Source of the DNA: Vermamoeba vermiformis | Taxonomy: Eukaryota | Reading direction: 5' to 3' | DNA length: 64,000 bases | Assembly (NCBI GenBank): GCA_045837725.1 | Contig: JBEWZL010000084.1 | Coordinates: 310,001-374,000, forward strand | Shown: piece by piece, positions 1-64,000 of the stretch | How positions within the stretch are numbered: position 1 is the stretch's first letter | How the letters are laid out: each line of letters begins with the position of its first letter | The notes under the pieces: model-generated | Seen by the model: the letters and a program-made list of their open reading frames with translations, nothing else | What the model was told of the DNA's origin: nothing | Databases searched by the model: none | Position numbers and translations under genes: made by a program

Positions 1-2685
1 TTTCAATAATAAGACGCTCTTTAGGCAGAACTCCACGCAGTAAGTCAGATCTTTAAAACTACAAACACAAGAAATTATTTAAAATCTTATAAAATTGTAA
101 AATAACCTGCGCATATCGGAATACCGATTAAAATATCCCTTTTTAATTTCTCGTAATAACTCTAACTCATAGGGCCGCTCCAAAGAAGAGATCCCTTGCC
201 AAAGTTTTTGGCTACACCTTAGGCGGTCTTACAGTAGCCACCGGAGCAGGATTATTAGCAGGATCTTTATATGCAGATATGAGCGTGCCTTTATTCACCA
301 AACACACGGTCAGATTTCTTCGTACCGCTTATGTGGTAAGAGATCGCGCTACGAAAAATTAATTGCTAGCTTTTTTTCAAATTAGATTCGTGATAATTAA
401 TTACTTTCATCGTTTTATTATAGGGCGCATTGATTTCTTGGGATTACAAGTGGTCTCTTCGAGATATCGAAAGAAAAGATCCGCGGTACATGCCAATCGT
501 TAATGAAGTAAGATTTTGCCTTTTTTAGCAATTAGTCTTTAATATGAAACATTTATAACCCTATATTTTACTGTTGCAGTTCGAATTTGATATCGATAAG
601 AAAAGTTAGATCTAACTTTTTTGACAGGTCAATCTAAGAACAGCCAAACGACTGCTGGACTTATGTTATGCAAATAGAGGCATTTATGTTAAAGCTGGAC
701 AACATTTAGCGTCGTTAAATCAAGTATTGCCGAAAGAATTTACCGACACTATGGCGGTGTTGCAAGACAAGGTAACACTATTAGAATTACCTCATAAGAA
801 AATGCCATAATTCAATTAAATATAATACTAATTTTCTCGTTAGGCGCAATATCAGCCGTTATCAGCAGTCGAAGAAGTTTTTCGTGAAGATTTTAATCGA
901 TTGCCAAACGAAATGTAAGTTCAAAATAGTCGAAACGGAAATACTTCCTAATTTAGTAATTGCTTACTATTTTATTAGATTTGCAACGTTTGATCCGGTT
1001 CCGATCGCTGCAGCTTCGCTCGCGCAAGTTCACGTAGCGACTTTAGCTGACGGAAGAAAATGCGCCGTAAAAGTTCAATATCCCGACATATGGCACATGT
1101 TTAGAGGCGACATTAAGACTATAGAGTTCATGGTCAATACTATCGCCTACTTATTCCCCGACTTTCAGTTCTCGTGGATCGTACCTGAGTTCAAAGAATT
1201 TTTGACCGAAGAGTTGGATTTTATTAATGAAGGCAAAAACGCTGAAAAAATTCAAAGTTTTTTCCCGAATAACAAGCAAATTCAGATTCCTAAGATTTAT
1301 TGGGTAAGTATGACGGATCCTTCACTTTTTGCCTTATTAGGCAAGACTACCCGAATCAATCACGTGACGGGCATTCACTGAAATTCGATGTCGCATCGCT
1401 GCAGGTCAATATTTCCTTTTTTGGTTACTATCCGCGAAAATAACTCTATTTTATCATTCATCATAGATTAACATTTCCTTTAATAGAACTACAGTACTAA
1501 ACGAGTCTTAACGATGGAGTTCTGTGAAGGAGTTAAAATCAACGATGTGCAGGGCATTGAGAACATGAAGCTGGACAAGGCTGAAGTCGCTAAACTTTTG
1601 ATCGATTTGTTCAGTGAACAGATTTTCGTGCATGGATTTGTACATAGGCAAGTTTAATCAACCATATTATTTAATTCTCTATTATCGAAAGATCGGTTTT
1701 AAGTACGTTTGTTTGCTCTGGATCCGTCGATGACAAAATGACACGTGTCAATTTTTCTTTACACAAGTCATAGTTTTTAACGTATTTTTGCAATTATAGT
1801 GACCCTCATCCCGGAAATATTCTCGTGGCTCCGTTAGATCCAAACTGGCGAACAAGTAACAAAAAGAACTTGAAGCCTAAGATTATGTTACTCGATCACG
1901 GCCTCTACAAAACGTAAGCGCAAATGACGCCTATTAATAGTATTAATATTAATATTCATATTTAGCCTGCCTAATGAATTGCGTGTTGATTACTGCGAAT
2001 TGTGGCGTGCGTTGATTTTACGTGACACGAAAAATATTGAACGGTACGGCAAGAAGTTAGGCGCAGGAGAGTACTGGAACTTATTGGCTCTCGTATTGAC
2101 ATTCAGACCTGTCGGAAAGTAAGTCATCAATATTGCAAAATTCTGGTCAGATCTAAAAGTAATTCTTTTTTTAGTACGGATGTAGGATTCAAGAAAGACC
2201 TAACGAAGGATGATATCGCAAAGATTAGAGAAATGTTTAAAGGACTAACACCGCGTGATGGCATGGTGATTATGACTAAGTTAATGGAAGGAATGCCAAG
2301 ACAGCTTTTGTTCGTGTTGCGAACTACGAATCTGATCCGATCCATCAACAAGGATTTGGGCGCCTCTGTAAATAGATTTCAAGTAATGGCGTCATATAGC
2401 TTAAAGGGTCTAGAAAAAGAAAGTAAGTACCATTTAAACGCAGCGTGGCTATTTTAAGATCTCGATCTGCGATAAAAGATCTAACTTTTTATCTTAGATA
2501 AGACAATAGGCGAGAAATTAAACCATTGGTGGGAAGTCCTTAGATTCGAGTTCAATCTGCAGTTCTATAATTTCCTATTCTGGATGCTTCAAAAGATCCG
2601 TTCGTATGTTGTCAAAGAGAAACCAGTTGATTTTGATCAAGTGATTGAAGATCGAATGAAACGGGTTAATTTATCCACCGCTTAA
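1..2685 (+). CDS. ABC1/UbiB-family atypical protein kinase (ADCK1/ADCK5-like), 5'-truncated, about 12 exons
   Basis: Spliced translation gives GIYVKAGQHL, PIAAASLAQVH, AVKVQYP, ELDFINEG, LTMEF, GFVHSDPHPGN and LLDHGLY, the ABC1 family motifs. Stop TAA at 2683-2685. Intron 1648-1799 is GC-AG. Confidence 0.95.
1739..1750. promoter_or_regulatory. Palindrome TGACACGTGTCA (extended E/G-box), intronic copy 1
   Basis: Exact 12-mer also at 14346-14357 and 56340-56351. Confidence 0.5.
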
Positions 2686-2956
2686 TGTACATAAACAAAA
2701 TTTACAAACACCACGAGTTTTCTTATTATTCTCTTCTAAACTAAATGAGTTGAAATAAGAAATTTATTCTCCATAATACTACAGGTATAATAATAAAGTT
2801 GTTAAAATGAGCGAGTTCAAGTCACAGGAAGAATTAGATTTCGAGTTAGCTCTCAAAAATTCAAGAAGAAGAGAAACTTTATTCTTGATCCTTCGAAGCG
2901 GGAGATCGCGTTCGTTTGGTAGTACAAAGGGTTTAAAATCACCTCTATTACTAGCA

Positions 2957-3908
2957 TTAAATCTCGTCGTTGTTATCTTGCACGTGTTGGTCGTACAAAT
3001 CGTACTGCACGTTCAAAAACTCCAAGTAATTTCTCGACATTGCTCCGGGTAATCTCGGATGTTTTTGCACGGCACTTACAACGCATTTTTTAATACTAAG
3101 ACCGCCTAATTCTGGCGGCAAGACTTGAATAGAAGTGCCACCAAGGTTAATCGTGGTGAGAAATTTGAGTTGGATCAGATCCGTTGGAATAATCTTGATT
3201 AAGGTATGACCTAATTCCAGCTTTTCCAAATTAGTCAATCGACCTATTTCTGGCGGAATTTCGCGAATTTTGTTCGAAGAAATCGTTATGGACTCGAGGC
3301 TCGTTAATTTCATCAATACTTTGGGAAATTTTGTGAACTTGCAATCCGCCAAGTTAATTTGCTTCAAATTCGTTAATAACGACATTTGTTCGGGCAAATC
3401 TGTCAACGAATTGCTATGCAAATAGATGCTGATTAAATTGGTCATTTTTGAAATTTCAGGCGGGATGTGCTGGATGTAGTTGTGTCCCAAATTCAACCAG
3501 TAGACAGAATCTAGGTCAAATATTTCAGGTGGTACTTGACTAAGCCAATTGGATGATAGAGCTAATCGTTCAACGTGAGTCAAGGTGCCGATCGAGGGTG
3601 GGATTGACTTGAGTCCAAGCCCATTCAAATCAAATGAAGTATCTTGATTTTTCTTGCAAAATTCGATTCTAGATTGAGGGACTCTGCTCTATAATCAACA
3701 TTAATAATTAAATTAATTGAAATTGAAAAGTTTTGGATTTGAAGACTAAAGCCCAGGCTTTAATCTTGGAATATTAAGCACGATAAACGATGCAAAATAA
3801 CAACAATAGTATATTTAATTTAACATCGCAAAGAAGATTTTAAGAGCTTGTAGATTTGATTCCTTCGTAAATCACCAATAAAATAACTATTAGTAATCTA
3901 CTTACCAT
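2957..3908 (-). CDS. Small leucine-rich repeat protein (about 8 LRRs)
   Basis: Exon 1 is ATG only (3906-3908, followed by gtaag). Exon 2 is 2957-3688. Repeats of LxxLxLxxNxLxxIPxEIxxL. Confidence 0.9.
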
Positions 3909-4384
3909 TGCGGATAGGTATTAGTAATATTATATACAAAAATAAGATTGTGGTTCATCCTTTGTAAAGAAGGATAAAAAGTCCGAATCCGTTCAGAAAA
4001 AGATTTATGCCCGCGAAACACGAGTTCAAACTAACAACATTTAGTAAAGCCCTGCACAAGTGATTTTAGACCACCTTTGTTGTGTATAACGATCATAGCA
4101 AGGGTCAAAGCTTCGTGACACAAGATGTCCCTGTCCCTTTGCTTTAGGTTTTGACTTGCGAGAAATATCTTCGAAAGATAATCATAAAATAACACGCACA
4201 GATGAGTGGTTGACTGAAAGGGACATTATCGTTCTGCTGGATTTTTCTGAAAGTGAAATCTAGTGTTCCCCAAAAATTTACGAAAACTAATTTTGTCTTG
4301 CTTTCCACGATCTTTTTTATTCAAGGAACAATAACAATAAGGAACACAACATAAGAAGATACAATATAACGAGATAATACAGAA

Positions 4385-6740
4385 ATGCAATACACACAAG
4401 ACGATCATATGAATCTGTTCTTAAACGAAGAGCTTAACCAACAGATCAAAGCTTTATTAGTCAATAACTACTTACAACCACTTAGTAAAAACCTAGAAGA
4501 TGTTAGAATGAAAATTAATGTAAGTCTATTGTCTTGCCAGTCGATATTTCTAAATTGCGAAATTTTTCGTCGTGCATCTGGGCTCTAAATTAATTTACGG
4601 ATTTTTTTAAAAGAATTTTCTTACAATATAATATTAATATTTTCATATTAGGGACCTCTTGAAGGAGTCTGTAATGAAAGCAGAAAATTTGCCGAAAGTT
4701 TGTCAGAACTCGTCATCAAGACGCTGCGCAGTAAGTAAAAACTATAAAACTACTATATTATAGTCATTTAAAAGCCATTATATCAAACCAAATATTTCTT
4801 ATTCAAATCAATCCCAAGTCTTGTTGAAATTCTGGATTTGGTTTGTCTTTCTTATTTTTACCAAATTTATTCGCATATTAATTTTAAATATTATAGTCCC
4901 ACCCGCGCCATTACCGCCTGGTCAATTTCCTAAGAAGTACGCCGCACTTAGCGAGCTGATCGACTCCATCCAGCTGTACTTTAGAGACCATCAAAACGCC
5001 GTGACGCGCGAGTCAGGCAGAAAATTAGTGCATTATTTGAAGGTCATTGGATTCGCCGGCAATGCTGCTAGCCATCGTGAAGGGTAAGATCTGTCAAACA
5101 AAAAAAGAAAAATCGCAACAAATCTTACTCCGAAAAGAGTCTTATTACACTACATTATTACCACCAAAAATATTCTAAAAATTACTTTCATTTTGCGGAC
5201 GTATGATCCGATACAAGATTCTGTCGCTCTTCAGGCCTTTTAGAAATTCTATATTTAGCTTAAATATTATTAGAGCTTTATTTTTCGAATCAAATCTTGA
5301 ATTACCTACATAAGAAAAATCTTTCTGGTTTTCTTTTTTTCCGCGATCCGCTACTTTTTCAACGCGTGACCGGACTATTATAACATCGCTATGAATAAAA
5401 TCTAACTTCATTCAATGCAGCCCAGTGCCCGTGAGCAAGTACGACAAGATTTGTTGCCTCGCAGCAGTGCTCGAGTGCTCACGTGTCGTGGCCGTGTTGG
5501 TCAATCCCAACACTGTGATGCAACCGCAACAACAGTACGCGCAACAAGTGGTGCCACAAGCGCAATTCACGCAATCACAACAGGGCTATCAACAAGGCCA
5601 CCAGAGCCAAGCCAGTCACGGCCAAGCCAGCGGCAACCCTGCTGACTCGAATGTGCTGCTCATCTCCAACATTGCGCCTGGCGTCGACGAGAACTTGCTC
5701 GCCGCGACTATTTTGAGCATTGTGGACGTGATGATTGTCAAGTGCAGCGTCAAAGAGAAGAACGGCTACAGACGCGCCTTCTTGCATTTGAAAGACAACG
5801 CTAGCGCTAAACTCGCACGTGATGCTCTTGACGGCAAAGGTAAGTTGTGTCATTTCATAAAATATAGTTGTTATAATAACGCTCGGCAATGCTAAAAATA
5901 TTATATTACTGCACGGCTGTCAAAAACTGTCGCTCCTGTCACCCGTGAAATTTCATGGTCGGGAGAGGGATCAAATTTTTACGGCCAGCCCGCCAATTGA
6001 TGTTTTTGCAGGCAGTGCCGAGCTTATTAATAATGTGTTATATGACGAGTACTAATGTTTTATTATCGTAGTGATCAAGAATCAAAAGATCAAGGTCCAA
6101 TTGCACGTGCCCAAGCCCAAGGCCGCCATTCCACAACAACACTCGCAGCCACAACTCGTGCAATCACACTCACAGCCTCAACTAGGCCAAGCACTCTCGC
6201 AGCCACAGTTGAATTTCTACGGTCAACAGCAACAGCCCGTGCAATTTGTTGGCTCGCAAATGGGACAGCAGCCTGTTGGTCAGTACCCTGTGTTCGGCCA
6301 ACCGCAACAACAACAGTTTGGCGTCCCGCAACAATTCGGAGGTGCAGTCGTAAGTATATTAACCACTATAGTATTTTATTAGGCTTTGTCATAAGCTTAA
6401 AATTATTGTCGAAAGATGAGATCTGGATCCGGTTACTAATTTTTTTCACTTTTTCCAGACGTTGGTGCTATCAAAGCAAGAACGCGATGTCTACGCATTG
6501 AAGTTCAGACAAATGGACCCGTTTGCTACCGGCAAGGTCTCTGGTGGCACAGCTCGTCCGACATTCGAAGCCTTTGGTTTGAGCTACACTGATCTCGCTA
6601 AGATCTGGGACATTGCTGACAAGGACAAGGACGGCAACTTGACCGAAGATGAGTTCGTTACTGCCATGGCCTTGTTGAGTGCTAAGAAGGCTGGCAAGAT
6701 TCAAGAAGTCGCCTCGAACTATAATATTATTGTGAATTAG
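4385..6740 (+). CDS. Multidomain protein: putative HEPN/DUF4145-like helical domain, Q-rich linker, RRM, Q-rich linker, C-terminal EH (Eps15-homology) domain
   Basis: Exons about 4385-4519, 4652-4730, 4897-5083, 5421-5839, 6072-6349, 6459-6740 splice in frame. RRM: LLISNIAPGVDE..RAFLHL..ARDALDGKVIKNQKIKV. EH: YALKFRQMD..GKVSG..LAKIWDIADKDKDGNLTEDEF. HEPN-like: SRKFAE..LSELIDSI..GNAASH. Confidence 0.85.
5871..6033. mobile_element. Intronic foldback element (MITE-like, or hairpin RNA)
   Basis: Three nested inverted-repeat pairs share a centre near 5951: GCTCGGCA (5881-5888)/TGCCGAGC (6016-6023), GGCTGTCAAAAA (5915-5926)/TTTTTACGGCC (5976-5986), CCGTGAAA/TTTCATGG (5943-5958). GC-rich compared with other introns. 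Confidence 0.55.
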
Positions 6741-6879
6741 GATTTTGCACAGTGGATCCAAACGTAACAATCCTAATAACAACCCAATGTACAAAGTAAT
6801 TTTTAATAAACATTTATACGACATGTGTAGATAAGTGCTCGGCACTATTATCAGCGACCCAACTTTTGAAAATTAATTT

Positions 6880-7160
6880 AATTTGTTTGCGAACGTTCTG
6901 TGAACGCTAGCGATGGAGTTGTGGTAACAATAATCAAGCTATCTTTGTCTTTCTAAGAAGGCTGGCTCCATAACAGAGAAGAAGTTTTGCCCTTTTGTAA
7001 TCTTCGATCTGCTGAGAATGAAGCAGATGTTTGCAAACAGCAATTGGCCGAACTTAGTTCAAGTTAGATCCAAGCAATTTATGGAAATTTGTCTACTTGA
7101 TCAACTGCGTGCTTTCAGCTTGAAATTCTGCAGAACAGGGATCGAAGTAGGTCCAGATTA
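6880..7160 (-). pseudogene. Possible decayed ankyrin-repeat coding relic after the stop of the 7167-9944 gene
   Basis: Minus-strand frame with in-frame stops contains KRAKLLLCYGASL, resembling the ankyrin xxLLxxGA motif. Confidence 0.25.
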
Positions 7161-7166
7161 CTTTAT

Positions 7167-9944
7167 TTAATTGATGCTTTTGCTGCCTGAATCGTCATTG
7201 AAGGGCTTGTTCCAATTAACTTCTTCGTCTTTAAATAGCTTTCTCACAGCTGCAAGTTTTGGGCTTGTATTATTTAGTAATGCCAATGGAGTTTCTCCAA
7301 ACTAATGGCAGTGAGTAACATTGTATCATTATCGGCTTATTCTTACTGTATTGAAAGCTGTCTTATTGGCTCCATGTTGCAGTAGAATTTTAATCATTTT
7401 CAAATCAGAATTTTGAGTGGCATAATGTAGTGGTGTCATTTGGTTCTATTAATTTCAATCAGACCACAAAACCAATAACATTTGCACTTACAGCATCACA
7501 TTGATTGACGTTAGATCCATTACTAAGCAATAATTGAGCCATCTTTGTATTTCCAAGTTTGACAGCCAAATGTAATGGTGATTCAGCTTGCTATGAAAAA
7601 AATGAATATTAACTGGAATTTAGCTTATAAAATCTCTTACGTTAGCTTCACTGTAGTCATTAGTGTACCCTTCTTTGAACAATAGTTGCACTCTTTTCGT
7701 ATTGTTGCTTTGAATGGCAAATGTGAGAAATTTTTTCATCAAATCGTTGCTCTTTGTATCAACAGCCACTTGCACCACTGCTTTGAATAGTTTTGGGTGC
7801 ATGGTAAATAATTCTTCAAGATCCACAAGCTCGTATAATCGTTTCTCAATAATTATTTTGATCCAAACTTTGATGCCAGCTTTTAACCGCCCCAATATTG
7901 AATAAACTTCCCTCAACAACTCTTCATGTATTTCTCCTTTAAGCAAGAAGGCAATTTTGGAGTTGATATTACCATTTGTATGTTCCTGATTGCTTGGGAG
8001 AGAATTAAGCATGTGCCACTTAGCAACTTGAGAAATATGATCGACTTTTGATTTTCTGACAAATGCTTTAAGCATGCTTTGAGTTCCACTTAAAGCCATT
8101 AATGGTGCTGCAATGTCATTTAGTTTGTTTGTTTGACTTAACCAAACCTCCCACAAAGTGACTGGAGGAGATTTGTCTGCATTAAAACTATAGTATCGAA
8201 CACAAGCATGATCCCTTCGATACATCAAATCTGCACGTATGATGTGTCCATTGGCATAGCTAAATGTGAATTTGACACATTTATCAAAATCCTCATCTTC
8301 AACTTCATCATAATCATCCTGTTCTTCCTCCTTATCATAGTCAAAATTTGTTTCATTGGCCTTGATTTGCACATGAGTATTTGACAGCTGTGCTGCAAGT
8401 TGAGTGTATGAGGTAACACTTGACAATGGAAAACCTTAAAAAGAAGTTATAAGTGATGCTAATTCGCTTTCATGCCTTCATTACCAAATAATCTTGCAAA
8501 TGCTTGAAGCATATCAGTAGGCTCAAGTTCGTAATAGTAATCCTTATCATTCTCAATCACGCTTCGACAATAGGCAACATCTTGTAAATTACTAACAACT
8601 TCAAACCACGCTTCTGCTGTTTCAAGTGATGTTAACTCTGTGCTTGCAAGATTTCTAGGGATTCCATTTCGATTTTTTCCATTGTAAAATTTGAACAGTG
8701 CTTGCTTTGGTTTTGCTCTCACAGAAATTAACGAAGTATCAAAAACTTGTCGAGAAGGGTCAAATATAATTAAGTTAACTATAGACCTCACAGAACTTTC
8801 AGCGCAGTCTGGAACCTTAATATGTGGGCCCACATCATGTCCTTTTGGCTACAAAAGAATTACTATATAGGGCTTGTAACAGATGTACTTACAATAGGAG
8901 GCACCTCTGTTGCAAATCGCTTTAATACACGTCTGTGGACAGCAATCTCATAGTCACCACAGTCATTAACATTGATTGGATCCTTTCTCTCATTATCAAG
9001 CTCAAACTTCAATTCAAACCATTCATTAAGGCACATTTTCTCTGTTGCTATGATTAGAGAAAATTAAAAAGTCTATTATAACCTACCATCCTTTGAAACT
9101 GCATCAAAAATACTGTCGAGTTTTTGATAATACGGAAACAATTCCCGCTTTGATTGCGCTCTCTCCCACATGAAGGCAAGCATGATGCTATGGACCATGT
9201 ACTTAGGGAACTTTGGCTTACTGTTCAAAGATATGAGGAAATCTGTGCCTGGTAACATATCATCAGCTTACTCGGTAGATACGTGTTCACACTCTTTGTT
9301 GGCATTAGCGACTAATTCGATAAAGTCTTGAACACGCTTTTGAGTCAGTCCAGCTTCCTTGGCCCAGCTCTTTGTTTTAAATGTTAATACCACAGTTGTA
9401 TCAAGTTAAAACTCGTACCACAACACATTTTTTAAGGTCATCTTTTGCCCTATCAGCGTCTTCAAGATGAGCAATAACTGACGCAACTCGTTCAGGATTC
9501 AGCCAGGTTGGGGCTAATGACCTGTTTTTAGTGGTATGAAGATTGTCATTCGCTGACTCTTTGTAAAACATTGCTTGAACCAATCGCTAATGTTTTTCAG
9601 GTAATGTATCATATTGATGAAATTGAAGCTTACGCCAACATTCGAACCTCGCAAATAATTCGGAGCTGATTCATACATATTTGTCAACCAATGGCTATTA
9701 AGCAAAGCGCAGCCGAGCGCAGGAGACAAGTGATAAAATTCCTTTTTCAGTAATTTCATCGTATCTTTGACGTAGCCACAATATAGAGTGGCTTTGCTAC
9801 CTCCCTTGCGATAAAATAATTAATTTTTAATTTTCAATAATTATTCGAAATTAATTTTTTGGTAACCGTTATTCCGCTTACCTGGTCCATGAAGCCACTC
9901 TTTTTCTTTGTTAATAGTTTCGTAATAAGTGACGTTCGCAGCAT
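7167..9944 (-). CDS. Uncharacterised protein with a PDCAE-motif N-terminal domain and three C-terminal ankyrin repeats; possible mitochondrial presequence
   Basis: Start MLRTSLITKLLTKKKSG (ATG 9942-9944). Short GT-AG introns join the ORF fragments in frame. Ankyrins SPLHLAVKLG, TPLHYATQNS, GETPL. Stop at 7167-7169. Confidence 0.8.
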
Positions 9945-10150
9945 TATTCGTGTTCTCGTGAAGATTGTTTTTAAAATTTAATGACTGCGTCACCGAGATT
10001 TGCAACTCATTTGCAAATTTGCACCTCATTGTCTTGCTGACCTGGCTTTTTTTTAATAGCTAAAACGACATAGTTAGCTTCACAATCTACGTACTCGAAG
10101 ATTTGAAGAACTGACATTTATTCGTACTACCGAAACAAGCTAATGAGCTG

Positions 10151-12618
10151 TTATTGATTTGCAACTTTCAAAGAGCCATAATGGAACTCAGCCTAATGAA
10201 TTATTATTAGTAAACGATTATCGCGGCAAACATCAACAACTTACGTAGTGCGATATTAAGATCATTTTTTGTGTCTTAAGAACAGTAGGATCGATCTCAG
10301 TCATGTAGTTGTCGCCTTCAACGCTGGATACAATACGAATTCGTGCGCCAAACACTTCTGCAATGGCCACGAGCGTTAAATGATCGCCCCAAATACCATC
10401 ACGTGCCATTTCATCGCAGTACGCGTCCCAGCTCTTGTCGTGCACAAAATCGCCCATCTCAGCGCCATTAGGCTAAAATTATAATAGCTGTAAGTTCGCG
10501 TGCTTCGAACTGACTTGCGTTGTGAGACTAACTTACCAATTTCCAGTTCTTGTTCTTTCGTAACCAATCAATTGCCTTCTCACGCACGTACTTGCCGTAG
10601 TTGATGTTGTCGAACAATTGATCGCTGACTGAATACATCTGACAGTTGCCATCTCTGCGATAAAAATAATTAGCCCCGTTACAAAACAGCGCAGCTTATT
10701 CTAGGACTTACCCAGGGATTTCACGCTTCTCGGCCAAGCCTGCAAGTTTCAAGCGTTGGTTCAATCGCACGCGCTGCGTGTTAATGCGCTCTTTGTCAGC
10801 TTGAGTGGCCGTCTTGCCGCGCCAAACTTCCATGATCATTTGCTTCACAGTGCTAACAGAGTGACCTTCTCGGATCAACGAGGCTTGCAATTTGTTCAAC
10901 TCTTCATCGAATTGCACGAGATCGTTCACAATGCTCATCGTCATCCAGTCGTTGTTTTGGGCTGGCTTGGGCTGTTCTTGCGGCTTCGGTGCTTCAAGCG
11001 GTTTAACGACTTGTTGCGGCTTTTGTGGCTCGGGCTTGGGCTTGTCTTCGACCACAGGCTTTGCGGCTTGTTTTGGCGCTGCTAGAGCCGAGTCAACAGC
11101 GCTCTTGAGTCGCTTGTAGCTCGGCGAGTAACTGCAGTTCATGTCGCTGAACTCGCGCACACGATACAAGCTCTCGCGGTCCAGCACGAACGGATTGCGT
11201 TGTGAGATGCTGTAGTGCTTGAACGGACCACGGTACAGCAAATTCATGAACCACGTGTGGTTACTAAATTTGGCAAGGTCGGGGTCTTCCGCGATGTAGG
11301 TCGAGTCGGGCAAGGTGCCAAATTCCATGGCAGTGTCGAGCCATAGTTTGCAATGTTCGGGCTCGTCGAGCAAGGCTGAAATACAGGCCAAGTTGTACGC
11401 AATGTTGGGATTTTTGGGCATTTGTTTGTATCCAATCTTAAGCACATTTCTCGAGTTGTTCAGCAATACTTTGCGCATCTCCTATAAAGTATTATTAATA
11501 ACTGCTACGGCGCATAATTTTTAAAGTTTTGAACGAACCTCATCGGGAGCAGATCTGGCTTTCATCAAGCTGCAATATCCTTGACCAGCCAATGCATGGA
11601 CATATTCACCAACACGAGCTTGAGCTAGTCCATTGCCTAAATACACAATTTAGACCAAGAACTTAAACTCGATCGGATTTGTAACGACTTGCAAAACGAT
11701 TACTACGATCAATATGAATGTACTTACGTTCCAAAAGTTTGGCACAGATATTGAACTTCTCCATAGATAGCGTCAAACACTTGAGGTACTCGTCTTTGCC
11801 GAGATGCGCATCCGGTACGAAATAAGTGCGAGCCAACTTCAATAAAGCTTGGCCCCACAACAAATAGGCTTGAGGCTCTTTAGTCTCGAAGTTTGATCCT
11901 TTGACTATTTAACAAAAGGTCAGTTTAAAGCCAACGAAAACTCCTGAAATTTCAAGAACGCGATCTGATCGAGTAGCAGAAGACTTACCTCGATTAGCAA
12001 GAGTTTGATGGACCTCCCATATCATTGCGTGATACAATTCTGCCATATTTCGATTGTTTTTGTCCTTGAGCTTGTCGATGTAAGACTTGCTTGTAGCGAG
12101 GATGTGCTTGATTACGAACAATTGGTCAACTCGTTCTACTGCTACTTCTGCGGCAGCAAGCATCTCCTATAGTCCACATAATAATTAATATTATTATTAA
12201 GCCAACAATATTAAAAGAGGTGACGGAGTAACAGAGTTTTCAATTGCAAAATATTAAACGGATTTAGCTCGTCTTACCAATATTAACCCAAAGCTATGAC
12301 GAATATTGCTATATAATTCATCTTCGGGCATATTCTCGCTCACGCTTTCTTGGCTGTAATTATTAATTAGAAATTGAATTTCATAATTGCGAAAATTGAA
12401 AATTAATTTGTATGAAGACTATATTATTCATATTCATTAAATAATAACTACCTTAAATTCTCTTTGACCCATCTGCAACAATTTTCTCTTATTAATCGCG
12501 AGATGACTTTGGACAAGGTCAAATCCGGATTCTTGTTGGAAGCAAATAGCTTCTCTAAATCAAGGATCGCATTCTTAGGAAGGGATGTGCCCTTCAAAAA
12601 GCACGTATAATACGGCAT
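10151..12618 (-). CDS. OTU-domain deubiquitinase with helical/TPR-like N-terminal region
   Basis: Spliced C-terminus has IPGDGNCQMYSVSDQL (catalytic Cys), WGDHLTLVAIAE and AEFHYGSL (catalytic His). Upstream YNLACISAL..WL is TPR-like. Start position less certain. Confidence 0.9.
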
Positions 12619-12790
12619 TCTTCTTGTTTGTGTTGCCTTGTGGATCTCCTGACAAAATAGAATTGAAATTGAGCAGGGCTTCGACGTCAGTTTTTTACAA
12701 GACCTATCATTTTTTTATTATCAATATCACTGTACATTGCCACACCTCATATTACCATATTACTTTAAGAGCTATTTTAAACAATCGGAG

Positions 12791-14932
12791 ATGGGCAATG
12801 TTTTCGCTCTTGAAGGAGAAGCCACACCTGTTGGCTATTGGCATATAATACCTGACGAATTACTCGTCCATATTATGTCATACCTGCCTGCGAAGGAAGT
12901 GGCGAGAGCGGGACTGGTAATAATATTATTTGAAAATCGGATCCTGTTTAATTTTTAATTCTTTTGTACGACCCATTTATTTTAAATATTTCAATCGTAT
13001 TTGCGGGGCAACTAAATTAATCTGTGAATATTTGCTGAACGAAAGATCTTGTTAGGTCAGCAAGCAATTCTGCGTCTGCTCGTTCAACAATTCGTTATGG
13101 AAGGAAAAATTCTATCAAGACTATAAATGGACTATGAAGAGATCATTATCGAGTCGAGACACGCAATTCGAAACGAGTTTTCAAGATCTGCTTAGCCTCG
13201 AACACCCCGAACATTACGTGCTTACCGACTGGCGCCGTGGATACCTAATGGTAATTAATACTATACTATTAGATCGATAGCCGAATAGTCAACGAATTTT
13301 CCATGTCAGATCCAAAATTGAAGTTCGGTTTTTTTATTTCTTTTATTCTTACTAATGCCTCTTATTTAATATAGAAAATTAAATATGACACTCCGCAAGA
13401 ACGTTTGCAATGTTTCAGCAACTGCCTCACGCAGTCTCATACAGGCGTTCCTTTTCTTAACGCTCATTCGCTCCCCGGGTACGCCTTTGAGCCTCATCTG
13501 TTCGAGCAAGTAGAGCCGTTGAAGGTAGACCTCTATTAACACCAATGCCCTATTATTAACAAGGCGGTCAGATTGAAAGAATTTTTTCGAAGCGAGAAGA
13601 TCGTACGCAAAACAAAACGGATCCTTTAACTTCAAACGATAAAGGACTCGCTATCTATGAGAACCTATTAAAAGAAGATCGTAAGTACTATATTCTTTCT
13701 TATTTTTCAGCCCCAATTCTTACCTCGACGGTAGCACAAAAACAAGAATTGATTTGGCTCGTTGTGGATGGAGCGAAACATCCGTCAATTGTACCCAAAA
13801 TTCAAGAATATGACGCTTTAAGCATGTCGTAAGTAATGCCTGTTATAGTATATGTCAACTAAGGTCTTGAACTTTCAGGTTGTTCGGCAAATGGTTCAAT
13901 CAAACAAACTCGAATAATTTTCCTTTTTTGGTAAAATTCACTTCGGATCTGGAACTTTCAAAGTGGCTATTTACCCATGGCTACGATAAATCAGCCGTTC
14001 TCGTTATGTTTATCAATGAAAACTTGCCTGATAGACTCGCGAATGAGTGGTACTTGGCGGGCTATGACAAGGTATGTATCTCGTTTTTAATCTCGACCAT
14101 TACTAAATTTGGGTAGACGGTGGCACTGATGATCTATCTTAAACGTCATTTGGGCCAATTCTTTACTCTGGACAAGACTGGATTTTGCTGGATCTACGAT
14201 CCAACAGTGCTTTATGCACTCGCATTGACATTCCACTCTTCTTTCACGAATAGATTATTTTATACTATTAAGAGCAAAGGAGTGTTCATCGACTCGAAAT
14301 TTCCCGTTGTTGATGCGTACATGCTGTTCGGTAAGACCAAAAACATGACACGTGTCACAAGTTTTCTGTTACTCATCTTTCTTTTCCAAAATAGGCAATG
14401 GATTTTATCCAGGCGAATTGCCGGAGGAAATTGCTACCGTTAAGCGCGATAAAAAACTTGCTGGCTGTCGAAATTTCGCCGGGACAGACGATAAAATCAA
14501 TCGCGCGATGGCAGTACATCTTGAAGACAGGTAAAATAACAAAAAGATATCTATTAACCACAAGATTAATACTAATATATTAATATTAGGAACATATTTC
14601 TTGCTGCCAGATCGATCACTGACCAAAAATGGCAGGCAATGTCGCAACGCGAAAAACATCGCTATTTGCATGAAGCCAACTCGATCGCCAAAAAATACAA
14701 AATTTCCAATATGTCGCTCAAAAAGTTCTTAAGTATCGTTAATTATTCACCCGGAGAGTTTTGGAAAGTGCCTGAAATTTTAAACAGAGTAAGTAATACC
14801 ACAAATTTGTTAACATTTTAAATGCTAATTGCATTATAGTTGAGCGATGTGTCAGTGAATGATGATAGAAGGTTGAATACTATCTTGGAAAGCTTGAAAG
14901 AAAAAACCGGATCCGCTCCTAAGAACGAATAA
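12791..14932 (+). CDS. F-box protein with unrecognised C-terminal region
   Basis: IIPDELLVHIMSYLPAKEVARAGL|VSKQF..NNSLWK is a canonical F-box. Multiple in-frame exons to TAA at 14930-14932. Confidence 0.85.
14346..14357. promoter_or_regulatory. Palindrome TGACACGTGTCA, intronic copy 2
   Basis: Exact match inside an intron of the F-box gene. Confidence 0.5.
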
Positions 14933-15004
14933 CCACGCCCGAATGCTGGTGATGAGATATAGTTCAATTTGTTGTATATTTCTTATAATGTATTGGTATT
15001 AAAC

Positions 15005-15290
15005 TATTACGAGGTCATTAATGTTCCAAAAGGCAAAAGCTCTCTGATTCATCAAAAGCCGATTATATGGATCAGTTGTTCTTTCTAGTGAGATCAGTGC
15101 ACTGATCTCGTTGGGCAGCGAACAAAGTGTTAACGCTCAACTGCCATTATGAATCACTACGCTTGTTGAGGCGACACGTACAGTGGAAAAGATTGGATCT
15201 GGCTGCATCAACCAAGAAGAAACAAAGGATCTTTCAGTGACCTGGCCGTTGAAGGCAAGCCTATGCAAGTAGAGTTCGTTCTGTTAATCC
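15005..15290 (-). pseudogene. Degenerate LRR gene fragment
   Basis: Different minus frames give NELYLHRLAFNG, LCSLPNEISALISLER and IRELLPFGTL, separated by frameshifts and stops. Confidence 0.4.
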
Positions 15291-15328
15291 TATTTTACAG
15301 CTTTATGTAACAAAAATATACAAAAGGT

Positions 15329-17779
15329 TCAGTTCTTTGATTTCTTTCCTTGCCGCTGAAACTTTGCCGCCAACTCGGGGTACTTTGACTTCAAAAGTGC
15401 GTGCACGAGTTGCCCTCGGTCTTTTCGCTCCGCTATCGGCCTTAGTTTTTCAGTCTTAGGCTAAATATAATATGTTAGATAATTGCATCATAATAAGTAA
15501 TTATTTTCTTGCTTAAAAGCTAATTATTTTTTTTGTTACCTTTGCCGTGCCTAATAAAGCACCAATTTTAGACATTGAAATGGATTTATGAGGAGATCCG
15601 GGTGCAACTCCCGCGATGGTGCTGAGCTCTTCTATTTTAGCCTTAATATCATCGGCCGTAAATCCCCATTCCGCCTTCGGGTCTGCCGGGATTTTAACTT
15701 TTTCTCCGATAATCTCCGGATATTTCCGCCTCAGAATTGCTTTCACTTTTGGCCCACAATCGCCCATCGTTTTAAACTTGTCATTTCCTATTTTTCTTGC
15801 AATCTTCGCCCATTTCAAACCTACGCATAGATTAGTACTATTATAGTTATTATACACCTCGTTATTCATTACCTTTCTTTTCAGTCTCGGTGTGGGCCGT
15901 GGCCATGTACTCTTCGTACTCGCGTTTAACGTCGTCCGCGTCAAAGCCCCATTCTTCCTACAAAAACAAAAATGAGACTAAGACACTACCTCGGCCAGTC
16001 CTGCGTACCTTTGTGTTTTGCGGGAATCGACTTCGTGAACCACCCGATCTCGAGCTCCGCCTGCCCTCTTCATTCGTGGCTTCGTTGTGCTCGCTGTCAC
16101 TCGGCGAGGCCTCATCTTCCATCACATTGTTATTGGCGCCAGCACCTTCGACCACTTGGTCGGTTCCAAAGTTGACGTACATATGGTGGCCGTACGCTAA
16201 CGTCGACAAATTGATGACTTGACTGTCGACATCCGTTCCGTTCGGATCTTGATCTGCTGCTTGATCATGCTCGGTTAAAGGCAAGTCAGTACCTCCTACA
16301 TATATAACTATATTAATACACTACTAATGAAGTTTACACGTGCGTACCAGTCACGATGTCACCGCCATTGACTTTCAATCGTTTCGTGATCTCGTTGATT
16401 TCTTCAGTGGTGAGCTCGCTGATCGATCGTTTCTTGCCAGTAATATCTACAAATGTGCCCGAGTCAATGTGCTCTTGTGTTTGTGCGTGTTCTTCGGTCA
16501 AGTTTGAATTCGCGTAGGCCATCGCTGCCTCTTGCGCTTGTTGGATCAAGTTGTGCTGTTCTTGTTGGAAGTCAGACACAGCGGGCTATTTATAAGGCCA
16601 ACATTAGCTATATATTCATCGATATGATACCACTTCTTAGTATAATATACCGTACCTGCATCATCATTTGGAAGGTACTCGCAAATTCAGGAAGTTCTCG
16701 CAGTGCAGTCAAAAGATTAATTTTTTCGTATCTGATCAGCGCTGACTCCACGGGGTTCAAAATCTTTCGCAAAGCTTTGTTCTTTTGCGTTGAATTGCGT
16801 AGGTCGTTGATCGGTGTTCTGCCAACCGGCCGCGGCAAGATCTGCTAAAACACGTTAGCAAACAGAGTCCGTACTATATGCGCCTATTGTCCTATATAAC
16901 CACATCCGGCTATGATGTCCTAAATGATGCGCGAGGGAAATTTCAATGAAAAAGTTTTGCACGTGTCACATGAGGAGTGTTTAAAGAAAAAAAAATAGCT
17001 TTGCGGACACGTACTTGATCGATGCCTTGCCGCTGCATCCATTCTTTTTTCTCCGTGTTCATGCCGCACAGATCCAGAAGCTCTTTGAATTCTTCAGCAT
17101 TCTTTTTCAACGCGTCGACGTTCTCAGCGGCTGCTGGAGGCTTCTCTAGCTCATCTAGAACTTCATATAGTTTCTGTATTAGTTTAGTGCCCTTTTCATA
17201 GAGCTCTTTGCCTCGCACGTGAGCTTGATCCTGAACGTCAATTTTGTGGGGTTAGCGAAAAGATCTGATTCTCGTCTTAATAAAAGTATATCATACCATT
17301 AATGATATGTCTCGACAAAATAATACTGCTGGATTAGACCTATCGTCAATTGCTTGATAAGTAATGCCTGCTTGATCCGGGATAGCCTGATTGTTCGGAT
17401 CTTGTTGCTCTTCGTAGGTTGTACCATCGCCAGTAATGGTGCCGTTCGTGCCAGAATTTGTAACTAGCACGGGGACTAATTGACTTTGGCCCTACACACG
17501 AAAAGGAATTAGATCTCGAAGATCGAATAAAAAAAAATTTAAAGAAATTTAGAAACGTACCTTGGACGTAATAACAATATACTGTTGTTGTCCACGTAAC
17601 TGTACATTGTTTTGCGCCAATAATTGTTCAATTGTAGGGGCCAGAGAAATTAATTGCGGATTTGGCGCGCTCTGATTCGCATCTGCTCCTGCTTGCTCGT
17701 CAATAGGTTGGTCAGGAGTCCGATTGTTATCATCCTCCATTACATCTTCTCGAGGAATGTCTAAGTTCTCCGTCTCCAT
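15329..17779 (-). CDS. Uncharacterised Q/N-rich protein with two C-terminal ~70-aa helical repeats (candidate transcription factor)
   Basis: About 8 exons splice in frame from METENLD to QGKKSKN*. Repeats EWGFDADDVK..WAKIARKIG..ILRRKYPE and EWGFTADDIK..MSKIGALLG..LLKSKYPE. Basic NLS-like patches. Confidence 0.75.
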
Positions 17780-18179
17780 CTGCTCTCGCTGCGAAAGCTA
17801 ATCCGAAAAGCTCGGGAAGCTAGATTCGTCCTCCGCAGTCGATAGCAAGCTTATATTTTTCAACTGTCACTTGACAGTACGATAGTGACAGGTACACTGA
17901 ATGACTTAATGCAATTAAGTCGTGGTCGTGCGTGACTGAACGGGAAGAGTGACTAAATCAAATTAAGCCAAGAAAAAAAAACCAAATAAAATTGATAAAA
18001 ATACGCTGAGTACAGCTATTGATAGTTTGACATATAGGCAAGTATGTGGTAGCATTAGAAGCCTCAGTGACCTCGAGTGTCGGAATGCTAGATGTCGGCT
18101 CGAAACGGATGCAATCGTGCAGCCTTTGGCTCGCGTGAATTACTTGTAATTACATTTTACATTGGTTTATTATGCTCAT

Positions 18180-20827
<2,648 letters not shown>

Positions 20828-21057
20828 TTTCGTGTTGCTTCCTCAAAAACTTTGATTATTAAAGGTAAACCACGTTATGTTTATGACAAAAATCAATAAG
20901 AAGAGTAATAGCGCAGCAAAGTATTTTTCTTTGCGTTGTCTGATTAAGTCACGCTTTTTCTATCCGCAGTTAAGCCCAGCAAAAATTAATCACGTGCTCC
21001 GTTGGCCATTTTGAGTTCAGCGTGGACTTACTGGTTATATTTATTGAACAAGAGACT

Positions 21058-24522
<3,465 letters not shown>

Positions 24523-24651
24523 TTGTTAAAAATCACTTGTACATACAAAACAAATAATAAATTGTCAACCATAATTGCGTAAACATAGCTGCAAGGTTTT
24601 ACAACCGGATTGGAAGTATCAGACCACATCTCACATTGCTAATTGAAGATT

Positions 24652-26080
24652 ATGGAGCAAATTAATCCGAAAGGGTTAGTAAATAAAATATACTGGTAAA
24701 TATAAAATTATCTTATTGTTGAATGGCTACACAGGAACTTGTTTAAAGCTTTACCCGTGGATGTGACTAAAATTATTATTGAAATGCTCGAAGCTGAAGA
24801 TTTTGCCCGTTGGTACGAAATATTAGTATATGATATTTTATATTAATAATAATCATAACAGTACACGAGTTGATACTCACTGGAATCGTGATCTGGTATT
24901 TTTATTGGATGAGGTTCACCTGAGCACCAGCCTTTTAAGACACCTTAATTATTATCTTGATAACATCAAGAAATTCAATTGCAGAAGAATCGAGTTTTCT
25001 TTCTCTCATATCATACTCCAGAAGAGGTAGGTTGCCGCGGATTCTTCGCCAAGCGCAAAACCTTTATTAAACTAATCGTATTGTTTAGCTTGTACCCATT
25101 GGTCATACAACTTCCAAAATTAACGGAGCTTACTCTCAATGAACCTGAAGGTCTCAATCCAAGTTCATTACAAATGTTCTCGACCAACAAGCAGATCAAA
25201 AAGCTCCACTACGATCACTTGCTCGCTGACCAAAGACTACTTAATTACTTAGCTGAATATACTCAACTTGTTGAACTTGATTTATTCGTCGACGTTCAAT
25301 TGGTAGCTCAAGTTTGGGAGGTTTTGCTTGGCATGCCGAAATTACGAAAGCTCAGCATAAAAGCACGAGGACCAAACCCAAGTTTCACGGTCAATTGGAA
25401 CGCTATATCTTCGCTAGAATCGCTCAAGTTGGTCAATATGACATTCAGGCCTTTCGATACAGTTGAAGGTTGCAACATTAGCGTAATGACTAATCTGACG
25501 CATTTAGCCATCCATGGACCTTATTCTGGCACTATATTTGCACCATTATTGGCAAATCATACTCAATTGCGAGAATTGGTTGCGGACGCTTTGAGCAGAG
25601 ATATGTTGGCCTCACCAATGCTACAGCACGTGACTTCATTGAAGTGCAATAGAGCTCTAAGAATCGATGAAACCGTGCCGAAATTACCTAATTTGGTATC
25701 GCTGGCTTGGCGTAAGAACATACGATTGTCACCCTATAGACAAGACTAACAGTTACTATTTTATAGGACCGAGCACACCAGGTGAAATAGATTTTATTTC
25801 GCGCCACTCGAACCTCACGTACCTCGAAATGCGAGGAACTAATTACGAGAATATCGACAAGCTGCTCAAACTAACAAAGTTGAAATATCTTGTGATACGC
25901 ACGCAGATGACTAAGGAGATTGCTAGCGTTATCACTAAGTTGCCCAATTTGGCGGCCATAGATACCTTATTACCCCAGAATATTAAGAGTGTTGACGATT
26001 ATAAGAAAAACTTCCATCGTACTTTCAACCTGCCAGATCATCTTTTGGCCCTGTGGACACATTGGAGCAACAACAATTAG
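24652..26080 (+). CDS. F-box / degenerate LRR protein
   Basis: LFKALPVDVTKIIIEMLEAEDFARCTRVDTHWN (F-box-like) followed by LPKLTELTL, MPKLRKLSI, LPNLVSL, LTKLKYLVI repeats. Confidence 0.8.
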
Positions 26081-26428
26081 TGACATGATCAAATCAACTT
26101 TTAATCGTTAGTTTAAAATGTGATCCCTGTATTGTCGGTAGTTACAGAGTAAATCGTTTGTTTAGGAAATTCCGTTGTGGTCCAAAAATAAATCTGATAA
26201 TAAATTTGTGGTTATTAGTGCCTTGAAACAATGTATTCATGCACACAGTAGCGCAGAATAATATTTAGAATTTTTAGAGCCAAAGGTAAGCCAGGAGAGA
26301 TCCAACTCCTCGGGATCTGATCGTGACGGTTCTTTATCGTCACGATAGAAATCATAATTGCTATCACGATAATTAACATGATATTTTAGTGAGATTTTAT
26401 ACCGTAACAAACAACGGCTGCTGAAGTC

Positions 26429-29400
26429 ATGAGTTCAGCACACGAAGCAAAACAAGAAAAGGAGAAGCAAGAATTCCATGAGAGGCTTCTTTTCTTGCTA
26501 AAACACGGTGATTTAAAAGGTGCTGCCGATCATTTAAATGAAAATCGACGTTTCGAAAGTAAGTCTACCAGATGCGTTAAATTAAAAATCGGAGTAATTT
26601 AAATAATCTCGTAAAAATTAACTAACATGTTCATTAGTTACTTCTGAGGATTATCTTCCTGACCAAGCTTATGACAAGTTGAGTCCTGTTGAAATTGCAA
26701 TTAAATTTGGCGATTACGACTTATATGATGCGTGCAACCGCTTTGGAGGATATCAAACCCTTAAAAATAATAGGGGATTGTAAGTAAATACTGGAATTTA
26801 AATTATTTCAGATAATCTTAACGGATTTCGTCTAGTTCAATCGAGTACTGGGCATTGCTTCATAACTTCAAATTGCCATCTCCTCTCCCAAGAACATATC
26901 ATCACGGTTACAAAAATATAAGTTATCAAGGCACAAGTTTTGATGACTTATATTTAGCCTGCTCCAACGGACATCTGCACGTAAGAGTCAAATTATATTA
27001 TTATAGGTAATTTATTATTGAACGTAAATTAGGTCTTGGATAAGCTCGTTAAGAATAGTAAAAAATCTCACGATATGGAGTTCACAACCAGCAAAAGAAA
27101 TCTGTATGAAATCGCTGCTTTATTCAACCGCGCTGAAATTCTTAAAGCTTTGATCGAGATGAGCATTTTGAAAGCTAATCAAGTATGTGCAAATCATAGT
27201 AATATCATAATAACGAACTAATTCGTTCTTGCGGTGAAGTCGATCTGGACTCACAGATGTGACATGGGAAATGTTTTGCATATTGCCGCTCGATTGGGGC
27301 ACGTGACAATTGCCAAAGTTGTTATTGACCTCTTGGAGCCTACATCAGAGTTCTTAGAGGAGCGTGATGAGTTCGAGCACACTGCCATGAGCCTTGCCGT
27401 GCAGCATCTACACGCACCTGTTGTCGAAGTGTTGGCTAGGGCTGGTGCGACTATGAAAGGGTAATAATAAGATTTTTAGATAGTGCCCGGCAGCCTTACT
27501 AATTGATATTAATAGGGAGTTTGGATATAAAAAGGAATCGTTGTTCGATATCATCTTTTCGAGGTACGTGGACTTGTCAAAATATCTTTGTTTTTTTTGC
27601 TAACGGTTCATATAGCGATGTTGAAATGAGACAGGAGTACCTGGTTAAGGACAAGACTGTACGCGATAGAATTATTTTGCTATTGGCTCAACACAACCCC
27701 GAGGCACTGGAGACACTGTCCAAAGAGCGACTTGCGTACATTGAAGACGTCAAACAACGACAAGCTAATCACAATAGTACGTATATATCACCTTCCGTAG
27801 TATATGGGATCGTATTAATACATTTCCGTAGTCTCTCAAGATGTAGACGAAGAGATGAATGTTGACGAGGACACCGTACTTCCGCTTGGTCCTGAGGACG
27901 ACGATGAGGAAGTAGTACAAAAAATTGAAGCACAGTCTTCTCCTAGCGGCAAAAAGAAGCTTCCAGAGTGCACTTTGTGCGATAAAAAGTTCACGTCGGA
28001 GATCAGGTATGAGTATTTTATCATCGCCGACGGGCCTAATCTTTGCGATTATTTTAGTTTGCAGGCTCATTTGAAGTCCAAGGGACACGTCAAACAAGAA
28101 AAGAAAGATAGACTGCAAAAGAAGTTTGAAGTCGTCACGCCAGAAAAGACCGTGAAAAAACAACAAGAAATGATTGGTCTGATTGAACGATTGCCGTTAT
28201 TGAGCGAGTTGATCAACTTGATTATTATCAAATTGGACAAATGGAGTTTATTGAAATTCAGCGCAACGTCAAAAAGCATTCAAATGCTCGTGGAAAAACG
28301 AAATTTCGTTTGGAGGAGTGTCCAATTATGGATGACATCTCAATTATGGGAAAAAACCAAAGGAAAAATCTTCGAACCTGTCAAACGTGTCATGCCAATG
28401 GTCGAAAAGATTCGATACCGTTCAACGAATTCATCATGGGACCTCAAAGACGAATATCTCAGCACTATTTTTGACATTCCCAAGTACTGCCCGAATTTAC
28501 GCGAATTGGACGTTAGAGACATTAATCCAGCAATCCCCGTGTCATTCTTGAGTGCCCTGTTTCAGCACTGCCCGAAGCTCAGAGTGCTCAAGTTGGCTGA
28601 CGTCTTGGTATGGAAATCATCCAAGAAGGAGGCCGTAGCAAAAGGCGAACTAGACGCGCCTGAAGAGGAACAGCCCGAGCCCGCTGTCAACCCGAAAAAA
28701 CCGTGGAAGAAAAAGAAAGTTAAAAAGACTAAGAGACCGGATCCAAAAGCGTGGGCAGTCAGAGTTGACGAAGTATTGCAAAACACTTCCACGTCATTAG
28801 AAGAACTCACTTTGTTGATGCCGTTCCCTGACAACTTGCCACCTGACAGCTACGCAAAGATCATCGTCGGAATTTTGAAAAAATGTCCGAACCTCGTTCA
28901 ACTCCGATTAGAAGCGACGAATGTGGACAATGTGCAATCTTCTACGATGAAATTTATTGCCGATGCTGTTTTGGAGTCATTGCCAAAGTTGAAAAAATTG
29001 AAATTGATGGGCGAATGGTTGTTCGGAAGATTGCCCGCGACTGAATACAACGAGCTATTTCTCAAGTTCAATAAGCTCGAGAAATTGCAATTGGAAGGCT
29101 CGGAGATTGCAAATTTTGATCGAGACATTCACGACGCTCTCGGCGAGGCCACGCATTTGAAAGAACTTGTCATCTGTCACAACGGCGAGATTAACATTGA
29201 CGGACCTCGCATTGGTCTCTCGAACTTGACCAATCTTACCAAATTAGGATTTTATGCTTGGACTGCTCCGAGCACTGATAACTGTAAGTTCCATCAAAAA
29301 AAAATTACGCTGCGAAGTCAAGGAAATTTCACGATCTTTAATGTTACCTAATAAGGAAATAATGCTCTAATTCTGTTTTTTAGGGGATCTATTATTGCAC

Positions 29401-30762
29401 ACAATTACCGCACGTTGCACAAAGATTCAACATTTGGAGACAGCAATTGCATGGAATGAACGGTTAGGCCAGGGCTTGACGCCTATTGCACCAAAACTTA
29501 AAGTATTCAAACGTACGTTCATATTATTATGTATAAATATATTCGTTCAATAATATTTTCTGTTCTCAGAAAAATATTGGCACCCTGCCGTGGAAAATCC
29601 ACCGTACTCAATGTTAGTCAAGTGCGCCAATTTGACTCTAATCCACGCTGAAAAAGTACGTCTAAGTATAACTACTACAATATCGTATACTAACAGAGGT
29701 TATCTGATTTAGGTCTCCTTGAGTGATTTCCATACAATTATTGATCACTGCAAATTCTTGGAAACTATTCACATTAATATTGTTCCGGCTACTGTTGAAG
29801 AGAATCCAGATGACAATAATAACAATAATGCGGCTAATAATAACAATAATGATAATGCCGCTCAACCAGCCGACGGTGCAAATGCTAACAATAATAATGA
29901 AAATAATAATAATAATGATGAAAATCAAAATCAAGCGAATAATAATGAAAATAATCCGGTACAAAATAACGGCGCAAATGAAAATAATAATGAAGCCAAT
30001 AATAATAATGATAATGCAGCTGCTCCAGAGAATAATAATGATAATGCAAATAACAACAATAATAATAATGCTCCTATTGTCGCACCAGCTGCCCCTGCGT
30101 GGAATGTGATTGACATGGGCCGATTGTTTGAAAAATGCAGACACTTGAAGAACTTGCATTTGATTGGCCCTATCAACAACAAAAGCTTTACGTATGAAAA
30201 ACTCTTATGCTTCATTTGCAGATCGATTTGCAAATTACTAACAATATTTTATTTCCTTTTTAGGAATTTCGTTGTTTCTACGTCGTTAAAGTACTTGAAT
30301 CAATTGTCCACGGAGACTCGTGCTGTGTCAGATATGGTTATGTTTTATTTAGCCGAGTGCTGTCCTAACTTGAAGTTCTGCGAATTGGATTACGAGTTCT
30401 TGGTTTCTGAATGTAAGTCATTTTAGATGTGGCCACATCCGCTCAAAAACGACATTACTTTAGATTTTTTTTGCATTTATCCATATGATAATACGATTAT
30501 ATAATATTATTATGAATTATTTTTCGTCAGTAATTACGAATATTATGGCGATTTTTTTGAATTTTTTTCTAACCAACGGATCCACTTGATTTTTGTTTGG
30601 CTGGTGATTAACTCTAATGTTATTAAACTAGGGATCGAATTACCATTGACGAGAAGATTGCCACACTTGACTCGCTTTGAAATGAGAAACTCTTACACCA
30701 TTGACCAAGCCTTCACTAATGCGAACAAAGAACGAGCCGCGAAGATTAAATACAACTTGTAA
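26429..30762 (+). CDS. Ankyrin - C2H2 zinc finger - F-box - LRR protein with Asn-rich insertion
   Basis: Ankyrins (NVLHIAARLGH, HTAMSLAVQ..LARAGA); CTLCDKKFTSEISLQAHLKSKGH after removing a small intron; F-box-like IERLPLLSELINLIIIKLDKWSLLKFSATSK; LRRs CPNLRELDV, CPKLRVLKL, CPNLVQLRL. Stop at 30760-30762. Confidence 0.85.
29810..30070 (+). repeat. Imperfect (AAT)n trinucleotide tract encoding an Asn-rich low-complexity loop
   Basis: Repeated AATAATAAT units giving NNNNNAANNNNNDN... within an exon. Confidence 0.9.
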
Positions 30763-32633
30763 ACGTCCTTAATACATTACGAATGCCTTCTATTTAAATT
30801 TCATAATTTTGGTAATTCGTATGGTTAGAAAATCCATTATCAAGTATTTCTTGTAGGGATTACTAGATCTGATCCGAACGATTTGCATTTTTTCTAACCA
30901 ACGGATCTGCACTCGGGGAATTATAGTTCAAATAAAACTTCTTGACCAATGGGCAAATAAGTCTTTTTTTAAATATTAGCGGAGTTTAATTATGACAAGT
31001 TTTGAATTTCTCTCTAAAAAGTGCGGTTGAAGCCACCGAAATTTTTACCCCAACCGCCAAGCAACTATCGCAAAAAAGTAAATTTTTTTCTTTTACCGAA
31101 TATTGCTTTCAATCAGATTCGTACACGAATTTTTTGGGCTTAAACATATACGGAGGTGCGTATTATCTAAGTAGTATATTGATGAACCCATTCACATTTA
31201 TTATTTCTTGGCGAGTGCTAGCTGACGACGGATCTTGCCCAAGCGTTGTGCGTTTCGAAGATTTCTTGGTCGTGCCATAAGCTATATGATAAAATATACT
31301 ATTAAAGCGCAACTTACCTTTTGATGCAGCCAGCCACAGAAGTGAAAACAGCTCATGTACGTGACTTGACTCTGATTGCCATTCAGCGCGCAATGTCAAT
31401 GCCGAAATAAATGATCTCTGCCTTCTAGTAGCCGTTCTGACCTGCTGGTTGTTTGTCGTGCGGCACTGACACACCGTACACGAGGTATCTTGCCCAGAGC
31501 GGTCACTTTGAAGGCTCCCGCGGCCCACAGTGACCTCTACATTTGTTCGTGGAAGTAGATGGTAACTCGAAAATTCAGCAGTTTGAACTTAATAGAAAAA
31601 GAACTAGTTCGGCCGTTAGTACGTTCACCTTAAGTAGAAAGACCTAAAGATAAGCATACGCATTAGTTAATCCTGCTGATATGTTTCGAAGAACCACGCG
31701 ACACTACCGTTTCTTTGAAAACCAATCAGAAACTTCCTTTTTGGTACACGGTGGTTAAATTTAAAACTACGGTCGAGTTTACTTTGTTTCACCTACATAA
31801 CCCGATACTACACTACAAATGGACAAAACTTCTTTTGAAATGCCAATGGCAATGAGCTGCTGCACCGACTTCGAAGCTGAAGGAGGAAATCCTGACGGTG
31901 GATTGTACGTTCCAATCGAAGAAGGTGACGGCCCCATAAACCAATACAGACCCCCGAAATGAAAGCGAAAGTCTTCTGGTATCCAGGACTAGGTGTATTA
32001 CCCCAACCGCTGTATTACCCATTTTTAAATCTGGTACAATAAACTGCTTTCAAAGTGCGTTACCTGGTAGTTACTCCCATCGCTTAACGTCGCTTTAAAC
32101 TTATGTATAAAACAATCGTCTTTTTTTATAATCCAGTCAGAAGCAAGAAGTATAGTATTTATCGGTAGATCAACTTACATTAATTTAAAAAGCTAGAAAT
32201 AGGCACATTACAACATATGTTTTGTGAGGTATCTAATAGCTCTACCATAAAGGCTTTTTAGTTGGAAAGTTGTTGAAAATCCAAAATCGATTTCGCCATC
32301 TTAGACAAGAGAGATATCGAATGTTATGCCGATCTAATAACACTTGATGTCCTTTTTAAAGACTAGAACAGCTATGGCAATGATTTATAGTACAATTCCT
32401 ATGCTTGGGTAGTATTTACAGTGAAGCCTATTACCGTACAAGGCAATCCACCTATTAAGGTGTGACTGCAAGCACTTGATCCACGAGGCCATTCAACACG
32501 AGCACACTCGGTGAGTCATTCAGGAAGATCCCATGCGTCGTAAGTCCATCCGGGGTCCTTTATTGAAATAATTAGAAATTGATGTTAGTTAAACTTTGCG
32601 AGTCTTAAATTCAATATTTTAAATTAATTTTAC

Positions 32634-32950
32634 CTCTTTTGTCGCCTCTCTAGCAAGAATATGGACTTTCCAAGGTCTAGAGCTCGCTAAGAATGCTTTT
32701 GCAATGTCGGATCCCAAACCAAACGCTTAGCTTGTAGCTCCTAATATCATACGTTTTTATATTGCTCCATATTTGTTGCGTCAGTTTGAGTAATTTAAAC
32801 GCAAATAAATCAAAATTTATGCTGTTTGGCGTGGTTCTTAGAACGTTCTACTCGTACAAATTAAATTACGATGTCATACGGAAAAACGGCGAATAATTGT
32901 GAATTTAATACGCTTAAATTTGACGGTCACCTACAAGAGTAATTCAAATA
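32634..32950 (-). pseudogene. NmrA/isoflavone-reductase-like Rossmann-fold pseudogene fragment
   Basis: Spliced ITLVG|ATS*AFGLGSDIAKAFLASSRPWKVHILAREATKE resembles the GATGxxG beta1-alpha1-beta2 start of NAD(P)-binding NmrA-like proteins. In-frame TAA at 32727-32729 and TGA at 32944-32946. Confidence 0.5.
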
Positions 32951-33029
32951 ACTTTTTTTAGCAAAAATATTTTCTTTCTCGATCTCGAAAAATGCCAGGC
33001 TTAGACAAACTTGTCAAAAACTCACCGAT

Positions 33030-36000
33030 TTATTTCTTGCATTTGTTATAAATAATTGAACCAACAATAGCCAACGCAACTCTGAAATCTCAATGTTAGT
33101 ACGAAATATTTTTAGACGTGTCCAGATCTGTTTTCTAACGTACCCTACACCAATAGTAGTAACGATAATAATACCCCAATTGATTCTTGATGCGTGCTCG
33201 CCGGCTGAAACAAACTTCGCGTCAGGAACATCGATAAAAATGCGATGTGTCGTCTGAGCCTCGTTCAAAATAGGCGCAAAGCCATCGCATGCAATTCCTT
33301 TAAAAAATTAGTATAAGCATTGGTATAGTATTAAATAATATTAATCTGATATATACGTACTTGTTTCAGTATATATTCTCTTGCCAAAAATGAATCGTGT
33401 CGGATCCAGATCCTTCGGTGACCACGAAACTATGATGCTGTCTTTAGACTACAAAGCCAACATTAGCCCCCATAACTCATAATATAATAGTACTCGGCAA
33501 GCACTACGTACAGCTAATTGTTTCTGAGTGAGTGGATAATATTGGTTTCGCTCGTTGTCGGACAAATACACAAAGTTGAAAATGTGCTGTTTTAAGGCCC
33601 AAGGAGGCATACGGCTCAACGCCATCTAATTTCATCAATAATTAGTATACTACGGCCTATTATAATAGAAAATAATGACATGAAAACATAAATTTTTTCG
33701 TACCTTTTCGGTCACTACCACATAAGTAAAATTGCCTTCTTTGGTCTGGTTGATTCGATAATTTCCATCTGCAAAGCCACAGCTCAACAAAAATTCAAAA
33801 GTGACCGTGTCGTTCATTTTGTAGCTGTAGCAAACGGGATCTTGATCGTATATGAGCCCTGTTTCCGCGTCCTTTTGGTACACGCACTGAGGTTCAGGGC
33901 CCTTTTTGAACAACTCGCACGTGAAAGGACGGGGCTTGGAACAAGTAGCGCCCATGAAATCAAGTGGGCATATACATCCTTCGTAAGTAGCCTGTGCAAA
34001 AGGTGATAGTCAGATCCGGATCTCTTGAAAATAAATATGACTCACCATTTGATTGCAGTTATCGTGACAAGGATACTCTTGCTTCTGATAAACACAGCTC
34101 TCAGTCTTGCAGCCAAGCTAATAAGCAAAGTATTGTTAGATCCGGATCTAATTGACACACCCACTTCAAGCATATTAAATAACAATGATAAGTGCTTACA
34201 TTCAAACTTCTGCAATCTAATATGTTGTCACGGTCGGCGCAAACAATTTTTGAGACAGAGCAGTTGGCGGGAATGTCACTGATGAACGGCTGAACCTTGC
34301 CATCACACGCCAACTGAAAGGTGTTTGATTAGCCTCAAGTAATCACAACGCAATTGCAGAATGATATTAACTTGCCTCAGTGATACGACAGAACTCATTC
34401 TCGCTGTGAAGGCTCGTGACTTGATTGTCACAAGTGACCGACAAAATGTTCTCGCAGAAAATGATTGGTCCCTGGTAGGTACTGTAATCGTAGTTCTCAC
34501 CACCACATTGGATCTATTGTACATATATATGTTAGTATTATTAAGGCCATAAAGCACGTCTAACTTACAATCTTAGGCAAGCACTTCTTGGATTTGTCGT
34601 TTTGACACGTGCCATCGAGTGTGGTTGGCGTGCACAACGTGTCAATGACTGACCCAGAGCAAGTTGTGCCAATGGCTGTGCATTGACTCTTAGTGCTCAC
34701 ATCCGTGCACGGCGTATTGACTTTCTTGCATTGAGTCGCATTGACTGGTCTGCCTGTTGGATCTTGCACAATCACACCATCACATTCCAACTACAGCAAT
34801 TATAACATATAAGTTACTAATTCGTGCATTTTAGGTTGCGTGTTAGTGTCAGTAAGTTATTTTTAGGCAGCAAAAAATGTCGTGTTGGATGTGGGTTTTA
34901 ACCTTACCTGCTCGTTGGCACAATAGTAATTAAACACTTCAAAACCATAAAACTTGAAACCACAGCCAATCTATATAACAATAAATAAGCACGTTGTATA
35001 ATAATAAATGTGCTGTAAAGTGTGACGTACTTGTACTTGACACGTGTTGATCATACTTGGCGTAATTTGAGCTCCACCGTATTCCGTCGAATTACCGCAC
35101 AACACCTATTAAATATCATTAGCCCTGGGCTACTAAGCATTCATTATAAAATTAGGCATAAGCCAAAAATAGAATCAGAAGTTACCTTTTGCAGTGTGCA
35201 CGAGTCACTCACGGGGTACTCGTATGTGGTATTCGAGCACAACAACTGTGCATTATTGTTAGTCCTATTTATATTCATGTATATGATAACGACTTGCCTT
35301 TGTAACAAAGCATCCTTCAATGCTCGCTGGTGGGCCGTTGGCAGCGACATCCACAATAACGCCATTACAGCTCAGCTGAATTTATGGAATTATTAATAAT
35401 TTAAATTTAAATATCATCACTATGACTTTTAATACCTCTGTCACAGTACAATTTTTGCCTTGACAAGTGTTCTGTAAAATACGAAAATTAGTAACGAGAA
35501 AAGCGGATGTTGCACGGACTCTGTAACGACGTTATCAAAAGATAACAATTGCATTTAAATTTGCATAAATATGCCTACCATTTCTTTAGTAATATTTCCC
35601 ATATATCCGTTGTTGACGCACTCGTTGAAAGCTGAAATTAATCAAATATTAGCCGCATTATTTCATGCTTAAATTTAAGGTAGTAATAAAGCAATATTAA
35701 TCACGATTTTAGAGAGCGGTATTAATAAATTGGATACTTTAGGTGGTTATAATTTTCATACCAGTTGCATCCGTGACACTACGCTTCTCTTTAGCTGAAT
35801 CATTGTCGTCATTAGCTGAAGGATATTTTGATAATATTGATTTTCTATTAGCAGCCACACTGCTCTTTTTCTTAGTGAAGCTTTCAACGGATTTTTGAAG
35901 GTAGTTCGCGTGTTCTTGAGCTAACTCTTCGACGCTCTTGCCAATATCCTCAAATTGCTTGAATGGGTTGAAAAGTATCGATAATTTTTCGGTAAATGAA

Positions 36001-36107
36001 GGCGTAGGATCGTTCTTCTTCGGCAACAAGCTCAGAAAGTTAGCATCCGTAACTACAAATAATAAACATAAAGATACACATAAATATACAAATTTTACAC
36101 GAGACAT
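33030..36107 (-). CDS. Type I membrane protein with Cys-rich ectodomain
   Basis: Signal peptide MSRVKFVYLCVSLCLLFVVTDA; many short Cys-rich exons; C-terminal TM INWGIIIVTTIGVG|VALAIVGSIIY then NKCKK*. Stop at 33030-33032. Confidence 0.8.
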
Positions 36108-36374
36108 GACTCGTCTTTGTTATTTACAAGCACAAATAATGACGAGGAACTCCGACCACCATAAAAAGGTTTTGCGTTTTCGTACAAAGTCCGCAAAAGA
36201 AAAAAAATCCCGTCAAATAAAATTGATAAAAATTGATTCTGTTTGTCGGTCAAATTCAAACCGAAGAATTTTTATCGCTCCGCTGACCGTCATTTGCCAA
36301 CCACAAGTTAACGATATATTTATTTTAATATAAATTAGGTCACCTAAAATTACGAAGTGACGGATTAACTGAGG

Positions 36375-38745
<2,371 letters not shown>

Positions 38746-39232
38746 TCGCGCAACATCCGCATCTGCAATTCGGTAATTTGACAGGTTTTTATTCAAAACT
38801 TTCATTTTATCGAGATTGCAGATGAATCTTATTTATTGTGGTAATATTCAAAGTCTTAATTATTATTGTACAAAGAACACGACGTTTTAATGCTCGAGCT
38901 TGTAAATGGTTAGCGCCGTTAATTATTTTATTGTTTTAAAGCTGTTATTGTAGTAAATAAAACCTTATTTAAACTATACTTGCAATGCTTTGCCTCGTTG
39001 GATTTGTTCCGCTGTTGTACATCTCGTACGTTGCGCAATCCGTTAACAAGTAAATTCTATACTTGATATACTTGACCTGAAATTGGCACTAAGCTACTCA
39101 CCGCTCATAACCAATTGAATCAAGAATTAAATAGGTCGGTGGGTAGTCGACCCCAAACTGTCGTTTTTCCGTTAGTTGATTATAAATTTTGTTTCTCTGA
39201 TTATTTTTCTGTTATTATATATTGCAACATAA

Positions 39233-41985
39233 ATGCGAGGACGGGCAACGAGGAGTTCGTTTACGGGCTTCGGCTCGCATAAGAAGTCCAGATCTATGTA
39301 CGATCTGCAGCAGCTGGCAGATGAAGATCTGGATGAGCTATTTATCAATGTAAATAATAGAAAACAGTTATGGTCATGGATGTTAACAGAATTAGCAATG
39401 GAACCGTTACACTGGTAAGCCAATATTTAATTGTGGTATTTTTAAAGTGACTGAAAGATTACAATCGATAATTAAGCTATTTTCGTAGTTAAATTAATTA
39501 TAGCTACTGCAAAAAAGATCTAGTTATCGAACAAATTAAATAAAAATCATTTTTTATCTTTTCAATAACCGAAATTCAAGATCTGACGTAGCGCGTATTT
39601 TTGGCGCACATTTCTTATAAATTATTATTATTATTAAATAATATAACTTAATGGTATAATACCCTCTATACGATACAAAATTTGCGCGGGATCTAATCTG
39701 TCTAAAATAGGCTGGCAATCTCATATTATCTTCAAATGCTTATCGATAGCATGGCAAAGCAATATTCAGGAGAAGACTGCAGGACAGCATTTGGATTAAT
39801 AAGGCTACGACCAGGAGCCCTGGTTTCATTTTTTGTTCAGTTTGCGATTTTAATCGATTTTTTGGTGTATTTTTTCTTCGGTAAGTTACTATAATATTAT
39901 ATAATTTATTATTATTCTTACATATTTGCGTCCGGAGTTGTTCACACATTGTCGCACAAATCACAATTGAATTAAATGCCGCTACTTCCCGACACTAATC
40001 ATTACTACTAATATTCCTGATAATTATGAGAATATTAATTATTTAATTAATTTTAATCTGCTATTTATAGGCGGCAAACAACGATTCAATAAGAAATATC
40101 TTTATGTCTTTACCAGTATTTTGGCAATCGGCATGTTATGCACTATCGCTTATATGACCGATATATACATGTACTGGGTCGATGGATTGATATTATTGGG
40201 CATTTCTGTATTCAAGTCGTTGGCGCAAGTCGGATCTGCTTCATTTTTGCCAGCCTTCGCAAGAGTACGAAAGCCCTCATTACACTACTAATAGTGAATT
40301 TATAATTAACATATTTATATTTATAGCGAAATAGAGCTGTGTACAAGAAAGCATTGGATCAATTATTTTTCTACAAGACAGCACTCAGTACGTAAATCAA
40401 ATCTACCACTATTTATTTGCAGCTTCAAGCTATTATGAGACAATACAAGACTATAATAGGGAATACAACTAATAATATCTAATCAGATTTTGTGCTTTCG
40501 GCGCTGGTTTTGCCGTTTGTTGTGAAGTTGGCAGTGCCTCGCGGAATTCCCACCGAATGTACGGAATATGAAGTAGCCTCCAATTATGCAGAGATTTGCA
40601 GGTACGCTATCAAAAAATATAGAACTAATAAGACATGTTATTAATTCTTTTGTTTCATACGTGAAGATTGGCAGTGTTTTTCTCAGCCCTGTGGTGGTTT
40701 GCACTCATGTGCTGGTCAATGTTTTTCCCGTCACACGTGGCACAAGAGAATACAAATACTCCGGGATACATCTCAATCGCTCATCAGAGCTCAAGCTGCT
40801 TTACTATTTTGGTTAAGGGTACGTACCAGATCCGCGATACCTCTTAGATTATCGTTCATTTTTCTTCGTGCCAAGTGTTCAGTTATTAATTCTTTTGTTG
40901 AATTATAGCCACTAGTGTCGTTACTGGCTCAAAGGCATTAAACAGAATGTTCTGGGCGTGGGTGTTTTATTCAGGCGCTGTCAGTTTTTTGCTGTAAGAC
41001 ATAGAACTCTTTGAATCTTAATTTTCTTAACCTAAACACTATTAACAGAGTAATCGTGTGCAACTTTGCCGTGCAAGAGTTAGGAGCAAATGCTATTTCC
41101 AATTCGGCCTTGTGGACTGAGGTACATTTTATTAAATTTTTCACTAAGTTTTAACGCTCGTTTATTTGTTTAGATTGCATTTTTCTCGTTGGTTGGCTTG
41201 AAGTTGTCGGATTACACAGTGACTAACGGCTATTTCAACGATAAGTCATTGTTGTCGTTCAACTTGGTGTCGTTGTTTGCTGCTACTTTGATCATGCTTT
41301 CTGGCTTTTACTTCGAATTAGGTACGTGTAATTATAGTTAGGATAAGTTATAGCCGACACTGACATAATATCAATAGTGCCTTGGTCCTCGTGGGTTATT
41401 TACACTCTTGGCGCCATTATCGGTTTGAATGCAGTTCCCGCGTACTGGAATTCGCGTAATTTATATTTGACTTTGACGCCGCTTACTGCTGAAGAGATGG
41501 ACATCAATTATTTGTTCACTTTGGTCGCTAAGCGTAAGTACTGTTTTTATTCTGTTTCCAACTACCGAATCTTTTCCGTGGATGCACTCCCAGAACACTT
41601 TGTGCTAGGGTCTTCAAGTCTACGTATACTACGGAAATATTATTAACTATTTGATTTACAGTTACTGCATTTATTGGACCTGTTTTGGCTACATTTACCT
41701 TCGACGAATGGTCAACTTTCCGATGGTCGTTCTTCTTCCCAGGTAAGCGCTATAATAAGCCCAATATGATACACGAACTAATAATATTAATATATAGCTG
41801 TTGCATTGTTCATTGGCGCGTCGGTATTGCAAACAGTTCCGGCTCCATCCACTAACGGCAATGGCAAGCATCACGATAGCCATTCATTGCCTACTACGCA
41901 CTCCCCGCATCATTATGAAGAGACTAATTTCGATCAAGGAATGCTGCATCATCATTATACCGAAGATAAATACGCTCAATCCTAG
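39233..41985 (+). CDS. MFS-fold transporter, Atg22/UMF1-like
   Basis: About 12 hydrophobic segments over many exons. KQLWSWMLTELA, SFLP and RLAVFFSALWWF resemble Atg22-family motifs. Stop TAG at 41983-41985. Confidence 0.7.
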
Positions 41986-42297
41986 ATCTGAAAAAAAACT
42001 TTGGAATAATTGTAATGATATAGAAAGAGCATAAGAAATTTTGGTAGATAACATTATAATCTGCGGCAATTTGTATTTATGTAGTAATTGCGAGTTGAAA
42101 ATAAAACTAACTTTGCAATAATTATTGAAGAACGCTTAATTTTCGAAGAAGTTCTCTTTTTCTTTATTGAGTTCGATGTGCGTATACAGCTTATACGTTT
42201 TTATACTGTGTGATCCGCCACGTGCTCACCAATTTTCGCAATACGAATTTCGTCAGCTTTTAATTTCACTCCTCCTGGAATAATACAACACAATGCA

Positions 42298-44308
42298 ATG
42301 AGCGACAATAGCTACGTAACGAGTAAGTCGCTCGAGATTGAGCGTGATCGGTCGGCAGACAAAGCCAATAAGAAGAGAAGCATGCTGCTCAAACAAGATT
42401 CGATCGTCAAACTAAATATTGGCGGCTATAAGTAAGTACTAGCAATTAAATAACATTATGATAATAATTACCCGAACTTTCTTCACCGCGGCCTTCGGCG
42501 GATCGAGAGATAATTTTTAATTTCGAGGAGCGAACAATTTATGTAATTAATTTTGTACCTTGTTTTAAAAGAGAAATTCTGCATTTTCTTAATTATATCT
42601 CTTGATAATTACGATTAAAATTTAATATTGCGTGTTACAAAACCGGATCGCGAGGCAAATTTAGTCTTGACCGTTTATTAATTTATATTTCGTATTGTAG
42701 GTTTGTTACTACAAAATCCACATTAAATTCAGCCGGAGAAAGCTTTTTTACTTCATTATTGAACGGTAATATGCCTTCTACAGTCGACGAGGATGGATGT
42801 TACTTCATCGATCGGGATGGTAAGCCTTGATTTTGAATGAAATCAATAGATATTCAATTAATATACTTTCTAAACGCGTATCTTTTTTGTTTCTCAATAA
42901 ATTCAATTTCGCGGCCTAATTAAAATTTAAATTGTTTCTTTTTCTATTTATGGAAAGTGGACTCAACGCATCCACATCAAAATTGATCTTTTAATATACT
43001 TTCGAACCATATTAATGTAATGTTATCACTATTGGCCTGCCATTTTATCGTTAATTCGAGTTTTCTAACGGTTGATTTTACGTAGGAAAATATTTTGAGC
43101 CGATTTTGGAATATCTCCGGACTGGCGAGGTTAATATACCACCGTCCATGCGCAAAGAGGTTATACAACGCGAAGCTGATTTTTATTCGATTCGGTTGCC
43201 TTCACAGAAAACTACGGACCTGATCTACGATGAGGTACGTTACAAAAGTAAAACCATCTTATAGGACAATATGATATTTTAAATATCTACATATTATACC
43301 GAATTTCACTGAATTTACACCTGTTGCAATTTAATTATTTTGGATCCGCGATTAATTTTAATTTTCTTTATAGGAATTGCTATTGAATGGCATATTCATC
43401 AGCAACAAATACGGCGTGAACGAGATCGTTATCTTCGGGCCTAAGAATAAGGGCTCAGTGATCAGAAGTGCGTGGTCCAAGGGCGACTTTAGCTACCGGA
43501 TGCGCGGCTCAATGATTGAAATTGAATGGGAAAGCCAACAAAATACAAAGTAGGTGTCTAGTATAGTATAATATATAGCACATAAGTCTTATATTATTTT
43601 TTATAAGGAACATTTGGTTCTTCCAAAACCAGTCCCTCGTCGCATCATCGATCAACGAATACGACTTTTTCAAACAATCAGTGGTGCCTGTGCCAGGAAC
43701 AGTGTATCATAACGTCACTGATCCTATTAAGATATTTGATGAAGGTATGTGGCAAATATAGAAATTTTATCGTTCACTGAAAAACGGAATTTTACAATTT
43801 TCATCCATTATAATAGTGCACTTTAATTGCACTATTTAAATTAATACACTAATTATTTGCATAATTAATACTCACAATAACTATCTACTATAATACGAGC
43901 AATTAGCTGACAGTATTAACAAAAATTTCTTTAGGACGAATCTACGGCTTCAGATTTTTGACGAATGAAGAAAGCAAGACTGAAAATGCGTTAGTGATTG
44001 ACATTCGCAATCAATGGGAAATAACGAGCTACGAGCCAGCAGTGTTTTGTCATCAAATCAAATCGTATCATATTAACTTCCAAAGCAAAGAATCAGTGCG
44101 GTATAAGAACTATAATTACAATTATAGCAATCACGAGACAATATTTGAAGAGTGCGATGAAAATTTCACTTTGGAAGTGTTGTCGTTCAGTGAATTCTTG
44201 TTGGCACAGTTAATCTCGTACAAATTGGTGTTGAAGAAAGATAAGACTGTATTGCCTATTCAACACTCTAGGGCTTTTCATCAATATGTAAAAAAGAATG
44301 TAAAATAG
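42298..44308 (+). CDS. KCTD-type BTB/POZ (tetramerisation) domain protein
   Basis: IVKLNIGGYKFVTTKSTL..SFFTSLL..DEDGCYFIDRDGKYFEPILEYLRTG..EADFY is the T1-type BTB signature. Confidence 0.93.
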
Positions 44309-44348
44309 ACGAGTACATAAAGCGACTTAAATTTTTTAAATTCGGATC

Positions 44349-46364
44349 CTACATGTCACATTTTGTTGGCACTTTTAGGAAAATTTTTCCATTCAAAATA
44401 ATAACTTGATCGTAACCAATATGAATTGTATCGATGGCAGGAAGTCTGTGCAAAAACTGATGCTCGAAAGATCCAACCAACTTGCCTGTCTCCCAATGGA
44501 AGGCCTACGATGATCATATTAATTTAGGTTATTCATATTATATGTAATGAGTCACTTACGTGCACAAATTGCCAATCAGCAGTGAATAAAAGTCTGCATG
44601 ACTTATTGAAAGTCATTGCGTTGACGCTGTTTGAGCACGCCATGCGACTCGTCCAACGCTTCAGACCCAAGTCAAACACGGTGATTTTTTTATCGGACGC
44701 CAAGATAATCTTATCTATAAATATAGGGGTTAATATTGAAAGCATAGAACGGTTCCAAGGCTTACTCTTTTTGGGGATCCACATCCGATGCGGAATCCGA
44801 TCAAGTTTAAATTGATTGCTAAAGTTGTTTAAATCAATAATACGAGTATATTGATTTAAATCAAAGCATATCCAATGATGTCCATCAATAACATGTTCGC
44901 TAAAGTTCGTCGAAGATAATGCCATTTCGCTTTTGAACGGAAGACTCTTTTCTGCTAGGAAGCCTTTGCCGTGCTTCCAAATTACCATTTTTGGATAAAA
45001 TACGTAATTTGTTGTCGATTTTGCTTCATCTAGTTCGTGGAGGAAAAACACGATCAGATCCGGATCGAGCTGCGAGGCAAATACTCCTAGTGCTCCGTAA
45101 GGCGTGGGAACTACTATTTCATTACATCTAACTCATTGTTAGTATAGTTATTATAGTAATATTTAATACTTGCTTATAATCTTTGTTGGTATAGAAGTTG
45201 TTTTTGTGCGGGTTTTTGTGGAAAGGCTTAACACAACCGCAATTTCCTTTTAAATCGAAGATTATATGGGCTACATCATTCCCAGAAAAAGTATAGCGTC
45301 GACCGTTCGCCTAGAAAAAAAAATTAGTTAAGATCAGATTTCGGATGTGGATCGATCCTACCAAAACAACGAACCGCGAATTAAATGAAGCGTAGTTCGC
45401 CATAAATCCTTGTAATAAGTGTCTATTTTCTACTCTATTCGCATCTATTTGCAAGCGCGTTGCCTGATAGTCGCCCACATCCGAAGTTGCAAGTTTATCT
45501 CCATCTACTAAATAGTACTGATCTCCGGCTACTAAATATTTGCCGTCTCCTAATTAGGAAATAGTTAGTACTGAATTATGCTGATATCGCTCGAAGGTAC
45601 TGACTGGAAGACAATATTTGATGCTGCGCTACATATCGATTTGGGATCCACTTTTTGTTATCAATTGTTAGCGGATCGCGTTTCAATTGAACGAGTTTTC
45701 CCGCCATTCTAATAAAATTAATTAATTAGCGTTGTAAAAGTAAAAATGTCGGATTTCGTACTTGATCTCGATCGAGGACGTTAGAGTATGAATGAATTGA
45801 CCACTAGAGCCCATTTGAGCACTGTCAGGTGTTGTATATGATGAAGCATAGGTCATAGTCGTTGATTTTAACGTCCTAAAACAGATCCGAAGTTAATCGC
45901 GTAACCGCTTAAAAAAATAAATATTTAAAGTATTTCTTACTTGGCCCAAGCGTGGGCATTATGCAATGTAATGAACTATAATAATATATAAAGTATTAGC
46001 GAAGCTCAAAACGGCAAAACTACGTACAATTCGCTTCCATTTGAATTGTTGAGTCAGATCGACGTTTTTGGGTGACAATTCGCCGTAATAATGCTCTATA
46101 ATCTTCCTCCAAATATCTTTTGCGTCAAAGTATGTGTTCCAGGTCTTACAAACGAGAGATACGTAAACAATATCTTCGAGAGTTAAAAATGAGAACACGA
46201 TCTCGGCTACTTCAGGCGGTAAAATATCTTCGAAGAAATTCCAAGCTGTCAATATATTAGGGTTAATACATGATAGCAAGTATAGCCGATTTAATGCTCG
46301 ACAAAATTAACTAATTTCGTTTTTTAAATTTTATGCTTGAAATCTGCTTACCTTCGGTGTCCAT
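44349..46364 (-). CDS. F-box protein with beta-rich (degenerate WD40-like) C-terminus
   Basis: ILPPEVAEIVFSFLTLEDIVYVSLVCKTWNTY..IW (F-box). C-terminal ITVFDL, VNAMTF, LFTADW, AFHWETGKLV. Stop at 44349-44351. Confidence 0.85.
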
Positions 46365-47114
46365 TAGTTATGCTACAATACTGCTCGTGTGTCTGGTATT
46401 TTTGAAATATAAATGCGACAAAAAAACACGGTTCAAGTCTCTGTATTGAGAATAAAAGTAGAAACAAGACACGCGAACTGTCATTGCAATCAAACCTCAT
46501 TAAAAGCGCCAACAACGCTTTGTACCAATTGTAAAGGTTAATATGATATGCAAATGACCGTTATCATTGACACGAAAGCGTCTGGAAAAAAATAGGTGAG
46601 TTGACGTCCATCTGCGGCGTGAAGAAAACCAATTAGAATTAACTAGAGCATAAAAAAATTTGAAAAATTACGATAATAATTGTTCTGTAATTATGACTTA
46701 CCCTGTTATGTAGGTTCGCCCATCGGTTAGATCCGTAGTTTTACACGTCCCAAGTGGATTACTTAGAAAGCAGAAATGCTAGCAATATTATTGATTATGG
46801 TAGTGACTTTTAGCTTTTGGCAAAATGAGCTTGGCTGGTGCAGAAAATCCGATCGCCCGCCAAAAATACTTCAATAGAACCTTCAAATACAATCAAAAAT
46901 ATCATAAGATTAATCTTCTATTGGTATTTAAATGTTTCTCATTATATAGTGCGTAGGTCAGAAATTCGCTACTGAAAAACGGCCGGAAACTATTGGCCGA
47001 CTATTTATAGAATGGACCATAGGAATTCACCAACAGCCAAATAAAAATGTAGTGGCTTTTATGTGCGCAACTACTGTTATCTTCGCAAGTACATAACATA
47101 AATAATAAGCTATT

Positions 47115-48432
47115 ATGGGTAATTCAGCGAAAAAAACAGCGGCTGCTGCTGCTCCCACGCAACCGCCTCGAAATAAAAATATTCCCCACCACTATTTTTT
47201 AAATCTCGGTGTTATTGGTGCACCAAATAGCGGCAAGAGCACCTTTGCGAAGCAGATGCGCATATTGTACGACAATGGATTCACCGATGAGGAAAAACAA
47301 ACCTACAAAATGGTTCTAATATCAAATATATTACTTGCTATTAAGGAATTAATCGCTCAGTCGAAAAGCAAGGGCATTGCAATTGAAAATGAAGAAGCTG
47401 CCAAAATATTGACCGAGATCGATCCGGATCGAGTAGCCTTAACTCCAGAACTGGTTGGGAACGTTAAAAATCTTTGGGAGTCAAGTAAGTACTCTATATA
47501 AAAGCATTATGTGCTGCTAATATTAAAGAATATTATAAGCATGCGCGTACAATAATATAACTTTTGAAATTTCCATTCTAACGTTTTTCTTAAATAAAAT
47601 TCAGGCCTTAAACAAGTGTACAGCAGACGCAGCGAATTCGTCAATGTACCATCGACCATGGAGTATTGCATGACTATAATTGATCGTTTGGCTGATCCTG
47701 AATACACCCTCACGAACTACGATATTTTGCATGCAAGAACTGGTACGATAGAGACTACTGGAGTCAAGCAGGGCAGATTCACCTACTGCTTGGAACATGT
47801 GCCTTCAGTGCAACACATTCATGAAAATAATAACTTTGTTGGCATCGTTTTTTTTGTCGCGTTGGACGAGTGGGATGTGATGTCGGAGGAAGATCCGACC
47901 AAGACTAGGTATGTTGATATGTATTTAGTTGTACAGTAGTACTACTATACGATTAATTGATCAAATTAGCAGAAATAGTGTTCAAATCAAAAGATGTACG
48001 CTTTAGGATCTTATATTCAATTTCATAGTGGGATCCACTAACAAATGAAATCTAAATTAATAACATTAATTATAACTCAGGCTACAAAAGATCTTGGAGG
48101 AGGTTGAAAGAGCTGCTTCCGAAAAAAGCACGAGAGGGACGCCGATGATGCTGATCTTGAACAAGAAAGACGCGTTCAAGGAGAAAATCATGTGGAATGA
48201 TCTTTCAAGAGCATTTCCTGAATATAAGGGTGGCAGTGACTATAATAAGGCCATTGAGTTCATTAAAAATTTGTTCTTGGCTCGGATGCCGCAGCCGGGT
48301 ACCCGACCTTGTTATGGCACTGATCCTGTCCCTAATATTCATATTACTTGCGCCCTGGATACTCAAGAAATGAAGAACCTATTTGACGCCTTAAAGGAAT
48401 ATATTTTCAAGATGAGCGTAACCCCAGGATAA
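47115..48432 (+). CDS. Divergent heterotrimeric G-protein alpha-like protein lacking the G3/switch II motif
   Basis: Three exons. GAPNSGKSTFAKQMRILY, helical domain, DILHAR..TTG, IVFFVAL, LILNKKDAFKEKI, HITCALDT. No DVGGQ. Confidence 0.92.
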
Positions 48433-48657
48433 TGCACCAGTGCCAAGTAATATTATATACAGTATAATATAATTACATAATGTTGTAGTGCAATATAAAT
48501 ATTATATTTTAAGGTAAATTGACGGACAAGAGCTTCATAGGATTTTTCTACTCGTTGAGTAGTTAGCAAGGACGAAGACAATCGGATAATAATAATAGTT
48601 AATCATATTTGTGCAATATTTAGCTGTTCTGGTATAATATTATATCCGAACGGGATA

Positions 48658-49432
48658 TTACAATGCTTGCAAGGTTTTCAATTCCAAACTGGACACGCCA
48701 AACTGTTTTTTGTTTGTGTTGTAAACTCCACCCGCAATTTGCAATCCAAATACTCTGATATTCGATAAATCTAATGGTGGCACGTCGGAGATGATTTTGC
48801 CGCGGTAGTAGGGTTTAAATCCGGCGATCGGCATTGAAATTGTTTCAAAATCGCCAGAATTCACTAATTAAAACATTCCATTAATAAAAATATAATATAA
48901 TATACTAATAAATACCATTTACACTGAAGAAGTACTCGAATGAATATTTTGTGTCGGGATCTGATTTCAAAATGACTGAGTACAAATCATTTTGGCCTTG
49001 CGCACGCAATGTTAGCGATAATGTAGTAGCATTAGAAATATCCCATTCGATATTTACTCTTCTGCTGGCAAAACAAGCTCCATCTGAAAAGTGTAACGAA
49101 AAAGTTAATAACTTAATTGTGCCTCGTGCGTTCGGTTTCAAAAAAAATATTAGATATAACTCTTAACAGTTCTTATAGTAATAGTAATTGTATAGTATTC
49201 TGTTACCTGGTTGCGGATTCAGAAGTGTAAAAAATACTCCTTGCTGGTATTGTTGAGTCTTTTGAATATCAATTACTGCTAATGATTTTCCGACACTACG
49301 GGTTGTATCAGATACTTCAAACCAGTCCGTGGTCGAGTAATCGTCGCTGGTAAAGTCGATCAGAGTTTCTGCGCTCAATGCCATCCCGTTCAAAAGGGCC
49401 AATAATATGAATACTGCTGGTATTGCTTTCAT
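48658..49432 (-). CDS. Secreted CIA30 (NDUFAF1-like, galactose-binding-like fold) domain protein
   Basis: Signal peptide MKAIPAVFILLALLNGMALSA; WFEVSDTTRSVGKS, GACFAS, LTLRAQG, ISMPIAGFKPYYRGK, PLDLSNIRVFGL match the CIA30 pattern. Three exons. Confidence 0.85.
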
Positions 49433-49542
49433 ATTGATGGTTTTCAAACGATATTTCGGAATAAAACGGTGATTTAGGCCATTGCAGTCGTGAGGTCGCG
49501 TGCGATCCTTAATTTAGACAGATCGGAACGCGAAACACCATA

Positions 49543-52184
49543 ATGGAACAGTCTTTGGAATGTTCCACACCTAGTATTAGTGCAAAAAGTATAATTAATG
49601 ATATTGAATCATTGGTAAAGCGAAAAGAAGATGGACATTCGGTGGATCTTGCAGAATACCAACAAACGCTTGAAAAAATTGAAATAATTACGTACGACCG
49701 TGCAAATATTTCCTTATTACAAAATCTGCCGTAAGTTAACGTTAATTCATCAATTGAAATTAATACAATTATTTTAGTGAGGAAGTTGTCATTAAAATCT
49801 TGCAGTTACATGATCGAGCTAAAAAATTATCGTGGAATAAATTAACTACAAAATTACGAGCATTAGTCGTAGTGGCTGGTGAAAGTAAGTCCATGTTGAC
49901 AGATCGAAAATCCTTTTTTGCTAACTGATGCTTATTAAGAGCAAAGTCACGATGTTGTTGAGCAGATATTAGAATTACTACTTAATTATAAGGCGGTGCA
50001 TGAAGAAATAAATTTTGAGCTCTTGTTGACGGCATCCGGCTTTGGTAAGTTTCAATTATAAAAAGATGTCCGTTACTAATATAGATATATAGACGTTGTT
50101 AAATGGATTAAAAAAGGAGCCAATTTGAATCGCTTAGCAAATTATTTGCAGCAATTTAAATTCACGCGAACAGCCCTCGAGACCCTGCACTTTGTCATGA
50201 CCAGATCCGGTACGACATCCATCCCATATTAAAACTTTAATATTAATATCATTATAGAGCTCACTGAAGTTATTGAGAACGAACTTTCGGTCCCGACACT
50301 CGATACCTATTTGCGCCTAACTAAGCACAAAGGTGCTGCTCTCGCAATGTCAATTTGGCAAACTTTTAACCAGCCAAAGTACTACGAACTGATTAAACAA
50401 TTAAGTCCCGAGAGTAAGAAGATAGGAACTATATTATTACTAGAATAGTGTTTGCTAATCGATTTTTTGGTAGTTCAATTGGAATGGATCATTTTTATCG
50501 TGCAGCACTACAAGTCCGAGGATTTCGAAGAAAAATACTTGGATTTATTTAAATCGCTCGTATTATGGTAATTAACGAGATAGACGATAATTAAAAATGA
50601 TAATTTTTTTGAATAGTGTGGATGTGTCGTTGTTACCACGAGCATTCAAGCCTGGTCATTTGTTGAACGAACATTTCTTCATCAAAATTATGCGCGATAA
50701 TCAAAAGAAGACGTTTGATTTCTTAATGCAAGCCGTAAGTACTCAATTTTAATTTGGAACCTACAATTTTTTTTCTACTGTTAACGTATTAGCTCTTCTA
50801 TCATATTGTATTATTACACTTATTATTTATTTATGAAAAATAATGAATTATTTGCTAAATATGGTAATTTAAAGCTGATTTCTACTTTTGGTAGGGTTAT
50901 AATTTTGCGACGTTCAAGAAAAAAGGACGAGCGTTGCATGTTGCTATTCAATTATGCAATAGTCATTTCGTGAAAGAGATCCTAAAAAGGAAATTAATTA
51001 ATTTAAAAGAACTGGAGCACATCGATCGAGCGCATCTGCTAAAAATGAAAGATCTGCATATTTATCAATTGATGCACGATGGCGGCTTTGATTTTACAAA
51101 AGAGCCGTTAGTGCCTAATTCGGACTTGACCGTAGATTATCCGTTCATGAACGCGTTGATGGACTGGCACCTGTCAAAACGTCAAACAAAAGTACTGTCG
51201 CTCAAACGACTGTGCATCATTGAAGTCAAAGCCAACAACATTAGTGATGAACGACTGCCCCATGACTTGCGCGAGGATATTGATGGTGCGTAAAAATTTT
51301 ATGTTCCTTTTGGCTTTACGATAAGCATTTTCCATATTTGGAAAGTTATTTAAATTATTGTTTTGGTTCGATTCGAATTCGTTGTTAGTTTTAATTTCAT
51401 GAATTGGAAGAGCATGGGAATGACGTGCTCTTAAATACTTTCCTTATTTGGAGTACAAACTAAGATCCTTCGAAGTTTGTTGTCAGTACAAAAGTATTGT
51501 TTTTCTTATTGATATTTGGTGCTCCAATAATAGCTAATAGAATTACTTACTTTCATCATTAAAATAGTACTAAATGTATTTTTGTAGAGTACAAAGAGCT
51601 ATGGTATTGGTTGAATTGGAGCGACGATGAAGATGAGAAAATTTACTGGAAAGATGTGGTGCAATATTTGCTGAAAACAGCGACGGTGCGTGAGGAAGAG
51701 AGCGCATTGGTGGATTTTAAATTGAAGACTATTCACGAAGACAATATTATTCTTAGAATTCATTTGAAGCCCGGCGGTTATTATTATTCTTCATATTTCA
51801 AGCCTAGTATTACCTTGCCATATGGCTATCGAAATATACCACAAGGATATCATAATACTGTAAGTATTAATAATTAGTCATAGAATTTTTTTTAAAGACA
51901 GAATTTTTTGCGTTCGGATCTAGATCGGACTTTTTTTTAACGTTTAATTTTAGATGGATAATGCTATGGCAGAAAATCTTGGCGTTAGTATGGGAGACCT
52001 TCCAGTATTATATGGCCTAATGTCACTTGTGGCGGTAAAACTCACTTCGGAAGCGGATCCTGCAGGTCAAGTTAAATCAGAGCAACCCTTTTGGCTAGTG
52101 TACAATCCTACTGCTGTTTGGACCGCTGATAAATTGACCAAGTGGTACGAGAAGATTATGCGCGTTATGATTGAAACCAAATAA
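49543..52184 (+). CDS. Tandem paralogue A: helical protein with possible N-terminal F-box-like motif and internal SOCS/BC-box-like motif
   Basis: LPEEVVIKILQL (F-box-like, weak); VLSLKRLCIIEV..LPHDLRE (SOCS-box-like). The intron after GAT G|gt joins in frame to EYKELWYW, so ORFs 51611 and 51954 belong to this gene. Confidence 0.75.
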
Positions 52185-52409
52185 ACTTAGGATGGCGGGT
52201 AGCTCGTCACCGACAATTTACGTTTATTTGTAACGAAAACTTGCGTATTCGAGAATGTTTGGCAGAAATACACCTTACACTAACAATATAGGATAGATAC
52301 TGAAGGGTCCCGCAATGAACCCGGGGCGAATATTTTCTATGGCTCTAAAAATAGTTTTCAAAAAATCGAGTTTGTTTGAACCCTTTAACCAGACAACGAT
52401 GGAATAGCC

Positions 52410-54994
52410 ATGGAAGGCATCATTAATTACACAAAGTCCGTAATTATCGAAGCAGAGACGTTAGTCAAGCAAAAAGAAGACGGAAACGCGGTGGATCTTG
52501 CAGAATACCAACAAACGCTTCAAAAAATCGATATAATTTTATTCGAGAGCGTACATACGGCAATATTCAATAATCTACCGTAAGTTATTGTTTTCTTATT
52601 GAGATCTGATTTTTAAAAATTAATCATTTAGCGAAGAAATTGTTATTCGGGTCTTACAATTGTACAATCGTGCGCGACAATTATCATGGAAAAAATTAAC
52701 TTCGAAATTACGAGGTTTAGCGGTATTAGCTGGCAGAGGTAAGTCACTGTTGTGCAGATCTGGAATTATTATTTTACTAATATTTATTTTTTGAAGACCA
52801 AAGGCATGAATTGATCGAGCAAATAATAGAAGCACTATTAAATGATAGAGTATTGAACGAAGAGCTCATGTTTAAGATTTTAATTACCGCGCCAAACTTT
52901 GGTAAGAGAATCTAGTTTATTATTAATAAAACTAATATTAATTGGATTTAATATAGACATTGTTAAATGGATTAAAACAGAAGGAAATTTAACTCGCTTA
53001 GTAAATTATTTGAAGCAGTTTAAAATTACTGGCATTGCCCTCGAGATCCTGCACTTTGTCATGACCAGACCAGGTCCGATAGCCATCTCTTAATCATATC
53101 TCCATATTAATCTGATTATAGGTCTCATTGAGGTCATCGGAAGTGAATTTACGGTCCCAATACTTGAAATGTATTTCCGGCTCACGAAGCACAAAGAGCC
53201 ACGTTTCACACTTTCAATTTGGCGCTCATTTAATCAGCCACCGTACCCGTATTTTCAGCAGATTAAACAATTAGATACTGATGGTAAGGTCTTATATATA
53301 GTTCGACTTAAATAGTATTTACTAACGAGATTTCGTCGGTGTAGTTAAATTGGAGTGGATCACGTTCCTCGTTCAACATTATGATGTACAAACTTTCGAA
53401 GAAAATTATTTGGAATTATTCAAGGCTCTTGCTTCTAGGTAATTCGTTAAATACATAATTATTTCGATTAATCCTAACATACTTGCATAAATCAAATTCG
53501 TTCCGTAATGAAGATCTTAATTATCTCTGTCGTATTTATTATGAGTATGGTACTAATAAAAATATTATAAATAGTGTGGATGTGTCGTTGTTACCACGAG
53601 CATTCATGCCCGGTTGTTCGTTGAACGAACATTTCTTCATCAAAATTATGCGCGATAAGCAAAAGAAGACGTTTGATTTCTTGATGCAAATTGTAAGTTA
53701 TCGATTTTATTAAGGATTATTAATTATTATTCTATTATTAAGCCATATTGATATGACGAACTTAATTAGGGATACAATTTTGCTACGTTCAAAATGACCG
53801 AAGGACGAGCGTTACTCACTGCCATTCAATTACGGAATAGTCATTTCGTGAAAGAGATCCTAAAAAGGAAATTACTCAATTTGGACAAAATCGAGTTATC
53901 GAGAGACTTAAGTCTGATGGATCTGGTTCACATGCAAGATCTGCATATTTATCAATTGATACACAACAGCGGCGTTGATTTTCACAAAAAAGCGTTGATC
54001 CCTTCATACTTCCATTGTAAAGTCAATTATCCGTTCGTGAACGCGTTGATGGACTGGCACCTGTCAAAACGTCAAACAAAAGTACTGTCGCTCAAACGAC
54101 TGTGCATCATTGAAGTCAAAGCCAACAACATTAGTGATGAACGACTGCCCCATGACTTGCGCGATGCTATTGATGGTACGTAAAAAATTTACTGTTGGCG
54201 GTATTGCAAATTACGTAATTATTTTCTTTTACCTTATTTGGAAAATTGGAAAAGAATTCGAACTTCGATCAAAGCAACACTTGAAATTATGTTATAAAGA
54301 ATTCGAAATCGCTCTTAGCTTTAATTTCATTAAATATAGTCTTTCGAGTTTTTACGAATACCAGGTCGCTTTAAATTACTTCTGGATCGGACTAATTACA
54401 AAATTATAACGTTCATAAAGAATATAAGTGGTAGTAATAGTAATTAAAAAAATAATGGATTGTTATAGAATACAAAGAGCCGTGGTATTGGTTGAATTGG
54501 AACGACGATGAAGATGAGAAAAATTACTGGAAAGAATGGCTGCAATATTTACGCGAGACAGCACGAACAGTTGAAAAGAACATTGCAGACTATACATTGA
54601 AGACTATTCACGACGACTATTTAACATTGCGCATGGACGTTACGCGGCAGGGATCTTTCCCTGACCCGTGGATTACTTTCCCTGAAGGTTATCGAAATCT
54701 CCCGAAAAAACTCGATCGAAACGTACGTTTTTAATTATTACGTACATTATTTAATTTATTTTTGTGTAGAATGCCAAACCCTTGGCGGAATGTCTCGGTT
54801 TCAGTTTGCAATCGATTAGTGTATTTTGTTGCTTGGTAGCATTAGTGACGATCAAAGTCAGCTCGCCCGATCAGTTTGTGCCTCCAGATCAGCATTTTTC
54901 GACCATTTACAAAGTTAGTCCTGCTGCCCTCGACACACACAAACCGAATTGGTATGCAAGGTTTCTGCGTGCAATGACCAGCGAAAAATTGTAA
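52410..54994 (+). CDS. Tandem paralogue B of the 49543-52184 gene
   Basis: Same exon pattern and homologous peptides (VDLAEYQQTL, LPRAF, HFFIKIMRD, LSLKRLCIIEVKANN, WYWLNW). Confidence 0.75.
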
Positions 54995-55177
54995 TTAATA
55001 ATAAAGCGCGAGATCTCGGAGGGTATCCGCGATAAAACCGTAGAAGATTCTGTCCGCGGTCATTGTGTGTCGTCATTTTCGAAATACTGCACCCCAACTG
55101 ATGTACATAATATTTAAAAGGGTTGTCAGTATCTAATTTATAATATTTATTTATTCGAGCCGTATCATAATAAGCAG

Positions 55178-58047
55178 ATGGAAGAGAATAAAAGTTTGGA
55201 TTTGGTTTCGGTCGTCAAGACAAGTAAGAAAAACGGCATAAAATATTATTATTTACATATATATTAATAATAATACTTATTAGAAGCGTAATTTTTTGAT
55301 GACACGTGTCGTTCGATCTACATTAATTTTTGAACTGTCCAGTTCCTTTTCCGAAAATACAGTATTCTGATAAAACATGTCATTTATATCTATAAATTTG
55401 TATTAATATATTTAATTTAATTAAAGGGAATGCCGGGCAATTGGACAATTTTTTGCAATCCGCAAGCTCGGCTGAGGCGGCTACTTCCTCTCAAGTTGCA
55501 GAAGCCATTAGATGGTGCTGTAAAAATGCGTGGTACGAAGGAGCATTGACTTTACTGCGCGCAAATGTATATAAGAAGCCTGTTGATGAATTGATCGGAT
55601 CCAAATCTGAAGATGGCAGAAGTCTGTTCCATTTAATTGCCATTGGGCAGACCAAAAGTGAACTGGATAAGCTATTTAATGAACTACTAATAGATATTTA
55701 TGCACGAGGCGAAGACATAAATCAAAGAGATTCTAACGGATCTACAGCACTCATGAAAGCCATTGAATTGCATCACGTGCCACTCGCAAAATATCTATTA
55801 TCGTTAGAAAATATTAAGCTAGATCTCACTGATATGAAACGGCTTAATGTCCTTGATAAGATAATTTTGGCGAATAACGAAACCATCGCTGAAGATCTGG
55901 TCAAAACTCACAAAGAATACAACACCAAAGAATATCAATTGAATTGGATCAAGTACCAATCGCATGTAGTCGGCTTTATGGCTTCCATATTTGGTAACAT
56001 TAACGAAGAAAAGCTGGACACGTTTTTCATGAACGCCATCCACAATGGCCTCGAGAAGCAAGTCAATTTTTTCCTCGACAAAAAAATCAATGTTTCAGCC
56101 GTTGATCCACGTGACGGAAAGCACATCTTTTGCATTGCAGCTAGTGCGGGATATTTCACCCTGTGCAAGACTCTCATGAAGAAGACAACGATCATTATGC
56201 CGCGTACTGAATGGACCCACGTGATTGCTTGGAACTCGTTGAAGACCGAACCTGTCGACTCAAAGCACGAGGCTGAATTTGTCAAACTATTCAAGGGCCT
56301 CATCAAAAACAAAGGTACGTGACTCGTAAAGTGAAACTATGACACGTGTCAAAAGATTTCAGCAATTTCCTTTCTTGGTATATATATCCGTGGATCACAT
56401 TGTAGTGATCCTTAATAATACTCGCGAAGGTACTAAATTTTTAACGCATGATAGATGTGAACATTGCCAACCGCTTGAATGGTGAGACTCTGCTGCACGA
56501 AGCAAGTTTCCGAGGCAATGTGACAGCCATCAAAATTCTGATGAAAGCCGGTGCCAATCCAATGGCCGTGACTGCACGTGGTGAAACTGCACTACATTAC
56601 CTCACGCGGTGCAACAAAGTGGCTCGACACGGTGAAATCACGAAGCTGCTGTTCGAACCACTAGTCGGAGATCAACGCCAGATTGTGTTGCAGTCACGTG
56701 GTCCTGAAGGCACCGTGGAACAAGTGGCACGCAAATACAACTTGGTCGACATGCTCATGGCTATCAATCAGATCCGCGGATTCATCGGCGACGATCTCTT
56801 TTGGTCAGTTCTATGGCTATTAATTCCCACTATGACACGTGATCAAGTCATATCTTTGACATATGTCAACAAGCGTCTCCGAGCTGTTTGTTCCCACGAA
56901 ATTTTTTGGGCGGGAAGAGATCCGGCTGCTACGTGCAACAGTCTGTTACCAGAATACGACGACTGGTGCGAAGAATTGTTGCCTAACCCACGTGACCAAA
57001 TGATATTAGCTCGTTATTATAGACAGCGCGCACGAGGAGAATATTTCAAGTTATTACTCAGCAAGACCAACCACGGCCAGTTCAATGACCGCCGATCCGA
57101 TCAAATTGTTCCTGGAATGACTTTAGCGCAACTATCAAGCTCGCAGAAACCATCGATGGAATATGCATATTTATTCGACGAAGCTAATAATCCGTTGTTG
57201 ATCGGATTCAAGCCATCCGAGGCCAAGAAAAAATCACCTGCCAAGTTATTATCTGGATTAATGAAGAAAATGAGCTTTAAAAATATCAAAAGCGGAAGCG
57301 ACAAGCTGAAAGCAAGCCAAGAAATCAAAGCCAAGGCAGATGCGAACGATGACGACGATCTAGTCAAAGATTTTGAAGCCAAAGGCCAACATATCTTCAA
57401 AGTACTATTATTGGGCGATATTGGTGTCGGAAAGACCTCCGTACTACTCAGATTCATCGAAAATCGTTACAACGTACCGGATTCGGAGCTTGAAACGATT
57501 TTGGCGGGAGATTTCGTCGAGACCGCTGTTTGCCTGCAACAAAAACTGATTAGAATGCAAATAGTAAGTAATTTTATTATATTATATACGTTATTAATAC
57601 ATTATTATTGTATAGTGGGACACGGTGCACTTACAAAAATTAAGGTAAAAATTTTGAACCGTTGGATCTCCATTACAAATTTTTTAATATTCGTTCAATT
57701 ATTACAGAAATGCATGCAACCCTCACCGAAATGCAGACATAGCCATTATTCACTTCGATATTACGAACAAAGCGACCTTCGAGCGGTTACCGGATTGGGC
57801 TTCGTGGGTCAGCAGAGATTGCTCCAGTAATACGCGCATCTTAGTTATTGGATGCAAAGCAGACTCTCCTAAACGAAAAGTAACGACTGAAGAAGCAAAA
57901 GCCAAATCCGCTGAAATTGGAGCTTCGTACATTGAAACTTCAGCGTTGTTAGATCAGAACTGTGACTTGGCTTATTGGCTCGTGGCTAACCAAACGTTGC
58001 AATATATTCATGCTGGTGTTCAATTAAATATGACCAGTATGCACTAG
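55178..58047 (+). CDS. Ankyrin repeats - F-box-like - Rab-like (probably degenerate) small GTPase fusion
   Basis: Ankyrins GSTALMKA, GETLLHEA, GETALHY; F-box-like IGDDLFWSVLWLL..VISLTYVNKRLRAVCSHEIFW; GTPase FKVLLLGDIGVGKTS, QI|WDTVHLQ, VIGCKAD, YIETSA. Stop at 58045-58047. Confidence 0.88.
56340..56351. promoter_or_regulatory. Palindrome TGACACGTGTCA, intronic copy 3
   Basis: Exact match inside intron 2 of the ANK-F-box-Rab gene. Confidence 0.5.
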
Positions 58048-58159
58048 AGTTAATTTTGATAAAATAAAAAACTCGTTACAAAAATTTATATTTTTATTAT
58101 TTCGTCTAGTTTACAAGATAAGACATAACCAACCGCCGGAATGATATATAATATCATAA

Positions 58160-58979
58160 TTAAATGCGGTAATTGCTAATCTTAAGCCAAGCTTGGAAGT
58201 TTTCGTTCAGATCCATTTTCACCATACTTACAGCTCCGTCGAATAAATCTCTAGTCCAATCTCCTGCCGCTGCCTTGTTGGTAATAATATCAAGAAGCAT
58301 ATCGTCAACGGAGATTTGCTTTTCTGCGCCCGATTTGACGTACTTATTGAAAGTCATCGATCCGAGTTCTGCAATCTGAGCTGGCGGCAAATTATTATCG
58401 ACGCGCCAGTGGTAAGCGTTAACACTACTGTAAAATTCTAACGTTTCTTCTAAATGCTTTGCTGCAAGGTAATTAAAGAAGGCCATGTAAAGTTCGTTAT
58501 CTTTCGTCACATCTTCCAGCACTGGTATCCTTTTGTTTGACATACGACCCAACTGAGGTGAAGACTGTGCCTATAATTATATAAGTTAATACTTGCTGCT
58601 TGAATAAGCTAGGTGAGCTGAATTTTTAACCGGGATTCAGAGCATAAAATTCAATTACGCTTCAAAAATTCTAATTTCGATTTAATACTGCTCCAAAAAT
58701 CATTTTGAATAATATTCGCTGCTACCAAATGAGTTACGTAATTTTGCAAATTAAAATAACGGTTATTTAAATTAAGCGGATTTGGTATTCGCTTACCTGC
58801 AGATTACTAGATGAAACAACTCTATTTATGGAAGGGCTTGATACTTGAGTCGATAATCTTGGTTGAGAAGCGACACGTTGAGCAGCAGCAGGCCGTACAC
58901 CTTCTAATCTGTCAAGACTTTCTTCAATACGTTGAAGAACCATGTCCAAATTATTTAAAATTGCGTCCTCGGTGGTCAT
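58160..58979 (-). CDS. Small RGS-domain protein
   Basis: AFFNYLAAKHLEETLEFYSSV..TFNKYVKSGAEKQISVD..DLFD is an RGS box. Two exons, short coiled N-terminus. Confidence 0.88.
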
Positions 58980-59439
58980 TTTGCTCGTATAATTGAATGA
59001 TTTAAATGTTATTTCTCATGCAACGAGCTAGACACGTGTCAAATATTGTGTCAGATCCAAAATTTCCCTTTTATTTACTTTAGGCTCGTACTGGCGTCAG
59101 GCCAATCCTCAACCATATTTGTTTAAAAATCCAAAAGGCTTTTTAGGCTATTCCAGAAGCCGGGCCTGAGTCCAAAGCACAAGCGTCACTTCATGATGCT
59201 TTTGGCGGCCCTAACTTGTCGCGACTTGCGTCGTTAGTAGAACTCGATCATATATCATAGTATGGTCTCCTTTTTGATAGCATATAGACTGATCTTACGG
59301 TGATTTTTGGTTATTTTCCTTATTTGAACCAAATTTATTTAGCCGTTACAGTTTACGCGACAAAAAGCAACGCGGTATGAGGGATACGATTGTTAATAAC
59401 GCAAAGAAAGAATATCACAATCCTGATGCATCGATAACA

Positions 59440-62201
59440 ATGAGAATCACAATTACAATAATTTACTGGATCGTCGTTGCAATTTACTTTACGGAGATCG
59501 CGAAGGTAATCAATTAATTTTCTACAAAATATTATTTTAATATTTACTATTTTTATCTGGTTAATAATTGATTCATTTTAGGGCCAAACGACAACTGAAA
59601 AATCATTGTCGTTTTATTATCCGCAAGTGCTTAACGACTGCTTTGCCTGCACTAACTTCCCCAACATTGGTCTGCCTCCAGTAAGTATTTTCTAATATTT
59701 TTGTAATTTATAAGATACCGATTTTTAAAGGTTAACGGCCAAATCTGTAATCGTTATCGGATAAATTGAAAATTAATGCAATATCATGTATACTAATAGT
59801 AATATAATATTAATAATTATCTCCTTTATGTAACAGTGGAATAAACATCAAGCTCGTCAAGGCGAAGTACTTGCATCCGTTCAAATGCCCAACATGACTC
59901 AAGGCGAGCGTCTAATATCGCAATCATATTGCTGTCGATATACATTCGGCACTAATGCTCAAGTTGACTTTACGAATATTATTCGCGTGGATGTGACTGT
60001 TGCTCGGCAGGCTTTTTACGGTACGTTGCTTTAAATACAATCCATTATTCTTCGATACCAAAAGTATTTTTGATATCAATATATTAATATGGTTATAGTG
60101 GTCAACACAATAGGAGCATTCGACAACTGGTTGTGGTTCGGCATCTACGACAAAACAGATCAACAAATGATTTACGGCCAGTGGCAACGAAATGAAAGTC
60201 AGATTGGCGCTGCTAAGATCGCTATGCAATATGAAGAAGAGTATGAACTATACTAAGCTATATTTAGCGTACATTGTCCGCTACAAAATTATAGCCCAAA
60301 ATTCTGCGAATTTAATTTTGAATTTCTAAGTTTTACATTGTTCTAACGATCGCGTAGGTCTCGAAGAGCGTTCAATTACTCCATTCCAAACTGGCAGAAC
60401 ATGGGCTCAGTCATCTTGGGTTATCAAATCGTCAGCGAAGAACCCAACGCCTACGTCGAACTTATTAACGGTTCTATTACAGTAGTTTACTCGACTGATG
60501 GTAATTATTAACAAATACATATATATTATTATTGATAATTAATATTGACTCTCTTTGTAGCAATTGTTCTATCGGACGACACAAAAATTCTGATCGGCGT
60601 ATTAGTTGGCGTCGGTGTTCCAGTGGCAGGCACAGCAATATTTCTAGGAATATTTTTCGGAGTTAAGCAGAAGAAGAGCGCTAAAGAGAAGAAGAGGCTC
60701 GAAACAGAGAAAAAAGACTTGGAAAAACAACTCAAATACAGCGAATTACCCGACGTACTTAATCCAAATAAGGCAACACCTTATAAGGCAATCGAATTCC
60801 ATAGTAACGGGCAATATTATCAATACTACGATAAAAACCGATTTTTAACACTTTCCAAATTAGGAAACGAGGACGAGGATGTCGGATTAAATTTAAATTT
60901 GCAGCCCAAGCCGACACTACCAGAAGATCTTAATAGCAGATTTAATATACCTTTCAAAGACTTAAAATTCAAGCGCGAGATTGGCGCGGGAGGCTTCGGC
61001 AAAGTGTTTGTCGGTGAATGGCAAAGTACAGAAGTCGCGATTAAAGTGAGCAATGCTATTGCTTCCTTTGAAGAGTTTCAGAAAGAAGCGCAGTTGATGA
61101 TGTAAGTATATTAGTATAGTAATAATATCATTATAGCGGCCAATATTTTTTTTTCGGATCTCGAGATCCAACCGCGAAGTCCACTTTCAGCCAATTTCTT
61201 TGCCCTACTTAATACTAAATATCAATTCCTTGATGGTGAGATTTAATGTAATTGAGGGCCACTATCATACTACAATACTTTGAAGGCCCATATTCATTAT
61301 GAATAGGAGCGGCAATATCGAAATTCATAACGACAGCACGATTTTTTTGCTGCAGACCCGAAAGACTAACTAACGTTTTTCTAGTAATATTCGTCCGCAC
61401 CCTAATGTACTTCAAGTGCTCGGAGTCAGCACGGACGGATTTGCACCAATGATCGTGATGGACTTTTGTGCGGGTGGCAGTTTGGATGCGGTGCTGTTCA
61501 ACAAGACGAAAGATATTAGCGCACAAGCACAGTTCAAATTGATTATTGGCATCGCTCGAGGATTACTTCACTTGCATAAGAATAATATCGTCCATCGAGA
61601 CCTTGCCGCAAGAAACGTTTTGGTATACTTTTTGATGATCGCGTGGCGTATACTTTTTGCATCCTAATCTTCATTTGCAGTTGACGAGCGATGGTGAGCC
61701 TAAAATATCTGACTTTGGCATGTCGAGAATTGTTGAAGCTTCAGTGAAAGAAGGAACAACTAAGACTACTATAGGACCTGTCAAATGGATGGTACGCACA
61801 TTTGACGAGATCCGGATGTCACAAACTTCAAATACGTTTATTAAATTTATTGTTTGTAGTCACCTGAATCAATTAGAGATCGCATTTACAGCACAAAATC
61901 AGATGTTTGGAGCTTTGGCATTGTGCTCAGTGAAATCGCAAACAGATCTGAGCCACACGCCGAGACTCAGAACGTGATCGATGTCGCAGTTCAGATTAGA
62001 GATCATAACAAAACACCTACTATAATCGATAGTGCACCTGAGTATGTCAAACAAATCACTGCGAAGTGTTGGGCTCAAAACCCTGAAGATCGACCGGTAA
62101 GTCTCAGATCCAGCCCCGAGCCAAGAAATTAACTACTTTTCTAGGAAATGGAAGAGATTTGCGAGATGTTAAATAAGTACAAAAAAGAGAACGGAATGTA
62201 G
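59440..62201 (+). CDS. Receptor protein kinase (TKL / tyrosine-kinase-like)
   Basis: Signal peptide, ectodomain, TM ILIGVLVGVGVPVAGTAIFLGIFFGV; kinase GAGGFGKV, VAIK, HRDLAARN, DFGMSR, GPVKWMSPE, SDVWSFG. Stop at 62199-62201. Confidence 0.93.
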
Positions 62202-62286
62202 ATAGTTATAAAATATTTTAAGGAAGATCCACCAAGTTTCACAAACCGATTATTTAATATTATTTTTGCATTTATTAATTAATTTT

Positions 62287-64000
62287 TCAACGCGTTGTAT
62301 AGCTAGATAATGACGAATCAATTGAATTGGAACTACCAGCCACGATCGATGAACTAGCTTGACCGCGCGTACTGCCATCTTTTTTGTTATTGTTGTGTAA
62401 TAGCGTCATTAAGAAGACATTAATAAGACCAAAAAATGCTGGGAAATAATATTGCGCGATGAATGTGAAGTAGGTCTCCGTGACAACCGCCGGAAAAATG
62501 ACGGCCATAATTAGCAATCCAATGACAGTGAAACCAGTGCTCAATAATAGCACCATTAACTATACCAAAGAATAAGTTAATCAATCTTTAGAAATTTATT
62601 GCAAAGCTTACTTGGTGCGCTTCGCGTCGTTTCATTTGTTTGATGTGCGTGTTCTCAGCATCGGGTTTTGAGTAGATAAATTTCACGGTGACGATGAACC
62701 CAATAATAACGGTGTATATGGACACGATCTAAATATAGACAGTTATTTTGAGATCGTTCATGAAAACGAAGAACTTGACTTACAAATAAGGCAACGTATG
62801 CCACTGGATTAAATACGACGTTAGTGTCACTTCTTAACCGTTCAAGAATAAACTTTGCAAGTCCAATTGCCTAATTAGGAATGTTATAATCGTCTAATCT
62901 TTTTTTTCAGCTTCGTACGACAAAAAATCCAATGATGACACCCAGCAAAATTCGCGAATGAAATCGCTTTTGGTGACTCGGGAACAAGAATCCAGACCTA
63001 TTATTAAAGTTAGACCGAGACCTATTATATAATGAAAGGTTTGTATAGTTGATACTGTGTGACGTACCACCACATGGCCAGTGAAAAGTTAGCGGATCCG
63101 ACGAAAGCAAATCCCATCGATAAAACACCCCATATGACATAATAAGGAGACAAAACATATATATAACACCACAGTGCTATGTCAAAAGCAATAAAACCTG
63201 CAACGAATGACAGTCAGTCACGTGACCTTTCTTAAAAAGGACATTTTACAACTTACTGGAGCAAGCCAACATGTTACAGAAATGAGCCACCGTAGTGTGA
63301 TTAATTATGAAGCCTTTAAGTTGAACGTAGAGCACTAGTTTGTAGATGCAAAAGCCAAGGCAAAGCAAGCCAAAAAAGACGAAGCTCCACATGAAGATTA
63401 GAATTCCCGGATCCAACGCCACAAAATTCCATAAAAACACTGCGTACAAAGATTAAATATACATATTATGTATTCACTTGCGAGAAACCTCACCTGGTTC
63501 AATACGAACATAGATCTCGTAATCGCGATCCAAAATTTGAATTGCTTCGTAGACCTTTGAAGAATAACTGCGTCAATAGTCGTAATTTTCCTATTAATTT
63601 TATGTTTACTTACTTCTTGATAAAAATAGTAGATTAACGTGCCTTTCAGTTGATTGAAGTAACTGACGATGGACCAATCAAGTTCGGCCGTTGATGAGCA
63701 CATTGGACGACCACAAGAAAACATCAATGTCTATAGTAATAATAAGTTAGTACTGATATCATTCCAAAAACTAGCGGAGCGTTCCGGATTCGGTTGCTAA
63801 ATTTGGAATTCCATCGCGTGGCTTTATAACATGATTTACCTTCCATCCTTTACTACGAGCATCCACTGCACCCTCTGGAAGGCTACATGTACTCGTTGAA
63901 TGCTCCGGAAGAGTGATGCTATCCTTCCAAAATTGCAACATGAGAATAGACGAATCTGGATCGAATTCGCCGTTAGCAATATTATTCAATCCACAGCCAT
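62287..64000 (-). CDS. Seven-transmembrane GPCR-like protein with N-terminal ectodomain, 5'-truncated
   Basis: Spliced translation gives seven hydrophobic helices and a Ser/Thr-rich cytoplasmic tail (STRGQASSSIVAGSSNSIDSSLSS). Start lies beyond the window. Confidence 0.75.

Follow-up and report, generated by a model that had tools for sequence, protein, structure and literature searches.

The window analysed here, a 64,000-nucleotide stretch of Vermamoeba vermiformis DNA, carries at 47115..48432 a gene for a G-alpha protein whose switch II appears to be replaced. This raises the questions of whether the loss is real, whether the protein has been kept by selection, and what role a G-alpha could have without its switch.

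The gene is located in a 43.3-Mb assembly (G000), which was also used for all genome-wide family searches, and is modelled as three exons (Table 1) yielding a spliced protein of 341 aa with no internal stops. Its description as a single exon in the sequence-only reading was incorrect: both introns are AT-rich and occupy the same positions as those in five paralogues (C11, C73, C235, C238, and C179), and a contig of run X10 lacks intron 1. Searched separately against the Pfam G-alpha profile PF00503, exons 1 and 3 scored above the cut-off (67.4 and 71.5 bits, respectively), exon 2 alone reached 44.9 bits against a cut-off of 48.8, and exons 1 and 2 together scored 113.9 bits. Exon 2 also matched PDB chains of Galphaq and Galphai1 (E values of 1e-5 to 2e-4). 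Most other features recorded earlier were found again in the spliced model, namely G1, NKKD of G4, TCAL of G5, the helical domain, the MGNS start, the FKMSVTPG end, and the open frame. The rest of the fold, however, is not intact as had been stated: alpha3 and the adjoining loop are heavily changed and an insertion precedes beta6. Myristoylation at Gly2 offers a possible membrane anchor; the N-terminus contains no Cys and has no Ser/Thr at position 6.

Table 1. Coordinates of the G-alpha gene and its main features in the window.
Feature	Position	Strand	Supporting match or reads
Exon 1: MGNS start, Pro-rich N-terminus, beta1, P-loop, alpha1, first part of helical domain	47115..47484	+	PF00503, E 1.6e-18
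G1/P-loop GAPNSGKS (subfamily consensus GTSxxGK[ST]; canonical GAGESGKS)	47217..47240	+	
Intron 1, 120 nt, GT..AG, phase 1, site common to the six-member subfamily	47485..47604	+	Skipped in X10 contig
Exon 2: end of helical domain, switch I, beta2-beta3, replaced switch II, beta4, switch III	47605..47908	+	PF00503, E 1.1e-11
RTGT: catalytic Arg168, with Thr171 as a possible Mg ligand; 2 residues fewer than in paralogues from switch I to beta2	47736..47747	+	X10 and X14 contigs reach in without a gap
beta3 plus replaced G3/switch II: DxxG and RRKW absent, net loss of 5 residues; Q193 possibly the catalytic Gln	47772..47837	+	X5 contig spans it gap-free
Intron 2, 172 nt, GT..AG, phase 2, site common to the subfamily; splicing predicted	47909..48080	+	
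Exon 3: altered alpha3, G4, alphaG-alpha4, insertion before beta6, G5, shortened alpha5, stop	48081..48432	+	PF00503, E 9.1e-20; same stop in X10 and X5 contigs
alpha3 and alpha3-beta5 loop, strongly diverged (residues 226-246: 6/21 identical to C11; 14/21 in C73)	48088..48138	+	
G4 NKKD, intact	48160..48171	+	
Pro-rich alpha4-beta6 loop with insertion of ~7 residues; PVPN also in the longer C179 loop	48295..48336	+	
G5 TCAL, intact	48346..48357	+	
C-terminus FKMSVTPG, 3 residues shorter than C11, no hydrophobic tail	48406..48429	+	

Residues 180-201 of the protein read GRFTYCLEHVPSVQHIHENNNF (47772-47837) and are encoded inside one exon. The spliced product contains no DxxG, and the replacement of DVGGQ and switch II noticed in the sequence-only reading is real in the 341-aa protein. 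The region is indeed shorter than usual, but the proposed deficit of about 10 residues is reached only if the count starts at TTGV, possibly not the genuine G2 motif; from the catalytic Arg to beta4 the net deficit is 7 residues, of which, most simply, 2 fall in the stretch from switch I to beta2 and 5 within switch II. GRFTY aligns with G[K/R][F/Y]TW of beta2-beta3. The register was checked in nine protein and three codon-level alignments with C11, C73, and C235. Some of these alignments deleted the DxGG block; the others placed D-PGGQ on HVPSVQ, which retains P190 and Q193. In no register are the G3 Asp, the G3 Gly, or the RRKW block with the switch II Trp present. This Trp is reported to be universal among Naegleria fowleri G-alphas (PMC9283941). 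R168 is retained; T171 matches RxxT in part of the alignments, the gap being shifted in the rest. The catalytic Gln may survive as Q193, which is retained in several alignments, and its earlier reported loss is not established. With Arg168, Thr171, and possibly Gln193 surviving, the protein may still hydrolyse GTP slowly.

The G1 motif GAPNSGKS agrees with GxxxxGK[ST] but departs from the stricter G-alpha consensus G[A/T/Q/P]G[E/D] quoted from PMC8584482. Overall, the predicted protein shares with canonical switching G-alphas (PF00503) the helical domain, G1, G4, G5, and the catalytic Arg, but differs from them in the absence of the G3 DxxGQ and of RRKW with the switch II Trp, in a Pro-rich N-terminus that does not look helical, and in a shortened switch I/II, an altered alpha3, and a short C-terminus. 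Exon 2 folded alone gave a pLDDT of 39; with 55 aligned rows the value was 73, confident in the helical part only. The latter model placed a short helix at residues 192-197 and gave a pLDDT of ~53 for the switch region.

An assembly or gene-model artefact, in which a hidden exon or a deletion had removed DVGGQ, is extremely improbable and largely refuted by independent reads. The reads of X5, X10, X14, and X20 were compared with positions 46900-48700 of the window. In X5, a water metagenome of another study, one contig runs gap-free across 47766-47978 and carries a single substitution. The replaced switch II therefore exists outside the source sample and is not an assembly error or deletion. 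The segment lies in the middle of an exon whose borders match those of the paralogues, and the sole DVGG text in the region, near ALDEWDV, is out of frame. In favour of an artefact, the best-matching DNA runs may be the source sample itself, and splicing of intron 2 was not seen in reads. Intron 1, by comparison, is confirmed by an X10 contig that joins 47484 to 47605, and a second X10 contig passes through the stop codon. The spliced contig suggests a transcript of this gene, X10 being a run of another organism label, with a depth of ~2 and a guessed RNA status. X14 carries the exon 2 variants of X10. No RNA run was listed as containing this stretch. X20, an RNA run under the same species label of which 1849 million letters were read, placed 0 reads on 46900-48700, which in a comparison made without a control stretch is no test of expression.

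The Pfam G-alpha search of the genome returned 58 matches. Spliced models were built for 21 loci; one of these was Arf-like, leaving 20 G-alpha-like genes, and four weak matches lie outside this set. DxxG is missing in 4 of the 20 genes (the window gene, C238, C179, and C8), while two more, C145 and C201b, keep DxxG without the Gln. Both intron positions occur in six genes: C73, C11, and C235 are intact and read D[V/P]GGQRAERRKW, and the window gene, C238, and C179 are G3-less. In C238 (G000:C238:502200-504400, L048), G3 is replaced by ESGPEHENSKMW and switch I is changed. C179 (G000:C179:113000-115500, L055) has no GK[ST], reads NNVD at G4, contains both introns, and is open in its modelled part; by its motifs it is a candidate nucleotide-free pseudo-G-alpha. 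The same gene has an apparent short first exon, MGQKST, and is the most degenerate member of the subfamily.

The six paralogues formed a clade with a support of 99 in a quick tree of 65 rows that included C179. In a careful tree of 18 rows, with the long-branched C179 left out, the subfamily was supported at 100/99 and the clade of the window gene, C11, C235, and C238 at 98/96. The closest paralogue of the window gene is C11 (48% identity). A clade of the window gene and C238 appeared in 10% of bootstrap trees and was not rejected by the AU test (p 0.44), so that the trees are compatible with one loss of G3 as well as with repeated losses. An irregular N-terminus and a P-loop of the GTSxxGK type are traits of the subfamily, also present in its intact members, and thus predate the loss in the window gene and are not special to it. 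Among named relatives in the wider clade, the Flabellula baltica protein P0039 is the closest. Relative to this amoebozoan GTxxxGK clade (C11, C73, C235; P0170; wider: Flabellula baltica P0039, P0009, P0155), the window gene has the same introns but has lost D[V/P]GGQRAERRKW. No description of the clade was found in the literature searched.

Six retrieved C238 sequences, three of which are near-copies within one cluster, share 88-96% overall identity with C238 and vary among themselves at a single position of the remodelled switch I/II region. Strain orthologues of C238 are numerous in public data (P0157 and its cluster), making it better sampled than the window gene. The intact C11 (L040) and C235 (L037) have DPGGQ where DVGGQ is usual and KWP instead of KWI/KWV, and the DPGGQ/KWP form of C11 is conserved in its metagenome orthologues L056 and L057. 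Two genes outside the subfamily, both very divergent and roughly modelled, are C8 (G000:C8:9000-12200, L052), with LIGGR at G3 and SRIN at G4, and C145 (G000:C145:536200-539200, L053), with DLPGN. Metagenome loci such as L071, L076-L080, and L084-L089 represent a large group of soil-type G-alphas related to the subfamily, with GISGSGK P-loops, a RARQRTTGE switch I in which Ile is changed to Glu/Gln/Ala, and an intact DVGGQ.

The comparison of the window gene with C11 gave a dN of 0.43 and a dS of ~2.3, the latter near saturation, with dN/dS of ~0.18. C11 and its metagenome orthologue L056 differ by a dS of 0.76, so that the duplication would be older than the C11/L056 split if rates were similar; the lineage of L056 and L058 lies at a dS of 0.5-0.8 from this genome. 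In simulations of neutral point mutation, the frame remained free of stops in 0 of 2000 runs at 52% identity and in 13 of 2000 at 75%. Divergence is concentrated in particular regions: counted without the N-terminus and the alpha4-beta6 loop, identity to C11 is 15/57 in switch I, switch II, and alpha3 (26%) versus 136/239 in the other core (57%; Fisher p 3e-5). The intact C73 has the reversed pattern, with 49/64 positions of the switch/alpha3 regions and 138/240 elsewhere identical to C11. The helical domain is identical to that of C11 at 60 of 107 positions (dN 0.29, dS 2.5).

Strain data are mixed. The X10 strain displayed 5 synonymous and 3 non-synonymous differences in 169 codons, plus an in-frame 3-nt insertion cluster (p 0.013, or p 0.04 when two extra replacements were counted). 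X14 adds one replacement, and X5 (depth 2-3) shows 4 non-synonymous and 0 synonymous differences in 215 codons. Pooling X10, X14, and X5 yielded 5 synonymous changes versus 8 replacements, with no significant synonymous excess (p 0.11). At one position the window strain has Y where the paralogues and the X10/X14 strain have Asp. Protein searches with exon 1 and exon 2 for a full-length orthologue, which covered longer proteins only, returned no match, and the search of representative proteins with exon 3 gave nothing above 59% identity. The subfamily-alignment search recovered relatives of C238 and C235 but no orthologue of the window gene; this blank is weak, since no C11 orthologue was recovered either. 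In the metagenome scan with exon 2, 0 of 217 candidates were confirmed as orthologues. The best 80 of 117 loci from the scan with exon 1 included two C11 orthologues and one C73 orthologue but none of the window gene; DxGGQ was present in 75 of these 80, and the other five had no usable model there. Sampling in all these searches was thin. The pseudo-G-alpha idea of the sequence-only reading is supported as regards selection, namely the open frame, the low dN/dS, and the region-specific loss of switch surfaces, but not as regards loss of the catalytic Gln. Long-term selection is no proof of present function.

In G-alphas, switch II and alpha3 pack on each other and form the effector groove, the switches are where RGS proteins dock, and the receptor takes up the C-terminal residues. 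The gamma-phosphate and Mg are bound by G3, and the interface with G-beta-gamma is shaped by the switches (PMC8584482). The predicted window protein keeps the motifs for guanine and phosphate as well as the helical lid, and the partner surfaces appear to have been lost together; uncoupling from G-beta-gamma and receptors can reasonably be inferred. We hold it somewhat better than an even bet that an old duplicate of an intact G-alpha, closest to C11, has turned into a folded, nucleotide-loaded, non-switching adaptor or competitor. Two of its five closest sisters lost the same switch, and the window G-alpha is therefore probably a non-switching adaptor or decoy and not a signalling switch. Such a protein would still fold, with a guanine nucleotide held between its Ras-like and its helical domain. 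It would not sense the gamma-phosphate and would present a single surface state, with poor or absent GTP hydrolysis. It would bind neither G-beta-gamma, RGS proteins, nor effectors of the switch II/alpha3 groove, and probably no receptors. Its job would rest on the conserved surfaces, that is, the helical domain, switch III, and alphaG-alpha4, and its role could be that of a constitutive membrane-proximal adaptor or of a competitor for the partners of the parent G-alpha.

Three other explanations accept the protein as real. It may be a slow, rewired GTPase of class iii, similar to RGK proteins, with reduced conformational change and a private effector. The intact G1, G4, and G5, the G2 spacing of R168-x-x-T171 in some alignments, and the retention of P190 and Q193 when C11 and C235 are aligned at the codon level and, in several cases, at the protein level are consistent with this, as is the hydrolysis by RGK proteins despite divergent G motifs described in PMC5593906. 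Yet no register recovers the G3 Asp or Gly, VDPGG or its equivalent is simply deleted when C73 is the partner in the alignment, and alpha3 has decayed along with switch II, so we regard a slow GTPase as unlikely. We also consider it quite unlikely that a once-functional duplicate under relaxed selection is becoming a pseudogene. The terminal branch of the window gene (1.18) is long in comparison with C11 (0.05 plus a stem of 0.12), the X5 changes are all non-synonymous, the window strain has Y at a position that is Asp in the paralogues and the X10/X14 strain, the X10 depth is low, and the metagenome scans (exon 2; exon 1, best 80 of 117 loci) contained no orthologue. Decay is opposed by the lack of stops and frameshifts, the strictly in-frame indels, the intact splice sites, the mostly synonymous X10 differences, and a helical domain dN far below its dS.

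A nucleotide-free scaffold of class i, in which the G motifs would serve folding only, as in AAGAB or in plant XLG2, for which a nucleotide-free state in vivo has been called probable, appears very unlikely. The P-loop Pro where conventional G-alphas have Gly (GAPN versus G[A/T/Q/P]G[E/D]) and the loss of the Mg-holding G3 Asp point in this direction, and C179, with no P-loop lysine motif and with NNVD at G4, suggests that the family can go that far. Against this, GK(S)T, NKKD, and TCA are exactly kept while neighbouring surfaces changed. The nucleotide-loaded, non-switching adaptor or competitor remains our preferred reading. A more doubtful extension of it is that several switchless G-alphas (the window gene, C238, and C179) arose from the amoebozoan clade, that switch II was replaced by a different fixed segment in each of them, and that they act outside the heterotrimer as adaptors or decoys loaded with nucleotide. 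On this view the replaced switch would serve as a new binding surface kept by selection, as the nearly unvarying segment of C238 suggests.

An RGS domain is encoded nearby (58160-58543, minus strand; E 3.4e-9) in a small gene at 58160-58979 (-). It was considered as evidence for a partner and rejected: the chance of an RGS match within ~10 kb is ~1.5%, but this figure is post hoc. A link is unlikely given the shortened switch I, the lost switch II, and the 33 RGS matches in the genome. RGS matches lie within 30 kb of 3 of ~19 G-alpha loci, versus 0.8 expected (p ~0.05, post hoc). RGS domains usually carry Asn where the gene in the window reads EETLEFY and QISVD. PMC3971589 reports that RGS proteins radiated in amoebozoans and that GoLoco does not occur beyond metazoans and choanoflagellates.

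The claim that the window holds a second GTPase without G3 agrees with our inspection by eye of a Rab-like domain at ~57390-57990, which reads WDTVHLQ across introns. The gene at 56448-57990 (+) combines ankyrin repeats, an F-box-like stretch recognised by eye, and the Rab-like domain, with GCKAD at G4, and is probably a pseudo-Rab fusion, judged by its motifs. As far as tested, its presence near the G-alpha gene is coincidental, and the informative context is provided by paralogues elsewhere in the genome. Other genes, named by eye, look ordinary: a CDC5L-like gene at 18180-20288 (-), a LETM1-like gene with an EF-hand at 22315-24522 (+), and a C-terminal exon of an AGC kinase at 38401-38745 (+).

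Inactive G-alphas are reportedly covered by a comparative-genomics survey. No paper on G3-less amoebozoan G-alphas was found in the literature searched, whose reach mostly excluded subscription papers. Precedents for non-switching GTPases do exist, namely plant XLGs, Rnd, and RGK. Plant XLGs are likewise G-alpha derivatives specialised for nucleotide-independent roles but, according to PMC8584482, still bind G-beta-gamma and RGS proteins, whereas the corresponding surfaces of the window protein look lost. The window G-alpha, moreover, is of independent origin, has 341 aa with no long N-terminal extension, and belongs to an amoebozoan clade in trees computed without XLGs. With pseudoGTPases of classes ii and iii (Rnd, RGK) it shares a degraded switch II and retained nucleotide motifs, but these are small Ras-like proteins, in contrast to a full G-alpha with a helical lid. 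Members of class ii bind nucleotide without hydrolysis (both points: PMC5593906), and from its motifs the window G-alpha is predicted to work in the same way. AAGAB is given as an example of class i in PMC12490416.

Non-cycling G-alphas are best known from plant XLGs, which still bind G-beta-gamma. If our preferred reading is true, the protein would represent a role of the G-alpha fold that needs neither switch nor trimer, with the pocket and the helical lid under selection. The reach of this finding is limited to a single lineage. Within it, however, one parent gave rise to a graded series, from the intact C73, C11, and C235 through the G3-less window G-alpha and C238 to C179 without a P-loop, which makes the question directly testable by ordinary biochemistry. 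If the switchless family is also real, it would be a natural series on what a G-alpha does via its helical domain alone.

What the first reader, a model, noticed from the sequence alone, without database searches (positions are those of the whole stretch)
55178..58047. Ankyrin-F-box-pseudoRab fusion: candidate SCF adaptor with an integrated GTPase decoy
Seen: ankyrin repeats, an F-box-like segment (about 56778-56910) and a C-terminal Rab-like domain in one spliced frame. The P-loop (GDIGVGKTS) and G5 (ETSA) are intact, but G3 reads WDTVHLQ instead of WDTAGQE, G4 is GCKAD instead of GNKxD, and the protein ends TSMH with no prenylatable Cys. Known: the G3 Gly/Gln drive switch II movement and hydrolysis; GTPase-E3 adaptor fusions exist (RAB40-SOCS, RhoBTB); intracellular bacteria of amoebae such as Legionella target Rabs with effectors. 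Inference: a non-switching, non-membrane Rab could act as bait that delivers Rab-binding proteins (host regulators or pathogen effectors) to SCF, analogous to integrated decoys in plant NLRs.
Basis: partly seen in the sequence, partly recalled or inferred. Interest (0 to 1): 0.78.

Follow-up and report, generated by a model that had tools for sequence, protein, structure and literature searches.

The report
Ankyrin, F-box-like, Rab-like fusion gene
A real, spliced and conserved gene of a microbial eukaryote joins ankyrin repeats, a probable ubiquitin-ligase docking motif and a Rab-type GTPase domain that has lost its switch residues; comparable GTPase-ligase fusions are already known, so it is a new variant rather than a new kind.

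Summary
The gene is real. All four GT..AG introns, including both sides of the 29-nt micro-exon that encodes WDTVHLQ, are removed in contigs of a related run. Full-length 798-aa orthologues come from intron-less contigs. Pfam finds ankyrin repeats and a complete Ras-family domain, and the closest solved proteins are Rabs. The altered G3 (DTVH) and G4 (CKxD) and the Cys-free end are kept in orthologues of 85-90% identity. Selection is strongly purifying: dN/dS is 0.07 overall and 0.06 in the Rab part. Against the closest relative there are 32 synonymous and 4 non-synonymous differences. Decay is therefore excluded.

The F-box is not proven. It has no Pfam or PDB sequence match, and both AlphaFold models were unusable. 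Only protein-language-model features point to F-box families.

The best reading is a cullin-RING substrate receptor of the ankyrin/F-box type with a tethered, non-switching Rab-like module. The 'integrated decoy' idea is untested, and the divergent switch II argues against it. Precedents are TbFRP, Naegleria F-box-GTPases, Rab40, RhoBTB and Legionella chimeras, so this is a new variant of a known kind.

The parts
55178..55223 (+). Exon 1: ATG plus 15 codons and 1 nt
   Evidence: Sequence. The joint 55223>55427 is in an X5 contig. The start MEE.. is also present in L001.
55427..56314 (+). Exon 2: N-terminal ankyrin-repeat region
   Evidence: Pfam Ank_2 at 1.8e-12 on P0001. The joint 56314>56455 is GT..AG.
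56455..57563 (+). Exon 3: last ankyrin repeats, F-box-like segment, conserved helical region, Lys-rich linker, and the Rab-like P-loop through beta3
   Evidence: Translation P0002. Pfam gives Ank at 8.4e-7 and Ras profile 1-52.
56778..56909 (+). F-box-like core (aa 420-463, FIGDDLFW...HEIFW); membership not proven
   Evidence: 45 of 46 residues (aa 427-472) are invariant in three orthologues. The language-model lead points to F-box families. There is no Pfam or PDB match.
56931..57200 (+). Conserved region of unknown family after the F-box-like segment (aa 471-560)
   Evidence: 78 of 90 positions are invariant, with invariant runs at aa 485-513 and 542-564. dN/dS is 0.041. No Pfam family matches.
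57201..57395 (+). Lys-rich linker (aa 561-625), the least conserved part; holds the conserved polybasic stretch at 57225-57281
   Evidence: 43 of 65 positions are invariant, with 15 K+R and 10 D+E. The aa identity to L001 is 69%. The motif is kept in P0154, P0004 and P0169.
57396..58044 (+). Rab-like GTPase domain (aa 626-803), interrupted by introns 3 and 4
   Evidence: Pfam Ras at 3.2e-29 on P0154. Of the 60 best PDB hits, 59 carry Rab or Sec4 names, with best E 9.5e-26. dN/dS is 0.062.
57414..57440 (+). G1 P-loop, GDIGVGKTS
   Evidence: The fourth residue varies (G, C or N) among orthologues, while GK[T] is kept.
57616..57644 (+). 29-nt micro-exon 4, which encodes the altered G3 (WDTVHLQKL)
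   Evidence: Both joints are in X5 contig record 6. The same exon in L001 and L002 has 5 synonymous and 1 non-synonymous difference. P0154 reads WDTVHLEKL.
57708..58047 (+). Exon 5: rest of the Rab-like domain, with G4 GCKAD at 57850-57864, G5 ETSA at 57934-57945 and stop TAG at 58045-58047
   Evidence: Translation P0003. Pfam Ras profile 70-160 at 2.6e-17.

Best explanation
The gene encodes an 803-aa multidomain protein that most likely works as a substrate receptor of a cullin-RING (SCF-type) ubiquitin ligase. About nine ankyrin-like repeats lie directly before a divergent F-box-like three-helix motif. This is the arrangement of the poxvirus and Orientia ankyrin/F-box adaptors, so the repeats would hold the substrate. 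A conserved helical region and a flexible Lys-rich linker then tether a Rab-derived domain.

That domain keeps the phosphate- and base-binding residues: GxxxxGKT, the Asp of G3, the Lys and Asp of G4, and the Ser-Ala of G5. It lacks the DxxG glycine, the catalytic Gln, the Asn of NKxD and any prenylation Cys. It would therefore be a nucleotide-holding but non-switching, non-hydrolysing interaction module. Its invariant switch I/interswitch face and C-terminal helix would bind a fixed partner, either to place or regulate the ligase or to bring a second client.

Shown here: the gene model, the domains, the motif states, their conservation and purifying selection. Inferred: nucleotide binding without hydrolysis, Skp1/cullin engagement, and which module holds the substrate.
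For: The gene is real and spliced. All four joints appear in X5 contigs. Four full-length 798-aa orthologues lie on intron-less contigs of 2.5-9.5 kb, while exon-sized ORFs of the same cluster lie on contigs of up to 589 kb.

Domains: Pfam ankyrin families and Ras family at 102 bits against a cut-off of 21.6. The best PDB hits are Sec4, Rab1A, Rab11A and Rab8A, at E 1e-25 to 1e-22.

The degenerate motifs are conserved. G3 is WDTVHL[QE], G4 is GCK[AS]D, and the end is MT[SN]MH in the window, P0154 and L001/L002.

Selection. Against X5, 32 of 36 listed differences are synonymous. Against L001, dN/dS is 0.071 overall, 0.093 for the ankyrin part, 0.016 for the F-box-like part, 0.041 for the post-F-box part and 0.062 for the Rab-like part.

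The longest invariant runs are the Rab P-loop-to-beta3 stretch (43 aa), the F-box-like core (28+17 aa), two post-F-box stretches and the C-terminal helix plus tail (26 aa).

F-box lead: for the 61-aa segment the best named Atlas cluster scores 0.90 and is an F-box cluster, and all 8 rows shown are F-box sets or carry an F-box name. For a wider segment, ranks 3 and 11 are F-box.

Precedents. TbFRP is FYVE - F-box - Rab-related GTPase without CaaX (PMC3593210, section 3.1 and passages). Rab40 is a Rab with a SOCS box that binds Cullin5 (abstracts in the listing). Ankyrin/F-box adaptors occur in poxviruses and Orientia (abstracts in the listing).
Against: No F-box, F-box-like, PRANC or SOCS-box Pfam model matches P0002 or P0154 at E<=1, or the 68-aa segment of 4 orthologues at E<=10. 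In one search the only hit, in 4 of 4 members, is Dopey_N at E 0.002-0.003 and 17 bits, below its 26.4-bit cut-off. No F-box chain of the PDB matches by phmmer or by profile at E<=10.

The Leu-Pro that usually opens an F-box (recalled) is Ile-Gly here. Both AlphaFold models were low-confidence (mean pLDDT 43.0 and 38.6), so there is no fold evidence. The tool rates the Atlas scores as a lead: 4-10% of shuffled proteins reach 0.9. No Skp1 was available, so binding is untested.

A hydrophobic residue in place of the catalytic Gln does not by itself exclude hydrolysis (HAS-GTPases; abstract of bioRxiv 10.1101/2020.08.16.253419 in the listing). dS against L001 is near saturation, so those ratios are approximate.
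Confidence: 0.5

Rival explanations
1. There is no ubiquitin-ligase link. The 'F-box-like' stretch is only a conserved helical cap or spacer, so the protein is an ankyrin scaffold that carries a static Rab-like binding module.
For: All HMM tests for F-box were negative. The only sub-threshold Pfam hit on the segment is to a helical-repeat family, Dopey_N, in 4 of 4 orthologues. The opening Leu-Pro is absent. hhalign found nothing in common with the F-box-looking motif of the neighbouring LRR gene (probability 0.09).
Against: Language-model features put the segment with F-box families only. It is the most constrained part of the protein, with 59 of 65 positions invariant and dN/dS 0.016. Its position directly after the ankyrin repeats and before a GTPase matches known adaptor architectures (PMC3593210; listing). 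Pfam also missed the neighbouring gene's F-box-looking motif next to LRRs, so Pfam may be insensitive in this lineage.
Confidence: 0.3
2. The non-switching Rab acts as bait that delivers Rab-binding host regulators or pathogen effectors to the ligase.
For: The domain is Rab-derived, has no prenylation Cys, and lacks the G3 Gly and the catalytic Gln. It may be fused to an E3-adaptor motif. Intracellular bacteria of protists do exploit Rab, ankyrin and F-box modules (bioRxiv 10.1101/350777, section read).
Against: Switch II shares only 6 of 19 aligned positions with Rab1A, so it does not copy the surface that Rab partners recognise. The domain evolves slowly under purifying selection (dN/dS 0.062), and switch I/interswitch is 44 of 45 invariant, with no sign of an arms race. 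No relative was found in viral contigs or prokaryote genomes. No infection data exist.
Confidence: 0.08
3. The GTPase is the working end and still cycles by a non-canonical mechanism. The F-box mainly makes the protein itself short-lived, as was proposed for TbFRP, and the ankyrin repeats localise it.
For: The TbFRP authors link its F-box to rapid turnover (PMC3593210 discussion passages). The P-loop, the K and D of G4 and the SA of G5 are kept. GTPases with a hydrophobic residue at the catalytic position can hydrolyse (abstract).
Against: The DxxG glycine that senses the gamma-phosphate is His in every orthologue. The Asn of NKxD is Cys. The P-loop position equivalent to Ras G13 varies freely (G, C or N), which fits relaxed catalytic constraint.
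Confidence: 0.1
4. It is a decaying or mis-joined gene: the Rab part is a separate or dying gene.
For: None beyond the degenerate motifs.
Against: One contig links exon 3, the micro-exon and exon 5. There are full-length 798-aa ORFs in relatives. dN/dS is 0.06-0.07, and the count against X5 is 32 synonymous to 4 non-synonymous. No alternative W-DxxG[QELTH] coding stretch exists in any frame of 55001-58300.
Confidence: 0.01

Closest known systems
TbFRP of Trypanosoma brucei and other Euglenozoa (FYVE - F-box - Rab-related GTPase; PMC3593210, section 3.1 and passages read)
   Same: The module order is the same: a targeting or binding domain, then a central F-box, then a C-terminal Rab-derived GTPase. 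There is no CaaX or prenylation motif. The family is restricted to one lineage.
   Different: TbFRP has a FYVE domain where this protein has ankyrin repeats; no FYVE hit was found here. I did not read the state of TbFRP's G motifs. Sequence homology of the F-box and GTPase parts could not be tested, because no TbFRP sequence was available in the tools.
Naegleria F-box-GTPase fusions (Rab-like, Rho/Rac, Ran, G-alpha). Earlier notes of this scan attribute them to the supplement of Herman et al. 2021, PMC8296547.
   Same: An F-box-like head is fused to an often catalytically altered small GTPase. One noted form has a repeat domain (Kelch) before the F-box, which parallels ankyrin - F-box - Rab.
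   Different: None of the notes reports ankyrin repeats, and several forms keep a CaaX box. No sequence look-alike of this gene exists in the scan's index. In the main text of PMC8296547, 'F-box' occurs only in reference 68. The supplement was closed, so I could not see the description itself.
Rab40 (Rab + SOCS box, Cullin5 adaptor) and RhoBTB (atypical Rho + BTB, Cullin3 adaptor)
   Same: A small GTPase domain sits in one chain with a cullin-adaptor box. This is stated for Rab40 in the abstracts listed. For RhoBTB it rests on recall, plus the title of reference 79 seen.
   Different: The box type and order differ: in those proteins the GTPase comes first. Rab40 is a prenylated, cycling Rab (recalled). 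No SOCS-box or BTB Pfam hit was found here.
Ankyrin/F-box (PRANC) adaptors of poxviruses and Orientia; ASB ankyrin-SOCS proteins
   Same: Ankyrin repeats lie immediately N-terminal to the cullin-adaptor box and serve as the substrate-binding part (abstracts in the listing).
   Different: In those proteins the box ends the chain and no GTPase follows. They are viral, bacterial or animal proteins. No PRANC hit was found here.
Legionella-genus Rab-like effectors that carry ankyrin, F-box or U-box modules (bioRxiv 10.1101/350777, section read)
   Same: The same three module types are combined in single proteins. The authors infer that the Rab domains were acquired mainly from protozoa.
   Different: Those proteins are bacterial, secreted and intron-less. 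No relative of this gene was found in 185,579 prokaryote species genomes. Their exact architectures are in a figure that I could not see.

Membership tests
F-box (Pfam PF00646 / PF12937) | Match to a family HMM at or above the curated cut-off | tested here: not met
   There is no F-box model at E<=1 on P0002 or P0154, and none at E<=10 on the 68-aa segment of 4 orthologues.
F-box (Pfam PF00646 / PF12937) | Opening Leu-Pro dipeptide of helix 1 (motif recalled) | tested here: not met
   The corresponding residues are Ile-Gly (aa 420-421) in all orthologues.
F-box (Pfam PF00646 / PF12937) | Three-helix unit of roughly 45 residues | tested here: inconclusive
   DSSP on both models shows three helices over the segment, but pLDDT is below 50 there. 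No fold search was run on such models.
F-box (Pfam PF00646 / PF12937) | Likeness to family members by an independent method | tested here: inconclusive
   In the ESM Atlas the best named cluster scores 0.90 and is an F-box cluster. All 8 rows shown are F-box sets or carry an F-box name. The tool rates this as a lead only.
F-box (Pfam PF00646 / PF12937) | Binding to Skp1 | not testable with these tools
   No Skp1 sequence could be obtained. No genome is held, and the loci are not in a held record.
Rab family of the Ras superfamily | Ras-family HMM match, with Rabs as the closest characterised relatives | tested here: met
   PF00071 scores 102 bits against a cut-off of 21.6, over profile 1-159 of 162. 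Of the 60 best PDB hits, 59 are named Rab or Sec4.
Rab family of the Ras superfamily | Intact G1-G5: GxxxxGK[ST], switch-I Thr, DxxGQ, NKxD, SAK | tested here: not met
   G1 is kept. G3 is DTVHL, G4 is CK[AS]D and G5 is [ST][SC]AL. The switch-I Thr is present but with one extra residue before DF.
Rab family of the Ras superfamily | C-terminal prenylatable cysteine(s) | tested here: not met
   The protein ends ...LNMT[SN]MH. The last Cys is 28 residues from the end.
Ankyrin-repeat proteins | Pfam Ank-family matches above the cut-off | tested here: met
   Ank_2 scores 81.3 bits against a cut-off of 27.3, in 3 stretches on P0154. Hits fall on both exon 2 and exon 3.
PseudoGTPase (catalytically inactive GTPase fold) | Loss of catalytic or switch residues that is conserved in orthologues | tested here: met
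   The G3 Gly and the Gln are absent in the window, P0154 and L001/L002, under dN/dS 0.062.
PseudoGTPase (catalytically inactive GTPase fold) | Measured lack of hydrolysis; nucleotide-binding class | not testable with these tools
   This needs a biochemical assay.
TbFRP family | N-terminal FYVE domain | tested here: not met
   There is no FYVE hit; ankyrin repeats take that place.
TbFRP family | Sequence homology of the F-box-GTPase part to TbFRP | not tested
Integrated decoy (bait that mimics a pathogen's target) | The bait keeps the target's recognised surface | tested here: not met
   Switch II has 6 of 19 aligned positions identical to Rab1A (alignment).

The most novel reading that the evidence does not exclude
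The tethered, non-switching Rab-like domain is a bait. It captures proteins that recognise Rab GTPases (host GAPs, GEFs or effectors, or Rab-targeting proteins of intracellular microbes) and hands them to a cullin-RING ligase assembled on the adjacent F-box-like motif. That would be a protist analogue of integrated decoys in plant immune receptors.
Probability: 0.08. Interest if true: 0.85.

Novelty: new variant of a known kind. Interest (0 to 1): 0.42.

Why it matters
Small GTPase domains have been joined to cullin-RING adaptor boxes several times independently: Rab40, RhoBTB, TbFRP and the Naegleria fusions. This gene would add a further form, in which an ankyrin/F-box receptor of the type best known from poxviruses and Orientia carries a conserved, hydrolysis-incompetent Rab. 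It offers a clean case for asking what a pseudo-Rab does, because its switch I/interswitch face and C-terminal helix are nearly invariant while the catalytic positions are gone. It is also the kind of protist gene from which bacteria such as Legionella could have drawn their ankyrin/F-box/Rab chimeras. If the F-box fails the Skp1 test, the gene is simply a lineage-restricted ankyrin-pseudoRab scaffold.

Tried and rejected
- **Structure.** Both AlphaFold jobs gave unusable models: the 174-aa F-box region (6-row alignment) had mean pLDDT 43.0, and full-length P0154 (9 rows) had 38.6. No fold search was run.
- **Whole-library phmmer with exon 3.** Of the 150 proteins listed, 149 matched only through the ankyrin repeats (best stretch within query residues 1-115). 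One, P0004, was a true orthologue fragment.
- **Word-indexed searches.** These found only close orthologues: 1 of 1442 candidates in the longer set, 2 of 1028 in the near set, and for the Rab part 3 of 379. Those three were the protein itself plus two bivalve proteins at E 2.2e-5. A wider architecture family, if it exists, is beyond these tools.
- **F-box by sequence.** The following were negative or uninformative: Pfam, PDB phmmer and profile, hhalign against the neighbouring gene's F-box-looking motif (probability 0.09, Neff about 1), and a loose regex that matched only this segment.
- **Skp1 for a complex prediction.** No genome is held and the loci are not in held records.
- **Relatives elsewhere.** None was found in viral contigs (142 pattern matches, 0 confirmed) or in prokaryote genomes (54 matches, 0 confirmed). 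One search failed because alignment A5 had no conserved stretch.
- **RNA genes.** Rfam and tRNA scans of the window were empty.
- **Sequencing runs.** No listed holder is on record as RNA. The three RNA-seq runs of the species label gave only 9, 12 and 12 reads, mostly 95-99% alike, which is too few for joints.
- **Organism.** It was not identified.
- **SOCS-box reading.** I considered reading the conserved LLPNP...YY stretch as a SOCS box, from recall only. No Pfam support was found.
Full report
**1. Gene model**

Reading 54800-58400 gives five exons on the + strand: 55178-55223, 55427-56314, 56455-57563, 57616-57644 and 57708-58047. All introns are GT..AG, with lengths 203, 140, 52 and 63 nt. 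Joined, the exons make 2412 nt, which is 803 codons and one stop.

Reads and contigs of four runs were laid on 55000-58250. Contigs of run X5 show each of the four joints. X5 is a relative about 98% identical, and its label 'RNA?' is a guess. One 1078-nt contig runs from 56601 through 57563, the micro-exon and on to 57793.

The three RNA-seq runs that carry the same species label as the window gave only 9, 12 and 12 reads, mostly 95-99% alike. That shows low-level transcription at best and no joints.

Independent support comes from the protein collections. A cluster of 19 sequences about 90% identical holds four full-length 798-aa proteins on contigs of 2.5-9.5 kb. These contigs must be intron-less, because the gene caller does not splice. 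Exon-sized ORFs of 292, 346 and 374 aa from the same cluster lie on contigs of up to 589 kb.

Two metagenome contigs, L001 and L002, carry an orthologue of 85% protein identity with the same five-exon structure. The downstream sequence is also recognisably similar. No alternative coding stretch that would restore W-DxxG[Q...] exists in any frame of 55001-58300.

**2. Domains**

Pfam finds ankyrin families on exons 2 and 3, and the two halves of the Ras family on exon 3 (profile 1-52) and exon 5 (profile 70-160). On the unsplit orthologue P0154 the Ras family scores 102 bits (E 3.2e-29) over profile 1-159 of 162, and Ank_2 scores 81 bits in three stretches.

Against the PDB, 783 distinct chains match the GTPase part at E<=0.001. 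Of the best 60, 59 are named Rab or Sec4, headed by Sec4, Rab1A, Rab11A and Rab8A (E 9.5e-26 to about 4e-22). The domain is therefore Rab-derived.

**3. State of the GTPase motifs**

| Motif | Canonical | Here |
|---|---|---|
| G1 | GxxxxGK[ST] | GD[IV][GCN]VGKTS; the GxxxxGKT frame is kept but the fourth residue varies among close orthologues |
| Switch I | Thr before DF | Thr kept, with one extra residue before DF (alignment) |
| G3 | DxxGQ | DTVHL in the window, P0154 and L001/L002 |
| G4 | NKxD | CK[AS]D |
| G5 | SAK | [ST][SC]AL |

The protein ends ...LNMT[SN]MH, and the last Cys is 28 residues from the end.

From established knowledge of Ras-like GTPases (recalled), the G3 glycine senses the gamma-phosphate and the following Gln is catalytic. 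The expected result is a domain that may still hold a guanine nucleotide but cannot switch or hydrolyse in the canonical way. One caveat applies: GTPases with a hydrophobic residue at the catalytic position are known to hydrolyse by other means (abstract seen).

**4. Selection**

Against X5, 32 of the 36 listed differences are synonymous and 4 are not. The tool withheld one further difference, and X5 covers 25 of 30 bins.

Against L001, by the Nei-Gojobori method:

| Region | dN/dS |
|---|---|
| Whole protein | 0.071 |
| Ankyrin part | 0.093 |
| F-box-like part | 0.016 |
| Post-F-box region | 0.041 |
| Rab-like part | 0.062 |

dS is close to saturation, and it could not be computed for the linker, so these ratios are approximate.

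The micro-exon differs from L001 at 6 of 29 bases: 5 synonymous changes and one Gln/Glu change.

In a three-way comparison (window, P0154, L001), these are the longest invariant runs:
- the Rab stretch from the end of the P-loop to beta3 (43 aa);
- the F-box-like core (28 + 17 aa);
- two runs in the post-F-box region (29 and 23 aa);
- the C-terminal helix plus tail (26 aa).

The Lys-rich linker is the least conserved part (43 of 65 invariant). Simple decay is excluded. The altered switch regions are themselves among the most constrained parts.

**5. The F-box question**

By eye, aa 420-463 follow the hydrophobic pattern of an F-box, including a V-x-K-R-x motif and a closing Trp (recalled motifs). 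The opening Leu-Pro, however, is Ile-Gly.

No sequence method confirmed membership:
- No F-box, F-box-like, PRANC or SOCS-box Pfam model matched at E<=1.
- On the 68-aa segment of four orthologues at E<=10, the only hit was Dopey_N, at 17 bits against a 26.4-bit cut-off, in 4 of 4.
- No F-box chain in the PDB matched by phmmer or by profile.
- hhalign showed no likeness to the F-box-looking motif of the neighbouring LRR gene. Pfam missed that motif as well.
- Both AlphaFold models were of low confidence. They show three helices over the segment but carry no weight.

The one positive result is from protein-language-model features. For aa 410-470 of P0154 the best named cluster scores 0.90 and is an F-box cluster, and all 8 rows shown are F-box sets or carry an F-box name. 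For aa 425-600, ranks 3 and 11 are F-box. The tool states that 4-10% of shuffled proteins reach 0.9, so this is a lead.

I put the chance that this is a working F-box at roughly 0.6.

**6. Distribution**

The whole-library search with exon 3 was swamped by ankyrin proteins: 149 of the 150 listed. The three word-indexed searches returned only the close orthologue clusters P0154, P0004 and P0169, plus two weak bivalve GTPases. No relative was found in viral contigs or in prokaryote species genomes.

Within the reach of these tools, the family is confined to a few closely related organisms. The organism itself was not identified. The window holds ordinary eukaryotic genes, namely CDC5/Cef1, LRR proteins, an RGS gene and a kinase, and it holds no RNA genes.

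**7. Mechanism**

The ankyrin repeats run directly into the F-box-like motif. This matches the ankyrin/F-box adaptors of poxviruses and Orientia, where the repeats bind the substrate (abstracts). The Rab-like domain hangs on a poorly conserved, charged linker, which argues against its being the rigidly positioned substrate-binding domain of a classical F-box protein. Its invariant switch I/interswitch face and C-terminal helix point to one fixed partner.

I therefore favour a cullin-RING substrate receptor with a tethered, static Rab-like module for placement, regulation or a second client (confidence 0.5).

Rivals:
- No ligase link at all (0.3).
- A still-cycling GTPase whose F-box mainly controls its own turnover, as was proposed for TbFRP (0.1).
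- Decay (0.01).

Against the decoy, switch II shares only 6 of 19 aligned positions with Rab1A, and the domain shows no sign of rapid evolution.

**8. Comparison with what is known**

- **TbFRP.** FYVE - F-box - Rab18/Ypt6-like GTPase, ending VLLD without CaaX, restricted to Euglenozoa, and called a unique combination by its authors (PMC3593210).
- **Legionella genus.** Some Rab-like effectors also carry ankyrin, F-box or U-box modules (bioRxiv 10.1101/350777).
- **Rab40.** It binds Cullin5 through a SOCS box (abstracts).
- **Naegleria gruberi.** Earlier notes of this scan report many F-box-GTPase fusions, including a Kelch - F-box - Rho form. They attribute the description to the supplement of PMC8296547.
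- **This exact trio.** My searches for ankyrin - F-box - Rab in one eukaryotic protein found no description. These searches cover only the held library.

**9. Verdict**

The gene is real, conserved and transcribed, and its architecture is unusual. The pseudo-Rab observation is sound. The F-box is probable but unproven, and the decoy idea is speculative. It is a new variant of the known theme 'small GTPase fused to a cullin-RING adaptor'. Interest is 0.42.

Noticed in passing
window 57225-57281 (aa 569-587): Inside the otherwise least conserved linker, a polybasic-amphipathic stretch (KKKSPAKLLSGLMKKMSFK) keeps its pattern in P0154, P0004 and P0169. It could be a membrane-binding patch that replaces prenylation, a nuclear signal or a calmodulin site.
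   Followed up: partly
window 57414-57440; alignment A1: The fourth P-loop residue, equivalent to Ras G13 (recalled), is Gly, Cys or Asn in orthologues that are 83-90% identical, although the flanking residues are invariant.
   Followed up: partly
window 56742-56945: In all four orthologues the F-box-like segment gives a sub-threshold Pfam hit to Dopey_N (profile 157-203 of 306, E 0.002-0.003, 17 bits against a cut-off of 26.4). Chance or distant likeness was not resolved.
   Followed up: partly
window 27819-29351 (+), also 24964-25749 and 29713-30426: An ORF combines a C2H2-type zinc-finger hit, an F-box-looking motif (by eye) and weak LRR hits, with further LRR-like ORFs nearby. This may be a small group of F-box/LRR-type genes that Pfam's F-box models do not detect.
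   Followed up: partly
window 58160-58570 (-); L001 7650-7800: An RGS-domain gene (Pfam RGS, E 4.3e-9) lies tail-to-tail with the gene. Its end is recognisably conserved downstream of the orthologue in L001, so the neighbourhood is syntenic.
   Followed up: partly
window 29713-30426 (+): A long Asn-rich low-complexity tract (runs of N with D, E, A) lies inside an open frame.
   Followed up: no
window 18180-20339 (-), 2957-3688 (-), 60539-61105 (+): These are ordinary eukaryotic neighbours: a CDC5/Cef1 splicing factor (Myb_Cef, E 1.6e-52), an LRR protein (LRR_8, E 1.4e-22), and a membrane-span-plus-kinase start (PK_Tyr_Ser-Thr, E 2.8e-5).
   Followed up: no
window 55224-55435, run X23 (table 5c): Two RNA reads join exon 1 to exon 2 but carry seven different letters at the start of exon 2. 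Most RNA reads of the species label are only 95-99% alike. The sequenced RNA therefore seems to come from a different strain or a close paralogue.
   Followed up: no
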